Origin: Gammaproteobacteria bacterium
GTDB taxonomy: Bacteria; Pseudomonadota; Gammaproteobacteria; Eutrophobiales; Eutrophobiaceae
Reading direction: 5' to 3'
DNA length: 64,000 nt
Assembly (NCBI GenBank): GCA_965222155.1
Contig: CBDCTH010000012.1
Span: forward strand, 2,080,001 to 2,144,000
The notes beneath the pieces are model-generated. The model ran no database searches. It was not told where the DNA came from and was given only the letters and a program-made list of their open reading frames with translations. Position numbers and translations under genes: made by a program. Shown here piece by piece: positions 1-64,000 of the stretch. How positions within the stretch are numbered: the first letter of the stretch is position 1; each line of letters opens with the position of its first letter.

Positions 1-1
1 C

Positions 2-985
2 GCTGAAGAGGAGTTTGCCTGTCTGCAGGACGACACCGACCCGGGCTTGTCAATCATGCCCACTTATCAGGTCAGTTCCATTCCGACCACACATCCACAT
101 ATCGAGCATCCACCTTACCATTCCCGCGCAAGCGGGAATCCAGTAAGCGGGCATTCCTTATATACGGATAACCATTCCACTGGATTCCGGGTCAAGCCCG
201 GAATGGCGACGGCAATTAATACCTGTCGGCCCGCCGTGGGGATTTTGCGGGAACAGGGTGTCAACGGCCATATTGAGATGGCCGCAGCGTTTGAACGTGC
301 GGGCTTTGACTGCATCGATATCAATATGAACGACCTGATAACCCGGTCTGCGTCACTGGACAAACTGGCCGGCCTGGTGGCCTGCGGCGGTTTTTCCTAC
401 GGCGACGTCCTGGGCGCCGGCGGCGGCTGGGCAAAATCCATACTGTACAATGACCACCTGAGGGATGAGTTTGAGCGCTTCTTCAAGCGCGCCGACAGCT
501 TCGGCCTGGGCGTCTGCAATGGCTGCCAGATGCTGTCCCGCCTGCGCAGTATCATACCCGGCGCCGGTCATTGGCCGGATTTCGAGCGCAATCGGTCCGA
601 GCAGTTTGAATCCCGGGTGGTCATGGTCGAGATCGTCGACTCGCCTTCGCTGTTCTTTAAAGGCATGGCCGGATCGAAAATGCCCATCGTGGTTGCCCAT
701 GGGGAAGGGCGCGCGGTGTTTAACGAAGACCGGCAACGAGCGCAGGCCGTATTACGGTTTGTCGATAATCGGGGAGAAGTGACGGAAACATACCCGTATA
801 ATCCCAACGGCTCAAGCCGGGGCCTGACGGGATTCACCAGCGACGACGGGCGCTTTACCATATTGATGCCGCACCCGGAACGGGTATTCCTGACACAACA
901 GCTATCCTGGATTGCCCAGGATCAGCCCGGCGCCGATAGCCCCTGGATGCAGATGTTCTATAATGCACGGAAATGGCTCGGTTAG
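2..985 (+). CDS. purL: Phosphoribosylformylglycinamidine synthase, C-terminal glutaminase domain (5' truncated by window edge)
   Basis: Frame open from base 2 (AEEEF..DDTDPGL); motifs [46 protein letters not shown]. Confidence 0.97.
118..206. repeat. Two-hairpin palindromic element (RPE/dRS3-like) inserted in frame in purL
   Basis: CCATTCCCGCGCAAGCGGGAATCCAGT...ACTGGATTCCGGGTCAAGCCCGGAATGG; terminal IR CCATTCC/GGAATGG; translates HSRASGNP...TGFRVKPGM. Confidence 0.75.
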
Positions 986-1081
986 TACGAGAACTTTTAA
1001 ACCAGTTTGTAGTCAATAATAGAAATGTTTTTAAATTGTCACAGAAATCTCTGTGGCCAAAATTAACGCCAGGCGAATACC

Positions 1082-2029
1082 ATGCTGATAAAGACACCGG
1101 ACCCGATCAAACCTTCCGAGATCACGGACCGGCAACTCTACCTGAACAGGCGTAAATTCATCAGCAATGGTGCGAAATTCGGCATGGCCGGCGCCTTGCT
1201 CAACGCGGTGTCCGTAACAGACGCCCTGGCCGGAACAAAATTGTCTCCAGTAAAAAACAATGAATTCTCCACGGAAGAGGAGTTGACGCCATATGACGCA
1301 GTCACCCGCTACAACAACTTTTATGAATTCGGCACCCACAAACGCGACCCGTCCGAAAACGCCGGTAAATTCAAACCGCAACCCTGGTCGGTAGTTATTG
1401 ACGGCGAATGCATGAAGCCCGGCACGTATACGTATGAAGACATCATCCAGCCCCACCAGTTGCAGGAGCGCATCTACCGTTTACGTTGCGTCGAAGCCTG
1501 GTCCATGGTCATCCCCTGGGTGGGCATCCCGCTGGCAGACGTGCTGAAACGATTTGAGCCCACGTCACAGGCGAAATACGTGGCATTTACCACCGTCATG
1601 CGCCCGGACGAGATGCCCGGTCTCAGGCGCAGGGTGCTGGACTGGCCCTACCGCGAGGGCTTGCGCATTGACGAAGCCATGCATCCGCTGACCCTGCTGA
1701 CCGTCGGCCTGTACGGCGAGGTGTTGCCGAACCAGAACGGTGCGCCCATGCGCCTGATCGTACCCTGGAAATACGGCTTCAAAAGTGTTAAATCCATCGT
1801 CAGGATAGAATTCACCGGCAAACGACCGGATACTTCCTGGAATATGTCGGCCCCGCAGGAATATGGATTTTATTCCAACGTCAATCCGGAAGTGGATCAC
1901 CCGCGCTGGGGCCAGCGCAAGGAACGCCGTATTGGTGATTTCTTCAAGCGCGACACCCTGATGTTCAACGGTTACGGCGAGCAGGTGGCGGCACTCTACA
2001 GCGGTATGGACTTGCGGAAAAATTATTGA
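1082..2029 (+). CDS. msrP: Protein-methionine-sulfoxide reductase catalytic subunit (Mo, Tat-exported)
   Basis: Tat motif NRRKFI; [30 protein letters not shown]. Confidence 0.96.
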
Positions 2030-2691
2030 TGAGCATACGCTGGCACAAGCCCACCCTGTTCCTGCTCTGTTCGATCCCGTTCTGCGTACTGGTCTACAAC
2101 GGCTTTACCGATAACCTGACTGCCAACCCGATCAAGGAGATCACGCATTTTACCGGTGGCTGGGCACTGAAATTCCTGCTCATCACCTTATCCATCACCC
2201 CGTTGCGGAAAATTATCCGCAAGAATTCACTGATCCGGTTCCGCAGGATGCTGGGCCTGTTCGCGTTTTTTTACGCCAGCCTGCACTTCTCCACCTACCT
2301 GGTGCTGGACCAGTTTTTCGACTGGGGCGAGATTGTCCGCGACGTGGCGAAGCGGCCTTATATCACCGTCGGCTTCACTGCTTTCGTATTACTGATCCCG
2401 CTGGCGGTCACGTCCACGAATAAGATGGTGCAGCGCCTGGGAAACAACTGGCGCAGACTCCATAAATTAATCTACCCCAGCGCCATCCTGGTCATCCTCC
2501 ACTACCTCTGGCTGGTCAAGGCTGATATCCTGCCTCCGGTCATCTACGGCCTTATCCTGTGCCTGTTGCTCGCCCTGCGTTCGCCCAGGCTGAAGCTGGA
2601 CAGGATAAGAAATCTGGCAATGATGCGAATACCGGACAACGCAATGCATACTCGAAACACAGAGACATACCCGACGAATGAGACGCCCTAA
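2026..2691 (+). CDS. msrQ: Protein-methionine-sulfoxide reductase heme-binding membrane subunit
   Basis: Overlaps msrP stop; [32 protein letters not shown]. Confidence 0.95.
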
Positions 2692-3223
2692 ACCTGATCC
2701 AGGTGAGATTGAACTGTTCCGGCGCTCCGTCGGCGACGTCACACCGATAAAATACGACAAGGTACAGCATCAACCGGATAAACCCGCGCCCGAAGCGGTG
2801 CAAAGAATGGCTGATGAAGCCGCAGTCATCAAAGAGATGGCTGACGGCTTTTTTGACACCGAGGCGGCAGAAACCGGGGATGAACTCCTGTACAAAAGGT
2901 CGGGAATTCAAGACAAGGTATTCAGAAAACTGCGCCGGGGACAATTCGCCATCTCTGGGGAACTGGATCTGCATGGATTCAGAGTACAGGATGCCAAAGA
3001 CAGCCTGTCCGACTTTCTCAAACAATGCATAAACCGTAACCGGCGGTGCGTGCGGATCATCCACGGCAAGGGACTGCGCTCAAAACAGGGCAGACCAACC
3101 ATTAAAAGCCTGATTGGTAAATGGTTGCAACAAAGACAGGAAGTGCTGGCTTACTGCTCGGCAAGACAGGTAGACGGCGGCACCGGGGCGATTTACGTGC
3201 TGCTCAAGAATTATCAGCGGTAA
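2678..3223 (+). CDS. Smr/MutS2 C-terminal domain endonuclease
   Basis: LDLHG, IIHGKG, DGGTGAIYVLL. Confidence 0.93.
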   Translation: MRRPKPDPGEIELFRRSVGDVTPIKYDKVQHQPDKPAPEAVQRMADEAAVIKEMADGFFDTEAAETGDELLYKRSGIQDKVFRKLRRGQFAISGELDLHGFRVQDAKDSLSDFLKQCINRNRRCVRIIHGKGLRSKQGRPTIKSLIGKWLQQRQEVLAYCSARQVDGGTGAIYVLLKNYQR

Positions 3224-3234
3224 GCTGAACTATC

Positions 3235-3259
3235 GGGGACGGATTTCAAATCCGTCCCC
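3235..3259. repeat. Solo 25-bp palindrome (REP-like; same family as the core hairpin of MITE family A)
   Basis: GGGGACGGATTT-C-AAATCCGTCCCC perfect inverted repeat. Confidence 0.8.
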
Positions 3260-3268
3260 TTATGCACG

Positions 3269-3478
3269 TCAGACCGGTCGGGATAAAGGGGTCAGTTTCG
3301 CCCCCAGATGGGGACAAAAGGCGTTGGCAATGCAGAGTTTCCCGTCAGTGCCGCGCCAGCCGATCACCTCATTGCCCAGCCACTGTCTGCCGACCAGCTT
3401 TCCGACCGGCATATTCCCGGATAGCTCGAAGAAATACCAGCCACTGGGAAAGGGCGTGAATGGAAATCTGCTGTTCAA
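3269..3478 (-). pseudogene. Truncated Rieske [2Fe-2S] oxygenase N-terminus
   Basis: FPSGWY...FCPHLGA then stop; second Rieske motif (CxxH) and catalytic domain absent. Confidence 0.75.
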
Positions 3479-3479
3479 G

Positions 3480-3887
3480 TTAACGATCCCGTTTTATCCA
3501 GCCTTGGTGTGACGGCAGGACAAGGCACAACAGCCCCAGAAAAATATAATCCAGCATCTGGTTGACGGCTGACCACTCCTGCAGGATGTAATGACCGACC
3601 AGCAGGCTGATCATAAAGGCAAACCAGGCATACACCGTGTACGGCTTCCACCGGGTGACGACGAGGGCCAGGGCCAGACCCACCTCAATAAACGGTATGC
3701 AGGCCAGATACAGGTTCACCAGCCAAGCCGGCATTTGAAGCCGCAGGTCTCCCTGAAACAACTCCGAATAATATCCGTAAAATCCCCCGGCACTGAAGAA
3801 TTTACTGGTACCGGCGGTGAGGAGGATCACAATCATCACCAGGCGGACGATACGTTCGGCGTCTTTCAATAATACTGGATTGATCAT
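3480..3887 (-). CDS. DoxX-like membrane protein
   Basis: 135 aa, about 4 hydrophobic segments, AGTSKF and IPFIEVGL patterns. Confidence 0.65.
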   Translation of the reverse strand: MINPVLLKDAERIVRLVMIVILLTAGTSKFFSAGGFYGYYSELFQGDLRLQMPAWLVNLYLACIPFIEVGLALALVVTRWKPYTVYAWFAFMISLLVGHYILQEWSAVNQMLDYIFLGLLCLVLPSHQGWIKRDR

Positions 3888-4040
3888 TTGGGTCCTCGCG
3901 ACATTAATATGATATGCACGCAGGATTATTATAGAGGCAAGATAGGCGAGTTAGAAATGGTGCTGGAAGGGGGAATATAAATGAGTAAATAACTCGTTGA
4001 TTCTAACATTAATTATACCACGTCCCGCCTCTTTACCCTA

Positions 4041-4082
4041 CGTTTATCCCAACACGTTTATCCCAACACGTTTATCCCAACA
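4041..4082. repeat. Tandem repeat, 3 x CGTTTATCCCAACA
   Basis: Exact 14-bp copies at 4041, 4055, 4069. Confidence 0.95.
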
Positions 4083-4428
4083 AGATTTAAACTGATAACA
4101 GTTAAAATTCTACCTTAATACCATATCAATAACTGGCAATAATTGTACAAAAGCCTTATTCAGAATCCTGAATGGAGACCCAGTGCATACCGTCCAAGAA
4201 TTTCATGAGTAAGCAAAAATTATTTTTACGATTTTATTCTGGGGTTCTCCCAATAGGCTGATTCAGGTGCACTGATTAAGAATCTCGTTAAGATCATCCC
4301 GTGGTGGTAGAAGCTAAAACTAACTATCTTTTTGAGGACCGGCTGATTGATTATGTTTAACCGGCGATTTACACAGAAATATTTACAGTCCCCTCAAGTC
4401 TGGACAACTTGAGAGTTGAATTAAACTC

Positions 4429-4716
4429 TCAAGCCGCTTTTTTTGGCCGTGTAGTGATTTTCAGTTCCCGCCCTACCCTAGCCAGCATATTCACCAGCGC
4501 ATCAATGCTGAATTTGAAGATATGACCATGCATCAATGCGCTGACTTCAGGCTGGTTGATACCCAACAAGGTAGCAGCATCCTTCTGCTTGAGACCTTTC
4601 TTACGGATGTATTCCCGGATTTCCAGCAGTAATTCCGCACGGACTTTCATGTTGGCGGCTTCTTGTTTATCGAAACCAATATCTTCAAAGACGTTATCTG
4701 TCGTGATATTTTTCAT
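4429..4716 (-). CDS. XRE/HigA-type HTH antitoxin
   Basis: NVFEDIGF...GLKQKDAATLLGINQPEVSALMHG..KFSIDAL; directly downstream of a RelE-like toxin. Confidence 0.9.
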   Translation of the reverse strand: MKNITTDNVFEDIGFDKQEAANMKVRAELLLEIREYIRKKGLKQKDAATLLGINQPEVSALMHGHIFKFSIDALVNMLARVGRELKITTRPKKAA

Positions 4717-4720
4717 CGTG

Positions 4721-5044
4721 TCATCTCTTAATCTGTTTAAGCCTGTTTCTGGCAAGGTCTATGTCTTGTCTGGACGTACGCTGCGTCTTTTTACGGAATG
4801 CATGAAGTACGTAAATTGATTCGCTGAATTTGGCTATATAAATCACCCGGTATTGTCCTTCATACTGGACACGGATTTCCCTTACACCCTGACCGATACT
4901 GTTTATGGGCTTCCAATCAGAAGGATCATAACCTGACTGTACGGCCATCAGTTCAGCGCCGACTACCTGTCTGGCCTTATCCGGGAAAGCTTTTACATCT
5001 TCCCTGGACGTACCTAACCACATAATCGGCTTTATATTCGACAT
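4721..5044 (-). CDS. RelE/ParE (HigB/Gp49-like) toxin
   Basis: GVREIRV...YRVIY...YVLHAFRKKTQRT. Confidence 0.9.
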   Translation of the reverse strand: MSNIKPIMWLGTSREDVKAFPDKARQVVGAELMAVQSGYDPSDWKPINSIGQGVREIRVQYEGQYRVIYIAKFSESIYVLHAFRKKTQRTSRQDIDLARNRLKQIKR

Positions 5045-5290
5045 GCTGAATTATAGAAAATTATCTATACGGTAGTCAAGGAAATAGACCCAATTATCGT
5101 GTAAGCGATATACGGAGGGGGCTAGTGTATCCCTCATTGGCATTTGTATCTTTATTGCAGGAAGTCTCTCACACGTTACGAAGCCCGCTTCAGCAGTGAG
5201 TACGTCCTGTAAATTTATAGAACCTGAGGAGATTTTCGGGTCTCTTGCCAGGGAACGCTGAGACATGCCGACATAATATTAATTCGATAT

Positions 5291-5430
5291 TAATAATTAA
5301 TATGATGTATTTTAGCAAATATACAATATGAATAATGTATTTTTATGAATATACAATTTATATAATGTATTTTAGTTGATATACAATTAATTTATTGTAT
5401 AATCATTATTAAACTATTAATATATTGTCT
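5291..5430 (+). promoter_or_regulatory. Array of putative HipB operators, ATACAA-N8-(A/T)TGTAT at 30-bp spacing
   Basis: Clear copies at 5321, 5351, 5381; degenerate copies at 5291 and 5411; AT-rich, just upstream of hipB. Confidence 0.7.
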
Positions 5431-5455
5431 ACGTTGAATAACCTGGTTAGCCACC

Positions 5456-5791
5456 ATGAAAACACTGATCGAACTTTCTTCCGAACTTGAGAAGCGCCGG
5501 CGCGCTCTGGGGTTGAATCAATCGGATATGCTGATGAAAATCGGCATGTCACAGCAGCAATACCAGCGGGTTGAGGTCGGCCATGACATACGGGTTTCCA
5601 CCCTTTTACGTGTACTGGAAGGCATGGGTCTGGAACTCCTTCTGGCGCCCCGCGAGCAGGTTCGACACCTGGAAAATATGCTGCAACCAGGTGAGCATGA
5701 CTATGACATCATGCCTGCTGATGCTGATTGGCAGGATGAGGTCAAAGAATCCTCATGGTCCTCTATGTTGAAAGAATTTGAGGATGAATAA
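5456..5791 (+). CDS. hipB: HipB-like HTH antitoxin
   Basis: XRE HTH (RRRALGLNQ..IGMSQQQYQRVE), acidic tail, 2 bp upstream of hipA. Confidence 0.85.
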   Translation: MKTLIELSSELEKRRRALGLNQSDMLMKIGMSQQQYQRVEVGHDIRVSTLLRVLEGMGLELLLAPREQVRHLENMLQPGEHDYDIMPADADWQDEVKESSWSSMLKEFEDE

Positions 5792-5793
5792 CA

Positions 5794-7062
5794 ATGGAAG
5801 CGACGAACCGGCTGGTAGAATCCGCAGCAGCGTTGCAACTGACACTGCACGGACAGAGGGTCGGAATACTCACCCATTACACCGGCGACAAGAACATATT
5901 AACCTTCGACCCGGAATACAAGGCCTTACGGGAGCAAAACCGGCCAATAATGACGCTGACTCAAAGGATGAACCCGAACTACCTGGACAGGGTGTTGGTG
6001 AGTTCTCAGAGAGTTCCGGCCGTCTTGTCCAATTTGTTGCCAGAAGGCGCGCTGCGGGAACTGCTATCGGGAGCATTGAAAATTCATCCCACAAACGAGT
6101 TCCCTTTACTGGCATGGGTTGGCAACAACCTGCCTGGGGCTATCGTTGCAGCGCCTGTGCCGGCCGGTGAGATTCCTGTCTGGGCTTTGTCTGCGAGGAG
6201 CCGGACAGAGGCGGTTCAAATTGACGTTAAGGGAGTTGCGCAAAAGTTTTCACTCGCCGGTATTCAAATGAAATTTTCCACCATCCGGCAGGATGTACGT
6301 TACAACATCAGCGCTGAGATAGGGGATGACAATTGGATTGTCAAAACGCCATCCACAATGCACAGGAACGTGCCGGAAAACGAATACAGTGCTATGAAAC
6401 TGGCCAAATCCATAGGCGTGGATATGCCCGAGATTGCGCTCATTTCCCTGGATTCACTGGATAACCTGCCCGCAATCCAATTGCCTGACGAAGCGCATGC
6501 TTACGCCATCCACCGTTTTGACCGTCGGCCCCGGAGTCGTATCCATACGGAAGATTTTGCCCAGGTATTCGAGTTTTTCGCTCACGATAAGTATGGAAAG
6601 ACCAATTACGAACAGGTTGCCAGCGCACTATATCGTTATGGCGCGGGCGGGTTGGGAGATATCCAGCAAATGGCCCGTCGCCTGCTGGCGAATATCCTGC
6701 TGGCTAACGGCGATGCCCATTTGAAGAATTGGTCTCTGATTTACCCCGATGCCGTCAACCCGAAGCTGGCCCCGGCGTACGACATCGTGTCGACGCTGCC
6801 GTACGTCCCGGGCGAAACCGGCATCGCGTTGAACCTTGGCAAACAGAAAAAGTGGTATTCCATGAGTTTGCAGGCTTTTCAGACCTGGAGTAAACGGATA
6901 GGCGTCCCGTGGCCTGCCGTGAAAGCGCATTTGCTTGATGCTCTGACGGCAGCCCGTGACTTGTGGCCCGGGATGTTAGAGGACCTGCCCATGCAGGAAC
7001 TACATAAGGAAATCCTCAGGTCCCATTGGTCGAAGCTTTCGGCGGATTTTAAATTGTCGTAG
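5794..7062 (+). CDS. hipA: HipA family serine/threonine kinase toxin
   Basis: NLLPEG, KFSLAGIQMKF, RFDR, HTEDFAQ, NGDAHLKNW, LAPAYD. Confidence 0.95.
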   Translation: MEATNRLVESAAALQLTLHGQRVGILTHYTGDKNILTFDPEYKALREQNRPIMTLTQRMNPNYLDRVLVSSQRVPAVLSNLLPEGALRELLSGALKIHPTNEFPLLAWVGNNLPGAIVAAPVPAGEIPVWALSARSRTEAVQIDVKGVAQKFSLAGIQMKFSTIRQDVRYNISAEIGDDNWIVKTPSTMHRNVPENEYSAMKLAKSIGVDMPEIALISLDSLDNLPAIQLPDEAHAYAIHRFDRRPRSRIHTEDFAQVFEFFAHDKYGKTNYEQVASALYRYGAGGLGDIQQMARRLLANILLANGDAHLKNWSLIYPDAVNPKLAPAYDIVSTLPYVPGETGIALNLGKQKKWYSMSLQAFQTWSKRIGVPWPAVKAHLLDALTAARDLWPGMLEDLPMQELHKEILRSHWSKLSADFKLS

Positions 7063-7287
7063 CTTTACCTTACAGTATTCTTGTTGAATACTTCCATGTT
7101 GTGTGCCTATAAATTCAGTTTCCAGTTCAGGCATGCCATCTTCCAGCAACATGGCAATGACTTCCTGCAAGTTTTTGTTCAGTTCATCCAAGGTTTTTCC
7201 CTGAGAATGGGCGCCCATAAAACCTGGCACATAGCCTACATACAGCCCCGTTTCTTTGCAGTGCTCGACAACTGCCGTAAAATTCAT
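7000..7287 (-). CDS. HicB-like antitoxin (orphan; C-terminus runs into hipA)
   Basis: FTAVVE...YVGYVPG..GAHSQGKTLDELNKNLQEVI; SD GAGG upstream of the ATG. Confidence 0.8.
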   Translation of the reverse strand: MNFTAVVEHCKETGLYVGYVPGFMGAHSQGKTLDELNKNLQEVIAMLLEDGMPELETEFIGTQHGSIQQEYCKVKLRQFKIRRKLRPMGPEDFLM

Positions 7288-7561
7288 GTTAATACCTCAT
7301 TACTCTCAGATAGGGTCAGACAAAATTCAGACGCCTGATATAGGATAGATGATCCGAGTGTACACATCAATGTGTGTGATATTAGTGTGTGTATGCACAC
7401 TGATAGTGGTGTGGTTTTGTGCCAGAAAGACTATCGCGGCGTGGGGAGACCACTGCAACCATGTACGGCCACACAGCTCTTTGGGCAATATACCGCCAGC
7501 TGTGTTCGCCCAGAGGGCAGCATGATTTGATCCATTTTCCCTCAACTGCTGTGGGACTGAT

Positions 7562-7997
7562 TGTTAGGAACAAATAAACTGTCCGGTCCCGTATCGGTGT
7601 ACTGGACAAGCATTATCATGTCAGCTTTTGGGAGGCAGGCCATGACGCGGACAAACTGGTTACAGGAGACAAAGCGGATGAGATTTGAAGAAGCCTATAG
7701 GGGTTGGACAGCGCGGCGATTAACCCAAGAGGACGCGGCACAGTAACCGGGCGTGTGTGCCCGGACCTGCCGACGTTACATCGACCGGTATGAAGACGCC
7801 GGGTTGGACGGGTTACTGGACAAGCGTCTCTCGCAGGTCTCGCACCGGCGGGCGCTCCCTGCGGCAGTTGGGTATTGAGATGATACCGGCGTATTCTCCG
7901 GCAGCCCGGGGGCGCTCGGAGCGGGCTTTCGGGACACACCCGGGACGCTTGCCGCAGGAATTGGCTGCGGTCGGTATTACCACGATGGATGCCGCCA
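7562..7997 (+). mobile_element. Decayed IS remnant (ISNCY/IS1202-IS481-like transposase)
   Basis: Left end TGTTAGGAACAAATAAACTGTCC; ATG at 7642 (MRFEEAY..RLTQEDAAQ*PGVC.RT.RRYIDRYE); internal deletion and frameshift to AYSPAARGRSERAFGT. Confidence 0.8.
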
Positions 7998-8124
7998 AAA
8001 TATCCTCCGATTACCTATGGAGCGCACCTGTCAGAAATCATAGCAAAGGTTTATAACACAAACCCGTTGCAGGAAAACTGATAGCGATTCTTTTCTGTTC
8101 AGGTTTGCGTCTGAAGTCCTGCAA

Positions 8125-8720
8125 TCAAAACTCCAGTTTTCGATTGGGGTATTTTTCCATCATTTTCATATGGCCGTTCATCAATTGTCTTATCGGTTCC
8201 ATAGCCCACCGATATTGTTGTCTGTTAGTGTGTATTTCATTGGGATCGCGCATAATGTTAAAAATTTTCACCGTGTTCGGATAAAGCTTGATATTGTTCC
8301 ATCGAACAGCTTCAAGCCGTGTGCCGAGCCCTGTTCCGAAAACGCTGTACTTATAATGGAACAGGTAATCCCTGCGTGAAAATCCTTCCCCATTGATGAG
8401 TAATGACGTCTGGTTTACGCCATCGATTATCCTGTCACCGGGAATATTAGCCTGGGCGCCGGCAATGCTGGCTATCGTGGTGTACCAGTCAGTGATGTGA
8501 ACAAGATCCAGGGGTTTAGATCCCGGTTCGATAATCCCCGGCCACCACGCGATTGCCGGGGTTCTGACACCGCCTTCCTTTACCTCGTGTTTCCTTCCGC
8601 GCAGGTAACTGAAGCCAGCTGAAGGGTAAAAAGAATACATTGGCCCGTTATCGCTTGCCCATATAACAAGGGTGTTTTCTTCTATTTCCAATTGTTCCAG
8701 TTTTTCTCTCAGACGCCTTA
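8125..8720 (-). pseudogene. Arylsulfatase C-terminal fragment
   Basis: ENTLVIWASDNGP, EGGVRTPAIAWWPG, DGVNQ; N-terminal CxPxR motif missing. Confidence 0.8.
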
Positions 8721-9510
8721 TATTCTTGTCGTGTTGAAATATCTGTGCAGCCTGGCAATATGCCCTGTCCCGAAAGCATTGGCATCATTGGCGAAATTCT
8801 TCGTTATCTTGTTCGTCAGGTTACGTCCGACCAATGCGATTTCCCAGGTGTTCTCGTCGATGGTAATGGCAAGACGCCCATCGAGTTTCACGTAACCTGA
8901 CAGGAAGGTGAAGGGCTCAAGGTCCAGCGCCATGGCTATCCTGTCCTGGTAGTAGACCTGGAGAAATCCGATTACATTTATATTGGTTGCCAATTACCAG
9001 GAATATTCTGCATTTGCAGTAAAGGCCCAGTTTGGCGCATATTGCAAGGTCTTGTCATTCAGGTTCTGGGTTGCCGTTGCCGGACCTGGTCCATCGGGGT
9101 CTATGCACCCATCAGCTACGGTCTGCCCGACATAACAGGGCGCATTATTATATTTATCAAAACTTGCGTCCAGGTGTGCCATGGTCGCGTAAAGAAGTAG
9201 ATTTTCCATTGGTCACCAACGAATATCCGCTTCAATACCTTGAGTGACAGCGGATGCGGCATTACCCACATTGAAGGTGACTGAACCCTGTAATGTGCTT
9301 ACTTGCAAATTGTCAAATTCACTACGGAATAACGCAATATTTGCCTGAGCGGCGCCACCGGCAAAGGTCAACTTTGCTCTCACTTCGTACGCGGTTACAT
9401 CTTCATCTTCAAATTGAAAATTATCCAGAGCAGTGGCTTGGGGTGCGGAAAGCTGATGATCAAATCCCTCCCCTTGAAACCCCTGTCGATACTGCCGTGT
9501 AAACGGGAGC
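8718..9510 (-). pseudogene. TonB-dependent receptor C-terminal fragment with in-frame stops
   Basis: AYEV.AK...NIALF.SEFDNLQV...GIEADIRW* ...APNWAFT.NAEYSW* ...GRNLTNK; stops at 9213 and 8994. Confidence 0.75.
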
Positions 9511-9598
9511 TGCCGGTCCTCCCGGGAGTCTTCTTCCGAGGGGCGTTCGCGTGTAGAGCACGGCCGGGAACTGTTCCTGGTCTGATTTGGGCCGCTGC

Positions 9599-10438
9599 TC
9601 ACTCACCTTGTTCAATATCGGACGACTGGTAATCCGGCGCTGAAATTTTGCTCTGCTCCATTCTTTCATAATTACGTGTATAAATTTCGCGTTTACGGGC
9701 AACAAAGCTCCGGATACGCGGGTAACGTGCATTCAAGAAATCTTCAGTCATGCCCAGTTCGGGGTCTGTCGGTATTGCTTCCAGCACGTCAATGTTGTCC
9801 AGGAGGCAGGCGCGTTTTGCCGGGTCTTCAACGGCAAGGCTGGCCGTGTATTCAATAAACCTGTATGCCTGCCTGTGCGATTCTCTGTCCTGACTTCTGA
9901 ATAAATCACTGAGAGCGTGGTTCAAGACCCTGACGGCCAATCTTGTGCGCTCTGTGCTGCGACCATCGGTTTGCCCGGATCGACGGTTTAGAATTCCATA
10001 CGTGTTGTATATCCTGCTGGCCAGGCAATGTGCCGGATGGAGCACCAGGACGGATTTTTGCGTATTCGGGTTCCTGGCCTTCTGTGCGTCCTTTCTTATG
10101 TGGTAGTTGTCGACTCCTATCATTACCTCAAGAAAATCGACGTTGATGGGCCGGCCGTCTTCAAGATTGAACTTCAGGTTTGCCGACATCGGGGTATGGG
10201 TGTCCATGTCCGGCACCCTGATTTCGCCTTTCCAGATTTTATGCATGGCAGCGGCCGAGTCCTGGTCGCCAAGAAAATCGATGTCATGACTGAAAAAAGG
10301 GGAGTATGTGTTCAGGGATGAGTCTTGTTGGGCATAATATTCCGCCCAGATATTGAGAGCCTGGCCGCCGATCAGGATGGCATCGTTATCATCTGGCAGG
10401 GATTCAAGGACCTTGGCAATGTCTCTGATCCGGAACAT
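9599..10438 (-). CDS. Putative Pol-beta-superfamily nucleotidyltransferase (AbiEii/MenT-like)
   Basis: ILIGGQA, SHDIDF (DxD), VDFL, VLHP motifs. Confidence 0.7.
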   Translation of the reverse strand: MFRIRDIAKVLESLPDDNDAILIGGQALNIWAEYYAQQDSSLNTYSPFFSHDIDFLGDQDSAAAMHKIWKGEIRVPDMDTHTPMSANLKFNLEDGRPINVDFLEVMIGVDNYHIRKDAQKARNPNTQKSVLVLHPAHCLASRIYNTYGILNRRSGQTDGRSTERTRLAVRVLNHALSDLFRSQDRESHRQAYRFIEYTASLAVEDPAKRACLLDNIDVLEAIPTDPELGMTEDFLNARYPRIRSFVARKREIYTRNYERMEQSKISAPDYQSSDIEQGE

Positions 10439-10684
10439 CTATTCATACCACATGGGACCCTTTTCATTCCAGGGAACAAGCTCAAAGTCGTCATCCCAGT
10501 GGATGCAGTTTCTTTTCCGCAGTTCTTCCGGCGAAATGAGACCTTTTTCAATATCCTCGCGCATTTTTCTGTATTCGGCTTCTTTTTCCTCTTCGAACAC
10601 GCGCCCGGGCACAACGATTATGTTCAGTTCACTATCATCTGGTTTGGAGTGCTTCATAACATGCTTACCCAGGTTCGCGGTCAC
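10439..10684 (-). CDS. Small charged hypothetical protein, coupled to the NTase gene (alternative ATG start at 10657)
   Basis: Its stop TAG directly abuts the NTase ATG; helical E/K/R-rich core and Trp-rich tail. Confidence 0.6.
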   Translation of the reverse strand: MTANLGKHVMKHSKPDDSELNIIVVPGRVFEEEKEAEYRKMREDIEKGLISPEELRKRNCIHWDDDFELVPWNEKGPMWYE

Positions 10685-10835
10685 GGTATCTTATTATTTT
10701 AACACAGGAATTCCCGATATTGACCTGCCCTTCTTCCGTTCCACGGGCAGCAGATGAAAAATCTGCGGATGACGGCTTCGACACCATAATTTATCCTATT
10801 GAATTTTAACAGATAATATTTTGAGCAAATTAAAA

Positions 10836-10921
10836 TGGTGCCGATGGCCGGAGTCGAACCGGCACGCCTTTTGGGCACTGCCCCCTCAAGACAGCGTGTC
10901 TACCAATTCCACCACATCGGC
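10836..10921 (-). tRNA. leuU: tRNA-Leu (GAG)
   Basis: GCCGATG acceptor stem, anticodon loop TTGAGGG, long variable arm, GTTCGACTC, encoded CCA; follows secG. Confidence 0.97.
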
Positions 10922-10942
10922 ACGGTCTGGAAAATCTCTTTG

Positions 10943-11314
10943 TTATTCCGGAATGGACGGGATATCCGATTCAGGCACGTCCACGGGTATATTGGCGGGA
11001 TCGAACTGAGGCTCTTCAACCGGCTGCTCAAGCACCATCGGCTCAATTATATTCAATTCCCTTGCCTCCATGCTGCGCTCCTTGGCCATCCAGGCCAGGG
11101 CCAGGCTGTTTATCAGGAATACAAAGGCCAGGGCTGCCGTTGTCTTGGTCAGGAAATTGCCGGAACCCGATGCGCCGAAGACGGTAGCCGATGCGCCGCT
11201 GCCGAACGCCGCGCCGGCATCCGCGCCCTTGCCGTGCTGTATCAGGATAAAACCGATTAATGCCATAGCACAGACCACCTGCACTACCAGTAATAGAGCT
11301 TGTAACGTTTCCAT
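10943..11314 (-). CDS. secG: Preprotein translocase subunit SecG
   Basis: QHGKGADAGAAFGSGASATVFG; tpiA-secG-leuU synteny. Confidence 0.97.
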   Translation of the reverse strand: METLQALLLVVQVVCAMALIGFILIQHGKGADAGAAFGSGASATVFGASGSGNFLTKTTAALAFVFLINSLALAWMAKERSMEARELNIIEPMVLEQPVEEPQFDPANIPVDVPESDIPSIPE

Positions 11315-11316
11315 TT

Positions 11317-12072
11317 TTACCTCGCTGCCCGGCAGATTGCCAGGAAATCTTCAACATTTAATGATGCGCCGCCTATCAGCCCACCATCCACGTCCGCCAT
11401 GGAAAACAATGCTGCGGCGTTATCCGCCTTCACACTGCCTCCGTACAGGATACGCAGGTCGTCGGCAATCCGGTCATCGTGCCGGGCCACCTGCAGCCGG
11501 ATGAAGCTGTGGGCCGCCTGGGCCTGCTCCGGCAATGCGGTGCGCCCTGTTCCGATAGCCCATACCGGCTCATAAGCGATCACAACGCCGCCAAAGGCAT
11601 CTATTCCTGTTTTTGCGATCACCGCGTCCAGTTGTTCGGATAATACCTGTTCGGTCATGTCTGCCTCTCTCTCAGGCAATCGCTCTCCCAGACAAAGTAT
11701 GACCTTCAGCCCGCTCTCCCGGGCGAAACAGAACTTGTTCGCCACCGTCTCATTGGTTTCGGCGAAGATATGGCGTCGTTCCGAGTGGCCGATGATAACA
11801 TATCGGCAACCATAATCTTTCAGCATATCCACCGATATCTCACCCGTGTAGGCACCGTTTGCATATTCCGACACCGTCTGCGCCCCCAGCCCGATGGCGC
11901 TACCGGTCAGTTGCTGCGCCGCCAGCGGAATATGGATATAGGGCGGGCAGACCAGGACTTCTACTCCGTCCACAGGCAGGCCCTGCCTGAACCCGCGCAA
12001 CAGCGCGGTGACGGACACGCGGCTGCCGTTCATCTTCCAGTTGGCCGCTACCAGGGGTTGTCTGCTGGTCAT
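11317..12072 (-). CDS. tpiA: Triosephosphate isomerase
   Basis: ANWKMNG, IIGHSERR, AYEPVWAIGTG, YGGSV, LIGGASL. Confidence 0.98.
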   Translation of the reverse strand: MTSRQPLVAANWKMNGSRVSVTALLRGFRQGLPVDGVEVLVCPPYIHIPLAAQQLTGSAIGLGAQTVSEYANGAYTGEISVDMLKDYGCRYVIIGHSERRHIFAETNETVANKFCFARESGLKVILCLGERLPEREADMTEQVLSEQLDAVIAKTGIDAFGGVVIAYEPVWAIGTGRTALPEQAQAAHSFIRLQVARHDDRIADDLRILYGGSVKADNAAALFSMADVDGGLIGGASLNVEDFLAICRAAR

Positions 12073-12168
12073 AACGGATGGTTTACCGACTCAATACAAA
12101 AAGGGATGTCAAGATTAACGGAACTATCTGAAAAGTCAAAGGAGATGTCAATCTTCCCGGGTCTTTTG

Positions 12169-12344
12169 CAGGTGCTCCCGCTAACTCGAAGTCAATACAG
12201 TGATTCTTGCCGGATTCGAAGACAGAGGGGACAGATTTAAATCTGTCCCCCAGGAGTTACGGGCATTTTCCCCTGGGAGGGAGGGCGTCTCGCCCTCCAA
12301 GAGGGCAGGATGCCCTCGATCCCGGGAGTTAGCGGGAACTGCTG
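12169..12344 (+). mobile_element. MITE family A, copy 1 (~176 bp)
   Basis: Ends CAGGTGCTCCCGCTAAC / GTTAGCGGGAACTGCTG; internal GGGGACAGATTTAAATCTGTCCCC; similar to 18767 and 25468. Confidence 0.85.
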
Positions 12345-12402
12345 GGTCTTTTGTTACAGCCGCAGCGCATTCCGGTGCGACTCACACCTGTTGAGATCAG
12401 TC

Positions 12403-13380
12403 TTACTCGAAAACTGACGCCTTCAATTTGTATTCACGGGGAGTGCAGTCGTAGTATTGCTTAAACCTGCGATAAAAATAGGGAAGACTGCTGAAGCCGC
12501 ACTGGTAGGCAATCGCGTCGGTATTGCGGTTTATGTTCCGGGAACAGCTTAATAATTCCGTGCATTTCTCCAGACGGCGTTTGCAGATCCAGCGGGTTAT
12601 CGATGTATTTTCCCTGGCAAACAGCTTGTTCAGGTAACGCACCGTCACGCAATGGGCTGATGCTACCTGTTCCGGGTTGAGATCATGATTCAATAGGTGG
12701 TAGTCGATATACGACTTGACCCTGTGCAGCAAGGCACTACTGCTGCTGGAAAACTGCCCGTCCCTGTTACGAAAACTGCTGGATACCGCAGCAGTGATGG
12801 TATCGAGTATCGCGTTGGTTACGGTAGTACTTGTCTCGGTGTTGCCTGATTGCAACTGGCTGTTGAGCGATAGCACCATATCGAAGGCCAGTCTGACCAT
12901 GGTGTTACGCGGGTCGAGCGGCACCGTGGTGATTTCATTCAGGTAGGGTATTCTATGAATGAATTCCCTGCGCGGTACGCGCAAGAACAGATTTTTTACT
13001 CCACTGCCTCCACGACCACGGCCGCTATGGGGCAACCTGGAGTCATATAAGACCATATCACCCGGCCTTAAGTGGGCAGTACGGCCTGCTTGATTGACAA
13101 TAGTTGTGCCTTCAATTTGTACGTTGAGAAGGGCAAACTCATCTCTGGATTGACAGGTACGCCGCAGGTCACGGGATACGGTAAAGGATTCCCGGCTCAG
13201 TACATCAATCAGACTCAGGTGGCCCAGGTCATATGTGATCAACCTCCCCTCGAACCGGGGCACGCTCATACAGGGCACATCAATGCTGGTATTGACGTCT
13301 AACACGTAATCACAAATTACCTCGTTCCAATAGGCGATTCGCTCCTTGCTGGGAAGATTTTCAGTCGTGAAAATTTGCAT
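12403..13380 (-). CDS. AraC family transcriptional regulator (FeaR-like N-terminal domain)
   Basis: ERIAYWNEVI..; C-terminal HTH VRYLNKLF...IAYQCGFSSLPYFYRRFK. Confidence 0.9.
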   Translation of the reverse strand: MQIFTTENLPSKERIAYWNEVICDYVLDVNTSIDVPCMSVPRFEGRLITYDLGHLSLIDVLSRESFTVSRDLRRTCQSRDEFALLNVQIEGTTIVNQAGRTAHLRPGDMVLYDSRLPHSGRGRGGSGVKNLFLRVPRREFIHRIPYLNEITTVPLDPRNTMVRLAFDMVLSLNSQLQSGNTETSTTVTNAILDTITAAVSSSFRNRDGQFSSSSSALLHRVKSYIDYHLLNHDLNPEQVASAHCVTVRYLNKLFARENTSITRWICKRRLEKCTELLSCSRNINRNTDAIAYQCGFSSLPYFYRRFKQYYDCTPREYKLKASVFE

Positions 13381-13588
13381 GTGCCCTGGCTACAAAGAAA
13401 GTTGACTAACCAACAGAATTGTAGAACATATTTACAACAACACAACAAAAAAAGGGTATTTATTCCTGTTAACCCCAGTTTTATTCCTTATAGGGTATAA
13501 ACAGGTTCCGTATAGGAGACGACTCAATACCGGTTTGGTTAGTACGCTGGTTTCTTTACTCTGGTCTGGAGATAATGGAGAATTTGTC

Positions 13589-15811
13589 ATGATCAATCGT
13601 ATTGCATATGTGTTTTTTATCCTGGCTGGTTTGCTCGCACAACCTGTTGTGACTGCACAACAACTGGAAGAAATCGTGGTTACCGCTCAGCGACGGGCAG
13701 AGAGTCTGCAAGACGTTCCCATCACCATCTACGCGTTGAGTGGAGAACAGTTATCAGAATCAGGGATCGAATACACGACGGACTTACAATTCCATGTGCC
13801 GGGCTTCGTACTCAGCCCGAATGCACACTTTGGCTTGCCTTTCCTGCGCGGTGTAGGCACGGACCAAGTCACGGTAGGTCTGGAAGGATCCGTCGCGGTT
13901 CATTCCAACGGCGTTTATCTGCCCAGGCTGGTCAGTTCGATCTCGGACTTTTACGATATTGAGCGCGTTGAAGTGATTAAGGGTCCACAGGGTACCCTGT
14001 TCGGACGCAATGCGACCGGTGGCGTGATTAACATATTCCCCAGACAACCAGAAGAGGAATTCGGCGGTTACGTCGATTTCAGCGCCGGCAATTATGAAAC
14101 CATTCGTGTGAGCGGGGCCGTGAACGTACCGCTGGCGCAAGATAAGGCCATTTTGCGCATCGCCGCTCTGGGCAGTTTTGATGACGGTTATGCGACCAAT
14201 CCTTATCTCAGCGAGGGTAGTGAGGAAACCGACGTGGTCTCTTTCCGTTCACAACTGTTGCTCCAGGTGACGGATGATTTATCAATCCGGTTGTTCGGCG
14301 ATTATACGAAGGATGAAAGCAGCCGCGGACAAGGCGTACAACTCCAGCCCGTATTTGCCTCCAATCTCGGCGTTGCCTTCGGCGCTCCCCTCCACACTGA
14401 CATCAGGACACAGAGCGGAGATGCCCTGAATCAGCTTGACCTTGAGGATTACGGGTTTGGCGCTGAGATTATCTGGGACCTGGGTTCAATGGAATTCAAG
14501 TCCTTAAGCAGTTACCGGGAATATGAACAGACCTGGGCACTGGATTTCGACGTGTCTGAATTAAACCTGATATTCTCTGCGCCATCGGAAAGTTCAGAAT
14601 CGGTATTGCAGGAGTTCCAGTTAGCGTCGACCGGTGACGCAGCGCTTGAATGGCTTGTGGGCGCCTTTCTCTTTTTTGAGGAGCCGGAACAGGACTTTCG
14701 CCTCATTTTCGGCGCCGCACCTCTGGGCGGCACGGCGCTGGCCGCTAGCGGATTATACGACCAGGGAATCGCTGATGTTACCCGCGTCGAGACGGAAGCC
14801 TATGCCGTATTCGGGCAATTCAGTTACAGCTTTAGCGAGCAGTGGCGCGCTACTCTGGGTCTGCGTTACAGTTATGAGCAGAAAGATGTAGACTACAACT
14901 TCACTTTACTGAATATTCCGACGCCGGCAACGGCTGCCGACCTTATCGCAAACAGGCCGGCATTGGGATTCAGTCCGTTCGGTGATTCGCCGCAAAACAG
15001 TTGGAGCGCCTTCACACCCAAGTTCGGTATCGAGTACATCATGTCGGACGACATCCTCTGGTTTGCATCAGCAACCCGGGGTTTTAAATCCGGCGGCTTC
15101 AACTCCTTGCTGTTCGGCGCCTCGACAACCCTCGAATCGGTCGATGAAGAATTCATCTGGTCCTATGAAGGTGGGGTAAAAACCACTCTCATAGATGGCC
15201 GCCTGCGGGCCAATGCAGCTTTTTTCTATTACGATTACAGCGACCTGCAACAGAATGTATTAACGCAAGAGGCTATCGCGGCAGGCAACGGTTTCGCCAG
15301 TGTGCGTAATGTCGGCGATGCTGAGGTGTGGGGCCTGGAACTGGAACTGGATTTAGCTGCAACGGGTAATCTGTTTTTTGATGGTCAGCTCGCGTACCTG
15401 AATACTGAAATCGAACAACTGCAGGCACCGGACCCCAACAATCCTGTCGATGTTGACCAGGACGGCAATGACCTTCCCAAGGCGCCCGAGTTCAGCGTCA
15501 GCCTCGGCGCTGAATATCATATGCCGCTTGAAGACCTGGGCAGACTGATCCTGCGGATGGAATACAGCTATCGTGACAGGATTTTCTATACCTTGTTCAA
15601 TGATCCCCTGGCAGCCGCCGACTCCCACGACATCGTAAACGGACGCCTGACATTGAACAGCCGGGATGATAAATGGAGTGCGGCGCTGTATGTAAGAAAC
15701 CTGCTGGATGAGGATTATGAGATCGGGGGCTTTCGTGGCGGCGCCTTCGGCAACGTAGTCGAGTTCGGGCGGCCGCGGACTTATGGTATTAACCTTAAGT
15801 ATAATTTTTAA
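13589..15811 (+). CDS. TonB-dependent receptor
   Basis: SD GGAG before ATG 13589; signal peptide; LEEIVVTAQRR; ERVEVIKGPQGTLFGRNATGG; C-terminal F. Confidence 0.95.
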   Translation: MINRIAYVFFILAGLLAQPVVTAQQLEEIVVTAQRRAESLQDVPITIYALSGEQLSESGIEYTTDLQFHVPGFVLSPNAHFGLPFLRGVGTDQVTVGLEGSVAVHSNGVYLPRLVSSISDFYDIERVEVIKGPQGTLFGRNATGGVINIFPRQPEEEFGGYVDFSAGNYETIRVSGAVNVPLAQDKAILRIAALGSFDDGYATNPYLSEGSEETDVVSFRSQLLLQVTDDLSIRLFGDYTKDESSRGQGVQLQPVFASNLGVAFGAPLHTDIRTQSGDALNQLDLEDYGFGAEIIWDLGSMEFKSLSSYREYEQTWALDFDVSELNLIFSAPSESSESVLQEFQLASTGDAALEWLVGAFLFFEEPEQDFRLIFGAAPLGGTALAASGLYDQGIADVTRVETEAYAVFGQFSYSFSEQWRATLGLRYSYEQKDVDYNFTLLNIPTPATAADLIANRPALGFSPFGDSPQNSWSAFTPKFGIEYIMSDDILWFASATRGFKSGGFNSLLFGASTTLESVDEEFIWSYEGGVKTTLIDGRLRANAAFFYYDYSDLQQNVLTQEAIAAGNGFASVRNVGDAEVWGLELELDLAATGNLFFDGQLAYLNTEIEQLQAPDPNNPVDVDQDGNDLPKAPEFSVSLGAEYHMPLEDLGRLILRMEYSYRDRIFYTLFNDPLAAADSHDIVNGRLTLNSRDDKWSAALYVRNLLDEDYEIGGFRGGAFGNVVEFGRPRTYGINLKYNF

Positions 15812-15922
15812 TTTGTCCGATCCCGTATAATCCTTCCCCGGTCCGACCGGGGTCAGGGGTATGTCGCTTGCTTACGCCATAGAATACATAGCATAAACGA
15901 CCAATAACAAGACAGTGGGATC

Positions 15923-16762
15923 ATGTCCCAGGCAAAGAATTTATCCGTTACAGACAGTCAACCCGGGGGTGATGCCGTGTTGAGTTTTATTCACACAGGC
16001 CCTGATGCAGACACGGCAGGCAATCTTGTTTTTCTGCACGGATTAATGATGAGCAAAGAGGTCTGGAACTCCCAGATCAGTCACTTCTCCGACAAATACA
16101 GAATCATTGCCATAGACCTTGCAGGTTTTGGTGATTCCTCAAGCATTGTACCGCCGGATTCATACGCAGGACACGCACGGGACGTCCATGACTTGCTGCA
16201 ACATCTTCAAATAAGCAACGTTCATCTGGTTGGCTGGTCGATGGGCGCTCTTGTTGCAATTAACTTTGCAGATTTATTCCACCCTGAGTTGAATACCCTG
16301 ACCCTGGTTAATGCTAACGCCAATGGGATAAGATCGGCAGATTTTCCCTGGGGCATAGAAAGCGGCACGTTGTCTGCAATGATGGAGACCCTGGAGCAAG
16401 ACCCGGCGTTCATGGCTGAAAAATTCGTGACTCAGATATTATCCGGTTCCACTGACAAGGCGCTGTATGAAAAAATCCTGAATATCGTCAATCAGACAAC
16501 CCCGGAGGTCGCATTGCATCACTTGCGGCTTGCGATTGAGAGTGATTCACGGGCAATGCTGGGCAGCATACGGTCTCCGACACTCTTAATTAATGGAGAA
16601 CTCGATATATTCAGCACTACACAGGCTAATGAATATATGGCACAGCACATAAAACAGGTGACCTGGACTGAGATCCCGCGTACCGGACATGCTCCATTTT
16701 TAACGGAACCGGTGAAATTTAATCATTGCCTGGAACACTTTTTAAGAAATGCCGCCTCATAA
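15923..16762 (+). CDS. Alpha/beta fold hydrolase
   Basis: FLHG, DLAGFG, GWSMG nucleophile, GELD, GHAP. Confidence 0.92.
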   Translation: MSQAKNLSVTDSQPGGDAVLSFIHTGPDADTAGNLVFLHGLMMSKEVWNSQISHFSDKYRIIAIDLAGFGDSSSIVPPDSYAGHARDVHDLLQHLQISNVHLVGWSMGALVAINFADLFHPELNTLTLVNANANGIRSADFPWGIESGTLSAMMETLEQDPAFMAEKFVTQILSGSTDKALYEKILNIVNQTTPEVALHHLRLAIESDSRAMLGSIRSPTLLINGELDIFSTTQANEYMAQHIKQVTWTEIPRTGHAPFLTEPVKFNHCLEHFLRNAAS

Positions 16763-16764
16763 CC

Positions 16765-17910
16765 ATGTCTGTTTCTGAATACTTCAGCGAAACATACCAG
16801 CAGGCTCGTAATAAGTTTCTGGAGGTTTGTGAAAACCATCAATTGGACGTCTGGAGTTATCAAAATCCTGTTGTGAAAGGAGCCGAGGGCGAAGCACTTT
16901 ATACCGACATCGCAGTGGTAGGGGATACAGGCGCAAACAAGGTGTTGATTATTTCTTCAGGGACACACGGTGTCGAAGGTTATTGCGGATCGGCATTACA
17001 AGTTTATGCCTTGGAACAGGGGTTGCATGACATTGTCAGCCACGATTGCGTTTGTTATATCGTCCATGCAATAAATCCTTACGGTTTTTCTCATCATCGG
17101 CGGGTCAATGAGGATAACGTCGATTTAAATCGCAATTTCATCGATTTTACGCAGCCGCTGCCGGACAACTCAAACTACCGGATGTTCAAGGAATTTATGC
17201 ATAAATTCACTCAAGAAGCCGGAGGTCGTACTGCAACGGATGCTGCTTGTGCGTATATAGAGAAATATGGTGAAAAGAAGTATCAGAAGGCCATTACTTC
17301 AGGCCAGTATACCGATGAAACGGATATTTATTTTGGCGGGAAGCAAGCGACCTGGAGTAACGTAATGTGGATGAATTTTATAAAACAAGTGGTTTCGCAT
17401 GCATCCCATGTTATCCATATTGATATCCATACCGGACTCGGCCCTTTCGGGAAGCAGACACTGATATATACTGGAGACCCGTCAAAACCAGCCTTCCAGA
17501 TGGCCTGTCAGTGCTATGGGAAAACCAACCTGCTGGTGCCTGGTGATGAACTGACTCCCAATGTCAATGGCCCGTTAACCTCCTCTTTTAACATTGTTAA
17601 AGATAGAACACACGTGATCGGCGTGGCGCCTGAATTTGGTACGGTATCACTCCAGGAGATGCTGGGCACACTGATTGATGAAAATATATTATGGGGTGAT
17701 GTCCATGGCGCTGCAGGTGAACGAATGGAGATTATTAAAAGAATGCGTCGTTGTTTTTGTCCTGATGATCCCGGTTGGGCCAAAGATGTATGGACACAAT
17801 TTAAAAAATGCCTGAAAAAATCAATCGATTATTTGGGCAATAATGCGTCAATGTCCTCCGGTTTCAATTCCCAGCACTGGCCGGGGCGCTTGATACGGGG
17901 CAGGTTGTAA
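16765..17910 (+). CDS. DUF2817 / M14-like metallopeptidase
   Basis: SGTHGVEGYCGS, INPYGF, RRVNEDNVDLNRNF, DIHTGLG, EFGT. Confidence 0.85.
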   Translation: MSVSEYFSETYQQARNKFLEVCENHQLDVWSYQNPVVKGAEGEALYTDIAVVGDTGANKVLIISSGTHGVEGYCGSALQVYALEQGLHDIVSHDCVCYIVHAINPYGFSHHRRVNEDNVDLNRNFIDFTQPLPDNSNYRMFKEFMHKFTQEAGGRTATDAACAYIEKYGEKKYQKAITSGQYTDETDIYFGGKQATWSNVMWMNFIKQVVSHASHVIHIDIHTGLGPFGKQTLIYTGDPSKPAFQMACQCYGKTNLLVPGDELTPNVNGPLTSSFNIVKDRTHVIGVAPEFGTVSLQEMLGTLIDENILWGDVHGAAGERMEIIKRMRRCFCPDDPGWAKDVWTQFKKCLKKSIDYLGNNASMSSGFNSQHWPGRLIRGRL

Positions 17911-18566
17911 GAGCCGTATCTTATCCGGATGAGGCGGTTTGTCAGCAAACCCTGGGATTCCCAGAGGCGCCGGACTTCCCGGTTCCGGCCTTCCATTATG
18001 ACTACGTGATACCAGTGATTCCTGCCCTTGCCTCCGCCATCCGTGATACTGGCAAAGCGGGCTATGCCATCCTCAAGCCGGACGCCTTTCAGCAGGGCAT
18101 TGAGCTGATCCTGGCGGGCCCGGCCTGATACGCGCACGGCATACTCACGTTGCACCTGGTTACGCGGGTGCATCAGGTCATTCGCCAGTGCGCCATTATC
18201 GGTAAACAGCAACAGGCCACTACTGTTGATGTCCAGGCGCCCGATACTGATCCAGCGCCCCCGATGCAGCTTCGGCAGGTTTGCAAAAACCGTCCTCCGA
18301 CCCTCAGGGTCTTTTACCGTACAAATTTCTCCTTCGGGTTTGTAATAGGCCAGCACCTTGGGACAGCCCCCTGCACTATCCACAGGTAGAGGATTTAACC
18401 GGATCCTGCGCCGGTCGATTATTACCTGGTCGGTCGTCCTGATCTTGTCCCCCGGTTTTGCGACATATCCGTTAACGCGCACACGCCCCGCCTTGATCAG
18501 GCTGTCTATGTGACGCCGCGAACCCACTCCCTCGGCAGCCAGGACCTTCTGAATACGGTCAGACAC
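17829..18566 (-). CDS. rluB: 23S rRNA pseudouridine synthase B
   Basis: S4 domain, IGRLDINSSGLLLFT, EGRNREVRRLWE. Confidence 0.93.
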   Translation of the reverse strand: MSDRIQKVLAAEGVGSRRHIDSLIKAGRVRVNGYVAKPGDKIRTTDQVIIDRRRIRLNPLPVDSAGGCPKVLAYYKPEGEICTVKDPEGRRTVFANLPKLHRGRWISIGRLDINSSGLLLFTDNGALANDLMHPRNQVQREYAVRVSGRARQDQLNALLKGVRLEDGIARFASITDGGGKGRNHWYHVVIMEGRNREVRRLWESQGLLTNRLIRIRYGSYNLPRIKRPGQCWELKPEDIDALLPK

Positions 18567-18766
18567 TGGTTTACAAACCTCTCAATCTACTCATCAGTAA
18601 AAGCACAATTAATAGCTGAATAATATCCCACAGGTACACTCCCAATATGAAATCGATGTCGAACCTCCGACTACAGGTATACCAGAAAACCAGTGTTCAC
18701 CGAAGAAATATCCTGTCCTGCAGAAAATACGGTACTGCCGGAACCGTTTCAAAACCATGCATTTCT

Positions 18767-18945
18767 CAGGTGCTCCCGCTAACCCGAGGTCAATACAGTG
18801 ATTATTGCCGAAGGCAGGGGGGACAGATTTAAATCTGTCCCCCAAGTTCCTGACCATAAGGGAGCGTATTTCCTTGGGAGGGAGAGCGTCTCGCCCTCCA
18901 CGAGGGCAGGATGCCCTCGATCCCGGGAGTTAGCCGGAACTGCTG
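18767..18945 (+). mobile_element. MITE family A, copy 2
   Basis: Same ends and internal hairpins as 12169..12344. Confidence 0.85.
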
Positions 18946-19001
18946 TGCATTTCTTATACAAATTGTAATTTATAGTTACAATTTGTATAATTATTTCTGC
19001 C

Positions 19002-20192
19002 ATGAAAAAAACTGCCTTTATTGATAGAACAGTTGAAATAACACTCAATCGGCTTGCTGCGTCATTTCCAGTGGTTGGCGTTACCGGCCCACGTCAGGCA
19101 GGTAAAACCACCCTGGCCCGGCACTGTTTTCCAAAAAAACCCTATGTTTCGTTAGAGGATCCAGACTACCTCGACTTCGCGCATACTGACCCGCGCCGAT
19201 TTCTGGGGCAATTTCCACAAGGTGCGATACTGGATGAAGTACAACGCTGCCCGGAATTGTTCTCCTACTTACAACTTATTGTCGATGAAGCCCGACAAAT
19301 GGGACAGTTCATCTTAACCGGTTCTCAACAATTTGGTTTTCGCGCCAAAATCAGCCAAACCCTCGCAGGCCGTATCGGTTTGATTCATCTCTTACCATTT
19401 TCGTTCACAGAGCTGCGTACTGCAGGTGTGGAACCAAAATCACTCGATGACCTCGTTTATAAAGGCTTCTATCCACCAGTTTACGACCGGAACATCCATC
19501 CTTCTGACTGGTATGGGTCTTATGTCCAAACCTATGTTGAACGGGATGTTCAGCAACTTGTCAAAGTCAAAGACCTTAATGCCTTTCGCACCTTTTTACG
19601 AATTTGCGCAGGTAGAGCGGGACAAATAATTAACTTGAGCAGTATGGGAAATGACTGCGGGCTTTCCCATAACACCGTGAAGGAGTGGCTGTCTGTATTG
19701 GAGGCCAGCTATATCACGTTTCAACTACGGCCACACTACAAAAATTTTTCGAAACGATTAATAAAAAGCCCCAAACTGTATTTTTATGATAGCGGCCTTT
19801 TGGCATGGCTGCTGGGTATTAAAGGCTCCAGTCAAATAATCATGCATGCGCTGCGCGGCGCACTTTTCGAGAACTTTATCATCAGTGAACTGGTGAAATA
19901 CCAGTACGCCAAAGGCGAACCGGCAAACATCTCTACGTGGCGGGACAATAATGGTCTGGAAATTGATGTAATTATCGACCAGGACAGCAGGTTAATACCA
20001 CTGGAAATCAAGGCGGGTCAGACTATCAACAGAGATTTTTTTAAGAACCTGAGAAAATGGCTGAAACTGGCCGGAGACGAGGCAGCACAGGCATTTTTGA
20101 TTTATGGAGGCGACCAGGATCAGGATAGAGGTGATATCAACGTGCTATCCTGGCGCCACCTGGAAAAATTGCACGAATGGCTTACCGATTAA
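19002..20192 (+). CDS. AAA+ ATPase (AAA_14 + DUF4143)
   Basis: GPRQAGKTT, ILDEVQR, LTGSQQ, KSPKLYFYDSG, EIDVI...LEIK. Confidence 0.92.
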   Translation: MKKTAFIDRTVEITLNRLAASFPVVGVTGPRQAGKTTLARHCFPKKPYVSLEDPDYLDFAHTDPRRFLGQFPQGAILDEVQRCPELFSYLQLIVDEARQMGQFILTGSQQFGFRAKISQTLAGRIGLIHLLPFSFTELRTAGVEPKSLDDLVYKGFYPPVYDRNIHPSDWYGSYVQTYVERDVQQLVKVKDLNAFRTFLRICAGRAGQIINLSSMGNDCGLSHNTVKEWLSVLEASYITFQLRPHYKNFSKRLIKSPKLYFYDSGLLAWLLGIKGSSQIIMHALRGALFENFIISELVKYQYAKGEPANISTWRDNNGLEIDVIIDQDSRLIPLEIKAGQTINRDFFKNLRKWLKLAGDEAAQAFLIYGGDQDQDRGDINVLSWRHLEKLHEWLTD

Positions 20193-20239
20193 AAGTCGTT
20201 CATACGCAGCTATCAGCATCATCTCCCGAGAAATCCGGG

Positions 20240-20920
20240 CTAACCGCTACCGGGCTGGCTGGAAAAAGGAACAACGTTATTTTCCTCAAAGGCGCCTTTA
20301 GCGGAATCTGCTTCCGTATCCTGCCGGGAAGACTGAATCTCAATGGCAGGAGCCTGTTCAAGGTTCCCAAACAAGTCAGGCTCCAGTTGGTCGATGTCCT
20401 TCACCTCACCCAAAGAAGGCAATTCCGATAATTCCTTCAGGTTGAAATAATCAAGAAACTGCCTGGTGGTTGCCAGTAATTCCGGATGACCGGGCACATC
20501 CCGGTGACCCACTACTCTTATCCATTCACGTTCCAGCAGGGTGCGGATGATGCCGGTACTGAGGCTGACGCCGCGTATATCTTCAATTTCGCCCCGGGTG
20601 ACCGGTTGCTGGTAGGCAATAATAGCCAGAGTTTCCAGCAGCGCCTGGGAATATCGCTGGGGTTTTTCATCATACAGCCGGTTTATCCATCCGGCAAAAT
20701 CCGAACGGGCCTGAAAACGGAAACCACTGGCAACTTCCTTGAGTTCTATGCCGCGTTCGGCATAATCCTCCCGCAACTCATTCAACGCTTTCCTGACTTC
20801 ATTACGGTCGGGTTTCTCCAGGTCATCCTCGAACATGGATAACAGGTCGCTGACACTCAGCGGTTGGGCCAGCACCATCAGCGCGGCTTCCACAATCTTT
20901 TTCAACTCTGCGTGATTCAT
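20240..20920 (-). CDS. scpB: SMC-Scp complex subunit ScpB
   Basis: LETLAIIAYQQPVTRGEIEDIRGV. Confidence 0.96.
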   Translation of the reverse strand: MNHAELKKIVEAALMVLAQPLSVSDLLSMFEDDLEKPDRNEVRKALNELREDYAERGIELKEVASGFRFQARSDFAGWINRLYDEKPQRYSQALLETLAIIAYQQPVTRGEIEDIRGVSLSTGIIRTLLEREWIRVVGHRDVPGHPELLATTRQFLDYFNLKELSELPSLGEVKDIDQLEPDLFGNLEQAPAIEIQSSRQDTEADSAKGAFEENNVVPFSSQPGSG

Positions 20921-21732
20921 ACCACTGCCTTGATGTAGATCGGGCCATTGGCTTCGTTCTGCACCATATCAATCAGGGCTTCTTTTGCCAGTTCCAGTAT
21001 TGCCAGCAAGACCACGATGACGCCTGCCTTGCCCTCTTCCATGACAAACAACTCCTTGAAATCGGTAAAATCGTCAGCGCTGATTCTGTCCAGTATGGAC
21101 ACCATGCGTTCCCTGACTGATAAGGGTTCGCGCTGGATATGATGGTGGGAAAACACTTCGGCGCGCTGCAAGACCTCCGCAAACGTCTGCAAAATGGCAT
21201 CCAGTGACACTTCAGGCGGCCGGCTGCGAATACTTTTATCAGGAAAATCAATAATAGCTGCAAAGCAGTCACGACCAAGGCGCGGCAACTCATCGACATC
21301 CTGTGCCGCCTGTTTATAAATTTCGTATTCCTGCAAGCGGCGCACCAGCTGCGCGCGCGGGTCTTCCTCTTCCTCATCCGGTTTGAGGCGCGGCAGCAGC
21401 ATCCTCGATTTGATCTCGGCCAGCATAGCCGCCATAACCAGATATTCCCCGGCCAGTTCCAGGTGTAGTTCCTCCATCAATTCGATGTAACGCATATATT
21501 GTTCCGTTACCTTGGCAATAGGGATGTCGAGGATGTCCAGGTTCTGGCGTCTGATCAGGTATAGCAACAAGTCAAGCGGGCCGGCGAATGCCTCAAGGAA
21601 TACCTCCAGGGCGTCCGGCGGGATATACAGGTCTTTGGGAATCTCACTCAGCGGAACACCTTGCACTACGGCAAAGGGCATCTCCTCCTGCCTGGCATTA
21701 CCCTGCTGCTGATTTGCCGGTTGGTTAACCAT
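20917..21732 (-). CDS. scpA: Segregation and condensation protein A
   Basis: FAGPLDLLLYLI, IKSRMLLP; ATG 21732 overlaps the end of trpS. Confidence 0.95.
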   Translation of the reverse strand: MVNQPANQQQGNARQEEMPFAVVQGVPLSEIPKDLYIPPDALEVFLEAFAGPLDLLLYLIRRQNLDILDIPIAKVTEQYMRYIELMEELHLELAGEYLVMAAMLAEIKSRMLLPRLKPDEEEEDPRAQLVRRLQEYEIYKQAAQDVDELPRLGRDCFAAIIDFPDKSIRSRPPEVSLDAILQTFAEVLQRAEVFSHHHIQREPLSVRERMVSILDRISADDFTDFKELFVMEEGKAGVIVVLLAILELAKEALIDMVQNEANGPIYIKAVV

Positions 21733-22936
21733 AATCCAGTCCCATGGCCTCGCGCACCTCTGCCAGGGTTTCCCGGGCCATATCCCGTGCAGACTCGCAA
21801 CCCTCGTTAATGATAGCCCGCACCGTTTCCGGATCATTAATGTACTCGTCGGCTCGCTCCTTGATAGGCGCCTGCTCCTTAATAATGGCGTCTATCAGGG
21901 GTTTTTTACAATCCAGGCAACCTATCCCGGCACTGCGGCAACCTTCCTGCACCCAACTCTTGAGATCCGCATCGGAATAGACCTTATGCAGGTCCCAAAC
22001 GGGACATTTCTCCGGGTCGCCCGGATCGTTACGCCTTATCCGGGCAGGATCAGTGGGCATGGTTCTCACCTTGTCTTCTACACTGCCAGCATTTTCCCGC
22101 AGTGAAATAGTGTTATTGTATGATTTGGACATCTTCTGCCCATCCATACCCGGCATTTTCGGCGCTTCGGTCAGCAGCGCCCGGGGTTCGGGAAAGATCA
22201 TTTTCCCGCCACCTTCCAGGAATCCGTCCAGGCGCTCGCGATCACCGATACTGATATTCTGCTGCGTTTCTACCAGGGCCCTGGCTTTTTCCAGCGCCTG
22301 TACGTCTCCTTGTTCCTGGTATTTCCTTAACAGGTCAAAATACATCCTGTTGTTCTTTTTGCCCATTTTCCTGGCGGCCTTCTCCGCCTTTTTTTCAAAT
22401 CCGGGATCGCGTCCGTACAGATAATTGAAGCGCCGGGCCACCTCGCGGGCCATTTCCACGTGAGCAACCTGGTCCTCACCCACCGGGACGTAGCTGGCCT
22501 TGAATATGATGATATCGGCGGTTTGCAACAGCGGATAACCCAGGAAACCATACGTGGTCAGGTCTTTGTCGCGCAGGCGTTCCTGTTGTTCCTTATAGGA
22601 AGGGACCCGCTCAAGCCAGCTTAGCGGGGTGATCATGGACAGCAACAGGTGCAGTTCCGCGTGTTCCGGGATGCGTGATTGTATGTACAATTTCGCCGAA
22701 CCGGGATTGATGCCGACCGCCAGCCAATCGATGATCATCTCCCAGACGTTTTTCTCGACCTTACCAGGCGCTTCATACTCCGTCGTTAAGGCATGCCAGT
22801 CAACGACGCTGTAAAAACATTCATATTCGTTTTGCAACCTGACCCAGTTTTTCAATACGCCATGATAGTGACCAAGATGCAGGGCGCCGGTCGGCCTCAT
22901 ACCGGACATCACTCGCTGGTTAGCTGAACTTGCCAA
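21725..22936 (-). CDS. trpS: Tryptophan--tRNA ligase
   Basis: SGMRPTGALHLGHY, VPVGEDQ, KMSKS. Confidence 0.97.
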   Translation of the reverse strand: MASSANQRVMSGMRPTGALHLGHYHGVLKNWVRLQNEYECFYSVVDWHALTTEYEAPGKVEKNVWEMIIDWLAVGINPGSAKLYIQSRIPEHAELHLLLSMITPLSWLERVPSYKEQQERLRDKDLTTYGFLGYPLLQTADIIIFKASYVPVGEDQVAHVEMAREVARRFNYLYGRDPGFEKKAEKAARKMGKKNNRMYFDLLRKYQEQGDVQALEKARALVETQQNISIGDRERLDGFLEGGGKMIFPEPRALLTEAPKMPGMDGQKMSKSYNNTISLRENAGSVEDKVRTMPTDPARIRRNDPGDPEKCPVWDLHKVYSDADLKSWVQEGCRSAGIGCLDCKKPLIDAIIKEQAPIKERADEYINDPETVRAIINEGCESARDMARETLAEVREAMGLDYG

Positions 22937-22977
22937 TATTATCCCCTTATTATGTTGTTTATCCGCAGATTTGTTTT

Positions 22978-23098
22978 GCCACAGAGGGCACAGAGAGAAT
23001 CGAGTTTCTTTTTAATGTATGTGCAACCTGCATGTAACAATCCATCTTTCCTGTGATTTATATTGTTTTTTCTCTGTGCCCTCTGTGCTCTCTGTGGC
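22978..23098. repeat. Palindromic element family B, copy 1
   Basis: GCCACAGAGGGCACAGAG...CTCTGTGCTCTCTGTGGC; similar to 33267..33389. Confidence 0.8.
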
Positions 23099-23107
23099 AC
23101 AAACAGA

Positions 23108-23737
23108 TTATTCACTACCGGGGATATCCTGTAAATCCCCGCGGCCCTGGCGGACGACTTCAACTGATTCCGAAGTCAGGTCAATGACCGTGGTCAATCC
23201 CATTCCACAGGGACCGGCGTCAATTACCAGGTCAACCTCCTGACCCAGCTTAGTGCTGATGACTTCGGCATCAGTCTCCGGTGATTCATTGTCCGGCAAG
23301 ATAAGGCTGGTGCTCAATATCGGTTCTGCGACCAGTTCCAGCAACGCCAGCAGCGTTTCGTGTGCCGGGATTCTTAATCCGATCGTCTTTTTTTTCGGAT
23401 GTTGAATATACCGGGGCACCTGGTGGGACGCCGGTAATAAAAACGTATACGGTCCGGGCGTCAGGCGTTTTATCAACCGGAAGGCCGTATTATCTGTTTT
23501 GGCCAACGCCCCCACTGTCGTCATGGACGAACATAATAATGTAAAATTGTGTTTATGGTTTAACCGGCGTATGGAAAGTATTCTTTCAAAGGCGCTTTTG
23601 CTGCCCGGCAGGCAGCCCAGGGCAAAACAGGAGTCGGTGGGATAGACAATTACGCCACCCTGCTGCAGAATATGTACGGCCTGGTTTAATAAACGCACTT
23701 GTGGATTTTCAGGGTGGATTTTAAAATACTGGGCCAT
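23108..23737 (-). CDS. yciO: Sua5/YciO/YrdC family protein
   Basis: MAQYFKIHPENPQ, YPTDS, PGPYTF, IGLRIP. Confidence 0.92.
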   Translation of the reverse strand: MAQYFKIHPENPQVRLLNQAVHILQQGGVIVYPTDSCFALGCLPGSKSAFERILSIRRLNHKHNFTLLCSSMTTVGALAKTDNTAFRLIKRLTPGPYTFLLPASHQVPRYIQHPKKKTIGLRIPAHETLLALLELVAEPILSTSLILPDNESPETDAEVISTKLGQEVDLVIDAGPCGMGLTTVIDLTSESVEVVRQGRGDLQDIPGSE

Positions 23738-23771
23738 ATACTCACTATCATATTACTTCTGGCCCGACAAT

Positions 23772-24335
23772 ATGAAATTTTTCCTGGATTTTTTGCCCGG
23801 ACTGGCTTTCCTGGTCGCACTGTTTATCCCCGAAAGCCGGCAAGAGGGATTATACCTGGCGACTAAAGTCCTGATAGCGACGTCGTTTTTGCAGATAATC
23901 CTGGGCTGGCTCCTTACTAAAAAGATTGAAAAACAGTACGTCGTTATTTTCCTGGTGGTACTGGTTTTAGGCAGCGCGACCTTACTGCTCAAGGATGAGA
24001 TGTTTATCAAATGGAAACCGACCATCGTGTTCTGGATCTTCTCTCTGTCCTTCCTGGCAAGTGATTACATCGGCAGTCGTAACCTGTCAGCGCGGTTAAT
24101 GGGGCAAGTGTTCAACGCACCGCAAAATGTCTGGAGTCGGGTCAACCTGTCCTTTGTAGGATTCTTCCTGTTATGTGGCGCAATCAACTTATTTGTCGCC
24201 TATAACTTCAGCACTGAGACCTGGGCAATGTTCAAACTGTTCGGTTTCCTGTTGTTGAATATAATTTACTTGACAGGCGTCGCTATCTTCCTGTCCCGTT
24301 ACGCGATAGAGCAACCACAGGCCGGCAAGAAATAA
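23772..24335 (+). CDS. yciB: Inner membrane-spanning protein YciB (septation protein IspZ)
   Basis: MKFFLDF, FIKWKPT, WAMFKLFG. Confidence 0.93.
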   Translation: MKFFLDFLPGLAFLVALFIPESRQEGLYLATKVLIATSFLQIILGWLLTKKIEKQYVVIFLVVLVLGSATLLLKDEMFIKWKPTIVFWIFSLSFLASDYIGSRNLSARLMGQVFNAPQNVWSRVNLSFVGFFLLCGAINLFVAYNFSTETWAMFKLFGFLLLNIIYLTGVAIFLSRYAIEQPQAGKK

Positions 24336-24336
24336 C

Positions 24337-24624
24337 ATGGACAGACTTGAAACCATCAGATCGAAACTGCATCAGGCCCTGGCGCCTGAACGCCTGGAAA
24401 TAACGGATGATTCTCACCTGCACGTCGGACATGCCGGCGCCGCCGCCGGGGGCGGACACTTTTCCGTCAGGATCATAAGTTCCCAATTCCAGGGTCGTTC
24501 CACCCTGGAGCGGCACCGCCTGGTGTACCAGGCAGTCGACGACATGATGCCCGCAGAAATCCACGCATTGAGTATCCAGGCGCGTACTCCGGAAGAACAG
24601 ACATCAGCAGCCGGCCAGACATAA
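24337..24624 (+). CDS. bolA: BolA family protein
   Basis: DDSHLHVGHAG, GHF, RHRLVY, IHALSI. Confidence 0.93.
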   Translation: MDRLETIRSKLHQALAPERLEITDDSHLHVGHAGAAAGGGHFSVRIISSQFQGRSTLERHRLVYQAVDDMMPAEIHALSIQARTPEEQTSAAGQT

Positions 24625-25433
24625 GGCCATTTTTGAAATGGCCCGGGGGGAAATACCGGCTCCTGTCGAAAATACGCCGCGCCCTGCATCCGGGGAAACG
24701 GTTGATTGAACCGTTTGTCGGTTCCGGCGCGGTATTCCTCAATACCGATTACGCCACCTACCTGCTGGCGGATGCCAACCCTGACCTGATTGGCCTATAC
24801 CAACAGTTAATTGAGGAAGGCCCCTCTTTCATCAGCTATTGCCGTTTTTTTTTTGATGGCAGGCACAACAACGGGGAAAATTATTACGCCTATCGTGACG
24901 AATTTAATGAAACCCGTAATGCCAGAAGGAAATCGGCGCTTTTTCTGTACCTGAACCGGCACGGTTATAATGGTTTATGCCGCTACAATGGCAAGGGCGG
25001 GTTCAATACGCCGTTTGGCCGCTATGACAAGCCCTATTTCCCCGAAAAAGAAATGCAGGCCTTTGCCGCACGCGCGCAAAGCACCACGCTGCTGCAAGCC
25101 CATTTTGACGAGAGCATGGCAAGGGCGCAGCCCGGCGATGCGGTCTATTGCGACCCGCCGTATGTCCCCTTATCGGAAACCGCGCACTTTACCGACTACC
25201 ACACGGCAGGTTTTAGCTGGGATGATCAGGTACGTCTGGCAAACTTTGCCTGTGAACTGGCGGGCAACCGGATTCAGGTTGTCATCTCAAACCACGATAC
25301 CAGGCAGACGCGGGAGTTATATGCCGGGAGAAAGGCAAAAATTTCCCGCTTCAAAGTCAGGAGATACATCAGCAGCGACGGGAACAACCGCGGGGAAGTC
25401 GGCGAACTGCTTGCGGTGTTCAACCCCCGGTAA
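24621..25433 (+). CDS. dam: DNA adenine methylase, Dam family (probable ATA start at 24621; first canonical start is TTG at 24633)
   Basis: RPFLKWPGGKY, EPFVGSG, FLYLNRHGYNGLCRYN, YCDPPY. Confidence 0.93.
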   Translation: MRPFLKWPGGKYRLLSKIRRALHPGKRLIEPFVGSGAVFLNTDYATYLLADANPDLIGLYQQLIEEGPSFISYCRFFFDGRHNNGENYYAYRDEFNETRNARRKSALFLYLNRHGYNGLCRYNGKGGFNTPFGRYDKPYFPEKEMQAFAARAQSTTLLQAHFDESMARAQPGDAVYCDPPYVPLSETAHFTDYHTAGFSWDDQVRLANFACELAGNRIQVVISNHDTRQTRELYAGRKAKISRFKVRRYISSDGNNRGEVGELLAVFNPR

Positions 25434-25467
25434 GCAGGTACTGTCACCTGCCTCCCTGCCTCCCGAC

Positions 25468-25644
25468 CAGTAGTTCCCGCTAACTCCCGGGCACGAGGGC
25501 ATCCTGCCCTCGTGGAGGGCGAGACGCCCTCACTGCCAGAGAAGCAGGCCCCGTGACTCCTCGGGGACAGATTTAAATCTGTCCCCTCTGTTTTCGAATC
25601 CGGCAAAAATCACTGTATTGACCTCGATTTAGCGGGAGCATCTA
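25468..25644 (-). mobile_element. MITE family A, copy 3 (inverted orientation)
   Basis: Approximate reverse complement of 12169..12344. Confidence 0.85.
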
Positions 25645-25757
25645 CCTCCCAGCTATTGATCATAACGGCGGTAATTGGTAGATTAGACGCTGTTCCCCGG
25701 GGAAAAACTCAAAACAGCATACTGAAATACCAGCGCCTCCATTCTCCTGATAGCTTC

Positions 25758-27224
25758 ATGACAAAAACAGACACTGCCTCCTGGGTCGGAAAAACCTTCG
25801 ACGATTTCCTGTTTCGCCCGCAAAAAGGGCTGACCGAAACACGCCGTGATATTAACCTGTCCACGGTTATGACCAATGACATCTCATTGGAACTGCCCAT
25901 TGTCTCGTCCAATATGGATAGCGTGACCGGCGCGGATATGGCCAGGGCCATGGCGATGGAAGGGGGCATTGGCGTTATCCATCGCGCCATGACTATAGAG
26001 AGACAGGCGCGCAAGGTGGCCCAGATTAAACGCAGCCAGAGCGCGGTCATCAAAAACCCTTTATGCCTGCCGTCGGGCGCTACCATTAAGCAAGCCAGGA
26101 AGTTTGCCAAGAACCATGCGATTACCGGCATTCTTATCGAGACGGAACCCGGCAGCGGTATCCTGGCCGGACTCCTGTCGCAACGGGATATGCCCTGGAA
26201 CGGTGACCACGATGGAGAACCGGTTGATCGTTTTATGACGCCTTTCGACCGGCTCGCAGTCGATAAGCCTGACATTTCCATCGAACAGGCCTCAAAAATC
26301 CTGTTTGAAAATCGCATTGAACGCCTGCCGCTGGTCGATGCAGACCGGCGCATCCATGGTTTGATCACGCGCCGGGATATTTTTTCCCTGCGAGAACGCC
26401 CCTACTCCAGTAAAGATGATAAGGGACGCCTGCTGGTGGGCGCGGCCATCGGCGCGCGGGGTGATTACCTGGACCGTTCCGCGGCACTGCTGGAGGCCGG
26501 TGCGGACTGCCTGTTCATAGATATTGCCCACGGCCATTCAACCGTGATGGAAGATGCCGTTGAAAAATTTCGCCAACGGTTCGCTGGCGTGCCGCTTGTC
26601 TGCGGCAACGTAGCCACTGCGGAAGGCGCGCAATTCATGCGGGATATCGGCGCCGATGCGGTTAAGGTCGGTGTGGGTCCCGGGAGCGGTTGCCGCACTC
26701 GCCTGGAAACCGCAGCTGGCGTGCCGCAGTTACAAGCGATACGTGAAACCTGGCAGGCTCTGGGTGATTCGATCCCGATTATGGCCGACGGCGGCATCAA
26801 GACGGACAAGGATATCTTTCTCGCCCTGGTATGCGGCGCAACAACGGTCATGCTGGGCAGCGCATTGTCCGGCACCGACGAGGCGCCCGGCCGAGTCATC
26901 GAAGATCCCGTCACCCATACCAAAAAGAAGATCTATCGCGGCATGACCTCCCCGGAAGCGGTGTTCGAATCTCTGTACGATCCGGAGAATGCCGAAGCTA
27001 CGGATGCGGCCCTGGATACCCCGCCCGAAGGCCAGGAAATACAGGTGCCCTATAAAGGCAGCGTCGGGGATATACTGCATCGTATCCGCGGCCACCTCCG
27101 CTCATCCATCAGCTATGCCGGCGAAGCCTCCTTGCAAGCAGCGCGCACAAAGATTCTGAACAACCCGGAAAAGTACCTGATACCCCTGTCGGAATCCTCC
27201 CGCAGGGAGTCCTACGAACGCTGA
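25758..27224 (+). CDS. IMP dehydrogenase/GMP reductase family protein with CBS (Bateman) domain
   Basis: TFDDFL, SSNMDSVT, CBS pair, DIAHGHS, GPGSGCRTR, ADGGI, YRGM, PEG; no RY dyad in the flap. Confidence 0.9.
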   Translation: MTKTDTASWVGKTFDDFLFRPQKGLTETRRDINLSTVMTNDISLELPIVSSNMDSVTGADMARAMAMEGGIGVIHRAMTIERQARKVAQIKRSQSAVIKNPLCLPSGATIKQARKFAKNHAITGILIETEPGSGILAGLLSQRDMPWNGDHDGEPVDRFMTPFDRLAVDKPDISIEQASKILFENRIERLPLVDADRRIHGLITRRDIFSLRERPYSSKDDKGRLLVGAAIGARGDYLDRSAALLEAGADCLFIDIAHGHSTVMEDAVEKFRQRFAGVPLVCGNVATAEGAQFMRDIGADAVKVGVGPGSGCRTRLETAAGVPQLQAIRETWQALGDSIPIMADGGIKTDKDIFLALVCGATTVMLGSALSGTDEAPGRVIEDPVTHTKKKIYRGMTSPEAVFESLYDPENAEATDAALDTPPEGQEIQVPYKGSVGDILHRIRGHLRSSISYAGEASLQAARTKILNNPEKYLIPLSESSRRESYER

Positions 27225-27234
27225 TAATTACAAC

Positions 27235-27846
27235 TTATATTTCACCCTGATTATTTCTTTTCGCAGGTAACAAATCTTCCAACTCTGCAAAGATTTCTTT
27301 TGCACCCTTTTTATCCCGGTAAATTTCACTCAAGGACAAGCCATTTAATTCGTAGGGCAATACCAGCCATTTATCGGTTTCGTGCAAATAATAATCCGGT
27401 ATTCGCCCGGTTCGGTTATTGGCCGGTTTATACCAGAGTACGGCAACACGGACATCCACAGGCATATTCCTGCGAGTTTTTTGAGAAAGTTGATCAATCA
27501 CGGCCTTGACACTCAGCCCGGTGCCATATACATCATCGACAATCAATAGCCTGTTGTCCGCTTCCAGGTTTTCCAGTAAGTATTGCAGTCCATGTACATG
27601 AATACCCGATACATTCTCGATCATGTCTGCATAAGTGTTCATGCCGGCATAAGAGGTGCGTATGGAAATATGATCCGTTTCCACACCGAGGTATTCGAGA
27701 CAGTCCTGTACACCGATACCAACCGGGCTGCCGCCACGCCACAACCCGACGATAAAATCCGGCCTGAATTCACTTGCATGGATTTTTACCGCGAGCCGGT
27801 AACAATCCAGCAATTGATCCTCTGCGTTGATAAATACTTTATCCAA
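27235..27846 (-). CDS. Purine (hypoxanthine/xanthine/guanine) phosphoribosyltransferase
   Basis: WRGG, LIVDDVYGTG PRPP-binding motif, WLVLPYE. Confidence 0.88.
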   Translation of the reverse strand: MDKVFINAEDQLLDCYRLAVKIHASEFRPDFIVGLWRGGSPVGIGVQDCLEYLGVETDHISIRTSYAGMNTYADMIENVSGIHVHGLQYLLENLEADNRLLIVDDVYGTGLSVKAVIDQLSQKTRRNMPVDVRVAVLWYKPANNRTGRIPDYYLHETDKWLVLPYELNGLSLSEIYRDKKGAKEIFAELEDLLPAKRNNQGEI

Positions 27847-27960
27847 TTCTCAAATCCAAACCGATTAAATCATCCCCGGCGCGGGAAAATGATTTAGCAC
27901 AGGCACCCAATATCTAAAAGTATATAATGACACACAGAATATGGTAGAAAATAATTCCCT

Positions 27961-28530
27961 ATGACCGAAAAGCTCTATCTCTCTGCACAAGGCCAACTTG
28001 AAGATTCGTTCAGATTAGGCAGCCAGGTTCTGAAAAGCGGGTTTAAACCCAAAGTCATTATCGCAATATGGCGGGGCGGGGCGCCTATCGGTATCGCGGT
28101 GCAGGAAATACTCGAATACTTCGGCATTAAAACCGACCATATTGCTATTCGTACGTCGTCTTACGGTGGTATTGAAAAACGTTCGGATGACGTGCGCGTT
28201 CACGGCTTGAATTATTTAATTAAAAATATCAATCATACCGATCCGTTACTCATTGTTGATGATGTATTTGATACCGGCCTGACGATTCACGCGGTCATTG
28301 AAACAATACGGGAAAGGGCAAGACTGAATGCACCCGATGATATCCGGGTCGCCGTACCCTGGTATAAACCCAGCCATAATAAAACAGAGCGTGAGCCTGA
28401 TTATTACCTGCACACCACAGAACAATGGATAAAGTTTCCGTTTTCACTGGAAGGATTGACCATTGATGAGATACAACAAAACAGGCCTTCCATATATGAA
28501 ATCCTGGCGCCGGTGATAACTTCTCGCTAA
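27961..28530 (+). CDS. Purine phosphoribosyltransferase (paralog)
   Basis: WRGG, LIVDDVFDTG, WIKFPF. Confidence 0.88.
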   Translation: MTEKLYLSAQGQLEDSFRLGSQVLKSGFKPKVIIAIWRGGAPIGIAVQEILEYFGIKTDHIAIRTSSYGGIEKRSDDVRVHGLNYLIKNINHTDPLLIVDDVFDTGLTIHAVIETIRERARLNAPDDIRVAVPWYKPSHNKTEREPDYYLHTTEQWIKFPFSLEGLTIDEIQQNRPSIYEILAPVITSR

Positions 28531-28628
28531 TTCAACGCTGTTAATTACAATTTATATCTCAACCTGATTTTTTCTGTTTGCAGTAAAATATCCTTCAACT
28601 CATTTTATGACGTTGAGGGGGACCACGA

Positions 28629-28985
28629 TCAAGTTCGAGGGCTGGTAGAACCTTGTTTTTCGACTCCTCTATACCAGGTCTTAGACATATCCTCACTCAA
28701 AACCGGGGACACATCAGGGTTAATGCTTAGAACGTTCAGCCCAACCCGTGCAGCCATATTCACCAACTTATCGATGGTGAATTTGCTAATCCGATCATGG
28801 ACGAGTTCACTGACTCGTGAACGGGGTACCCCAAACCGCAGTGCGGCCTCTTTTTGAGTGATTCCTTCGCTGCGGATATAATTCGCCAGAATATCCATCA
28901 GTTGAGAACGGAGTTTGAGATTGGCAGATTCTCCCGGGCTGTCTGCAATTGCATCCCATACGCTCTGACAAGTATCAATCTTCAC
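28629..28985 (-). CDS. XRE/HigA-type HTH protein
   Basis: SVWDAI..NLKLRSQLM...ITQKEAALRFGVPRSRVSEL...KFTIDKL; GTGA overlap with the upstream gene. Confidence 0.85.
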   Translation of the reverse strand: MKIDTCQSVWDAIADSPGESANLKLRSQLMDILANYIRSEGITQKEAALRFGVPRSRVSELVHDRISKFTIDKLVNMAARVGLNVLSINPDVSPVLSEDMSKTWYRGVEKQGSTSPRT

Positions 28986-30742
28986 CGGCGCCTCCTGAAA
29001 CCAGGTCCGGTTGGCTCGTATTCCAATAGTGCTGACTTTCCGACCATCTCAATGAACCGTACTGTCCATTCAGATCCGTTGATATCGGTGAGACGCAAGG
29101 GCTGTTTAAGTTTGAAGTGTACCGGTTGCTGTTCTCCTTCATTTATCGCAATGTTGGTAGTGTAGAGATACATGCGGTCGAGGTTGTCAAGAATTGGGTT
29201 AAGCTGACCAGCTAAATCAGGTAAATGACCAGTCTGCTCCGGGAATATCTCGGAACCGCCCTGCGGCAGTGGTTCGAGTTCTACAGAGAGGGGCTCAGGT
29301 GGATGCCAATCACACTCAACATATGCGCTATGCTCTGGCGCCGCACAGAAGACGGTAATGGGTAGTTCTGAATGAAACCCAAAGGTAACCCGTCCGAACG
29401 CGTCGGTTTCTCCCCCCATCCAGGTCTTATTGGGATAAAGAGCTACGACTTTTGCGCCCGCAAGTGGTCTACCGGACACAAATACCGATACTTCTCCTTC
29501 GATGCCCGCTACCGGTGGATTGGCAGAAGGTATAGTCAACCATAGTTCCGCAACGCCGTTCAATTTGTATTCCGGGTCACGCCCGGTTAACTCCCGGGTC
29601 TGTTCGTAAATAATCGGCACACCTTCACCGCGTTGCTCAAGGAAATACTGCTGGTCGCCAGCGCCGGCGATGTCCCCCACCACGAGCATCCGCAGGTTTG
29701 ATGCAAGGGTTTCATTGCGAGTGGCTTGCCTGCTGCGCATCGCTTCTATGGGCAGGGTATTGGGCAGGGCACCGGGCGAATATAACTCAAGGCGATCATC
29801 GAAGATGAAGAGACGTATTTTCTCGTTATGAATCGAGTAGTCACGATGCACCACAGCATTAACAATGGCCTCAAACACAGATCGCGGACTGAATTGTGGG
29901 GTTTCCATACGCCCAGGGTCCTTGCGCGCTGCTACCCGGGTGTTAAGCCTGATGAAATTCACGGTGTCACGGATCTGCCGGTCTAACGAGCCGGTGATAG
30001 TCGACGCATCATGTTGGCTTGCACGGCCGAGCACTGTGCCGCGATAGCGAACAGCTTCAATCATGGCGCCTCTTATATATTTTTCCGGGTGAGCACAACA
30101 AAGTAAAATACCGGCGACCGTTGCACGTAGGCTACCGTTATCATCTTCCCGCATTAAACCCAGCTTTGTGAGTTGTACTATTTCGGTCTCAATGGCGCGT
30201 GAACTTAAAAAGCGGTCCACAAGACTTGCATCAAGCGTGTTCCGTCCGGTTCCAGCGATGATTGCTTCATCCGGGCCAAGCAAACCGGAACGACCCCGCT
30301 GTTGGAACAGCCGCTGTAGTGCCTCGGATGACAATTCACGCTTGGAACTCCCTTGTCTGACCAAATATCCGCCGGGACTCTTGTGAACCAACGCACTCTG
30401 TTCTACTTCAACAATAAGTACAGATGAATCATCAGGCAAAGCCAGTCGTTGAGTAATAATGTTCAGTTTTGGTCGGATACTATCTTCACAAATCTCGGTG
30501 ACGAAGGCTTCTAACGCATCCATCTGTTGCCGATTCATCGAACGCACATCACCGGAGTCGGACACGTTGAAAATCAACGTACCTCCTCTAGTGTTGCCGA
30601 AAGAGGACAACTCGTCTGCGACAGCATCCCGGTGTGGCGCACGAACGCGGTTCTTAGCGGTGAATTTGACTTCCTTGAACTCAACGCGGCTGTCCTCACC
30701 GAGTTTGAGTTGTTGTAACAAACTTTTATTATCCCAAGCCAT
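28982..30742 (-). CDS. Schlafen/AlbA_2 domain + HATPase_c_4 (GHKL) protein with extra beta-rich C-terminal domain
   Basis: GEDSRVEFKE, FGNTRGGTLIF, EAIVNAVVHRDY, DRLELYSPG, RN..LA, EQRGEG. Confidence 0.88.
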   Translation of the reverse strand: MAWDNKSLLQQLKLGEDSRVEFKEVKFTAKNRVRAPHRDAVADELSSFGNTRGGTLIFNVSDSGDVRSMNRQQMDALEAFVTEICEDSIRPKLNIITQRLALPDDSSVLIVEVEQSALVHKSPGGYLVRQGSSKRELSSEALQRLFQQRGRSGLLGPDEAIIAGTGRNTLDASLVDRFLSSRAIETEIVQLTKLGLMREDDNGSLRATVAGILLCCAHPEKYIRGAMIEAVRYRGTVLGRASQHDASTITGSLDRQIRDTVNFIRLNTRVAARKDPGRMETPQFSPRSVFEAIVNAVVHRDYSIHNEKIRLFIFDDRLELYSPGALPNTLPIEAMRSRQATRNETLASNLRMLVVGDIAGAGDQQYFLEQRGEGVPIIYEQTRELTGRDPEYKLNGVAELWLTIPSANPPVAGIEGEVSVFVSGRPLAGAKVVALYPNKTWMGGETDAFGRVTFGFHSELPITVFCAAPEHSAYVECDWHPPEPLSVELEPLPQGGSEIFPEQTGHLPDLAGQLNPILDNLDRMYLYTTNIAINEGEQQPVHFKLKQPLRLTDINGSEWTVRFIEMVGKSALLEYEPTGPGFRRRR

Positions 30743-30933
30743 GAAGTACAAATATCAGGAGTATTTACACGCCTGGAAAGCGAGAATCCGTCGGGCGGCA
30801 TCAAGCGAAGTGTACTTGTATAGAATCATGTCTGCATAGGTACTGATACCAGTATAAACGGTAACTCGCGGCCGTCCAACTCTACCTCAGCGGTCAGGAA
30901 GCCTATCAGGGTACCTGACTCTTTCACCCGCTT

Positions 30934-32151
30934 CTATTCCACTTCGGCGCCTGACTTATACCATTGATCGACAAGTCGGCGTTCTTCGCTGGTCATCTGT
31001 GTCAGGTTTGCCAACGGCATGGTCCTGGTGGTGACGGTTCTGTCATGAATACGTTGCGCCCATTGTCTGATTTGTTCCGGGGTGTCGAACATCACGCCGT
31101 TGGGCGCTACGGGCGCGGTGGGATGGTTCGGTTCAGCGGAATGACAGACATTACAACGCTGAACGATCACTTCATTCAGTCGGGAAAATGAAACAGGCTC
31201 TACGAGTTGAGCAGGTTTTATTACCGTATCCTGCTCCGGAATGGCCCTGGATTTAGGGGCAGCCAGGAACGCAACCACGGCAATAATGATAATCGCGATA
31301 ACGAGCAGAGCGGGCGCCGCCTTGCCCTGGTTGCGCAGGTTGAAGAAATGCCGGATCAATACCCCGACGATGAAGATGGCAATGAGCAGCAGCCAGTTGT
31401 ATTCATGCCCGTAGGTCATGGGATAGTGGGGGCTCAGCATAACGAACAATACAGGCAGGGTGATGTAGTTGTTATGCACGGAACGCTGTCTGGCCTTGAG
31501 ACCCGGTAACGGGTCCGGCTCTTCGCCGCGCTGTTTGGCCTGCACCAGTTCACGCTGGCCCGGAATGATGACCATGAGCACATTGGCGACCATAATGGTG
31601 CCCAGCATGGTGCCGATTTGAATATAAGCGCCGCGTCCGCTGAACAGCTGCGATACGATATAAACGGCGACAACCAGGAATAAAAAGCCGAGCAGCCCAA
31701 TCCAGGCGTCAGTCAAGCCGCTCCTGCATAGCAGGTCGTAGACGACCCAGGCCACTACAATGAAGCCGATACTGATACCAATGGCCATGCCGCCCGTGAT
31801 ATCGGCAACGGTTTTATCGACCAGGTACACATCGGCATTGACGTAATACATCACAACGAGCAAAGCAAACCCGGTCAACCAGGTGGCATAAGCCTCCCAC
31901 TTGAACCAGTGCAGAGGTTCGGGCAATTCTCCGGGCGCGACCTTATACTTCTGTGCGTGATAGAAACCCCCGCCATGCACTGCCCAGAGATCGCCGGCCA
32001 CCGCGTCGTCTTCCGGATCCCGGGGAGGGATATTAAGATTCGTATCCAGCCAGACAAAGTAAAAAGAGGAACCGATCCAGGCGATACCCACGATCAGGTG
32101 CGCCCAGCGCAACAACAGGTTCAGCCATTCCAGTATGTATGCTTCCATCAT
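30934..32151 (-). CDS. puuD: Urate hydroxylase PuuD (membrane domain + cytochrome c)
   Basis: RWAHLIVGIAWIGSSFYF, WFKWEAY, RSVHNNY, C-terminal CNVCH. Confidence 0.93.
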   Translation of the reverse strand: MMEAYILEWLNLLLRWAHLIVGIAWIGSSFYFVWLDTNLNIPPRDPEDDAVAGDLWAVHGGGFYHAQKYKVAPGELPEPLHWFKWEAYATWLTGFALLVVMYYVNADVYLVDKTVADITGGMAIGISIGFIVVAWVVYDLLCRSGLTDAWIGLLGFLFLVVAVYIVSQLFSGRGAYIQIGTMLGTIMVANVLMVIIPGQRELVQAKQRGEEPDPLPGLKARQRSVHNNYITLPVLFVMLSPHYPMTYGHEYNWLLLIAIFIVGVLIRHFFNLRNQGKAAPALLVIAIIIIAVVAFLAAPKSRAIPEQDTVIKPAQLVEPVSFSRLNEVIVQRCNVCHSAEPNHPTAPVAPNGVMFDTPEQIRQWAQRIHDRTVTTRTMPLANLTQMTSEERRLVDQWYKSGAEVE

Positions 32152-32156
32152 TTGAA

Positions 32157-32200
32157 TATCCGCAGATTACGCAGATTATCGCAGATAATTATCTGCGGAT
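32157..32200. repeat. Short palindromic element family C (supplies the xdhC stop codon)
   Basis: TATCCGCAGATTACGCAGATT...ATCTGCGGAT; same ends as 55355..55594. Confidence 0.75.
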
Positions 32201-33249
32201 TTTATTTTAAGCAATTGGGCGGCAACGGACACGGCAATAACGCCGGGTTCCTTTGATTCAATGCCGGGAATGCCGATGGGACAGGTCAGCCGTTCCAGTT
32301 GCCGTTCGTTCAGGCCTTTTTCACTTAGTCTCTGCACAAAACGCCGGTGTTTGGTTGCCGATCCGATCAAGCCGAGGAAAGCGAAATCATCCCTGCGCAA
32401 CAGGGCCTCACACAGGTCCTGGTCGAGTTGATGGCTGTGAGTCATGACCAGGCAATACGCTTGCCTGGACAGGCCATCGATTTCCGCGACCGGGTTATCT
32501 GTGAGCCGGGGCTCTACGTTGGACGGCAGTTCCTCCGGAAACTGCCCGGCGCGACTGTCTACCCAGGTGATGCTGCAGAGGGTGGCGCCAGCCAGGGCAC
32601 TCACCAGGGCGCGGCCCACGTGGCCGGCGCCGAACAGTACGACCTGGAAATCACAAGGTGAGATCACTTCGAAGAACAGGACATCCGATATATCCGGCAG
32701 GGTCGATTGCGTCTCGACCAGGGGGTGCAACAGGGAGGTTTCCGGCGCGCCCTGTGCGGACAGGAACGCGGCCGCTTTTGCTGTTGCGAGCTCGTCGAGG
32801 TTTTTATCGCCCAGGCTGCCCGTAATGCCTGCTTCCGTGAATATCATTTTCCCGGTAAGCGAAGTCCGGCTCACCAATAACGCGGGAGTGTTGTTTTGTT
32901 CGCTGGCTGCTGCGACGGATACCCAATCGGCCTGTCCGTATCTTACTACTTCAAAATGCAGGAAGACCGCGCCGCCGCAACATTGTTGCAGCATGGAACC
33001 AAGTGGAAATAATTCAATAACGCGTCGCGTACCCGGCATGTGTGGTTTATCCAGCCGGGACCGTGCAATGCGGATGGCTTCATATTCAAGATTCCCGCCG
33101 CCGATAGTACCTAATACCTGTGCAGGGGTCACGATCATGCGCGCGCCCGCCTCACGCGGCGCCGAACCGGCTATATGGGCAACCGTCACCAGTACACAGG
33201 GATGATTGCTGCTCACAACATCAAGCAGCGTCGAAAAGCAATTGTTCAT
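32176..33249 (-). CDS. xdhC: Xanthine dehydrogenase accessory protein
   Basis: GSAPRE, GTIGGGNLE, QCCGG, FGAGHVG, MTHSH, GLIGS, CPIG. Confidence 0.94.
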   Translation of the reverse strand: MNNCFSTLLDVVSSNHPCVLVTVAHIAGSAPREAGARMIVTPAQVLGTIGGGNLEYEAIRIARSRLDKPHMPGTRRVIELFPLGSMLQQCCGGAVFLHFEVVRYGQADWVSVAAASEQNNTPALLVSRTSLTGKMIFTEAGITGSLGDKNLDELATAKAAAFLSAQGAPETSLLHPLVETQSTLPDISDVLFFEVISPCDFQVVLFGAGHVGRALVSALAGATLCSITWVDSRAGQFPEELPSNVEPRLTDNPVAEIDGLSRQAYCLVMTHSHQLDQDLCEALLRRDDFAFLGLIGSATKHRRFVQRLSEKGLNERQLERLTCPIGIPGIESKEPGVIAVSVAAQLLKIKSADNYLR

Positions 33250-33266
33250 GTCAGTTGTTGATTTAA

Positions 33267-33389
33267 GCCACAGAGGGCACAGAGTGGATCGAGAATCTTT
33301 TTATTACATGGGTAGGCTGCGTGTTTATCAATTCATCCTGGTCGTCATTCATATTGTTTTTTCTCTGTGATCTCTGTGTCCTCTGTGGC
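33267..33389. repeat. Palindromic element family B, copy 2, flanked by TTAA
   Basis: ttaa-GCCACAGAGGGCACAGAG...CTCTGTGTCCTCTGTGGC-ttaa. Confidence 0.8.
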
Positions 33390-33419
33390 TTAAGCTGTTT
33401 TTCTCTGTGGCAAAAAACA

Positions 33420-35735
33420 TCAGTCTTGCTGCAACAACTCTTCAATACTGTTCAATACCTGCTCCGGGGTGGACGGCGCATGTAATATTGGCCTGACCTG
33501 ACCGGCGCGCAGTGCAGCTATGGCGTCTTTCAAGGCATGAAAAACCGATATGGCGAGCATGAGTGGCGGCTCGCCCACCGCCTTGGAGCGGTAGATCGTC
33601 TGTTCTCTGTTCCTGCCCCAGTCGATCAGTTCCACGTTGCATTCAGGCGGCCAGTCACTGCCGGTCGGGATTTTGTAGGTGGACGGGGCATGGGTCATCA
33701 GTTTCCCGGCAGAGTCCCACCACAACTCCTCACTGGTGAGCCAACCGGCGCCTTGCAGGAAACCGCCCTCCACCTGTCCCATGTCGACGGCCGGATTCAA
33801 TGACTCCCCGGCGTCGTGCAGGATATCCACGCGCAGTGTTTTATGTTCGCCGGTCAGGGTATCCAGCAGCACCTCGGTCACCGCCGCGCCGTAGGCGAAA
33901 TAGAAAAACGGGCGTCCGGTCAGGGTATTCGGGTCATAATCGATCCTGGGAGTGCGGTAATAGCCGGTGGAGGACAGGGAAATACGCGCCAGGTAAGCCT
34001 GGTTGGTCAACTCGGCAAAATCAATCAGCTTCCCGCCTGCCCGCACCCCTGCCGGTGTAAAGCAGACCTGCTCCTCCGCTACCCCATACTTTTGCGCGGC
34101 AAACCCGGTCAGGCGCTGCCTGATCACTACGGCCGCCGCCCTGGCGGCCATGCCGTTGAGATCACTGCCGGACGAGGCAGCCGTTGCAGAGGTATTCGGA
34201 ACTTTTCCGGTATTGGCAGCGGTACATTTTATCCTGTCCCGGTCTACCTGGAACTCCTCGGCTATCACCTGGGCGACCTTGGTATATAGTCCCTGCCCCA
34301 TTTCGGTCCCCCCATGGTTCAACATAATGCTGCCGTCGCGGTAAACATGCAGCAAGGCGCCTGCCTGGTTGTAGAACGTGGCAGTAAAGGAAATACCGAA
34401 TTTGACCGGCGTGAGTGCGATACCTTTTTTAAGGATGCTACCGGTAGCATTGAATTCCTCCACCTGCCGGCGCCTTTCCCGATAAGCGGATTTTTCTTCG
34501 AGTTCTTCCACCAACTCATGGATGATATTATCTTCCAACGTCATGCTGTATGGCGTTACGTTCCTGTCATCCTTGCCGTAGAAATTGATTTTGCGTACGT
34601 CCAGGGGGTCTTTATCAAGAAAACGGGCAATTTCGTCGATGACGTTCTCGATTCCCATCATCCCCTGGGGTCCGCCAAACCCCCTGAAGGCCACGTTTGA
34701 TGCCTTATGGGTCTTACAACGGTGGGAAGTAATCGTCACATGCTCCAGGAAATAGCAGTTGTCGCTGTGGAACATGGCGCGTACGTTAATGGGGCCTGAC
34801 AAATCAGCCGAACGCCCGCAATCGGAGGCCAGTTCCAGGTCGATACCCTTGATCAGTCCGCGCACATCAAAGCCGACCTTGTAATCGATGCGGAAGCCAT
34901 GGCGTTTGCCGGTAATGGTCATGTCATCATCACGATCCACCCGTAATTTTACCGGCCGGCCGGTTTTGTGCGCGCCGACGGCGGCAATCACGGCAAACAG
35001 GGCCGGCGTGGTTTCCTTGCCACCGAAACCACCGCCCATGCGCCGGCATTCAACCACCACGTCCTTCGAGGAAATATGCAATGCGTGGGCAACCAGATGC
35101 TGCACCTCCGTCGGGTGCTGGGTAGAGGTGTGGACCAGCATGGCGCCGTCCTCCCGGGGATATGCCGTGGTTATCTGCCCCTCCAGGTAAAAATGGTCCT
35201 GCCCGCCAACCCTCAAACGGCCCTGCAATTGATTGGCTGCTGCGGAAATTGCCGGTTCCGGTTGACCACGAACAATGGTCTGGGCAGGGAGCACGAAGGA
35301 TTCCTGCGCCATGGCGCTGTCTATATCCAGGATGGCCGGCAGTTCTTCATATTCGATGCTGGCCAGGCGTGCGGCCTTGCGGGCATTGATCACCGTATCG
35401 GCCAGTACGGCAAAAATGGATTGCCCCACATATTCGACGAGGCCATCTGCAAAAACGGGATCATCCGCCAGTATGGGACCGTGGTTGTTGGCGCCGGGAA
35501 TATCTTCCGCGCTGATGATTTCCACTACGCCGGGTGATGATCGGACCGCAGTGAAATCGATATGCCTGATCCGGGCATTGGCCTTGGTGCTGAAACCGAT
35601 AGCGGCATACAGCAGGCCCCTGGGCTCAGGCTGGTCGTCCACATATTCAGCCTCCCCGCTCACATGCAGGTGGGCGCTTTCATGGGGCAGCGCTGCGCCC
35701 ACACTAAAAATGTCTTTTTTATGAGTCATCGACAT
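33420..35735 (-). CDS. xdhB: Xanthine dehydrogenase molybdopterin-binding subunit
   Basis: QDHFYLEG, RRMGGGFGGKE, AFRGFGGPQG, SKAVGEPP. Confidence 0.96.
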   Translation of the reverse strand: MSMTHKKDIFSVGAALPHESAHLHVSGEAEYVDDQPEPRGLLYAAIGFSTKANARIRHIDFTAVRSSPGVVEIISAEDIPGANNHGPILADDPVFADGLVEYVGQSIFAVLADTVINARKAARLASIEYEELPAILDIDSAMAQESFVLPAQTIVRGQPEPAISAAANQLQGRLRVGGQDHFYLEGQITTAYPREDGAMLVHTSTQHPTEVQHLVAHALHISSKDVVVECRRMGGGFGGKETTPALFAVIAAVGAHKTGRPVKLRVDRDDDMTITGKRHGFRIDYKVGFDVRGLIKGIDLELASDCGRSADLSGPINVRAMFHSDNCYFLEHVTITSHRCKTHKASNVAFRGFGGPQGMMGIENVIDEIARFLDKDPLDVRKINFYGKDDRNVTPYSMTLEDNIIHELVEELEEKSAYRERRRQVEEFNATGSILKKGIALTPVKFGISFTATFYNQAGALLHVYRDGSIMLNHGGTEMGQGLYTKVAQVIAEEFQVDRDRIKCTAANTGKVPNTSATAASSGSDLNGMAARAAAVVIRQRLTGFAAQKYGVAEEQVCFTPAGVRAGGKLIDFAELTNQAYLARISLSSTGYYRTPRIDYDPNTLTGRPFFYFAYGAAVTEVLLDTLTGEHKTLRVDILHDAGESLNPAVDMGQVEGGFLQGAGWLTSEELWWDSAGKLMTHAPSTYKIPTGSDWPPECNVELIDWGRNREQTIYRSKAVGEPPLMLAISVFHALKDAIAALRAGQVRPILHAPSTPEQVLNSIEELLQQD

Positions 35736-35739
35736 TTGG

Positions 35740-35823
35740 ACATTTGGGGTCAGCGTAAAAATATATTTAGTTAAGTGGGCTTACTGATTTATAGCCGAGT
35801 ATTTTTACTCTGACCCCAAATGT
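35740..35823. repeat. Inverted-repeat element family D (supplies the xdhA stop codon)
   Basis: ACATTTGGGGTCAGCGTAAAAATA / TATTTTTACTCTGACCCCAAATGT, 24-bp IR with one mismatch. Confidence 0.8.
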
Positions 35824-37331
35824 TGCCAAATATTGGTGGACTCGACACCTGTTGTTTCAATATAGAAACGTTTTAACAGGTTGCCGGCCACGCACCGGCG
35901 GTATGCGGCTGAGGCGCGCATATCGGTTAACGGTTGATAATCCTCTACAAGGGCCTTTATTGCCGCTTCAACTGTTGCTTCATTCCAGGGCTGGTCGCGT
36001 AATGCGGCTTCGCAGTGTTTTGCCCGTTGCGGGACCGCCGCCATACCGCCATAGCAGATGCGCACATCGGCAACGACGTCTGCCTCAAGGTGCAGAAAAT
36101 AAGCGCCGCAGACTGCGGAGATATCCTGGTCATAACGTTTGGCAATCTTGTAGGAACGGAAATGTTTGCCGGCTCCCTGCTGCAAGGGAACCCGTACTGC
36201 CTGGACAAACTCGGATTGTTGCAAGGCATTTTCCCGGTAGCCCAGGTAAAATTCATCCAGGGGTAATTCGCGTACCTGTTTGCCGCGCCGCAGGACCAGC
36301 GTTGCGCCCAGGCTGATCAGCGCCGGCATCGTATCGCCGATGGGCGAACCATTGGCAATGTTGCCGCACAGGGTAGCGGCGTTGCGGATGGGAGGCGAGG
36401 CAAATCGGCGCATGATTTCATACAGATCAGGATAGTGTTTTCCCAGGACTGCAAAGGCATCGGTGAGACTGACCGCAGCACCGATTTCCAGCTGGTCTTC
36501 GGTTTCATCAACATAATCCAGTTCCCTGACCCGGCCCAGGTAGATAATTACGCCAAGCTCACGATATTGTTTGGTCACCCATAAGCCCACGTCGGTAGCG
36601 CCGGCCAGTATCGTGGCGTTGGGATAGCGCATCAATAAATCCGCCAGTTCGGACAGGCTTGCCGGAGCGAAATATTTATCCCGTACTACGATACGGGACC
36701 TGTCCGTTTCATCGGCGCGGGAATGACTGTGGGTAGATAACTCCAGGGAAACAGCGGGACGGATATCTTCAAGCCGGCGCGCCAGTTCCCGCTCATCGAC
36801 CAGGTCCTGCCCATAGCCGTACATGCTGCCCGCCGCATGGATGATAGGCCGATAACCGGTACAACGGCAAAGGTTACCGGACAGTGCGTCATCAATCTCC
36901 GCCCGCGTGGGGCCGGGGTTATTCTTATAGAGGGCAAACAGCGACATGACAAATCCTGGCGTACAGAAACCACATTGGGAACCGTGACAGTCCACCATGG
37001 CCTGCTGCACCGGGTGTAACCCCTGACTGCTGATCTGCTTCAGACTCTCCACGGTGTACAAAGCCTTACCGTTTAAGGTCGGAAGAAACTGGATACAGGA
37101 ATTGATGGAACGAAAGCGTACCCGTCCCGTGTCCAGATCGGCAACGACGACGGTGCAGGCGCCGCAATCCCCCTCCGCACAGCCTTCTTTGGCGCCCGTG
37201 CGTTGCAAATCCTCTCTCAGGTAATTCAATACGGTGGTCGTAGGAGCAACGTCTGCAACTTCATGCACATGGTTATCCAACAGGAAACGTATAGTCCCGT
37301 TAGCCGTGTCTTTATGGTTCGTCCCGGCCAT
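35805..37331 (-). CDS. xdhA: Xanthine dehydrogenase small subunit (2Fe-2S + FAD)
   Basis: GCAEGDCGAC, QCGFCTPG, GNLCRCTGY, AGATD, KRYDQDIS. Confidence 0.96.
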   Translation of the reverse strand: MAGTNHKDTANGTIRFLLDNHVHEVADVAPTTTVLNYLREDLQRTGAKEGCAEGDCGACTVVVADLDTGRVRFRSINSCIQFLPTLNGKALYTVESLKQISSQGLHPVQQAMVDCHGSQCGFCTPGFVMSLFALYKNNPGPTRAEIDDALSGNLCRCTGYRPIIHAAGSMYGYGQDLVDERELARRLEDIRPAVSLELSTHSHSRADETDRSRIVVRDKYFAPASLSELADLLMRYPNATILAGATDVGLWVTKQYRELGVIIYLGRVRELDYVDETEDQLEIGAAVSLTDAFAVLGKHYPDLYEIMRRFASPPIRNAATLCGNIANGSPIGDTMPALISLGATLVLRRGKQVRELPLDEFYLGYRENALQQSEFVQAVRVPLQQGAGKHFRSYKIAKRYDQDISAVCGAYFLHLEADVVADVRICYGGMAAVPQRAKHCEAALRDQPWNEATVEAAIKALVEDYQPLTDMRASAAYRRCVAGNLLKRFYIETTGVESTNIWQHLGSE

Positions 37332-37335
37332 GAAG

Positions 37336-37689
37336 TCAACTGCCGCGATAAGTGCTGTAGCTCCATGGTGAGACCAGCAGGGGAACATGGTAGTGTTCAG
37401 TGGTGGCGGCAATGCCGAAACGCAAGGTCACCCGATCGAGAAAAGGCGGTTCAGGCAACTCAACTCCCAAGGCAGTAAAATACTCGGCTACGTGGAATAC
37501 CAGCTCCCAGGCGCCCACCCTGAACGCTTCTCCATCGAGCATCGGCTCGGCGCAACGCCCGTTTGAATCGGTCGTTACGGTCTTCACCGGGGTACGCGTT
37601 TCACCGTCAATCGAAAACAACTCGACCGTCATGCCCGCGGCGGGCAAGCCATGCGCCGTATCCAGAACGTGTGTAGTCAGAAAGCCCAT
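37336..37689 (-). CDS. uraH: 5-hydroxyisourate hydrolase
   Basis: [15 protein letters not shown]-terminal YRGS. Confidence 0.96.
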
Positions 37690-37740
37690 GTTACCAGCTA
37701 TCATAAACCATTATCTTTTGGAATCCAGCCAAACTGCGGG

Positions 37741-38016
37741 CAGGCTTGGATGAGCTTTTCAAGACTTGCTGTGAATACATCCCTGTACGTTCATTGCGTC
37801 CATCCTTGGGCGCAACCCTTCGGGCGGCTTACGCCGTGCAAATCGTCTATCCTGACGATTTGTTACCATCCGCTATCCCTGCGGATGATGGTCCTGACAA
37901 ATTTGTCTGGAACAAATTTGGACGTCCGCAGAACGCCCGTAGGGTGTGCGCCAGAGCCTGCCCCTGTATGGAGTTGAGCAGGGGGAAGGCGCACATTAAA
38001 AGCTCATCCAAGCCTG
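37741..38016. mobile_element. Composite MITE family E (276 bp, 19-bp TIRs; supplies the add stop codon)
   Basis: CAGGCTTGGATGAGCTTTT / AAAAGCTCATCCAAGCCTG perfect TIR; several internal hairpins. Confidence 0.82.
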
Positions 38017-39059
38017 TTCTCAGCAGCATCTAATTCCGTGATCAGCGCTGATTTGGAATCTGCATCAAGCAGGGACGCCTCAAAGGAATTCCGGGCAAGT
38101 TGTACCAGTTCCGACCGGTCCAGGTTCAGGGCATAGGCAACCGCGAGGTAGTTTTCATTGACGTAGCCGCCAAAATAGGCAGGATCGTCAGAGTTGACAG
38201 TAACCAACAGCCCGAGATCCAGCATGCGCTTCAATGGGTGGGCGGTCATGTCGTCCACGACACAAAGCTTCACATTACTGAGTGGGCAGACCGTCAGCGG
38301 AATTCGCCTTCGCACCAGTTCTGCAACCAGGTCGGCATCTGTCAGCGCGTTGTTTCCGTGGTCGATGCGTACTACCTCGAGCGCGTTCAGCGCTTCCCGG
38401 ACATATTCGGCGGGACCTTCCTCACCGGCATGGGCCACGGCGATAAAACCCGCAGCCCGGGCGCGCCGGAATACTTCACGGAATTTGCCCGGCGGATTAC
38501 CGCGCTCGGATGAATCGAGCCCGACTCCGGCGATACGGTCCCGATAAACCATCGCTGTATCCAGGGTTTCCAGTGCAGCCGCTTCGTCCAGGTGGCGCAG
38601 AAAACACAGGATCAAACGGGAACTGATACCCAGTCTGGCCTCAGCATCGGCCAGGGCCCGGCTGATGCCGTCAATCACTGTGGCAAACGCAACCCCGCGC
38701 CCGGTGTGGGTCTGCGGGTCGAAAAAGATCTCGGCATGGCGCACGTTCTGGGCAAACGCCCGCTGCAGATAGGCCCAGGTCAGGTCGTAGAAGTCCTGCA
38801 TTTCAACAAGTGCGTTGGCGCCGGCATAATAAATATCGAGAAAGTCCTGCAGGTTGGAAAACCGGTAAGCCGCCTTCACTTCTTCAATCGAGGCATAGGG
38901 CAGTTCAATACCGTTGCGTCCGGCAATGGCAAACATCAACTCAGGCTCAAGCGTACCCTCGATATGCAGGTGCAGCTCCGCCTTCGGCAAGGCGGCGACA
39001 AACGCAGCCAGGTTGTCGTTTTCCCGGGCCGGGAAGCGGGAAGGTGAAACGTCACTCAT
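38004..39059 (-). CDS. add: Adenine/adenosine deaminase
   Basis: PKAELHLHIEG, FFDPQTH, AHAGEE, RIDHG, NSDDPAYFGG. Confidence 0.93.
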   Translation of the reverse strand: MSDVSPSRFPARENDNLAAFVAALPKAELHLHIEGTLEPELMFAIAGRNGIELPYASIEEVKAAYRFSNLQDFLDIYYAGANALVEMQDFYDLTWAYLQRAFAQNVRHAEIFFDPQTHTGRGVAFATVIDGISRALADAEARLGISSRLILCFLRHLDEAAALETLDTAMVYRDRIAGVGLDSSERGNPPGKFREVFRRARAAGFIAVAHAGEEGPAEYVREALNALEVVRIDHGNNALTDADLVAELVRRRIPLTVCPLSNVKLCVVDDMTAHPLKRMLDLGLLVTVNSDDPAYFGGYVNENYLAVAYALNLDRSELVQLARNSFEASLLDADSKSALITELDAAENRLG

Positions 39060-39188
39060 ATAAGCCGAACCAACTGTAATACGGTATCGGTCAGTATCAA
39101 ACAAACACCTGGTTTCAGTCAAACGATTTGACTGCACACCGGAGAAATGTGATATCTCTCTGGTTACTGCGTGATGTATACTAAATCC

Positions 39189-39836
39189 ATGACAATGCCC
39201 GCTGACAAACGCAAAGGCACTCTGTTTATCATTGCTGCCCCTTCCGGTGCCGGGAAGACTTCCCTGGTGCGAGCGCTGGTGGAAATGATTCCTGATTTAT
39301 ATGTTTCCATTTCGCACACGACCCGTCCGTCACGGCCCCATGAGAAAAACGCGGTCGATTATTACTTTGTCAGTGAAGATGAATTCCAGGACCTGGTTGG
39401 GCAAAACCGGTTCCTTGAGCATGCCGTTGTGTTTGACCACCGCTACGGTACCTCGTGTACCTGGGTGGAACAGCAACTGGCTGACGGCAAGGACATCATC
39501 CTGGAGATAGACTGGCAGGGCGCGCAACAGGTTCGGGCGAGGCTGAAAGACGCGGTCAATATCTTTATCCTGCCCCCTTCTCTTGCGGCCCTGGAAGAAC
39601 GCCTGAAGGGGCGGGGTGATAATGAAGGGAATATCCGCCGGCGCCTGCGGGATGCCGTCAGCGAAATAGAGCATTACAAGGAATACGACTACCTGGTTGT
39701 GAATGACAACTTTGCTGAAACTCTGAAACAGCTTGCGGCAATCCTTGTCTCTGTGAGGCATAACTACAGCCGGCAGCAGGATTATTTTGATAAATTACTT
39801 AAGGAAATATTGCAACAAGACGGAAACTTCCGGTAA
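39189..39836 (+). CDS. gmk: Guanylate kinase
   Basis: APSGAGKTS, SHTTR, EIDWQGA. Confidence 0.97.
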   Translation: MTMPADKRKGTLFIIAAPSGAGKTSLVRALVEMIPDLYVSISHTTRPSRPHEKNAVDYYFVSEDEFQDLVGQNRFLEHAVVFDHRYGTSCTWVEQQLADGKDIILEIDWQGAQQVRARLKDAVNIFILPPSLAALEERLKGRGDNEGNIRRRLRDAVSEIEHYKEYDYLVVNDNFAETLKQLAAILVSVRHNYSRQQDYFDKLLKEILQQDGNFR

Positions 39837-39917
39837 ACTGACACAACATCTGGGCGCCTGTATCAACCAACGGCACACACACTATCTGTAGGATAATTTC
39901 ATATTTCGGGAATTAAC

Positions 39918-40202
39918 ATGGCTAGACTGACTGTAGAAGACTGTTTGGAAAATATTGAAAACCGCTATGACCTGGTTTTATTGGCCAGCAAACGTACCCG
40001 GCAACTCCTTATGGGCTCCGATCCCCTGATCGAGGATCAGTCGGATAAGCCTACTGTGATGGCTTTGCGGGAAATCGCAGCGGGAGTCGTCACCTATGAG
40101 AATATTGAAGCTATCGGCAGATCACAGTTTGACTCTGATATAGAAGATATAGAATTCCAGACCATGGACACAGGCGAAATCGCCAACGAAGATTCATTCT
40201 GA
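39918..40202 (+). CDS. rpoZ: RNA polymerase omega subunit
   Basis: [26 protein letters not shown]. Confidence 0.97.
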
Positions 40203-40388
40203 AACGGATTTTCAGTTAACCTGAAGCCAACCCCGGAAAGCCGCTTTGCCGGCAGATGACAGGGCATCAGGACTCTCTATTCCATTCGGATTTCCACTTG
40301 CTCCGTGAGTTGATGTCAAGCTGCCGCTGGCGCCGGGCCTGGCAGGGTTTTGCCCCTTTTTCCGGAAATGCAGGTTATACTTCCCGTT

Positions 40389-42500
40389 ATGACGACCATT
40401 TCTGAACTTGAAAAAAGAATAGGCGGTTACCTCACCTCCGAGGAGGTTGAAAAAGTACGCCGCGCCTATGAGTTCAGCGCTTCAGCTCATGAGGGCCAGC
40501 ACCGCAAGAGCGGCGAGCCTTATATCAGCCATCCCCTGGAAGTAGCCGGCATCCTTGGCGACATGCACATGGACCACCAAACCCTGGCTGCAGCTATTTT
40601 ACACGACGTTATCGAAGATACCAAAACCGATAAAAAAGAAATCGTGCGCCGCTTCGGCAAGGGTATTGCAGAGCTGGTAGACGGCGTCAGTAAACTGGCG
40701 CAGGTTGAATTCGATTCCCATGCGGAAGCCCAGGCCCATAACTTTCGCAAAATGCTGATGGCCATGAGCAATGACATCCGCGTGATCATCGTGAAACTGG
40801 CTGATCGGCTGCATAACATGCGCACCCTGGGCGCCCTCGAGCCGGCCAAGCGCCGGCGCATAGCCAGGGAAACCCTTGAAATCTATGCGCCTATAGCCCA
40901 GCGTCTGGGTATAAACAGTATTCGCCTGGAACTTGAGGATTTGGGCTTTGCAACACTCTATCCAATGCGCCACCGCATCCTGAACGAACAGATCATCAAG
41001 GCCAGGGGACATCGCAAGGAAATCATTGCCAAGATAAAAAACTCAATCAAACGCCGGTTACGCCAGGAAAAAATTCCGGCCAAAGTAATCGGCAGGGAAA
41101 AACACCTTTACGGCATATATCAAAAAATGCTGGAGAAAGATCTTTCCTTCAGCGAGGTATATGATGTTTACGCCTTTCGTATCGTTGTCGATGAAGTAGA
41201 TACCTGTTACCGCGTGGTTGGCACCGTACACAACCTGTACCGCCCTGTTCCGGGAAAATTCAAGGATTACGTGGCCATTCCCAAGTCAAACGGCTACCAG
41301 TCACTGCACACCGTCCTGTTCGGCCCTTACGGCGTGCCCCTGGAAGTGCAAATCAGGACCGCGGACATGAATGACGTCGCCGAAGTCGGTATTGCAGCCC
41401 ATTGGTTGTACAAATCGGGTCCGTCCATTGACCGAACCGGCGCCCATAAACGCGCTCGGGAATGGTTGCAACACATCATGGAAATGCAAACCGCGGCGGG
41501 CAATCCGCAGGACTTCCTGGAACACGTTAAAATCGATTTGTTCCCTGAATCCGTTTATGCATTCACGCCCAAAGGAGATATCTTTGAACTGCAAAAAAGC
41601 GCCACAGCTGTAGACTTTGCTTACGCGATCCACACTGACGTGGGCAACAGTTGCGTGGGGGTCAGGATTGACCGACGCCTGGCGCCGTTGAGCACCCTTC
41701 TTGCCACGGGACAGACTATTGAAGTCATTACCGCGCCGGGCGCAAAACCCGACCCTGCCTGGCTGAATTTTGCCGTTACGGCAAAGGCCAGGGCAAATAT
41801 CAGGCACTTTCTCAAAAATCTCCGCACGAGTGAAGCGCGGGCGCTGGGTAAACGCCTGCTCGTCAGGGAGCTCAAGATGTACTCGACCGGTTATGATGAA
41901 ATCAAATCTCCCCAATGGAACAAGCTGGTGAAAGAGTTCAACCTGGATAACCAGAACGAATTACTCCAGGAAGTAGGGTTGGGTAACAGGATTGCCGCCA
42001 TAGTTGCCAGGCAACTGATTGAGAAACCGGTACGGACAAAAAAGAAAACCAGTAGAAACAGCGCGCCATTGACCATAAGAGGCACCGAGGGCATGGTAGT
42101 CAACTTCCCCAAGTGCTGCCGACCTATACCAGGTGATTCTATTCTCGGGTTTGTAACGACCGGCCGCGGTATTGTCGTGCATCACCAGACCTGCCCGAAC
42201 GTGACGGAATTCAGGAATCACCCGGACAAATGGCTTGATGTCGCCTGGGAAGAGCAGATTGTCAACAGCTTTCCGACAAATATCAGGGTGGACGTAACCA
42301 ACCAGCGCGGTGTATTAGCCAAGATCGCAACCGAAATAGCCGCAAGTAACGCCAATATCATCAGTGTGGAAATGAACGACAAGGATGATCGCTATACAAC
42401 CTTAAAGTTCGTTGTGGAAGTCTCTAACCGACTGCATTTAGCCAACATTATCAGACGGATCAGGAACATTCCCCACGTATCCAGGATCAGCAGAAGATAA
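40389..42500 (+). CDS. spoT: Bifunctional (p)ppGpp synthetase/hydrolase
   Basis: HD domain (LHDVIED), KLADRLHN, NGYQSLHT, TGS and ACT domains; gmk-rpoZ-spoT synteny. Confidence 0.96.
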   Translation: MTTISELEKRIGGYLTSEEVEKVRRAYEFSASAHEGQHRKSGEPYISHPLEVAGILGDMHMDHQTLAAAILHDVIEDTKTDKKEIVRRFGKGIAELVDGVSKLAQVEFDSHAEAQAHNFRKMLMAMSNDIRVIIVKLADRLHNMRTLGALEPAKRRRIARETLEIYAPIAQRLGINSIRLELEDLGFATLYPMRHRILNEQIIKARGHRKEIIAKIKNSIKRRLRQEKIPAKVIGREKHLYGIYQKMLEKDLSFSEVYDVYAFRIVVDEVDTCYRVVGTVHNLYRPVPGKFKDYVAIPKSNGYQSLHTVLFGPYGVPLEVQIRTADMNDVAEVGIAAHWLYKSGPSIDRTGAHKRAREWLQHIMEMQTAAGNPQDFLEHVKIDLFPESVYAFTPKGDIFELQKSATAVDFAYAIHTDVGNSCVGVRIDRRLAPLSTLLATGQTIEVITAPGAKPDPAWLNFAVTAKARANIRHFLKNLRTSEARALGKRLLVRELKMYSTGYDEIKSPQWNKLVKEFNLDNQNELLQEVGLGNRIAAIVARQLIEKPVRTKKKTSRNSAPLTIRGTEGMVVNFPKCCRPIPGDSILGFVTTGRGIVVHHQTCPNVTEFRNHPDKWLDVAWEEQIVNSFPTNIRVDVTNQRGVLAKIATEIAASNANIISVEMNDKDDRYTTLKFVVEVSNRLHLANIIRRIRNIPHVSRISRR

Positions 42501-42557
42501 GCATTCCGGCTCGTGGGATCCGAACAACTCCCAACTTTAGCCCGCATATCTCATCAA

Positions 42558-42681
42558 TGGATGCGATGATCGCACCGGATTTTTGCGGCTGGCAGGCACC
42601 TGCGACCGAAAGCATAGTAGTGGCTATGGTTGAGGAAGCACGTGCCTGCCAGCCGCAAAAAGACAAGCGAGGGCGCATCCA
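42558..42681. repeat. Long hairpin element family F between spoT and recG
   Basis: Perfect 20-bp IR TTTTTGCGGCTGGCAGGCAC (42580) / GTGCCTGCCAGCCGCAAAAA (42642) plus outer TGGATGCG/CGCATCCA. Confidence 0.8.
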
Positions 42682-42737
42682 GCGCAGTATGTAATAGCAA
42701 CCAAATGATGTGCTCCTGAGAAATTATTGACAGCAAA

Positions 42738-44855
42738 ATGCCCTCCGTTGACGACAAGCGAATTGGTGAGATATGCGGGCTTACCGCTCCCGTTAATACC
42801 TTGAAAGGGGTAGGCCCACGGATCGGCGAACGCTTGCAACACCTGGGCATCCGTCAAATCCAGGACTTGTTGTTTCACCTGCCCCATCGATATATCGACC
42901 GTACCCGGCTTATCCCCATCGGCAGCCTGAGGCCGGGCGACAGCGCCCTGTTCCAGGGTACGGTTGAACTGGTCCAGGTACTGACCGGTCGGCGCCGCAG
43001 TCTGCTCTGCCGTATCAGTGACGGGACGGGCGCCATAACCCTGAGGTTCTTTCATTTCTCCTGGGCACAGCAGACCAACCTGAAACAAGGTATGACCTTG
43101 CGTTGCTGGGGCCAGATAAGAAATATCAATCATTCCCTGGAGATAGTCCATCCCGAATACCAGCGGATTGATGCGGATGAAGATGCCGACCTGGAGCAAA
43201 CCCTGACGCCGGTATATCCACTGACCCAGGGAATTTCCCAGTTCAAGCTGCGTAACCTGACCGGGCAGGCCCTGGATGCCCTGTCCAGGGACAAGACCGG
43301 CTTGACGGAGTTGCTGCCGGACGGGATATTGAAACACAAGCCGCTGTTCAACCTCGGACAGGCGGTGAGGTATGTCCACAGGCCGCCGCAGGATGCCGAC
43401 TTAAGTCGCCTGATGGACGGTAATCATCCGGCCCAGCAACGCCTGGCATTCGAAGAGTTACTGGCGCACCACTTGAGTCTGCGCCTGATCAGGAAAACGC
43501 TGCAGGCGCGGGCGGCATTTGCCATCGACAAAGGCTCAGGTGGCAAGGTCAAGGCATTCCTGGATAATCTCCCATTCGAACTGACCCATGCCCAGAAGCG
43601 GGTCCTGGGCGAAATCCGGAAAGACTTATTGCAGCCTCAGCCGATGCTCCGTCTTGTCCAGGGAGACGTCGGCTCGGGTAAAACCGTAGTAGCCGCTATT
43701 GCCGCCCTGCAGGTAATCCACTCCGGTTATCAGGTTGCCCTGATGGCCCCCACGGAAATTCTTGCGGATCAGCATTATTTCAATATCAAACAATGGTTTT
43801 CATCTATTGGCATCCCGGTACTGCTGTTGACCGGGAAACAATCACGCAGCGAAAAAGAGGACGTGTTGACGCTGCTGAACTCGGCGCAACCGACGGTTGT
43901 TGTCGGCACCCACGCGCTGTTCCAGGACCAGGTTGCTTTCGCTAACGTGGGCTTGATTATTATTGACGAACAACACCGCTTCGGTGTTGACCAGCGGCTT
44001 GCCCTGCTGGAAAAAGGCATGGAAAAAACCCGGCAGCCGCACCAGTTGATCATGACTGCAACACCTATTCCCAGGACCCTGGCCATGACGCTGTTTGCAG
44101 ACCTGGATATTTCCGTCATCGACCAGCTTCCTCCCGGGCGACAGCCGATCAAGACAACGGTGATCTCGAATGAAAAAAGGGAAGAAGTCATCGAACGTAT
44201 CCATGAAATCTGCAAACAGGGACGCCAGGCTTACTGGGTATGCACCCTGATTGAAAATTCGGATACACTGCAATTGCAAGCGGCGGAAGACATCCAGCAA
44301 CAGCTGGCCGGGCAATTGGGTGGGTTAAATATCGGTCTTATCCACGGCAGGATGAAGAACTCGGAGAAGGAGTCGGTGATGGATGATTTCAAAGCCGGGC
44401 GGATAGACCTGCTGGTTGCGACGACCGTCATTGAGGTGGGCGTTGACGTCACTAACGCCAGCCTGATGATCATTGAGAATGCCGAGCGGCTGGGACTATC
44501 CCAACTGCACCAGTTGCGCGGCAGGGTTGGCCGGGGATCCCAGGCAAGTGATTGTGTCCTGCTCTACCAGACACCCTTATCGGAGAACGCCCGGGTGAGA
44601 TTGAACAGGATGCGGGAAACCAGTGACGGTTTCGCCATCGCGAAGAGTGACCTGGAGCTGCGCGGACCCGGGGAAATACTGGGGAAAAAACAGACTGGCG
44701 TACCGGAACTGCACATCGCTGATTTCGTGCGCGATGCACACCTGATACCGCGGGTACAACAAACTGCCGATTTTATCCTGGCACAATGCCCCCGGCAGGT
44801 GAATAAACTGATATCGAGATGGCTGAGTACAAAAATCGAATTCGGCAAAGTTTGA
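42738..44855 (+). CDS. recG: ATP-dependent DNA helicase RecG
   Basis: QGDVGSGKT, DEQHRFG, MTATPIPRTL, HQLRGRVGRG. Confidence 0.97.
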   Translation: MPSVDDKRIGEICGLTAPVNTLKGVGPRIGERLQHLGIRQIQDLLFHLPHRYIDRTRLIPIGSLRPGDSALFQGTVELVQVLTGRRRSLLCRISDGTGAITLRFFHFSWAQQTNLKQGMTLRCWGQIRNINHSLEIVHPEYQRIDADEDADLEQTLTPVYPLTQGISQFKLRNLTGQALDALSRDKTGLTELLPDGILKHKPLFNLGQAVRYVHRPPQDADLSRLMDGNHPAQQRLAFEELLAHHLSLRLIRKTLQARAAFAIDKGSGGKVKAFLDNLPFELTHAQKRVLGEIRKDLLQPQPMLRLVQGDVGSGKTVVAAIAALQVIHSGYQVALMAPTEILADQHYFNIKQWFSSIGIPVLLLTGKQSRSEKEDVLTLLNSAQPTVVVGTHALFQDQVAFANVGLIIIDEQHRFGVDQRLALLEKGMEKTRQPHQLIMTATPIPRTLAMTLFADLDISVIDQLPPGRQPIKTTVISNEKREEVIERIHEICKQGRQAYWVCTLIENSDTLQLQAAEDIQQQLAGQLGGLNIGLIHGRMKNSEKESVMDDFKAGRIDLLVATTVIEVGVDVTNASLMIIENAERLGLSQLHQLRGRVGRGSQASDCVLLYQTPLSENARVRLNRMRETSDGFAIAKSDLELRGPGEILGKKQTGVPELHIADFVRDAHLIPRVQQTADFILAQCPRQVNKLISRWLSTKIEFGKV

Positions 44856-45721
44856 CGGAGTGGTGGAACACAGTAAAGGTAAAGTCTGCGCTTCACGCTG
44901 ACCTGATCCGGCTGGATAAACCCATCGGCTGGCTGTTGCTGTTATGGCCTACCCTGTGGGCCTTATGGCTTGCCAATGAAGGCATACCATCCCTGCATTT
45001 GCTGGTGGTGTTCGTTATTGGGGTATTTCTCACCCGCTCAGCCGGGGCCGTCGTGAATGACCTGGTGGACAGGGATTTTGACTCATTTGTCGAGCGCACA
45101 AAAAATCGTCCCATTGCTACCGGGAAGGTTTCGGTAACAGAGGCCTGTGGGGTCATTGCCGCTTTGACGTTCTGCGCTTTCCTGCTGGTATTGACGACCA
45201 ATCGTCTGACCGTGCAATTATCAATCTTTGCCGTCTGCATCACCCTGCTCTATCCCTTCATGAAACGCTATACCTATCTGCCGCAGGTTTTTCTCGGATT
45301 TGCCTTCAGTTGGGGCATCCCCATGGCGTTTGCCGCCTCTACCAATGCCGTGCCGGCCGGCGCCTGGTTGATCTTTGCCGCGAACATGCTGTGGGTATTA
45401 ATCTACGACACGATATACGCTATGGTAGACCGGGAAGATGACTTGCGGATTGGGCTTAAATCCACTGCTATCCTGCTGGACGACGCCGATCGCCTCATTA
45501 TCGGCCTCATCCAGGTCATGTTTATCGCGGCCCTGTACAGTGTCGGTCGTCAGGCGGGACTGGATACGGCTTATTATGTCGCCCTCGTGTTCGCCGGGGC
45601 CCTCCTGGGATACCAGCAATATCTGATTTACGACCGGACTCCGGCGAACTGTTTCAAGGCATTTCTCAATAACAACTGGGTGGGCCTGATTATTTTCTCA
45701 GGTATCGCATTGAGCTTATAA
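44819..45721 (+). CDS. ubiA: 4-hydroxybenzoate polyprenyltransferase
   Basis: RLDKPIG, ND..DRDFD..VERT..RP, YDTIYAMVDREDD. Confidence 0.95.
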   Translation: MAEYKNRIRQSLTEWWNTVKVKSALHADLIRLDKPIGWLLLLWPTLWALWLANEGIPSLHLLVVFVIGVFLTRSAGAVVNDLVDRDFDSFVERTKNRPIATGKVSVTEACGVIAALTFCAFLLVLTTNRLTVQLSIFAVCITLLYPFMKRYTYLPQVFLGFAFSWGIPMAFAASTNAVPAGAWLIFAANMLWVLIYDTIYAMVDREDDLRIGLKSTAILLDDADRLIIGLIQVMFIAALYSVGRQAGLDTAYYVALVFAGALLGYQQYLIYDRTPANCFKAFLNNNWVGLIIFSGIALSL

Positions 45722-45946
45722 TCAACGGCGCGCCGGCACCAGGACCTGTCGGGGCTGGTAGCGCTCGGATACACTCTTTAATTCCGGCAGGCTGGTCAAT
45801 TTATCAACTTTTATCAGCGTCGTTGTCCCGGCAGGAATTTTAATCGCCGGCCGGCTGTTGGCAACGAGAGCTTTCGTCTCGCGATCAAGCTCCCAGCCCA
45901 GGTATATAACGTTGCCGACAAGCAGTAACAGAGTCAACCATCTCAT
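45722..45946 (-). CDS. Short membrane-anchored hypothetical protein (possibly a truncated SPOR-type gene)
   Basis: MRWLTLLLLVGNVIYLGW N-terminus, located after coaX. Confidence 0.45.
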   Translation of the reverse strand: MRWLTLLLLVGNVIYLGWELDRETKALVANSRPAIKIPAGTTTLIKVDKLTSLPELKSVSERYQPRQVLVPARR

Positions 45947-46088
45947 ATTCGTCATTATATCGTTTGCGCGCGCCCCATTGCCACATCCTTTACGAGCTGG
46001 ATAAAAAACTTGCATGGCAACATGCTTGCAGGTGCGCGCCTTGTCAGGACCCCTGCGCGATAATGGTACCGGCCAAGCTTATGTATTT

Positions 46089-46826
46089 TCAATGTGAAAT
46101 CAGATTAAGACCCTCCAGGACAAGATGAGGTTCATGGTAATATTGGCCGGGCAGCAGGGGCAGTGCCTGTTCCGCTCCTCCCCCGGTGACGATGAATAAC
46201 AGTTCGGCGCCCTGTTCTTCCCTGATTTTCCTGGCGCAGCGCTCTACCAGACCCGCGAGCGCAAACGCAAATCCATTGCGGATACAGGCCGCAGTTGAAC
46301 GACCGAATTCCAGTTGCGCAGCCGTTTCATGATGCACTTGAATTCCATGGGTTTCCCGTACCAGGGCGGCGCTCATCAGTGGCATACCGGGAAGAATAAA
46401 ACCTCCGGCATGCCGGCCGTCTGCCAGGATGACATCAACCGTAAGCGCGGTGCCGCAGTCAATCACGCATACGGGCTTGTTATACCTGTTCCAGGCTGCC
46501 AGCATCGCCAGCCAGCGGTCCACACCCATAGCCGTTACATCGTCATAGGCGTTTGTCAAGCCTGCCCGTTCCTTTTCGGCAACAGCCTGTTGTGGTTCCA
46601 GAGACCAGTACGCCCGGATATACTCCCGGACTTTAGCGGTCGTTTCGGCGTCAACCACACTGGCGATATATACGTGTTTCGGCTGTACCAACGTACTCCA
46701 TTTTCGCACCAGCTGGTCAGGAAGCGTGTCCTGTGTGTAACTGAAACCATCATGGTCGAAAAGGGATTTATTATCCGCACAGGCCCATTTGACCCGGGTA
46801 TTACCAATATCGACGAGTAAATTCAA
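46089..46826 (-). CDS. coaX: Type III pantothenate kinase
   Basis: LVDIGNTRVK, GVDRW, DCGTA, GGFILPG, TGGG. Confidence 0.95.
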   Translation of the reverse strand: MNLLVDIGNTRVKWACADNKSLFDHDGFSYTQDTLPDQLVRKWSTLVQPKHVYIASVVDAETTAKVREYIRAYWSLEPQQAVAEKERAGLTNAYDDVTAMGVDRWLAMLAAWNRYNKPVCVIDCGTALTVDVILADGRHAGGFILPGMPLMSAALVRETHGIQVHHETAAQLEFGRSTAACIRNGFAFALAGLVERCARKIREEQGAELLFIVTGGGAEQALPLLPGQYYHEPHLVLEGLNLISH

Positions 46827-47791
46827 TCTACTGCCCTTACACGAAGTTCACCGCTGCTGAATTTACTGGTTCCTTTTGAGGTCTGCAACAACAACTGGCC
46901 GTTATCATCCACGCCCCTGACCCGGCCGTGCAATACCTGACCTGGTATGAGCAATTCCACCCGCCTGCCTGAAAGATAGTCCAGGCTACGCCATTCTGCC
47001 ACGTATTCTCCCATACTGCCGGCAGCTACACGATTTAGCATCAAATACTGCTCAGCAATGATCTTAGCCGCCAGTCTGTTCCTTGAAGGCAGGATTTGAT
47101 GATGACACGCCAGATCGGTAACCGGTTGGTCAAGATTGCATTTTAATTCATCCGTCAGACTGATATTGATGCCGATACCGATTACCACGTCACAGGAGGC
47201 CGCGGTTTCACTCCGTGCTTCCAGCAGGATACCGCCCAATTTTTTATCGGCACAAATAAGGTCGTTGGGCCACTTAAGAAAAACCCCTTCTATATCCAGC
47301 CCGTTCAATGCCCGCACTACTGCTACTCCTGAAGCCAGGGACAGGGCATTCAGTGACGCCGGCGCCATGGCAAAATGCCAGCCCAGTGACAGGTACAGAC
47401 CCCGCGCAAACGGGGATACCCAGGTTCTTCCGCGGCGTCCCTTACCACCGTGCTGGCTTTCTGCAAGGACTATGCGATGATGCAGATCAGGTTGACCGAA
47501 GCGTTCAGTAAGACACTTGTTGGTTGATTCAGCTTCAAACAGGACGTCAATCCGACAGCCGCATGCTGACTGTCCCAGTTCGCTGACTATTTCAGCCTCG
47601 TCCAGCAGGTCAATCTCATCCTGCAGGCGGTAGCCCTTGCCATGCCGCGCATCTATAACCAACCCGAAATTCCGGAGTTGTTTGATCTCCTTCCAGACAA
47701 CCGTACGACTCACGCCCAACTGAGCTGACAACCTGCTGCCGGAATGATACTCGTTATCCAAAAGACAGCTTAATAACTTTTTTTTATTCAC
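46823..47791 (-). CDS. birA: Bifunctional biotin operon repressor/biotin-[ACC] ligase
   Basis: N-terminal HTH, STN, GKGRRGRTW, LKWPND, KKLGGIL; GTG start at 47791. Confidence 0.95.
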   Translation of the reverse strand: MNKKKLLSCLLDNEYHSGSRLSAQLGVSRTVVWKEIKQLRNFGLVIDARHGKGYRLQDEIDLLDEAEIVSELGQSACGCRIDVLFEAESTNKCLTERFGQPDLHHRIVLAESQHGGKGRRGRTWVSPFARGLYLSLGWHFAMAPASLNALSLASGVAVVRALNGLDIEGVFLKWPNDLICADKKLGGILLEARSETAASCDVVIGIGINISLTDELKCNLDQPVTDLACHHQILPSRNRLAAKIIAEQYLMLNRVAAGSMGEYVAEWRSLDYLSGRRVELLIPGQVLHGRVRGVDDNGQLLLQTSKGTSKFSSGELRVRAVD

Positions 47792-48614
47792 CGGCTTCAA
47801 CAGGCCGACCCGGGTCTGAGCACCATTCACTCCATGAACCGGCATATAATCCGGGCAGCGGGTATCCGGCGTGGACCGCCGCCAACAGGTTATGACAGGC
47901 TGAAACACCGGAGCCGCAGTAAAACACGACATCTTCCGCTCGGGTACCCGTATACACCTTGCGGAAAGCCTGCCTCAGACGGTCCGGAGTTAAAAATCTT
48001 CCTTTATCATCCAGGTTGTTTTTCCAGAAATGATTTACCGCTCCGGGAATGTGTCCGGCTACCGAATCTATAGGTTCTGTTTTGCCTGAATACCTGTCGG
48101 GTTCACGTGAATCAATCAGCCGGGATACAGTTGCTACTTCGTTCACCCTGACCAGGGCCGCGCTATTGAGCGCTGCCTTGAAATTTCCTGCAACGGCTTG
48201 TTTCTCATTGTTCTCCAGATTATAACCGGCTTGTTTCCAGGCGTTCAGGCCTCCATCCAGAACCGCTACCCGGCCATGGCCGGCATAGTTCAACAGCCAC
48301 CACAGGCGCGCGGCGAATGTTCCGCCGGAATTGTCATAGGCCACCACCTGTTTGTGATTGGCAATCCCCATTGCAGAAAATTTTTTTTCCAATGCCTCCC
48401 GGGAAGGTACGGGATGTCTTCCGCAATCGGTAACGGGCTCACTGCTGAGGTCTCTGTGCAGGCTGGCATAAACGGCCCCGGGTATATGTCCTGCCAGGTA
48501 GGATTGGTAACCTGCATCTTTATCCATCAGGTCATACTGGCAGTCCACAAATGTCCAGTCAGGCTCGGCGAGATGCTCGTAAACGGTTTGCGCTTCAATT
48601 AACGTATTGTACAT
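47784..48614 (-). CDS. Rhodanese-type thiosulfate/3-mercaptopyruvate sulfurtransferase
   Basis: GHIPGA twice, GRHP, YCGSGVSAC, YAGSWSEW. Confidence 0.93.
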   Translation of the reverse strand: MYNTLIEAQTVYEHLAEPDWTFVDCQYDLMDKDAGYQSYLAGHIPGAVYASLHRDLSSEPVTDCGRHPVPSREALEKKFSAMGIANHKQVVAYDNSGGTFAARLWWLLNYAGHGRVAVLDGGLNAWKQAGYNLENNEKQAVAGNFKAALNSAALVRVNEVATVSRLIDSREPDRYSGKTEPIDSVAGHIPGAVNHFWKNNLDDKGRFLTPDRLRQAFRKVYTGTRAEDVVFYCGSGVSACHNLLAAVHAGYPLPGLYAGSWSEWCSDPGRPVEAGE

Positions 48615-48727
48615 GTTTGAATGTTACTTATAATGAATTCAATAATAACCTTAGCAGCTCCCGCGAACCAGGTTTTGGGGCTGTTTTTCCGATGCAAAGT
48701 AAAATGTATCACAATATTACGGATATT

Positions 48728-49498
48728 ATGCCGCCCGGCAAGAAAGTTCGGTGCGCGTTGGCGATGTTACTGGTCTTTATATTCCTGCCCGGTTTGAATA
48801 TGAACATCCAGGCTCTGGATTTCAGGCAGGTTATACATCCGACCGATAGTTACTCGCTGAATGAGGCGACTCCGGGAATAAATGAACAGGTCAGACTTGT
48901 CCGCGGTGTTATCCTGATTGCCAAAAAGTCCATGACGGACCCCAATTTTGCCAAAACGGTGCTGTTGATTACGCAATATGATGAAACCGGAACCATTGGG
49001 CTTGTCCTGAATCGTCCCCTGGATAAACCGGCTGTTGAAATCCTCCCTCAATTGCAGGAATTGGTCCTGGATTCACTCAACCTTTACCTGGGAGGACCGG
49101 TAAGGCTGAACAGTCTGCGCCTCCTGGTACAAACCGAGATGAACCTTGGAGAATCCTATCACGTTGTTGACAACGTCTTTCAAATCACGGACCTGCAGGG
49201 CGTACAGCACCTGCTGGAACGAATGAAGGGAGAGTTTCGCACTCGTCTTTATGCAGGTTACGCCGGCTGGCACCCGGGACAACTGGAGCAGGAACTCCTG
49301 CGTGGAGACTGGCATTTGTCCAGGGTGGATACTGCCCTGATATTCACGGATGATCCTGTATCCTTATGGGAGCAATTGATAGATCAAATGGAAATGCAAT
49401 GGGTGAGCCGGAATCAGAAAAAGACACTTACGGAACTTAACACTTCTTTTATATTAATTAGTAATATAAATAGCATTACTTATTATGGATTGGAATAA
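48728..49498 (+). CDS. YqgE/AlgH family protein with N-terminal signal-like extension (start uncertain)
   Basis: DPNFAKTV, GLVLNRP, GGPV, GYAGW.PGQLEQEL..GDW. Confidence 0.85.
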   Translation: MPPGKKVRCALAMLLVFIFLPGLNMNIQALDFRQVIHPTDSYSLNEATPGINEQVRLVRGVILIAKKSMTDPNFAKTVLLITQYDETGTIGLVLNRPLDKPAVEILPQLQELVLDSLNLYLGGPVRLNSLRLLVQTEMNLGESYHVVDNVFQITDLQGVQHLLERMKGEFRTRLYAGYAGWHPGQLEQELLRGDWHLSRVDTALIFTDDPVSLWEQLIDQMEMQWVSRNQKKTLTELNTSFILISNINSITYYGLE

Positions 49499-49570
49499 GT
49501 ATTGTTGTTAAAATTCCATTTTTACAGTCTGATTTACCTGTTCCTAGAATCACTATTATCAAGATTACAC

Positions 49571-50302
49571 ATGACAATCGAAACATTTGACATTGAAGCT
49601 CATGCCGAAGTCTACCAGGACAAAGGCCCGGACGAGGTCTTGCGCTTTGCCTTCCGGAATTTTGACAACATTGCTATTTCCTTCAGCGGAGCGGAGGACG
49701 TTGTGCTCATAGATATGGCCAGCCGGATAAATCCGGACCTCCAGGTATTTTCTCTGGATACGGGTCGTCTGCATATCGAAACCTACCGTTTTTTGGATCA
49801 GGTCAGGGAGCATTACAATATCAAGCTGGAGGTGTTGTCACCGGATAACGTACAACTGGAAAAATTGGTCAGGGAAAAAGGATTGTACAGTTTCTACAAG
49901 GACGGGCATAAGGAGTGCTGTGCTGTTCGTAAAATCACCCCGTTAAGACGGAAACTGCACACGCTGGATGCCTGGGTTACCGGTCAGAGGAAAGACCAGA
50001 GTCCCACCAGGACAAATGTTCGCACAATGGAGGCCGATACGGCATTCTCGACCGCCGAACATCCGTTGTATAAATTCAATCCCCTGTCAAACTGGACTTC
50101 CGAACAGGTCTGGAGCTATATCCGAACGAACGACGTACCCTATAATGAGTTGCATAGCAGGGGTTACATCAGCATTGGCTGTGAACCCTGTACCCGTCAG
50201 GTATTGCCCAACCAGCATGAACGAGAAGGCCGCTGGTGGTGGGAAGAGGAAACCAAGAAGGAATGCGGTCTGCACGCAGGAAATATCGGCAGCAACGGCT
50301 GA
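49571..50302 (+). CDS. cysH: Thioredoxin-dependent adenylyl-sulfate (APS) reductase, Fe-S type
   Basis: SFSGAED, LDTG, CC...SIGCEPC, ECGLH. Confidence 0.93.
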
Positions 50303-50360
50303 CCCGATACGAGCCGATTAAAATACGCCAAAAAGGGACAGCCGGCGAAGTCGCAGAAAC

Positions 50361-51395
<1,035 letters not shown>

Positions 51396-51467
51396 TCACT
51401 TTTAAGTATATATGTTTACGATTAGAGTACTACTCTTTTTTGAATCAGATTATTTTCGTTTCTTATC

Positions 51468-52253
51468 ATGGATATCAGTTTTACCTTCGCCGGCTTTATT
51501 GTCGGCTTTATTATCGGTCTTACCGGGGTCGGCGGCGGCTCCCTGATGACGCCTATCCTTGTGCTCGTGTTCAGCATCAAACCGGCGATAGCAGTCGGAA
51601 CCGACCTGTTATATGCTGCCATAACCAAGGGAGGCGGCATTTTTTCCCACCATAAGCAGGGATCCATAGACTGGCGGATAGTCAGGTTGCTGTCTATGGG
51701 CAGCATCCCGGCTACATTGTCCGCGGTATTTATACTTCAACAACTGGCGAGCAGAGGCATCAACTATGAACCCATCATTACCTCTTCGCTCAGCCTGGCC
51801 CTGATCTTAACGTCACTGGTCATATTGTTTAAAAGCCAGTTACAGTCTCTTGGCAAAACGGAGCCGTTACAGTTCATCCGTGTCATCCACAGAAAACTAT
51901 GTACACCAATGACCATCCTTTCCGGTGCTATCATCGGCATACTGGTGACGCTCTCATCTGTTGGCGCCGGCGCTCTCGGTGCGGCGATTCTGTTTTTTCT
52001 CTATCCTCGCCTGAATACCGTCAGAATCGTCGGTACGGACCTCGCCCACGCAGTCCCCATTACCGCAATAGCCGGCCTGGGCCATTGGCACCTGGGCTCA
52101 GTGGACTTTCAATTACTGCTCAGCCTGGTTATAGGTTCGCTTCCGGGGATCTACCTGGGCAGCCATACCGGCCTGCATTTACCGGAAAAATTCATGCGGC
52201 TGCTGCTTGCCTTTATGTTATTACTGATTGGCGGGCGCCTCGCCATATTATAA
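51468..52253 (+). CDS. Sulfite exporter TauE/SafE family protein
   Basis: GLTGVGGGSLMTP, AVGTDL, VGTDLAHAVP. Confidence 0.92.
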   Translation: MDISFTFAGFIVGFIIGLTGVGGGSLMTPILVLVFSIKPAIAVGTDLLYAAITKGGGIFSHHKQGSIDWRIVRLLSMGSIPATLSAVFILQQLASRGINYEPIITSSLSLALILTSLVILFKSQLQSLGKTEPLQFIRVIHRKLCTPMTILSGAIIGILVTLSSVGAGALGAAILFFLYPRLNTVRIVGTDLAHAVPITAIAGLGHWHLGSVDFQLLLSLVIGSLPGIYLGSHTGLHLPEKFMRLLLAFMLLLIGGRLAIL

Positions 52254-52280
52254 AAAAACCCCGCTGCAGCGGGGTCTTTT
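52252..52280. terminator. Bidirectional rho-independent terminator
   Basis: AAAAAAA-CCCCGC-TGCA-GCGGGG-TCTTTT between convergent genes. Confidence 0.8.
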
Positions 52281-52304
52281 GGGTAACTATCAATGCCGGG
52301 CGCC

Positions 52305-52532
52305 TCAGTTGAAATGATTTTGACGATAGTTATCAATCATTGCCGCCAGTTTATCTTTGACATACAGTTTTTCTTTTTTCAGGTTATCTAGCGCGTAACC
52401 GTCTATTGGTGCAGCCCCGGAATTAGCATTCTTTACTTTCTCCTTCAATTCGCCATGTCTTGAATAAAGCCGTTTAAAATTTTCATTTTCACTTAGCAAT
52501 GCATTGACGATCTCCTGCTCATATTCGAACAT
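52305..52532 (-). CDS. YdcH/DUF465 family protein
   Basis: MFE..F.RLY..H..L...LKKEKL..KD. Confidence 0.85.
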   Translation of the reverse strand: MFEYEQEIVNALLSENENFKRLYSRHGELKEKVKNANSGAAPIDGYALDNLKKEKLYVKDKLAAMIDNYRQNHFN

Positions 52533-52684
52533 AGAAGCCTCCTTCGGGTTAGGTAAAATCGGAATGGAAAGAACACAATTAAAAGTTAGTCTATATTTTC
52601 ACAGACTACAAGCAAAATATATCTTATTATTAGCAGGATGACATTTCCCCAGCTTTTTATTGTTTAATCCGTATCTCACTGCCG

Positions 52685-53641
52685 ATGAGCGTTAATCCCA
52701 ACAACCTTAAACTCGTCCATATTATCTCCGGGACATGGTTGGTGCTTGTATTGATTGGCTACGCTTGCGCCACTCCAGATGACAAAGAGTCGTTCAACCT
52801 GATCGAGATTAGCCAGGGTATTTACGTTCACAAGGGCAAACACGTCGATTTGGAGCATATGGACCACGACGACATTGCCAATATCGGCTTCATAACAGGG
52901 GATGAATGTATCGCGGTCATTGACACGGGGGGCTCCGTGGCCATCGGCCATGCCCTTAAAAAAGCCATAAAAGGAATTTCCTCCCTGCCCGTTTGCTATG
53001 TCATTAATACCCATGTGCACTTCGACCATGTGCTGGGTAATATTGCATTCAATGAGTATGAACCTGAATTCGTCGGACATGAAAACCTCGTCGAGGAGAT
53101 GGAGCATAACCGTTCCTTCTTCCTGTCGGAATTTGCTGCCGACCTGGGAGAAAACCCGGGAGATGCCTCGATTATCGGGCCTGATATTGCCGTTTCCGAC
53201 CGGCTTGACCTGGACCTGGGCAACCGTGTGATTTCGCTCAGTGCGCACCCCCCTTCCCACTCTTATACCGATTTATCGATTTACGATAATAATACCGGGA
53301 CCCTGTGGCTCTCCGACCTGCTTTTCATTAACAGAATCCCGGTCCTGGACGGCAGACTGAAAGGCTGGTTGAAGACCATGGAGGCATTAAAATTACAGCA
53401 GGCAAACCACGTCATCCCCGGTCACGGCACCATCACCCTGCCCTGGCCCGATGCGTCAAACGCCCAGTTCAGCTACCTGAACATGCTGCTGAACGACACC
53501 AGAAAGGAAATCGAAGAGGGAACGTTCATGGAAGAGGTGGTCGATAGCGTCGGCAAGTCAGAGAAAACCGAATGGCTGCTGCACGAACAAAACCATAGAC
53601 GCAACGTCACCAGGGCCTTCACCGAACTGGAATGGGAGTAA
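52685..53641 (+). CDS. MBL-fold metallohydrolase (quinoprotein relay system/SoxH-like)
   Basis: ANIGFI, IDTGG, THVHFDHVLGN, IPGHG, C-terminal ELEWE. Confidence 0.85.
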   Translation: MSVNPNNLKLVHIISGTWLVLVLIGYACATPDDKESFNLIEISQGIYVHKGKHVDLEHMDHDDIANIGFITGDECIAVIDTGGSVAIGHALKKAIKGISSLPVCYVINTHVHFDHVLGNIAFNEYEPEFVGHENLVEEMEHNRSFFLSEFAADLGENPGDASIIGPDIAVSDRLDLDLGNRVISLSAHPPSHSYTDLSIYDNNTGTLWLSDLLFINRIPVLDGRLKGWLKTMEALKLQQANHVIPGHGTITLPWPDASNAQFSYLNMLLNDTRKEIEEGTFMEEVVDSVGKSEKTEWLLHEQNHRRNVTRAFTELEWE

Positions 53642-53670
53642 GAGAAGCGGCCGGTCTGTTCCCTGGCCGG

Positions 53671-55332
53671 TTACATATTGGGATAATTCGGTCCTCCCCC
53701 ACCCTCAGGGGCCACCCAGACAATGTTCTGGGTCGGGTCCTTGATATCACAGGTCTTGCAATGTACGCAGTTTTGCGCATTGATCTGTAATTTCGGATTG
53801 TCATCCTCGGTAATAATCTCATAGACACCGGCGGGGCAGTAGCGTTGCTCCGGCGCCGCGTACAGTTTCAAATTCGTATCGATGGGAACCTTTTCGTCTT
53901 TCAGGGTCAGATGGCAGGGTTGATCCTCTTCATGGTTGGTATTGGAGATGAATACTGAAGAGAGCTTGTCAAAACTTAACACACCGTCTGGTTTCGGATA
54001 ATCGATCTCCTTGCAGTCCGCAGCAGGCTTCAGACATTCGTGGTCCGCTTGTCTGTCAGTCAGAGTTAACGGCAACCTGCCGGAAAAAACGGATTGATCG
54101 ATTAAATTGAACGCGGCTCCCAGGTACAACCCGAATTTGTGCAGGGCAGCGCCGAAATTCCGGGACCGGTGTATATCGCCATGAGCCCAGGAGGCCAGAA
54201 AATTTTCGCCATAGGCAACCAGGTCTTTTCCTGCGGCGCCTTCCGTTTCGAGTTCCGACATCAGGGTTTGCGCGGCTACCATGCCTGATTTCATGGCGGT
54301 ATGCGTCCCTTTGATCTTCGCGTAATTCAGCGTTCCTGCGTCACATCCGACCAGTAATGCACCGGGCATGGACATCTTCGGCAGCGAATTCAATCCACCC
54401 TTGGTGATAGACCGGGCACCGTACGCCAGGCGTCTGCCGCCGGTCAGGGTTTTCGCTACCAGGGGATGGTGTTTAAAGCGTTGAAATTCATCAAAAGGGC
54501 TGATGTGCGGATTGGAATAATTCAGGTCTATGATCAATCCCACCACCACCTGGTTCTGTTCCAGGTGATACAGGAAAAAACCGCCGGACGCATCAGCGGA
54601 TAACGGCCAGCCCGAACCGTGCACTACCAGTCCGGGCTGGAAATTCTGCGAGTCCACCTCCCACAGTTCCTTGATACCCAGACCGTAGTGTTGCGGGTCA
54701 CAGCCCTCGTCAAGCTTATATCTGTCGATGAGTTGCCGGCCCAGGTGCCCGCGGCTGCCCTCGGCAAACACCGTATACCTGGCATGGAGTTCCATACCCG
54801 GTTCATAGGCGTCCTTCCTCTCTCCGGCAGCGGATATGCCCATGTCTCCCGTTGCCACGCCTGTTACACAGCCCGCAGCATCGAACAGGATTTCCGTCGC
54901 CGCAAAGCCGGGATATATCTCAACCTCAAGCGCCTCCGCCTGCTCCGCCAGCCAACGGCAAACATTCCCCAGGCTGACAATATAATTGCCTCGATTGTGC
55001 ATGCTTGCGGGAACAATGAGGCCGGGAACCTTGATAGCGGACTTATCGCTCGTCAGGAAGTACACGAGGTCCCGGCTGACCGCTGTGTTTAACGGGGCTC
55101 CCTGTTGTTTCCAGTCGGGGATCAGTTCGTCCAGGGCACGCGGTTCAAGCACGGCCCCCGAAAGAATATGGGCGCCGACCTCAGAGCCTTTCTCCAACAG
55201 ACAGACACTGACGTCCCGGTCTTGCTGCTGTGCCAGGGTCTTGAGGTGAATGGCTGTCGCCAGTCCGGCCGGTCCTCCACCGACAACGACCACGTCGTAT
55301 TCCATCGACTCGCGCTGTATGGACTCAGTCAT
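53671..55332 (-). CDS. Electron transfer flavoprotein-ubiquinone oxidoreductase
   Basis: GGGPAG, GAHILSGA, CPAGVYE, NCVHCKTCDIKDP. Confidence 0.96.
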   Translation of the reverse strand: MTESIQRESMEYDVVVVGGGPAGLATAIHLKTLAQQQDRDVSVCLLEKGSEVGAHILSGAVLEPRALDELIPDWKQQGAPLNTAVSRDLVYFLTSDKSAIKVPGLIVPASMHNRGNYIVSLGNVCRWLAEQAEALEVEIYPGFAATEILFDAAGCVTGVATGDMGISAAGERKDAYEPGMELHARYTVFAEGSRGHLGRQLIDRYKLDEGCDPQHYGLGIKELWEVDSQNFQPGLVVHGSGWPLSADASGGFFLYHLEQNQVVVGLIIDLNYSNPHISPFDEFQRFKHHPLVAKTLTGGRRLAYGARSITKGGLNSLPKMSMPGALLVGCDAGTLNYAKIKGTHTAMKSGMVAAQTLMSELETEGAAGKDLVAYGENFLASWAHGDIHRSRNFGAALHKFGLYLGAAFNLIDQSVFSGRLPLTLTDRQADHECLKPAADCKEIDYPKPDGVLSFDKLSSVFISNTNHEEDQPCHLTLKDEKVPIDTNLKLYAAPEQRYCPAGVYEIITEDDNPKLQINAQNCVHCKTCDIKDPTQNIVWVAPEGGGGPNYPNM

Positions 55333-55354
55333 GATTATCCGCAGATGGATATTT

Positions 55355-55594
55355 TATCCGCAGATTACGCAGATTTACGCAGATAAAATAAAACATTTCT
55401 CAGTGTATTCTGTGCCTCAGGGAAATTTATAGCTACATTCGCCGAGAAAACCTGCTTCGTTGCATCGCCAGCTGGCGGAACATCGAAATCCTGAGATACA
55501 AATATCAGTTCGGCTGAGAGAATGTCGAGATTATAGGGCTAAATCCCCTCCCAGTAAAAAAATAATCTGCGAAAATCTGCGTAATCTGCGGATA
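55355..55594. mobile_element. MITE family C, full-length copy (240 bp, ~30-bp TIRs)
   Basis: TATCCGCAGATTACGCAGATTTACGCAGAT / ATCTGCGAAAATCTGCGTAATCTGCGGATA. Confidence 0.8.
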
Positions 55595-55597
55595 ATA

Positions 55598-56947
55598 TCA
55601 GCTGCGCCGGCGTTGTTTCAGGCTCTCTTCCAGTTGCTTCTTTCGTTTTTTCTCGCTGCTAACGTAGCCCAGCCAGGTTTGCGCGGCCTTGCGACTCCTC
55701 TTGTCTTTGCTGGCTTCGTTGAAGGCCGCAAGGGATGCGTCAAATTTCTGCGTCTCAAACAGCGCCAGCCCCAGCATGATATTAGCCTGGTCAGGACGCT
55801 TCAGGCCGCCTTTCTTGAACGCAGTGCGCAGAGATTTAACGGCTTCATCATACCGGTAAAGATTGATATAAGCCTGGGCGATGCGCATATCCAGGTCGCC
55901 ATCTTTGGATAACCGGGCAGCATGTTGTAAGGGCGGAAGCGATTTTTCATTCTCCTGGGCCTGCAACCAGGCCTGTGACAACAGCCTCAGGTTCCTGATA
56001 CTGTCCTCGATTTTACCTTCTTTCATTCCCTTATCCAGCACTACCGCAGCCTGGTGAGGAGCCTCATGCAGCATGTACAGGTTGGCCAGGTTCAGTTGCT
56101 GGTTACCTCTCTGCAACATATCTGCCTCATACAGCATTTCCAGGATGGACATCTGCTTATCCAGTCGTTTCAATTCCGAATAAGTGCCGGCCATGGTCAG
56201 CCAGTATTCCGTTTTGGGATAATAAACAACCAACTCCTTCAGCACCTTGAGCATATTCTCGTAATCGCCGAGATTGTAATAGTCCACCCGCAGCAACAGC
56301 ATCAGGTTTTCTTTCGGGACATCGCCGCGACCCTTGACCATGGCATAAGCCTTTTTCAGTGGAACAAGTGATTCCTTGTACTGCTCCAATTGATAATAGC
56401 CCTGACCCAGCAGCATGTAGGCATTTTCAGTAGGATTCTCCGTCAGGGCAAACCACCTGTTGATAATGTCTACCGCCTTTTTATAATCTTCGATAATGAA
56501 ATAAAGCTGGGCGAGGGTATACAGGGAATTGGTCTCCAGCGCCTCGGGCAAGTCCGGTTGCGCCAGCACTTTTTCATAAGAGGATATGGCGTCCTTGTAT
56601 CTTTCCAGGGTGAAATAGGTATAGGCAAAGTAATTGTACAACTGTGCCTTTTCATAGTTTGAAAGCTTCGGCTCATTTGCCAGTTCAGTTAATGCCGCCA
56701 ATCCCTGGTCGTAATTATTCACTTCAATCAGTTCCTGTGCCTCGGTCAATTTGTTGTAGACCTTTTCACTCATCGACGGCGTTTTCCTGGTCTTACGTTT
56801 CTCTCCCTTCTCCGATGATCCCTGCGCGAAGACCTCAGGAGAAGTTGACACAATGAGAGCGGGGACTATAGCGAGCACCAGCGCCAGCAACACTGTATGA
56901 AGAAGAAGGGACTTAACCGTTGTGTAACGAGTACTCATAGGCATCAA
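55598..56947 (-). CDS. Tetratricopeptide repeat protein (TtpD-like, TonB2 system)
   Basis: Signal peptide plus TPR repeats; last gene of the TonB operon. Confidence 0.85.
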   Translation of the reverse strand: MMPMSTRYTTVKSLLLHTVLLALVLAIVPALIVSTSPEVFAQGSSEKGEKRKTRKTPSMSEKVYNKLTEAQELIEVNNYDQGLAALTELANEPKLSNYEKAQLYNYFAYTYFTLERYKDAISSYEKVLAQPDLPEALETNSLYTLAQLYFIIEDYKKAVDIINRWFALTENPTENAYMLLGQGYYQLEQYKESLVPLKKAYAMVKGRGDVPKENLMLLLRVDYYNLGDYENMLKVLKELVVYYPKTEYWLTMAGTYSELKRLDKQMSILEMLYEADMLQRGNQQLNLANLYMLHEAPHQAAVVLDKGMKEGKIEDSIRNLRLLSQAWLQAQENEKSLPPLQHAARLSKDGDLDMRIAQAYINLYRYDEAVKSLRTAFKKGGLKRPDQANIMLGLALFETQKFDASLAAFNEASKDKRSRKAAQTWLGYVSSEKKRKKQLEESLKQRRRS

Positions 56948-56956
56948 TCTCCTACG

Positions 56957-57586
56957 TTAATCCTCAAGTTCAAAAGTGATCTTGTTTTGTACGCCGGGCA
57001 CCTCGATAGGCTGGCCGTCAACGACGCGGGGCTTATACTTGAACTTGGCGGCTGCCTGCAGCGAGGCTTTGTCGAAAATGCCCGGAGGGACAGCCTCGAC
57101 AATCCGGATATCCTTTGTTGTGCCTGTTTTGGTTACGGTGAATTCAACGATCACGTAACCCTCGATGCCCCGTGACTGTGCCCGCCGGGGATAGATGGGC
57201 TGGACCTTGACGATGGGCAGATATTCGCCGTCGCTGGGCGCCAGGCCGAAACCGCTCGCATCCAGGTTGATATTCGTATTCACCGGGGCTGCCGACACAT
57301 GCACTGACTGCGCCTCCGGCGTTATGTTATCCATTGCCGGCGGGGGCGGTTCCGGTGGCGGCTGGTCCGGGGGCGGGGGCTTCTTCGGCGGCGGTTTACG
57401 GCGATTGACCACCTCATCAGGGTTTACCCGTACAAACTCCAGCATCCTGCCGGCTTCATCCTTGTCCAGGTCCCGATCCGCTATGTTAATCAGGTACTGC
57501 ATCAGCCAGAACAGGCCAAATACCACTATCAAGGCAGAACCACCGGCGATTAAGTAACGACCGACGATGAGGCTACGAACAAGCAT
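56957..57586 (-). CDS. tonB: Energy transducer TonB
   Basis: TM anchor, Pro-rich spacer, PIYPRRA..GIEGYV.VEF. Confidence 0.93.
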   Translation of the reverse strand: MLVRSLIVGRYLIAGGSALIVVFGLFWLMQYLINIADRDLDKDEAGRMLEFVRVNPDEVVNRRKPPPKKPPPPDQPPPEPPPPAMDNITPEAQSVHVSAAPVNTNINLDASGFGLAPSDGEYLPIVKVQPIYPRRAQSRGIEGYVIVEFTVTKTGTTKDIRIVEAVPPGIFDKASLQAAAKFKYKPRVVDGQPIEVPGVQNKITFELED

Positions 57587-57603
57587 TCGAACAAAACCCG
57601 TCG

Positions 57604-58005
57604 TTATTTTTCGGCCGCAAGTGCGATGTTGGTCACACCTGCCTGGCGTGCGGCGTCCATAACCTCAACCAGCATTTTATTCTTGGATTCCTCATCCGCC
57701 TGAATAACAACCGAACCCTGTGGGTTTTCGGAGCGCAGGCGTTTGATATTCGGAATAACGGAACGGATGTCTATCTTCCTGCGGTCCAGCCAGATATTAT
57801 TGTTGGCATCAATCGCGATGAGTATATTTGCTTTTTTCTTTACTTCCGCGGTCGGCGCATCGGGTTTATTTACATCGATACCGGATTCCTTGACAAAGGT
57901 CGCCGTCACAATGAAGAAAATCAGCATGATGAATACTATGTCAATCAAAGGTGTTATATCAACCTGTGACTCATCATCGGCAGATCCACTGGTGATTCTA
58001 CGCAT
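57604..58005 (-). CDS. exbD: Biopolymer transport protein ExbD
   Basis: DITPLIDIVFIMLIFFIVT. Confidence 0.94.
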   Translation of the reverse strand: MRRITSGSADDESQVDITPLIDIVFIMLIFFIVTATFVKESGIDVNKPDAPTAEVKKKANILIAIDANNNIWLDRRKIDIRSVIPNIKRLRSENPQGSVVIQADEESKNKMLVEVMDAARQAGVTNIALAAEK

Positions 58006-58031
58006 AGTTAAGCTTCCTCACAGCATATAAA

Positions 58032-58613
58032 TTAATGGTCCATCGTCAAGTGCTCGCTCAATTTCTCAACTTCTGAGTCAGCCTTGCTCTGTAACCAGAC
58101 ACTGATAAAATAGCCGGATAATGCCGCGACCATACCGGACATGGTCGGCACCGTCGCCTGTGAGACCCCGGCCGCCATGGCCCTGGCGTTACCGGTGCCC
58201 AGAAACGCCATTACCTCAAACACTGTGATCATCCCCGTCACCGTTCCCAGCAAACCTACCAGCGGGCACAAGGCGACGCAGGCCTTGATGGTTCCCAGGT
58301 ATTGATTCGCCCGGACCTTGGCATCAGAGATCAGGGCTTCACGCACCCGGCGGGCATTCCAGGATTTCCTTTCCGGACGCGTATCCCAGCGCTTAACGGC
58401 CCCCTCGGACAAGCGTGGTTGTTGGATCGAAAAATAAATAAACCGTTCCACAATACACAGCCACATGATGGCAAGCACTACAGCTACCAGGTACAACACC
58501 GGTCCACCCAGTTCCAGGAAGTCCCGGATGGCTTCCCACATATCGATGAAGCCCTGTTCGATCCCTACGAGGGATGTGATGCCGCGCAGGATTGAATAGA
58601 TAAGATCAGCCAT
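58032..58613 (-). CDS. exbB: MotA/TolQ/ExbB proton channel
   Basis: PLVGLLGTVTGMI, MAAGVSQA. Confidence 0.9.
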   Translation of the reverse strand: MADLIYSILRGITSLVGIEQGFIDMWEAIRDFLELGGPVLYLVAVVLAIMWLCIVERFIYFSIQQPRLSEGAVKRWDTRPERKSWNARRVREALISDAKVRANQYLGTIKACVALCPLVGLLGTVTGMITVFEVMAFLGTGNARAMAAGVSQATVPTMSGMVAALSGYFISVWLQSKADSEVEKLSEHLTMDH

Positions 58614-58634
58614 TTGTCATTATCAATAGTCGAA

Positions 58635-60041
58635 TCATGCTGCCTGGTGCTGTTGCTCCGATGCTTCTGCGACAAAACCGGTTGCCTGCCCTTCCAGAGT
58701 CTCGACAATCCTTCTGCTCTGGCCGGCCATGATACTGTGCAGAAATACCGTAGGGATGGCGACACACAAACCCAGCATCGTGGTGATCAAGGCCTGTGAA
58801 ATACCGCCGGCCATGAGTTTCGGGTCGCCGGTACCGAACATGGTAATTGACTGGAACGTCACGATCATGCCGATAACCGTACCCAATAATCCGAGCAACG
58901 GCGCAACCACGGAAATGACCTTGATCAGTGTGTTTAACCGGCTCAGTTTCGGCACCTCGCGTAATACCGCCTCACCCATCTTCAATTCCAGGGATTCCAC
59001 ATCGATGTTCTTGTTCTCATGATAAGCGAGCAATACCCGCCCAAGGGGATTACTCCTGGATGGATTATCCACATTGCGTACCTGTTTGGCTACCGACATA
59101 CCGACGCCCATCATGTAAAGAATCCTGAGCAGGGCTATGCTGATGCCGAAAATACCCAGGCCGATGATGATCCAGCCTACCGTCCCACCCTGGGTCGTAG
59201 CCCGTTCATACCAACTGGGCACATTAACCAACTGACCCAGCAACTGGCCTTTGGTCGGGTCCAGGCCTAATGGAATAAAACCGCCTTCAGCCTCAGCCAA
59301 CTCTTCGGCGCCGTTGACAAAGCGATCTTCCGGCTGGCGCAGCAGTTCGGAAATCTTCTGTGTTTCCGGATCATATTTAAGGTATTTGCCGGCGGCGACC
59401 AGGTTGAATACGCCTACCCTGATGACGTCTTTTTCCACTTCCTGGCCGTCAGGAAGAACAACGTCCGACTTGAAGCGCTTCACCTTGCCGGTCTCGGTCA
59501 TTTCCCGCTGGATCTCGAACCAGAGTTCTTCAATCTCTTCCAAAGACGCCAATTCACTCCCGGAACCCATTTTCTCCGCCAGCGAGGTGAGGAAATCACC
59601 GCGTCCGGGATATTCAATGTTGGTCAATGATGCATCAAAAGTAGCACGGGAATCGCCTGCTGCGGTCTGTAGTACGCCAAATAATTCCTTTAATGATCCC
59701 AGCGCCTGTTGCAGGTCCTGCTTCAGTATATCAATGTCGTCCTGGTTGGCCTCAAATTCCTTTTCCAAACGCTCACTGACCGCTTCAAGTACCGCCCTTT
59801 CCTGGTTGGCTTTCTTCAATAACCCGGCCTGGCTCGCCTTGTTACGTTTAAATTCGTCTTCTCTGGCCTTGTTTTCTTTGGATTCATCAATCCTGCCCTG
59901 CTGCACCTGTTTCAGTAACGTATCAAGTGACATCGCTTCATCGGCGGCAATGGCGGGAGACAGGTAACCTGAAAGCAATAAAATAACGATTAGGTATTGG
60001 TAAAGTTTCACGTCTGGGTCTCCTCTGTTACTGCGCCGCAC
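58635..60041 (-). CDS. TtpC-like MotA/TolQ/ExbB protein with large periplasmic domain (start uncertain)
   Basis: Coiled-coil N-terminus; APLLGLLGTVIGMI..FQ, MAGGISQAL. Confidence 0.9.
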   Translation of the reverse strand: MRRSNRGDPDVKLYQYLIVILLLSGYLSPAIAADEAMSLDTLLKQVQQGRIDESKENKAREDEFKRNKASQAGLLKKANQERAVLEAVSERLEKEFEANQDDIDILKQDLQQALGSLKELFGVLQTAAGDSRATFDASLTNIEYPGRGDFLTSLAEKMGSGSELASLEEIEELWFEIQREMTETGKVKRFKSDVVLPDGQEVEKDVIRVGVFNLVAAGKYLKYDPETQKISELLRQPEDRFVNGAEELAEAEGGFIPLGLDPTKGQLLGQLVNVPSWYERATTQGGTVGWIIIGLGIFGISIALLRILYMMGVGMSVAKQVRNVDNPSRSNPLGRVLLAYHENKNIDVESLELKMGEAVLREVPKLSRLNTLIKVISVVAPLLGLLGTVIGMIVTFQSITMFGTGDPKLMAGGISQALITTMLGLCVAIPTVFLHSIMAGQSRRIVETLEGQATGFVAEASEQQHQAA

Positions 60042-60807
60042 TCACCGGCAGGATGAATATGTCGGGTGGAAGCTGCTTCCTGGCAATTTTCAATCCCTGG
60101 CGGATATAGTTGCGATACTCAGCAGAATCCAGCGGTACCCATTCCCTGTTTTCCTGATCCCATACACCGTTCTCTTTGCCGTCGTCGGTCTGATATACCA
60201 GCACAAGACGACCGAAACGCAAAACGTTCACCGGTCGTTCCTGGCCATTGACTTCGATTACTTCGCTGTATTCATCCAGGTCACCGCCGTAACTCGTCTC
60301 GATACGGTAGGCTTCAAGCACCAGGCGTAGCTTTTCAGCTGCGCTGATTCCGGCATCGCCGATATATTTTTTCACGTCCTCTACCCTTTTGCGGCGTTCT
60401 TCCATGTGAAAGGGGCGGTCAAGTTCGACAAACTGCTCCAGGGCGTTTGCCATTCTGAGCATAAGAGGAAAAATCTGGCGTTCAACTATCGCTATTTCGT
60501 CAATGGATTCAGCAATCGTATTTTTTTCCCGGTTCTGATCATCAACCTGTTTCTGCAATAGCGCGTTATAAACCTTGAGTCCGTCAATGACTTTCAGTTC
60601 ACGCCGATGCTTTGAGACCAGTTTCTCCGTATCACTCGCCGTTGTGTCGATACGTTTCTGTGACTCTACAGCATCCTGGTTACGGGCAAGGCCCTCATCC
60701 ACTACCTTGTCAATCTTGTCCTGGCTATAACTGATCGAATTGAATCCGAATATAAGACCCAACATTAATAACTTCCTGAAAGTTACTAATATTTTCATAG
60801 TACCCAT
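60028..60807 (-). CDS. DUF3450 family protein (TtpB-like)
   Basis: Signal peptide, coiled coil, LEQFVELD.PF, AEKLR.VLEAY, LRFGR; heads the TonB2-type operon. Confidence 0.85.
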   Translation of the reverse strand: MGTMKILVTFRKLLMLGLIFGFNSISYSQDKIDKVVDEGLARNQDAVESQKRIDTTASDTEKLVSKHRRELKVIDGLKVYNALLQKQVDDQNREKNTIAESIDEIAIVERQIFPLMLRMANALEQFVELDRPFHMEERRKRVEDVKKYIGDAGISAAEKLRLVLEAYRIETSYGGDLDEYSEVIEVNGQERPVNVLRFGRLVLVYQTDDGKENGVWDQENREWVPLDSAEYRNYIRQGLKIARKQLPPDIFILPVSAAQ

Positions 60808-61200
60808 AAGGAAATAACCTCCCCGCGCTGATTATATTAGGCAAATCTCAAAAATCCCTGCATTTGAACTGCATAATCCACTTCCGAATGATCGGCTTTT
60901 CGATATCCACACGTTGTTTTTTATTATTCTGTCCGATTTGACGAGAGTCAACCAGACAAACGGCGATTATACAACAGGAATTTATTAAATAAATATGAAA
61001 TTATGAAATTACGGATCGAAAACTGAACAAACATCATTCTATAACAACAACCGGACATGCGCAATTGTCAGCAGTGTTGTGTCAGCAGTGTTGTCCCTTC
61101 ATAAATTATTCCACGGCGTTCCCCGTCAACCGAAATCGTCTATCCTCCACCTGGTCCATGACTTCTGCTCCCTGATATCCGGCTATGAAGTTGAAATTGC

Positions 61201-62283
61201 ATGAAATCAACCGGTATGAGATTCTTTCATGCTATGACAACGCCGATACCTGAACAGATCCGTAACGTACTCGCGGCTTATGCCATCAGCCCCGTTCAAG
61301 TTCAACCGGTTGATGCCGGTCTGATCAACAAGACTTATCGGGTCTCAGACGTTGATGGTCGGGAATATATATTGCAGGCCGTAAACAGGATGTTTCCTCC
61401 TGAAGTGAACCTGGATATCGATGTGGTAACCCGCCACCTGGAGAAATCAGGCCTGTTGACTCCCAGACTGCTGCCTGACCGGAACGGTATGGTATTTTAC
61501 CGGGAAAACAGCCAAATCTGGCGGCTGTTCAATTATATCAGCGGTAATACTCATCTGCGCCTGGAACAGCCGGAAGCGGCAGAGGCGACGGGCACCATGC
61601 TCGGGCGCCTGCATGCTGCACTGGCGCTACTCGATTATGAGTTACAGACTTTACGGCCGGGCACTCATGATACGCCCCGTCATACGCAACACCTGAAGAA
61701 CACCCTGGAGAATAACAGGAGTCATACAAGATATCCGGCGATCAAACCCCTGGGGGAGACCATTCTGATGCGTTTGGAACAACTGCCGGTATTACCCGCA
61801 GTTGTCGGACAGATAGTACACGGTGACCCGAAAATATCCAATTTTATCTTCACAAGGAACGATCGGGAAGTGAAATGCATGGTGGATTTCGATACCTTTG
61901 ACAAGATGCCGGTTTACCTGGAATTGGGTGATGCCCTGCGTTCCTGGTGTAACCCGTCAGGGGAAGATACAACTGACGGGTACTTCTCAATGGCACATTG
62001 CCGCGCCGCGCTTAACGGCTACGCCCGCCATGCCCGGGAGCTGCTCACCCGGCAGGAGTGGCTCGCCATCCCGCCGGCGACACTGACAATATACCTTGAG
62101 TTAGCCGCCCGTTTCTGTGCTGACTCCTTGAATGAAGATTATTTTTCGTGGGATGCCGGGAGGTTCAGGAATCACAGTGAACACAGTGAAATCAGGGCCA
62201 GAGGTCAACTGAACGCAGCAAACTCTGTCCTGGAACAATTCGCCGAACTAACTGATGCGGTTAATATGGCATTCTGTCCCTGA
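61201..62283 (+). CDS. Aminoglycoside phosphotransferase / kinase-like protein
   Basis: GLINKTY, HGDPKISN, VDFDT, ELGDALRS. Confidence 0.87.
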   Translation: MKSTGMRFFHAMTTPIPEQIRNVLAAYAISPVQVQPVDAGLINKTYRVSDVDGREYILQAVNRMFPPEVNLDIDVVTRHLEKSGLLTPRLLPDRNGMVFYRENSQIWRLFNYISGNTHLRLEQPEAAEATGTMLGRLHAALALLDYELQTLRPGTHDTPRHTQHLKNTLENNRSHTRYPAIKPLGETILMRLEQLPVLPAVVGQIVHGDPKISNFIFTRNDREVKCMVDFDTFDKMPVYLELGDALRSWCNPSGEDTTDGYFSMAHCRAALNGYARHARELLTRQEWLAIPPATLTIYLELAARFCADSLNEDYFSWDAGRFRNHSEHSEIRARGQLNAANSVLEQFAELTDAVNMAFCP

Positions 62284-62574
62284 CCACATTTCGGGAATTT
62301 CAGCAGGTTTACGCGTGTGCGCCGGGCAAAATCTCCTGCGCTATACAGCACCTGAAGTTGGACATGAGAATTGACAGCCGTAGTTATCTGGTTTAACCTG
62401 ATTAAGGTTGAATACCGTAACCGGAATCTTAATGGATGATTTTGGAAGTAAACCTGCAAACGGAAACGTCTGAATTAGACTTTATGGAATTAGAACTGCG
62501 ATGGAACGTCTTGCATCATTTTTGACCGCGGCCCTGTTATATCTGTCAACAACCCATTCCCCATTTCGGCTGTA

Positions 62575-64000
62575 ATGGAATACATCCTGCGCCATCCGGC
62601 CAATCATAAACAGCGTTATCTTTGCTCCTGGTGTGGGGCGTCGCTGGAATCACAATGTGGCTGCCGTGCTTCAGACAGGGAATCGAAATCCCGACTTTGC
62701 GATAACTGTCATTGCCCGTTACCCGGAATGGTGCGGGATGAAAACACTCGTTACAGCCAGATTACCAATTCCGGACCGGACCAGGATATTGATCCCATCA
62801 ACCGGGTTGAACGCCGTTATCTCACCATCATGTTCTGTGACCTGGTTAATTCAACACGCCTGTCCACAAGACTGGATCCGGAAGAGATGCTGCAAATTAT
62901 CCAGGCCTACAGGAACCTCTGCGTTGCAATAATTGAAAAATACGACGGATTCGCAGCAGGCCACATGGGTGACGGTGTCATGAGTTATTTCGGTTACCCC
63001 CAGGCCCATGAAGATGATGCAGAGCGTGCAGTATACGCGGCTCTGGATTTGCTTGCTTCGATTAAAACCGGGGAAACCCGACTGGGGGATGGGAACGGGA
63101 ACAGGAATTCCATCAGGATAGGGATTGCATCAGGATTAGTCGTGGTGGGAAACCCAATCGGGACCGGTGCTGTAGCGCAGGAAACCGTAATCGGAGAAGC
63201 ACCCAACCTGGCCGCAAGATTACAAACACTGGCGCAACCCGATTCGGTAATCGTGAGTAGCGAAACCCGCAATCTCATACAAAATCGGTTCAGAGTGAAA
63301 AATATCGGTATGCATCCATTAGCGGGATTCAAAAAAACACAAATGCTATGGCAGGTAGTTAATGCAACCGATATGGAGAAGCGCCTGCACGCCACCCGGC
63401 ATATCAACCGGACAGGACTGCCAGTCAGAAGCAGAGAATTTAAACGCATCATCCGACAATGGAAACTGGCCCGGCGCAGGGATGGCCGGGTAGTGCTGGT
63501 TTGCGGTGAGACAGGTATAGGAAAATCAACACTGCTGGAGACATTGCGCATGTATGTCTCCAGGGAAAGACGCAACCAGTTCATTTTCCGCTGCTCACCC
63601 ATACACACAAACGGCAACTCGTACCCTGGTCATGCACAAATACAGGCTTCAGCCGGATTGACCCCCTGGGATGCTGCTGCAGAGAAAAAAATTACCGGCA
63701 ACCAGGTTGAAACAGAACCGTGTCTGATCATCCTCGAAGACGCGCACTGGATAGATCCCATGTCACTGGAACGGCTCAATGAACTGATACCGCAGGTACG
63801 GGGTAAGCCGATACTCCTGGCAATATCATATCGGATTCATTTCAAACCACCCGCGTTGTGGTTTGAACAGGATCACGTGAAAAAAATCTCTCTGGCGCCG
63901 CTTAACCGACCTGCCGCAGAGTTATTCATTCGCCAGCTTATCGGAAATAGACAAATTCCAGCCCGCCTTATGTCTCGAATCGTTGCCGGAGCTGACGGAA
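62575..64000 (+). CDS. Class III adenylate/guanylate cyclase with N-terminal zinc ribbon and AAA ATPase domain (3' truncated by window edge)
   Basis: Manual translation: CSWC..CDNC, ERRYLTIMFCDLV, GDG..YFGYP.AHEDDAERA, PNLAARLQ, GETGIGKST, LEDAHW; open to the window end. Confidence 0.9.
   Translation, partial: MEYILRHPANHKQRYLCSWCGASLESQCGCRASDRESKSRLCDNCHCPLPGMVRDENTRYSQITNSGPDQDIDPINRVERRYLTIMFCDLVNSTRLSTRLDPEEMLQIIQAYRNLCVAIIEKYDGFAAGHMGDGVMSYFGYPQAHEDDAERAVYAALDLLASIKTGETRLGDGNGNRNSIRIGIASGLVVVGNPIGTGAVAQETVIGEAPNLAARLQTLAQPDSVIVSSETRNLIQNRFRVKNIGMHPLAGFKKTQMLWQVVNATDMEKRLHATRHINRTGLPVRSREFKRIIRQWKLARRRDGRVVLVCGETGIGKSTLLETLRMYVSRERRNQFIFRCSPIHTNGNSYPGHAQIQASAGLTPWDAAAEKKITGNQVETEPCLIILEDAHWIDPMSLERLNELIPQVRGKPILLAISYRIHFKPPALWFEQDHVKKISLAPLNRPAAELFIRQLIGNRQIPARLMSRIVAGADG

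Follow-up and report, generated by a model that had tools for sequence, protein, structure and literature searches.

A putative bacterial Schlafen-ATPase with a promiscuous bipartite beta module, in place of the toxin gene of a Gp49/HTH_37 operon

A 64,000-nucleotide stretch of gammaproteobacterial DNA (hereafter the window) carries a gene for a Schlafen-ATPase, or "Schlatpase," that ends in a bipartite beta module. This gene is most likely a putative variant of the bacterial Schlafen (Schlatpase/pSlfn) anti-phage class. What is new in it is the promiscuous beta module, not the Schlafen-ATPase core. The gene occupies the place of the toxin in a Gp49/HTH_37 operon, whose antitoxin gene it now overlaps.

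The explanation that we favor, and to which we give about even chances as a whole, is that the product is a stand-alone Schlafen plus GHKL effector: an ATP-gated nuclease with the beta module as its input, serving an abortive-infection-type defense. ATP binding to the GHKL domain would drive self-association, and an active tRNA/RNA nuclease would arise as single-lobed Schlafen domains come together in pairs. The module, standing in the place of a winged helix-turn-helix (wHTH), would be the input domain for a conserved ligand or partner protein, and ligand binding would hold or release the nuclease. The outcome would be growth arrest of the infected cell. The window copy would have left the type III restriction–modification (R-M) operon context of its closest relatives, and the neighboring XRE gene would at most co-regulate the new operon. 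Coordinates of the features are collected in Table 1.

Table 1. Features of the Schlafen-ATPase locus (positions within the window)
Feature	Position	Strand	Details and basis
Schlafen-ATPase ("Schlatpase") gene with C-terminal bipartite beta module	28982..30742	−	586 aa; ORF list, Pfam
SLFN_AlbA_2 nuclease domain (predicted)	30332..30697	−	Residues 16–137; Pfam, alignment to 5yd0_A
Ex4ExK motif E16/E21/K23	30674-30697	−	D62 comes downstream
GHKL (HATPase_c_4) ATP-binding domain	29543..29875	−	Residues ~290–400; N-box E291/N295; glycine motif RGEGV at 371
Module subdomain 1, transthyretin/CarboxypepD_reg-like beta sandwich	29264..29509	−	Residues ~412–493; AlphaFold2, VIA, Foldseek
Module subdomain 2, conserved beta domain	29003..29263	−	Residues ~494–580, ~87 aa; AlphaFold2 alone pLDDT 92.4
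HTH_37 (HigA-type) XRE gene	28629..28985	−	118 aa, GTG start; Pfam
Upstream spacer, 190 bp	30743..30933	−	Arrived with the gene; no homology to the empty site of sister-species genome G013

Domain architecture and the beta module

The ORF list places the ATG start of the gene at 30742; a TTG at 30751 is superfluous as a start because homologues begin at the same MxWD. There are more than 120 full-length homologues, at 75–87% identity, and the source names of homologues include "putative DNA binding domain-containing protein" and "AAA family ATPase." A first-pass annotation, made from the letters and their open reading frames, had proposed a Schlafen/AlbA_2 domain together with a GHKL ATPase. 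Both domains indeed score above their Pfam cutoffs, with the Schlafen domain first: SLFN_AlbA_2 (PF04326, residues 16–137) at E 2.4e-14 and 54.3 bits against a gathering score of 25.3, and HATPase_c_4 (PF13749, residues 307–396) at E 7.8e-16 and 58.3 bits against 26. The motifs quoted in that annotation are also present, namely GEDSRVEFKE at residue 15, FGNTRGG at 48, GRPLAGAKVVAL at 424, GETDAFGRVTF at 444, and ITVFCAAP at 462. Its claim that the protein has no signal peptide agrees with a hydrophilic N-terminus, where the best 19-residue hydropathy is 1.22. The PADLOC model for SLFN-pAgo (PDLC02394) matches residues 30–395 at E 1.4e-19, and an NCBIfam search returned no family for the protein.

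Residue-by-residue alignment to rat Slfn13 (chain 5yd0_A) places E16-DSRV-E21-F-K23, together with D62, on the Slfn13 motif ExxxxEFK. The second catalytic glutamate, E21, is not universal: 6 of 19 aligned family members have G, N, R, A, Q, or another residue at this position, so the nuclease is possibly dispensable for some members. In the ATPase domain, E291, N295, H299, R300, Y302, G372, and G374 are invariant across 19 aligned family sequences, and the protein has both the Mg/ATP residues of the Bergerat fold (the N-box E and N) and the glycine boxes. [quoted passage not shown] The window protein resembles the Schlatpase/RzAgo proteins in having SLFN_AlbA_2 and GHKL PF13749 in the same order, with the ATP-binding E/N and the Schlafen motifs, and horizontal spread and R-M linkage are found in both. 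However, it has neither an Argonaute core nor a wHTH, and its input would be the 170-residue bipartite beta module.

That a beta-rich tail replaces the wHTH had been proposed earlier, and this holds: Pfam finds no wHTH in the protein, and AlphaFold2 predicts an all-beta tail of 170 residues (pLDDT 93.8, pTM 0.85). The same proposal took the tail for one beta sandwich; the beta fold stands, but there are two domains. Its suggested likeness to transthyretin and carboxypeptidase-regulatory folds is confirmed for the first of them. Applied to the predicted structure, VIA finds a seven-stranded transthyretin-like beta sandwich in subdomain 1, with Z scores of 10–11 and rmsd values of 1.4–1.8 Å over 74–80 residues against 5aq0_B, 8qox_B, 3e8v_A, and 1qmu_A (Z 10.9 to 5aq0_B at 1.5 Å over 76 residues; Z 10.1 to 1qmu_A). 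Foldseek matches this subdomain to 8qox_B at E 6.6e-5. Pfam CarboxypepD_reg (PF13620) reaches E 0.0024 and 18.6 bits, under its cutoff of 32.3; some homologues carry a precomputed PF13620 match.

Subdomain 2 bears the signature GxLNPILD..R.YLY..NIAI..G..QPV (GRLNPILD...R-YLYA-NIAI...QPV in the window type). It belongs to no Pfam or NCBIfam family and has no Foldseek match in the PDB or BFVD at E ≤ 1e-3, and its best ESM Atlas score, 0.82, is uninformative. The best VIA Z score, 7.2, is at background level by the tool's own rating; likenesses to FHA-like and HmuY-like folds (Z 4–7.2) were rejected because they lie at that stated background. A sequence-profile search of the PDB matched only the Ig/transthyretin-type subdomain 1, and weakly. 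Prediction of a module homodimer (two copies, tail residues 18–188) scored 0.00 and 0.00, which gives no answer either way.

Fusion partners, known relatives, and selection

The module was found in 517 protein clusters at E ≤ 1e-3, and we tallied its fusions by hand in the best 150 of these. It accompanies SLFN and/or HATPase_c_4 domains in 23 clusters, TIR-type domains in 16, AAA_14/DUF4143 in 4, caspase and Pkinase in 3 each, and Trypsin_2 and PIN_8 in 2 each. Peptidase_M48, an N6_Mtase fragment, an HSDR_N fragment, Dockerin, and Fic-like_C only account for one cluster each, and the other 92 have Ig/CarboxypepD-type matches alone or none. Across the clusters the partners comprise Schlafen-ATPase, TIR, caspase, PIN, trypsin, kinase, AAA_14-DUF4143, and R-M fragments, a range in keeping with a sensor or adaptor. 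Some of the fusion proteins are secreted. Secreted trypsin-like proteins carry the module in tandem copies, and in a receptor-type kinase (P0122) it lies beyond the transmembrane helix, where a ligand sensor would sit. One caspase-like protein, also with tandem copies, has a hydrophobic start that is not a clear signal peptide. The presence of the module in secreted and receptor proteins is hard to square with a purely intracellular phage-protein sensor.

The Schlafen-ATPase gene family is spread over many phyla. In species-representative genomes the module is found solely on Schlafen-ATPase proteins, and the other fusions are known from metagenome protein clusters; a search of species genomes for loci combining TIR and the module returned Schlafen-ATPase forms alone. 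Among 400 other sampled genomes of the phylum none has the module, and a scan of metagenome contigs recovered a single locus. A viral origin was rejected, as viral contigs yielded no relative and BFVD no fold match at E ≤ 1e-3.

Values of dN/dS are 0.06–0.15 in all five regions of the gene, indicating strong purifying selection. They are 0.11–0.15 in the module versus 0.06–0.11 in the rest of the gene, all low. Nucleotide identity to locus L005 is 81.5% for the Schlafen-ATPase gene and 81.4% for the flanking puuD. It is useful to compare this pattern with that of pSlfn5. Bacterial pSlfn proteins protect against phages, and the Ig-like domain of pSlfn5 senses the T5 tail-assembly chaperone (PMC13056530). 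Like pSlfn5 (RorSlfn5), the window locus offers a single gene that joins a Schlafen domain to a C-terminal beta sandwich, and the sensor role shown for pSlfn5 is the one that we propose here. Unlike pSlfn5, the window protein has a GHKL domain between the Schlafen domain and the beta module. The Ig-like domain of pSlfn5 resembles an integrin ectodomain and diverges fast, whereas the window module is transthyretin-like with a second, novel domain, is strongly conserved, and lacks the concentrated divergence of that sensor domain. The earlier idea of a sensor acting through an ATPase that gates the nuclease has direct precedents in pSlfn5 (PMC13056530) and SLFN-pAgo (10.64898/2026.05.29.728809). 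The module does not show the hypervariability expected of a domain that senses phage proteins and is engaged in an arms race.

The commonest prokaryotic Schlafen classes, pSlfn1 and pSlfn2 (Slfn-HisKinase and Slfn-HisKinase-HTH), have the same Slfn plus GHKL core. Their defense scores of 0.71–0.73 (PMC13056530) are comparable to the partial linkage of the window family described below; these classes differ in ending after the ATPase or with an HTH. Two pSlfn1 genes tried in E. coli gave no protection in the panel used (PMC13056530). The 17 supplementary tables of that study contain no transthyretin, CarboxypepD, or His_Kinase_A plus Ig class. The preprint that reports a Schlatpase inside Poribacteria R-M operons also names Ig-like tails as one Schlatpase category, in the legend of an Extended Data item (10.64898/2026.05.29.728809), so the architecture class is no longer new.

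The toxin slot and its surroundings

As an orphan, the window copy occupies a variable puuD-IMPDH hotspot. Pfam matches of its neighbors (xanthine dehydrogenase subunits, XdhC, Urate_ox_N, two PRTases, and IMPDH/GMP-reductase) bear out the purine-cluster setting claimed for it earlier, and no defense gene lies within two ORFs. The gene is present in 3 of 22 other species of the genus and occupies the same chromosomal site in four species in all. Elsewhere it forms single-gene insertions in unrelated operons, between ABC-transporter genes (L010) and between anthranilate synthase genes (L091). Nucleotide homology to other phyla stops at the ORF borders. A mobile-element signature was rejected, since no flanking repeats were found around the window gene and its GC content is not distinctive. 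The upstream spacer holds one weak sigma-70-like site (30878 to 30851), in a promoter scan that is at chance level (4 sites versus 3.2 expected).

On its downstream side, the stop of the Schlafen-ATPase gene overlaps the XRE gene by 4 nt (GTGA), and the ORF list of the window holds no RelE/Gp49-type toxin beside the XRE gene, just as the first-pass annotation had described. Its label "HigA-type" agrees with a match to HTH_37 (E 6.4e-17, 61.6 bits against a cutoff of 27) but not with the HigA equivalog TIGR02607, for which the match (E 0.0048) falls under the cutoff. In the genome of a sister species (G013), the XRE orthologue follows a Gp49 toxin (PF05973, E 4e-24) at the same site, and homology to that genome breaks exactly at the XRE start codon. 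Toxin-first Gp49/HTH_37 pairs are documented (PMC7157771). The window shares with them an XRE of the HTH_37 family, and it differs in having the Schlafen-ATPase gene in place of the toxin. Here a Gp49/HTH_37 pair has lost its toxin to the Schlafen gene and kept the XRE as its surviving antitoxin.

The family as a whole does not share the coupling of the two genes suggested earlier. Only the window, L005, and L030 have a small XRE immediately downstream (1 of 62 tallied loci, with the window and L030 counted in addition), and the same-genus orthologues L001 and L008 have none. The XRE is intact and conserved relative to G013 and L005, and in L005 the overlap reads TGATG. At L030, a second copy of the gene in a Latescibacterota genome, the XRE downstream is of another type, HTH_3.

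Defense genes near the family as a whole were tallied within two ORFs on either side at 62 loci; five of the 67 (L061, L064, L068, L076, and L078) were omitted because ORF picking missed the focal gene. R-M genes occur at 17 loci, toxin–antitoxin (TA) genes at 11, and other defense-like genes, an ad hoc class that takes in ambiguous families, at 14. At least one of these is present at 32 of 62 loci, a raw count without a matched background; 30 loci have no defense neighbor, and 45 have no R-M gene. By this count, linkage to defense genes is partial in the family, and the window copy has no such neighbor.

Competing explanations and meaning

The position of the closest relatives raises the alternative of a PrrC-type guard linked to R-M, which we consider unlikely: a latent tRNase, silenced by the type III restriction enzyme, with a module that either contacts Res/Mod or detects an anti-restriction factor, and set off when a phage disables R-M. 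Of the 16 loci with ≥75% identity, 10 directly adjoin a gene of one type III Res-like family, versus 0 of 46 at ≤69%. At these Res-linked loci the gene sits in an operon-like position, either immediately upstream of res or flanked by res and mod, and the gaps measure 33–165 bp. More distant members (L053, L055, L058, L059, and L067) are flanked by type I R-M genes, and the module is fused to N6_Mtase and HSDR_N fragments. In the window genome, such a guard would act in trans with a type III locus 368 kb away, which has a Mod gene and a related Res (61% identity to that of L003). Precedents are the Poribacteria R-M Schlatpase (10.64898/2026.05.29.728809) and the PrrC/RloC anticodon nucleases linked to R-M loci (PMC1484252, PMC3458546). 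The latter, NTPase-regulated tRNases in R-M operons, are a functional analogy for the closest relatives of the window gene, but their folds are unrelated (an ABC-type NTPase N-domain with a PrrC nuclease C-domain), and the window copy lies outside an R-M operon. Several findings argue against a guard of this kind. R-M genes are missing within two ORFs at 45 of 62 loci, and one carrier genome (G020) has only a 36%-identical Res. TIR, caspase, PIN, trypsin, and kinase fusions, some of them secreted, are not R-M-specific, and adjacency to Res may mean cargo and not partnership.

The first-pass annotation itself implied a TA-like pair, with the Schlafen-ATPase as toxin and the overlapping XRE as antitoxin or repressor. 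The gene does stand exactly in the toxin slot, with an overlap of the translational-coupling type at the window and at L005, and the XRE is conserved; an XRE also follows the second copy at L030. However, the XRE is missing at nearly all loci, and the canonical Gp49 partner of its family is present at the same site in G013, which makes this pairing quite improbable. A non-immune role is another unlikely reading, in which a housekeeping or regulatory ATPase binds nucleic acid or a ligand, the module recognizing a cellular or environmental ligand common in these communities; an older annotation reads "putative DNA-binding/RecG-like ATP-binding protein." Purifying selection on all domains, divergence to L005 like that of puuD, and one site kept in four species would suit such an ATPase, as would the half of loci without a defense neighbor, the variable E21, the module in secreted and receptor proteins, and the DNA-binding and AAA-type source names. 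Against it, the DNA-binding wHTH is absent, the spread is patchy both in the genus (3 of 22 other species) and in the phylum (0 of 400 other genomes), single-gene insertions occur in unrelated operons, and the partners of the module are typical immune effectors.

The ATP-gated abortive-infection effector that we favor also has points against it. These are the lack of a defense neighbor at the window copy and at 30 of 62 family loci, the variable E21, the conservation of the module, its presence in secreted and receptor proteins, and its restriction to Schlafen-ATPase proteins in species-representative genomes. To these may be added the two pSlfn1 genes that gave no protection in E. coli (PMC13056530) and the weak co-occurrence with the related Res in the genus, which 3 of 4 carriers of the gene have versus ~5 of 19 non-carriers, in genomes that share kinship and so are not independent samples.

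Bacterial Schlafens have only lately been shown to act as anti-phage tRNases, and what their fused domains sense is a central question. The locus bears on it in several ways. It is a clean natural case of a Schlafen gene in the toxin slot of a HigBA-type operon, and it is an instance of an R-M-associated gene that persists as an orphan while strong purifying selection acts on it. More broadly, it leads to a large unannotated module, present in hundreds of clusters, whose core domain has no Pfam family or clear solved relative and which is joined to most classic immune effector domains. We suggest, tentatively, that the transthyretin-like spacer and the ~87-residue beta domain constitute an input domain, new and widespread, through which prokaryotic conflict systems recognize one conserved ligand or partner met both outside and inside the cell. 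If so, the window protein would be a Schlafen tRNase under ligand control, belonging to a sensing class that is new and is passed horizontally among many phyla of one community type. If the module is a sensor, knowing what it binds would reveal how a whole set of systems is triggered, and a compact, transferable input domain would be gained.

Core domains and their setting

ORF calling placed both the Schlafen-ATPase gene and the XRE gene where the first-pass annotation had put them, and the GTGA it described is present, the XRE GTG overlapping the TGA of the gene upstream. The start of the focal protein carries an MxWD shared with homologues at the same position. Both of the domains named by the annotation, AlbA_2/Schlafen and GHKL HATPase_c_4, score above their Pfam cut-offs, and its statement that the protein lacks a signal peptide holds: the N-terminus is not hydrophobic, and a search for a TM segment found none. 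Given this core-domain evidence, and a PADLOC SLFN-pAgo match covering residues 30-395 (E 1.4e-19), we assign the protein to the Schlafen+GHKL "Schlatpase" supradomain (bioRxiv 10.64898/2026.05.29.728809).

Coordinates of the genes and domains discussed
Feature	Position	Strand	Details
Schlafen-ATPase gene	28982..30742	-	586 aa from ATG at 30742
SLFN_AlbA_2	residues 16-137		Pfam E 2.4e-14, above cut-off
HATPase_c_4	residues 307-396		Pfam E 7.8e-16, above cut-off
XRE gene	28629..28985	-	118 aa, GTG start
HTH_37	in XRE protein		Pfam E 6.4e-17
PRTase paralogue	27235-27846	-	Pribosyltran E 4.7e-12
PRTase paralogue	27961-28530	+	Pribosyltran E 4.7e-12
D12-class (Dam-like) adenine methyltransferase	24633-25433	+	E 2.4e-64
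IMPDH	25656-27224
Urate-oxidase-like puuD-type gene	30934-32151
puuD-IMPDH hotspot region	27235-32151		loci L199-L202

In residue-level alignment with rat Slfn13 (5yd0_A), E16, E21 and K23 fall on the ExxxxEFK motif and D62 matches the next acidic residue after it. Across 19 aligned family members conservation is at least 90% at E16, K23 and D62, and the GHKL residues E291, N295, H299, R300, Y302, G372 and G374 are invariant. E21 is substituted in 6 of the 19 (alignment A3; protein clusters P0009, P0079, P0121, P0135 and P0196 among them); to judge by sequence, these members may be nuclease-dead, ATPase-competent variants. Some of them are ~80% identical to the window protein, with the ATPase motif still invariant.

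The purine-cluster setting also stands, with xanthine dehydrogenase subunits, XdhC, Urate_ox_N, two PRTases and IMPDH/GMP reductase adjoining. The divergently transcribed PRTase paralogues adjoin the XRE gene; both are kept at the same-genus locus L001 and missing in the same-genus genome G022. The D12-class methyltransferase lies beside BolA and IspA-family genes, has no restriction gene near it, and is probably an orphan housekeeping methylase.

The C-terminal beta module

The proposed loss of the wHTH was borne out: the AlphaFold2 model of the tail (45-sequence alignment) is all-beta (pLDDT 93.8, pTM 0.85). The likeness to transthyretin/carboxypeptidase-regulatory folds, drawn for the whole ~170 aa, survives for one half of it. 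Subdomain 1 (residues ~412-493) is predicted from the model to have a transthyretin/CarboxypepD_reg fold, with VIA Z scores of 10.9 against 5aq0_B (rmsd 1.5 A, 76 residues), 10.7 against 8qox_B and 10.1 against 1qmu_A, a top Foldseek match to 8qox_B (E 6.6e-5) and a sub-threshold match to Pfam PF13620. Subdomain 2 (residues ~494-580) folds confidently alone in AlphaFold2 (pLDDT 92.4) and has no convincing relative: Foldseek against PDB and BFVD gave zero matches at E<=1e-3, Pfam and NCBIfam gave no family, and an Atlas search was uninformative. Its top VIA match, 4gbs_B (Z 7.2), and FHA domains (Z 4-6) were rated background by the tool.

Identity of 75-87% over the full length links the focal protein to more than 120 database clusters. 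By record titles, full-length members come from Latescibacterota, Poribacteria, Rhodothermales, Dehalococcoidia, Acidimicrobiia, Bryobacterales, Binatia, Alpha- and Gammaproteobacteria and others, MAGs throughout. An 82-84% orthologue occurs in 3 of 22 other species of the genus; several same-genus species have 43-45% relatives that end at about residue 410 and thus lack the module. Nucleotide homology with other phyla (74-76%) is restricted to the ORF. The transfers are old: dS is ~0.7-0.9 for same-genus pairs and approaches saturation from phylum to phylum. Nei-Gojobori dN/dS over 120 pairs among 16 close orthologues is 0.089 for the Schlafen domain, 0.106 for the linker, 0.063 for GHKL, 0.147 for subdomain 1 and 0.114 for subdomain 2. 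All domains evolve under strong purifying selection, the module among them; it is no rapidly evolving sensor surface. Other Schlafen-ATPase paralogues in the window's own genome are doubled with identical scores (C10:39399-40346 with C7:16056-17003; C8:25999 with C10:111483), which suggests duplicated contigs or repeats (assembly contamination 7.28%).

An exhaustive phmmer search with the 192-aa tail, run over 1.84 billion representatives, found the module in 517 clusters at E<=1e-3, of which 351 reach E<=1e-10; it is nearly always C-terminal, in proteins of 90-758 aa. In a hand count of Pfam matches on the best 150 of the 517, its partners were SLFN_AlbA_2 and/or HATPase_c_4 (23), TIR_2/TIR/SEFIR/CAP12-PCTIR_TIR (16), AAA_14/DUF4143 (4), Peptidase_C14 (3), Pkinase (3), Trypsin_2 (2), PIN_8 (2), and Peptidase_M48, an N6_Mtase fragment, an HSDR_N fragment, Dockerin and Fic-like_C only (1 each); 92, many of them short, had Ig/CarboxypepD-type matches only or none. 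The module can be an insertion ahead of the usual wHTH, since a Fic-like_C wHTH follows it in P0149 and P0176 of the SLFN/HATPase group and, with no further family, in P0163. Some proteins carry two or three copies in tandem. The core unit is subdomain 2, since it can be found where subdomain 1 is lacking. Signal peptides are present in the trypsin-like module proteins, and in one kinase a TM helix precedes the modules.

A TIR+module seed found 234 relatives in species-representative genomes, the best 80 matching the module only. ORF lengths of 564-624 aa in 64 of these 80 point to Schlafen-ATPase forms; of the other 16, odd in length, 11 were scanned, and all 11 had HATPase_c_4 and 6 also SLFN_AlbA_2. 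A search of 400 further genomes sampled from the window's phylum did not find the module. Two Schlafen-ATPase+module ORFs of 901-911 aa (L168:3847-6552, L182:3817-6552), with ~330 extra N-terminal residues lacking a Pfam family, may be further fusions or over-extended. The Latescibacterota genome G438 encodes a 295-aa protein with the module after an N-terminal region without a Pfam family (L036:1213-2100), as well as two Schlafen-ATPase+module genes.

The XRE gene and the puuD-IMPDH hotspot

The nature of the XRE gene, whose protein matches the HigA equivalog at E 0.0048 only, is settled by genomes of the genus that lack the Schlafen gene. G013 aligns continuously with window 27219-28984, from the PRTases through XRE, and again from puuD at 30932 onward; the homology breaks exactly at the XRE start codon. 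In the 408 bp between these blocks G013 has a gene for a 118-aa Gp49 protein (PF05973, E 4e-24), directly preceding XRE, and a toxin-first pair of Gp49 (RelE/ParE-type) and HTH_37 (HigA-type) is documented (PMC7157771). In the window and in G020 the Schlafen gene plus 190 bp stands where a HigBA-type operon has its toxin, with the coupling overlap with the antitoxin kept; replacement would have run from toxin to Schlafen gene. IMPDH directly abuts puuD in G022, other cargo fills the gap in G004, and G002 has XRE at another site, near a Fic gene. Because these contents differ, the gap is a variable hotspot. By species it contains two PRTases, a Gp49/HTH_37 TA pair, the Schlafen gene, a Fic gene, a hydrolase-PLP-decarboxylase-glyoxalase set or nothing.

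Defence linkage and rival readings

About an even bet, in our view, is that the focal protein is a stand-alone pSlfn/Schlatpase defence-class member whose wHTH was swapped for a conserved bipartite beta input module. The Schlatpase preprint (bioRxiv 10.64898/2026.05.29.728809) describes ATP binding driving tetramerisation and Schlafen dimers cleaving tRNA. Here, ATP-driven assembly would switch on the Schlafen RNase, which the module would gate through a conserved ligand or partner that it binds. Against a defence role stand two pSlfn1 genes that scored negative in E. coli (PMC13056530), the half of loci without defence neighbours, the variable E21, and a module that is non-diversifying and found on secreted proteins too. 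A non-immune regulator is unlikely. ORFs were called in 67 loci, and in the 62 with the focal ORF recovered, Pfam on cluster representatives within +-2 ORFs, with no matched control, found at least one defence-type neighbour in 32 and zero in 30. R-M genes occur in 17 (one Vsr and some fragments counted in), TA genes in 11, transposases or recombinases in 5, and a loose class of our own, "other defence-like" (AAA_21, M78/IrrE, PLD, other Schlafen-ATPases, AAA_14-DUF4143, Uma2, AAA_16), in 14. A true toxin/XRE pair is very unlikely. The annotation's Schlafen-XRE coupling is not a family trait: tblastn places XRE downstream in 1 of 10 related loci with downstream DNA (L005), and it is missing from L001 and L008, the orthologous loci in the same genus. 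In a Latescibacterota genome (L030), a second gene copy is followed by a different XRE (HTH_3).

The sharpest context signal is a Res-like family (~1,020 aa, ResIII + RE_endonuc) that directly adjoins the gene, in the same orientation, in 10 of 16 loci whose protein is at least 75% identical to the window's, and in 0 of 46 at <=69% identity. One locus (L006) reads res - gene - MNT/HepT - mod. A PrrC-like guard of type III R-M would fit this adjacency; we consider it unlikely. The six close loci without the Res-like neighbour are three from same-genus Gammaproteobacteria plus L002, L037 and L041. Elsewhere the gene is a lone insertion, as between ABC-transporter genes (L010) and between anthranilate synthase genes (L091). 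The window genome's own Res (C12:1.739 Mb, 61% identical to that of L003) is 368 kb from the focal gene, beside a Mod gene, a UvrD-like helicase and a HigB/HigA pair. Across the genus a close Res occurs in 3 of 4 carriers of the gene and ~5 of 19 non-carriers, a co-occurrence that is suggestive only, the genomes not being independent. The surrounding defence island (L204, C12:1738990-1749700) comprises a type III Res (1015 aa), a 90-aa ORF, Mod (699 aa), a 333-aa unknown, the helicase, with a weak Schlafen-group-3 helicase match, an MmeI fragment, the HigB/HigA pair and a PemK-like toxin; its res-mod spacer is the slot holding the Schlafen gene in relatives.

The Schlafen+GHKL class, its R-M linkage and its sensor-effector logic are already published in PMC13056530 and the Schlatpase preprint. 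The preprint is the only full-text source found to use "Schlatpase", and among the categories in an Extended Data legend it names "Ig-like" tails. No transthyretin/CarboxypepD class is present in the 17 supplementary tables of PMC13056530, and no His_Kinase_A+Ig class either. The part worth pursuing is the promiscuous beta module.
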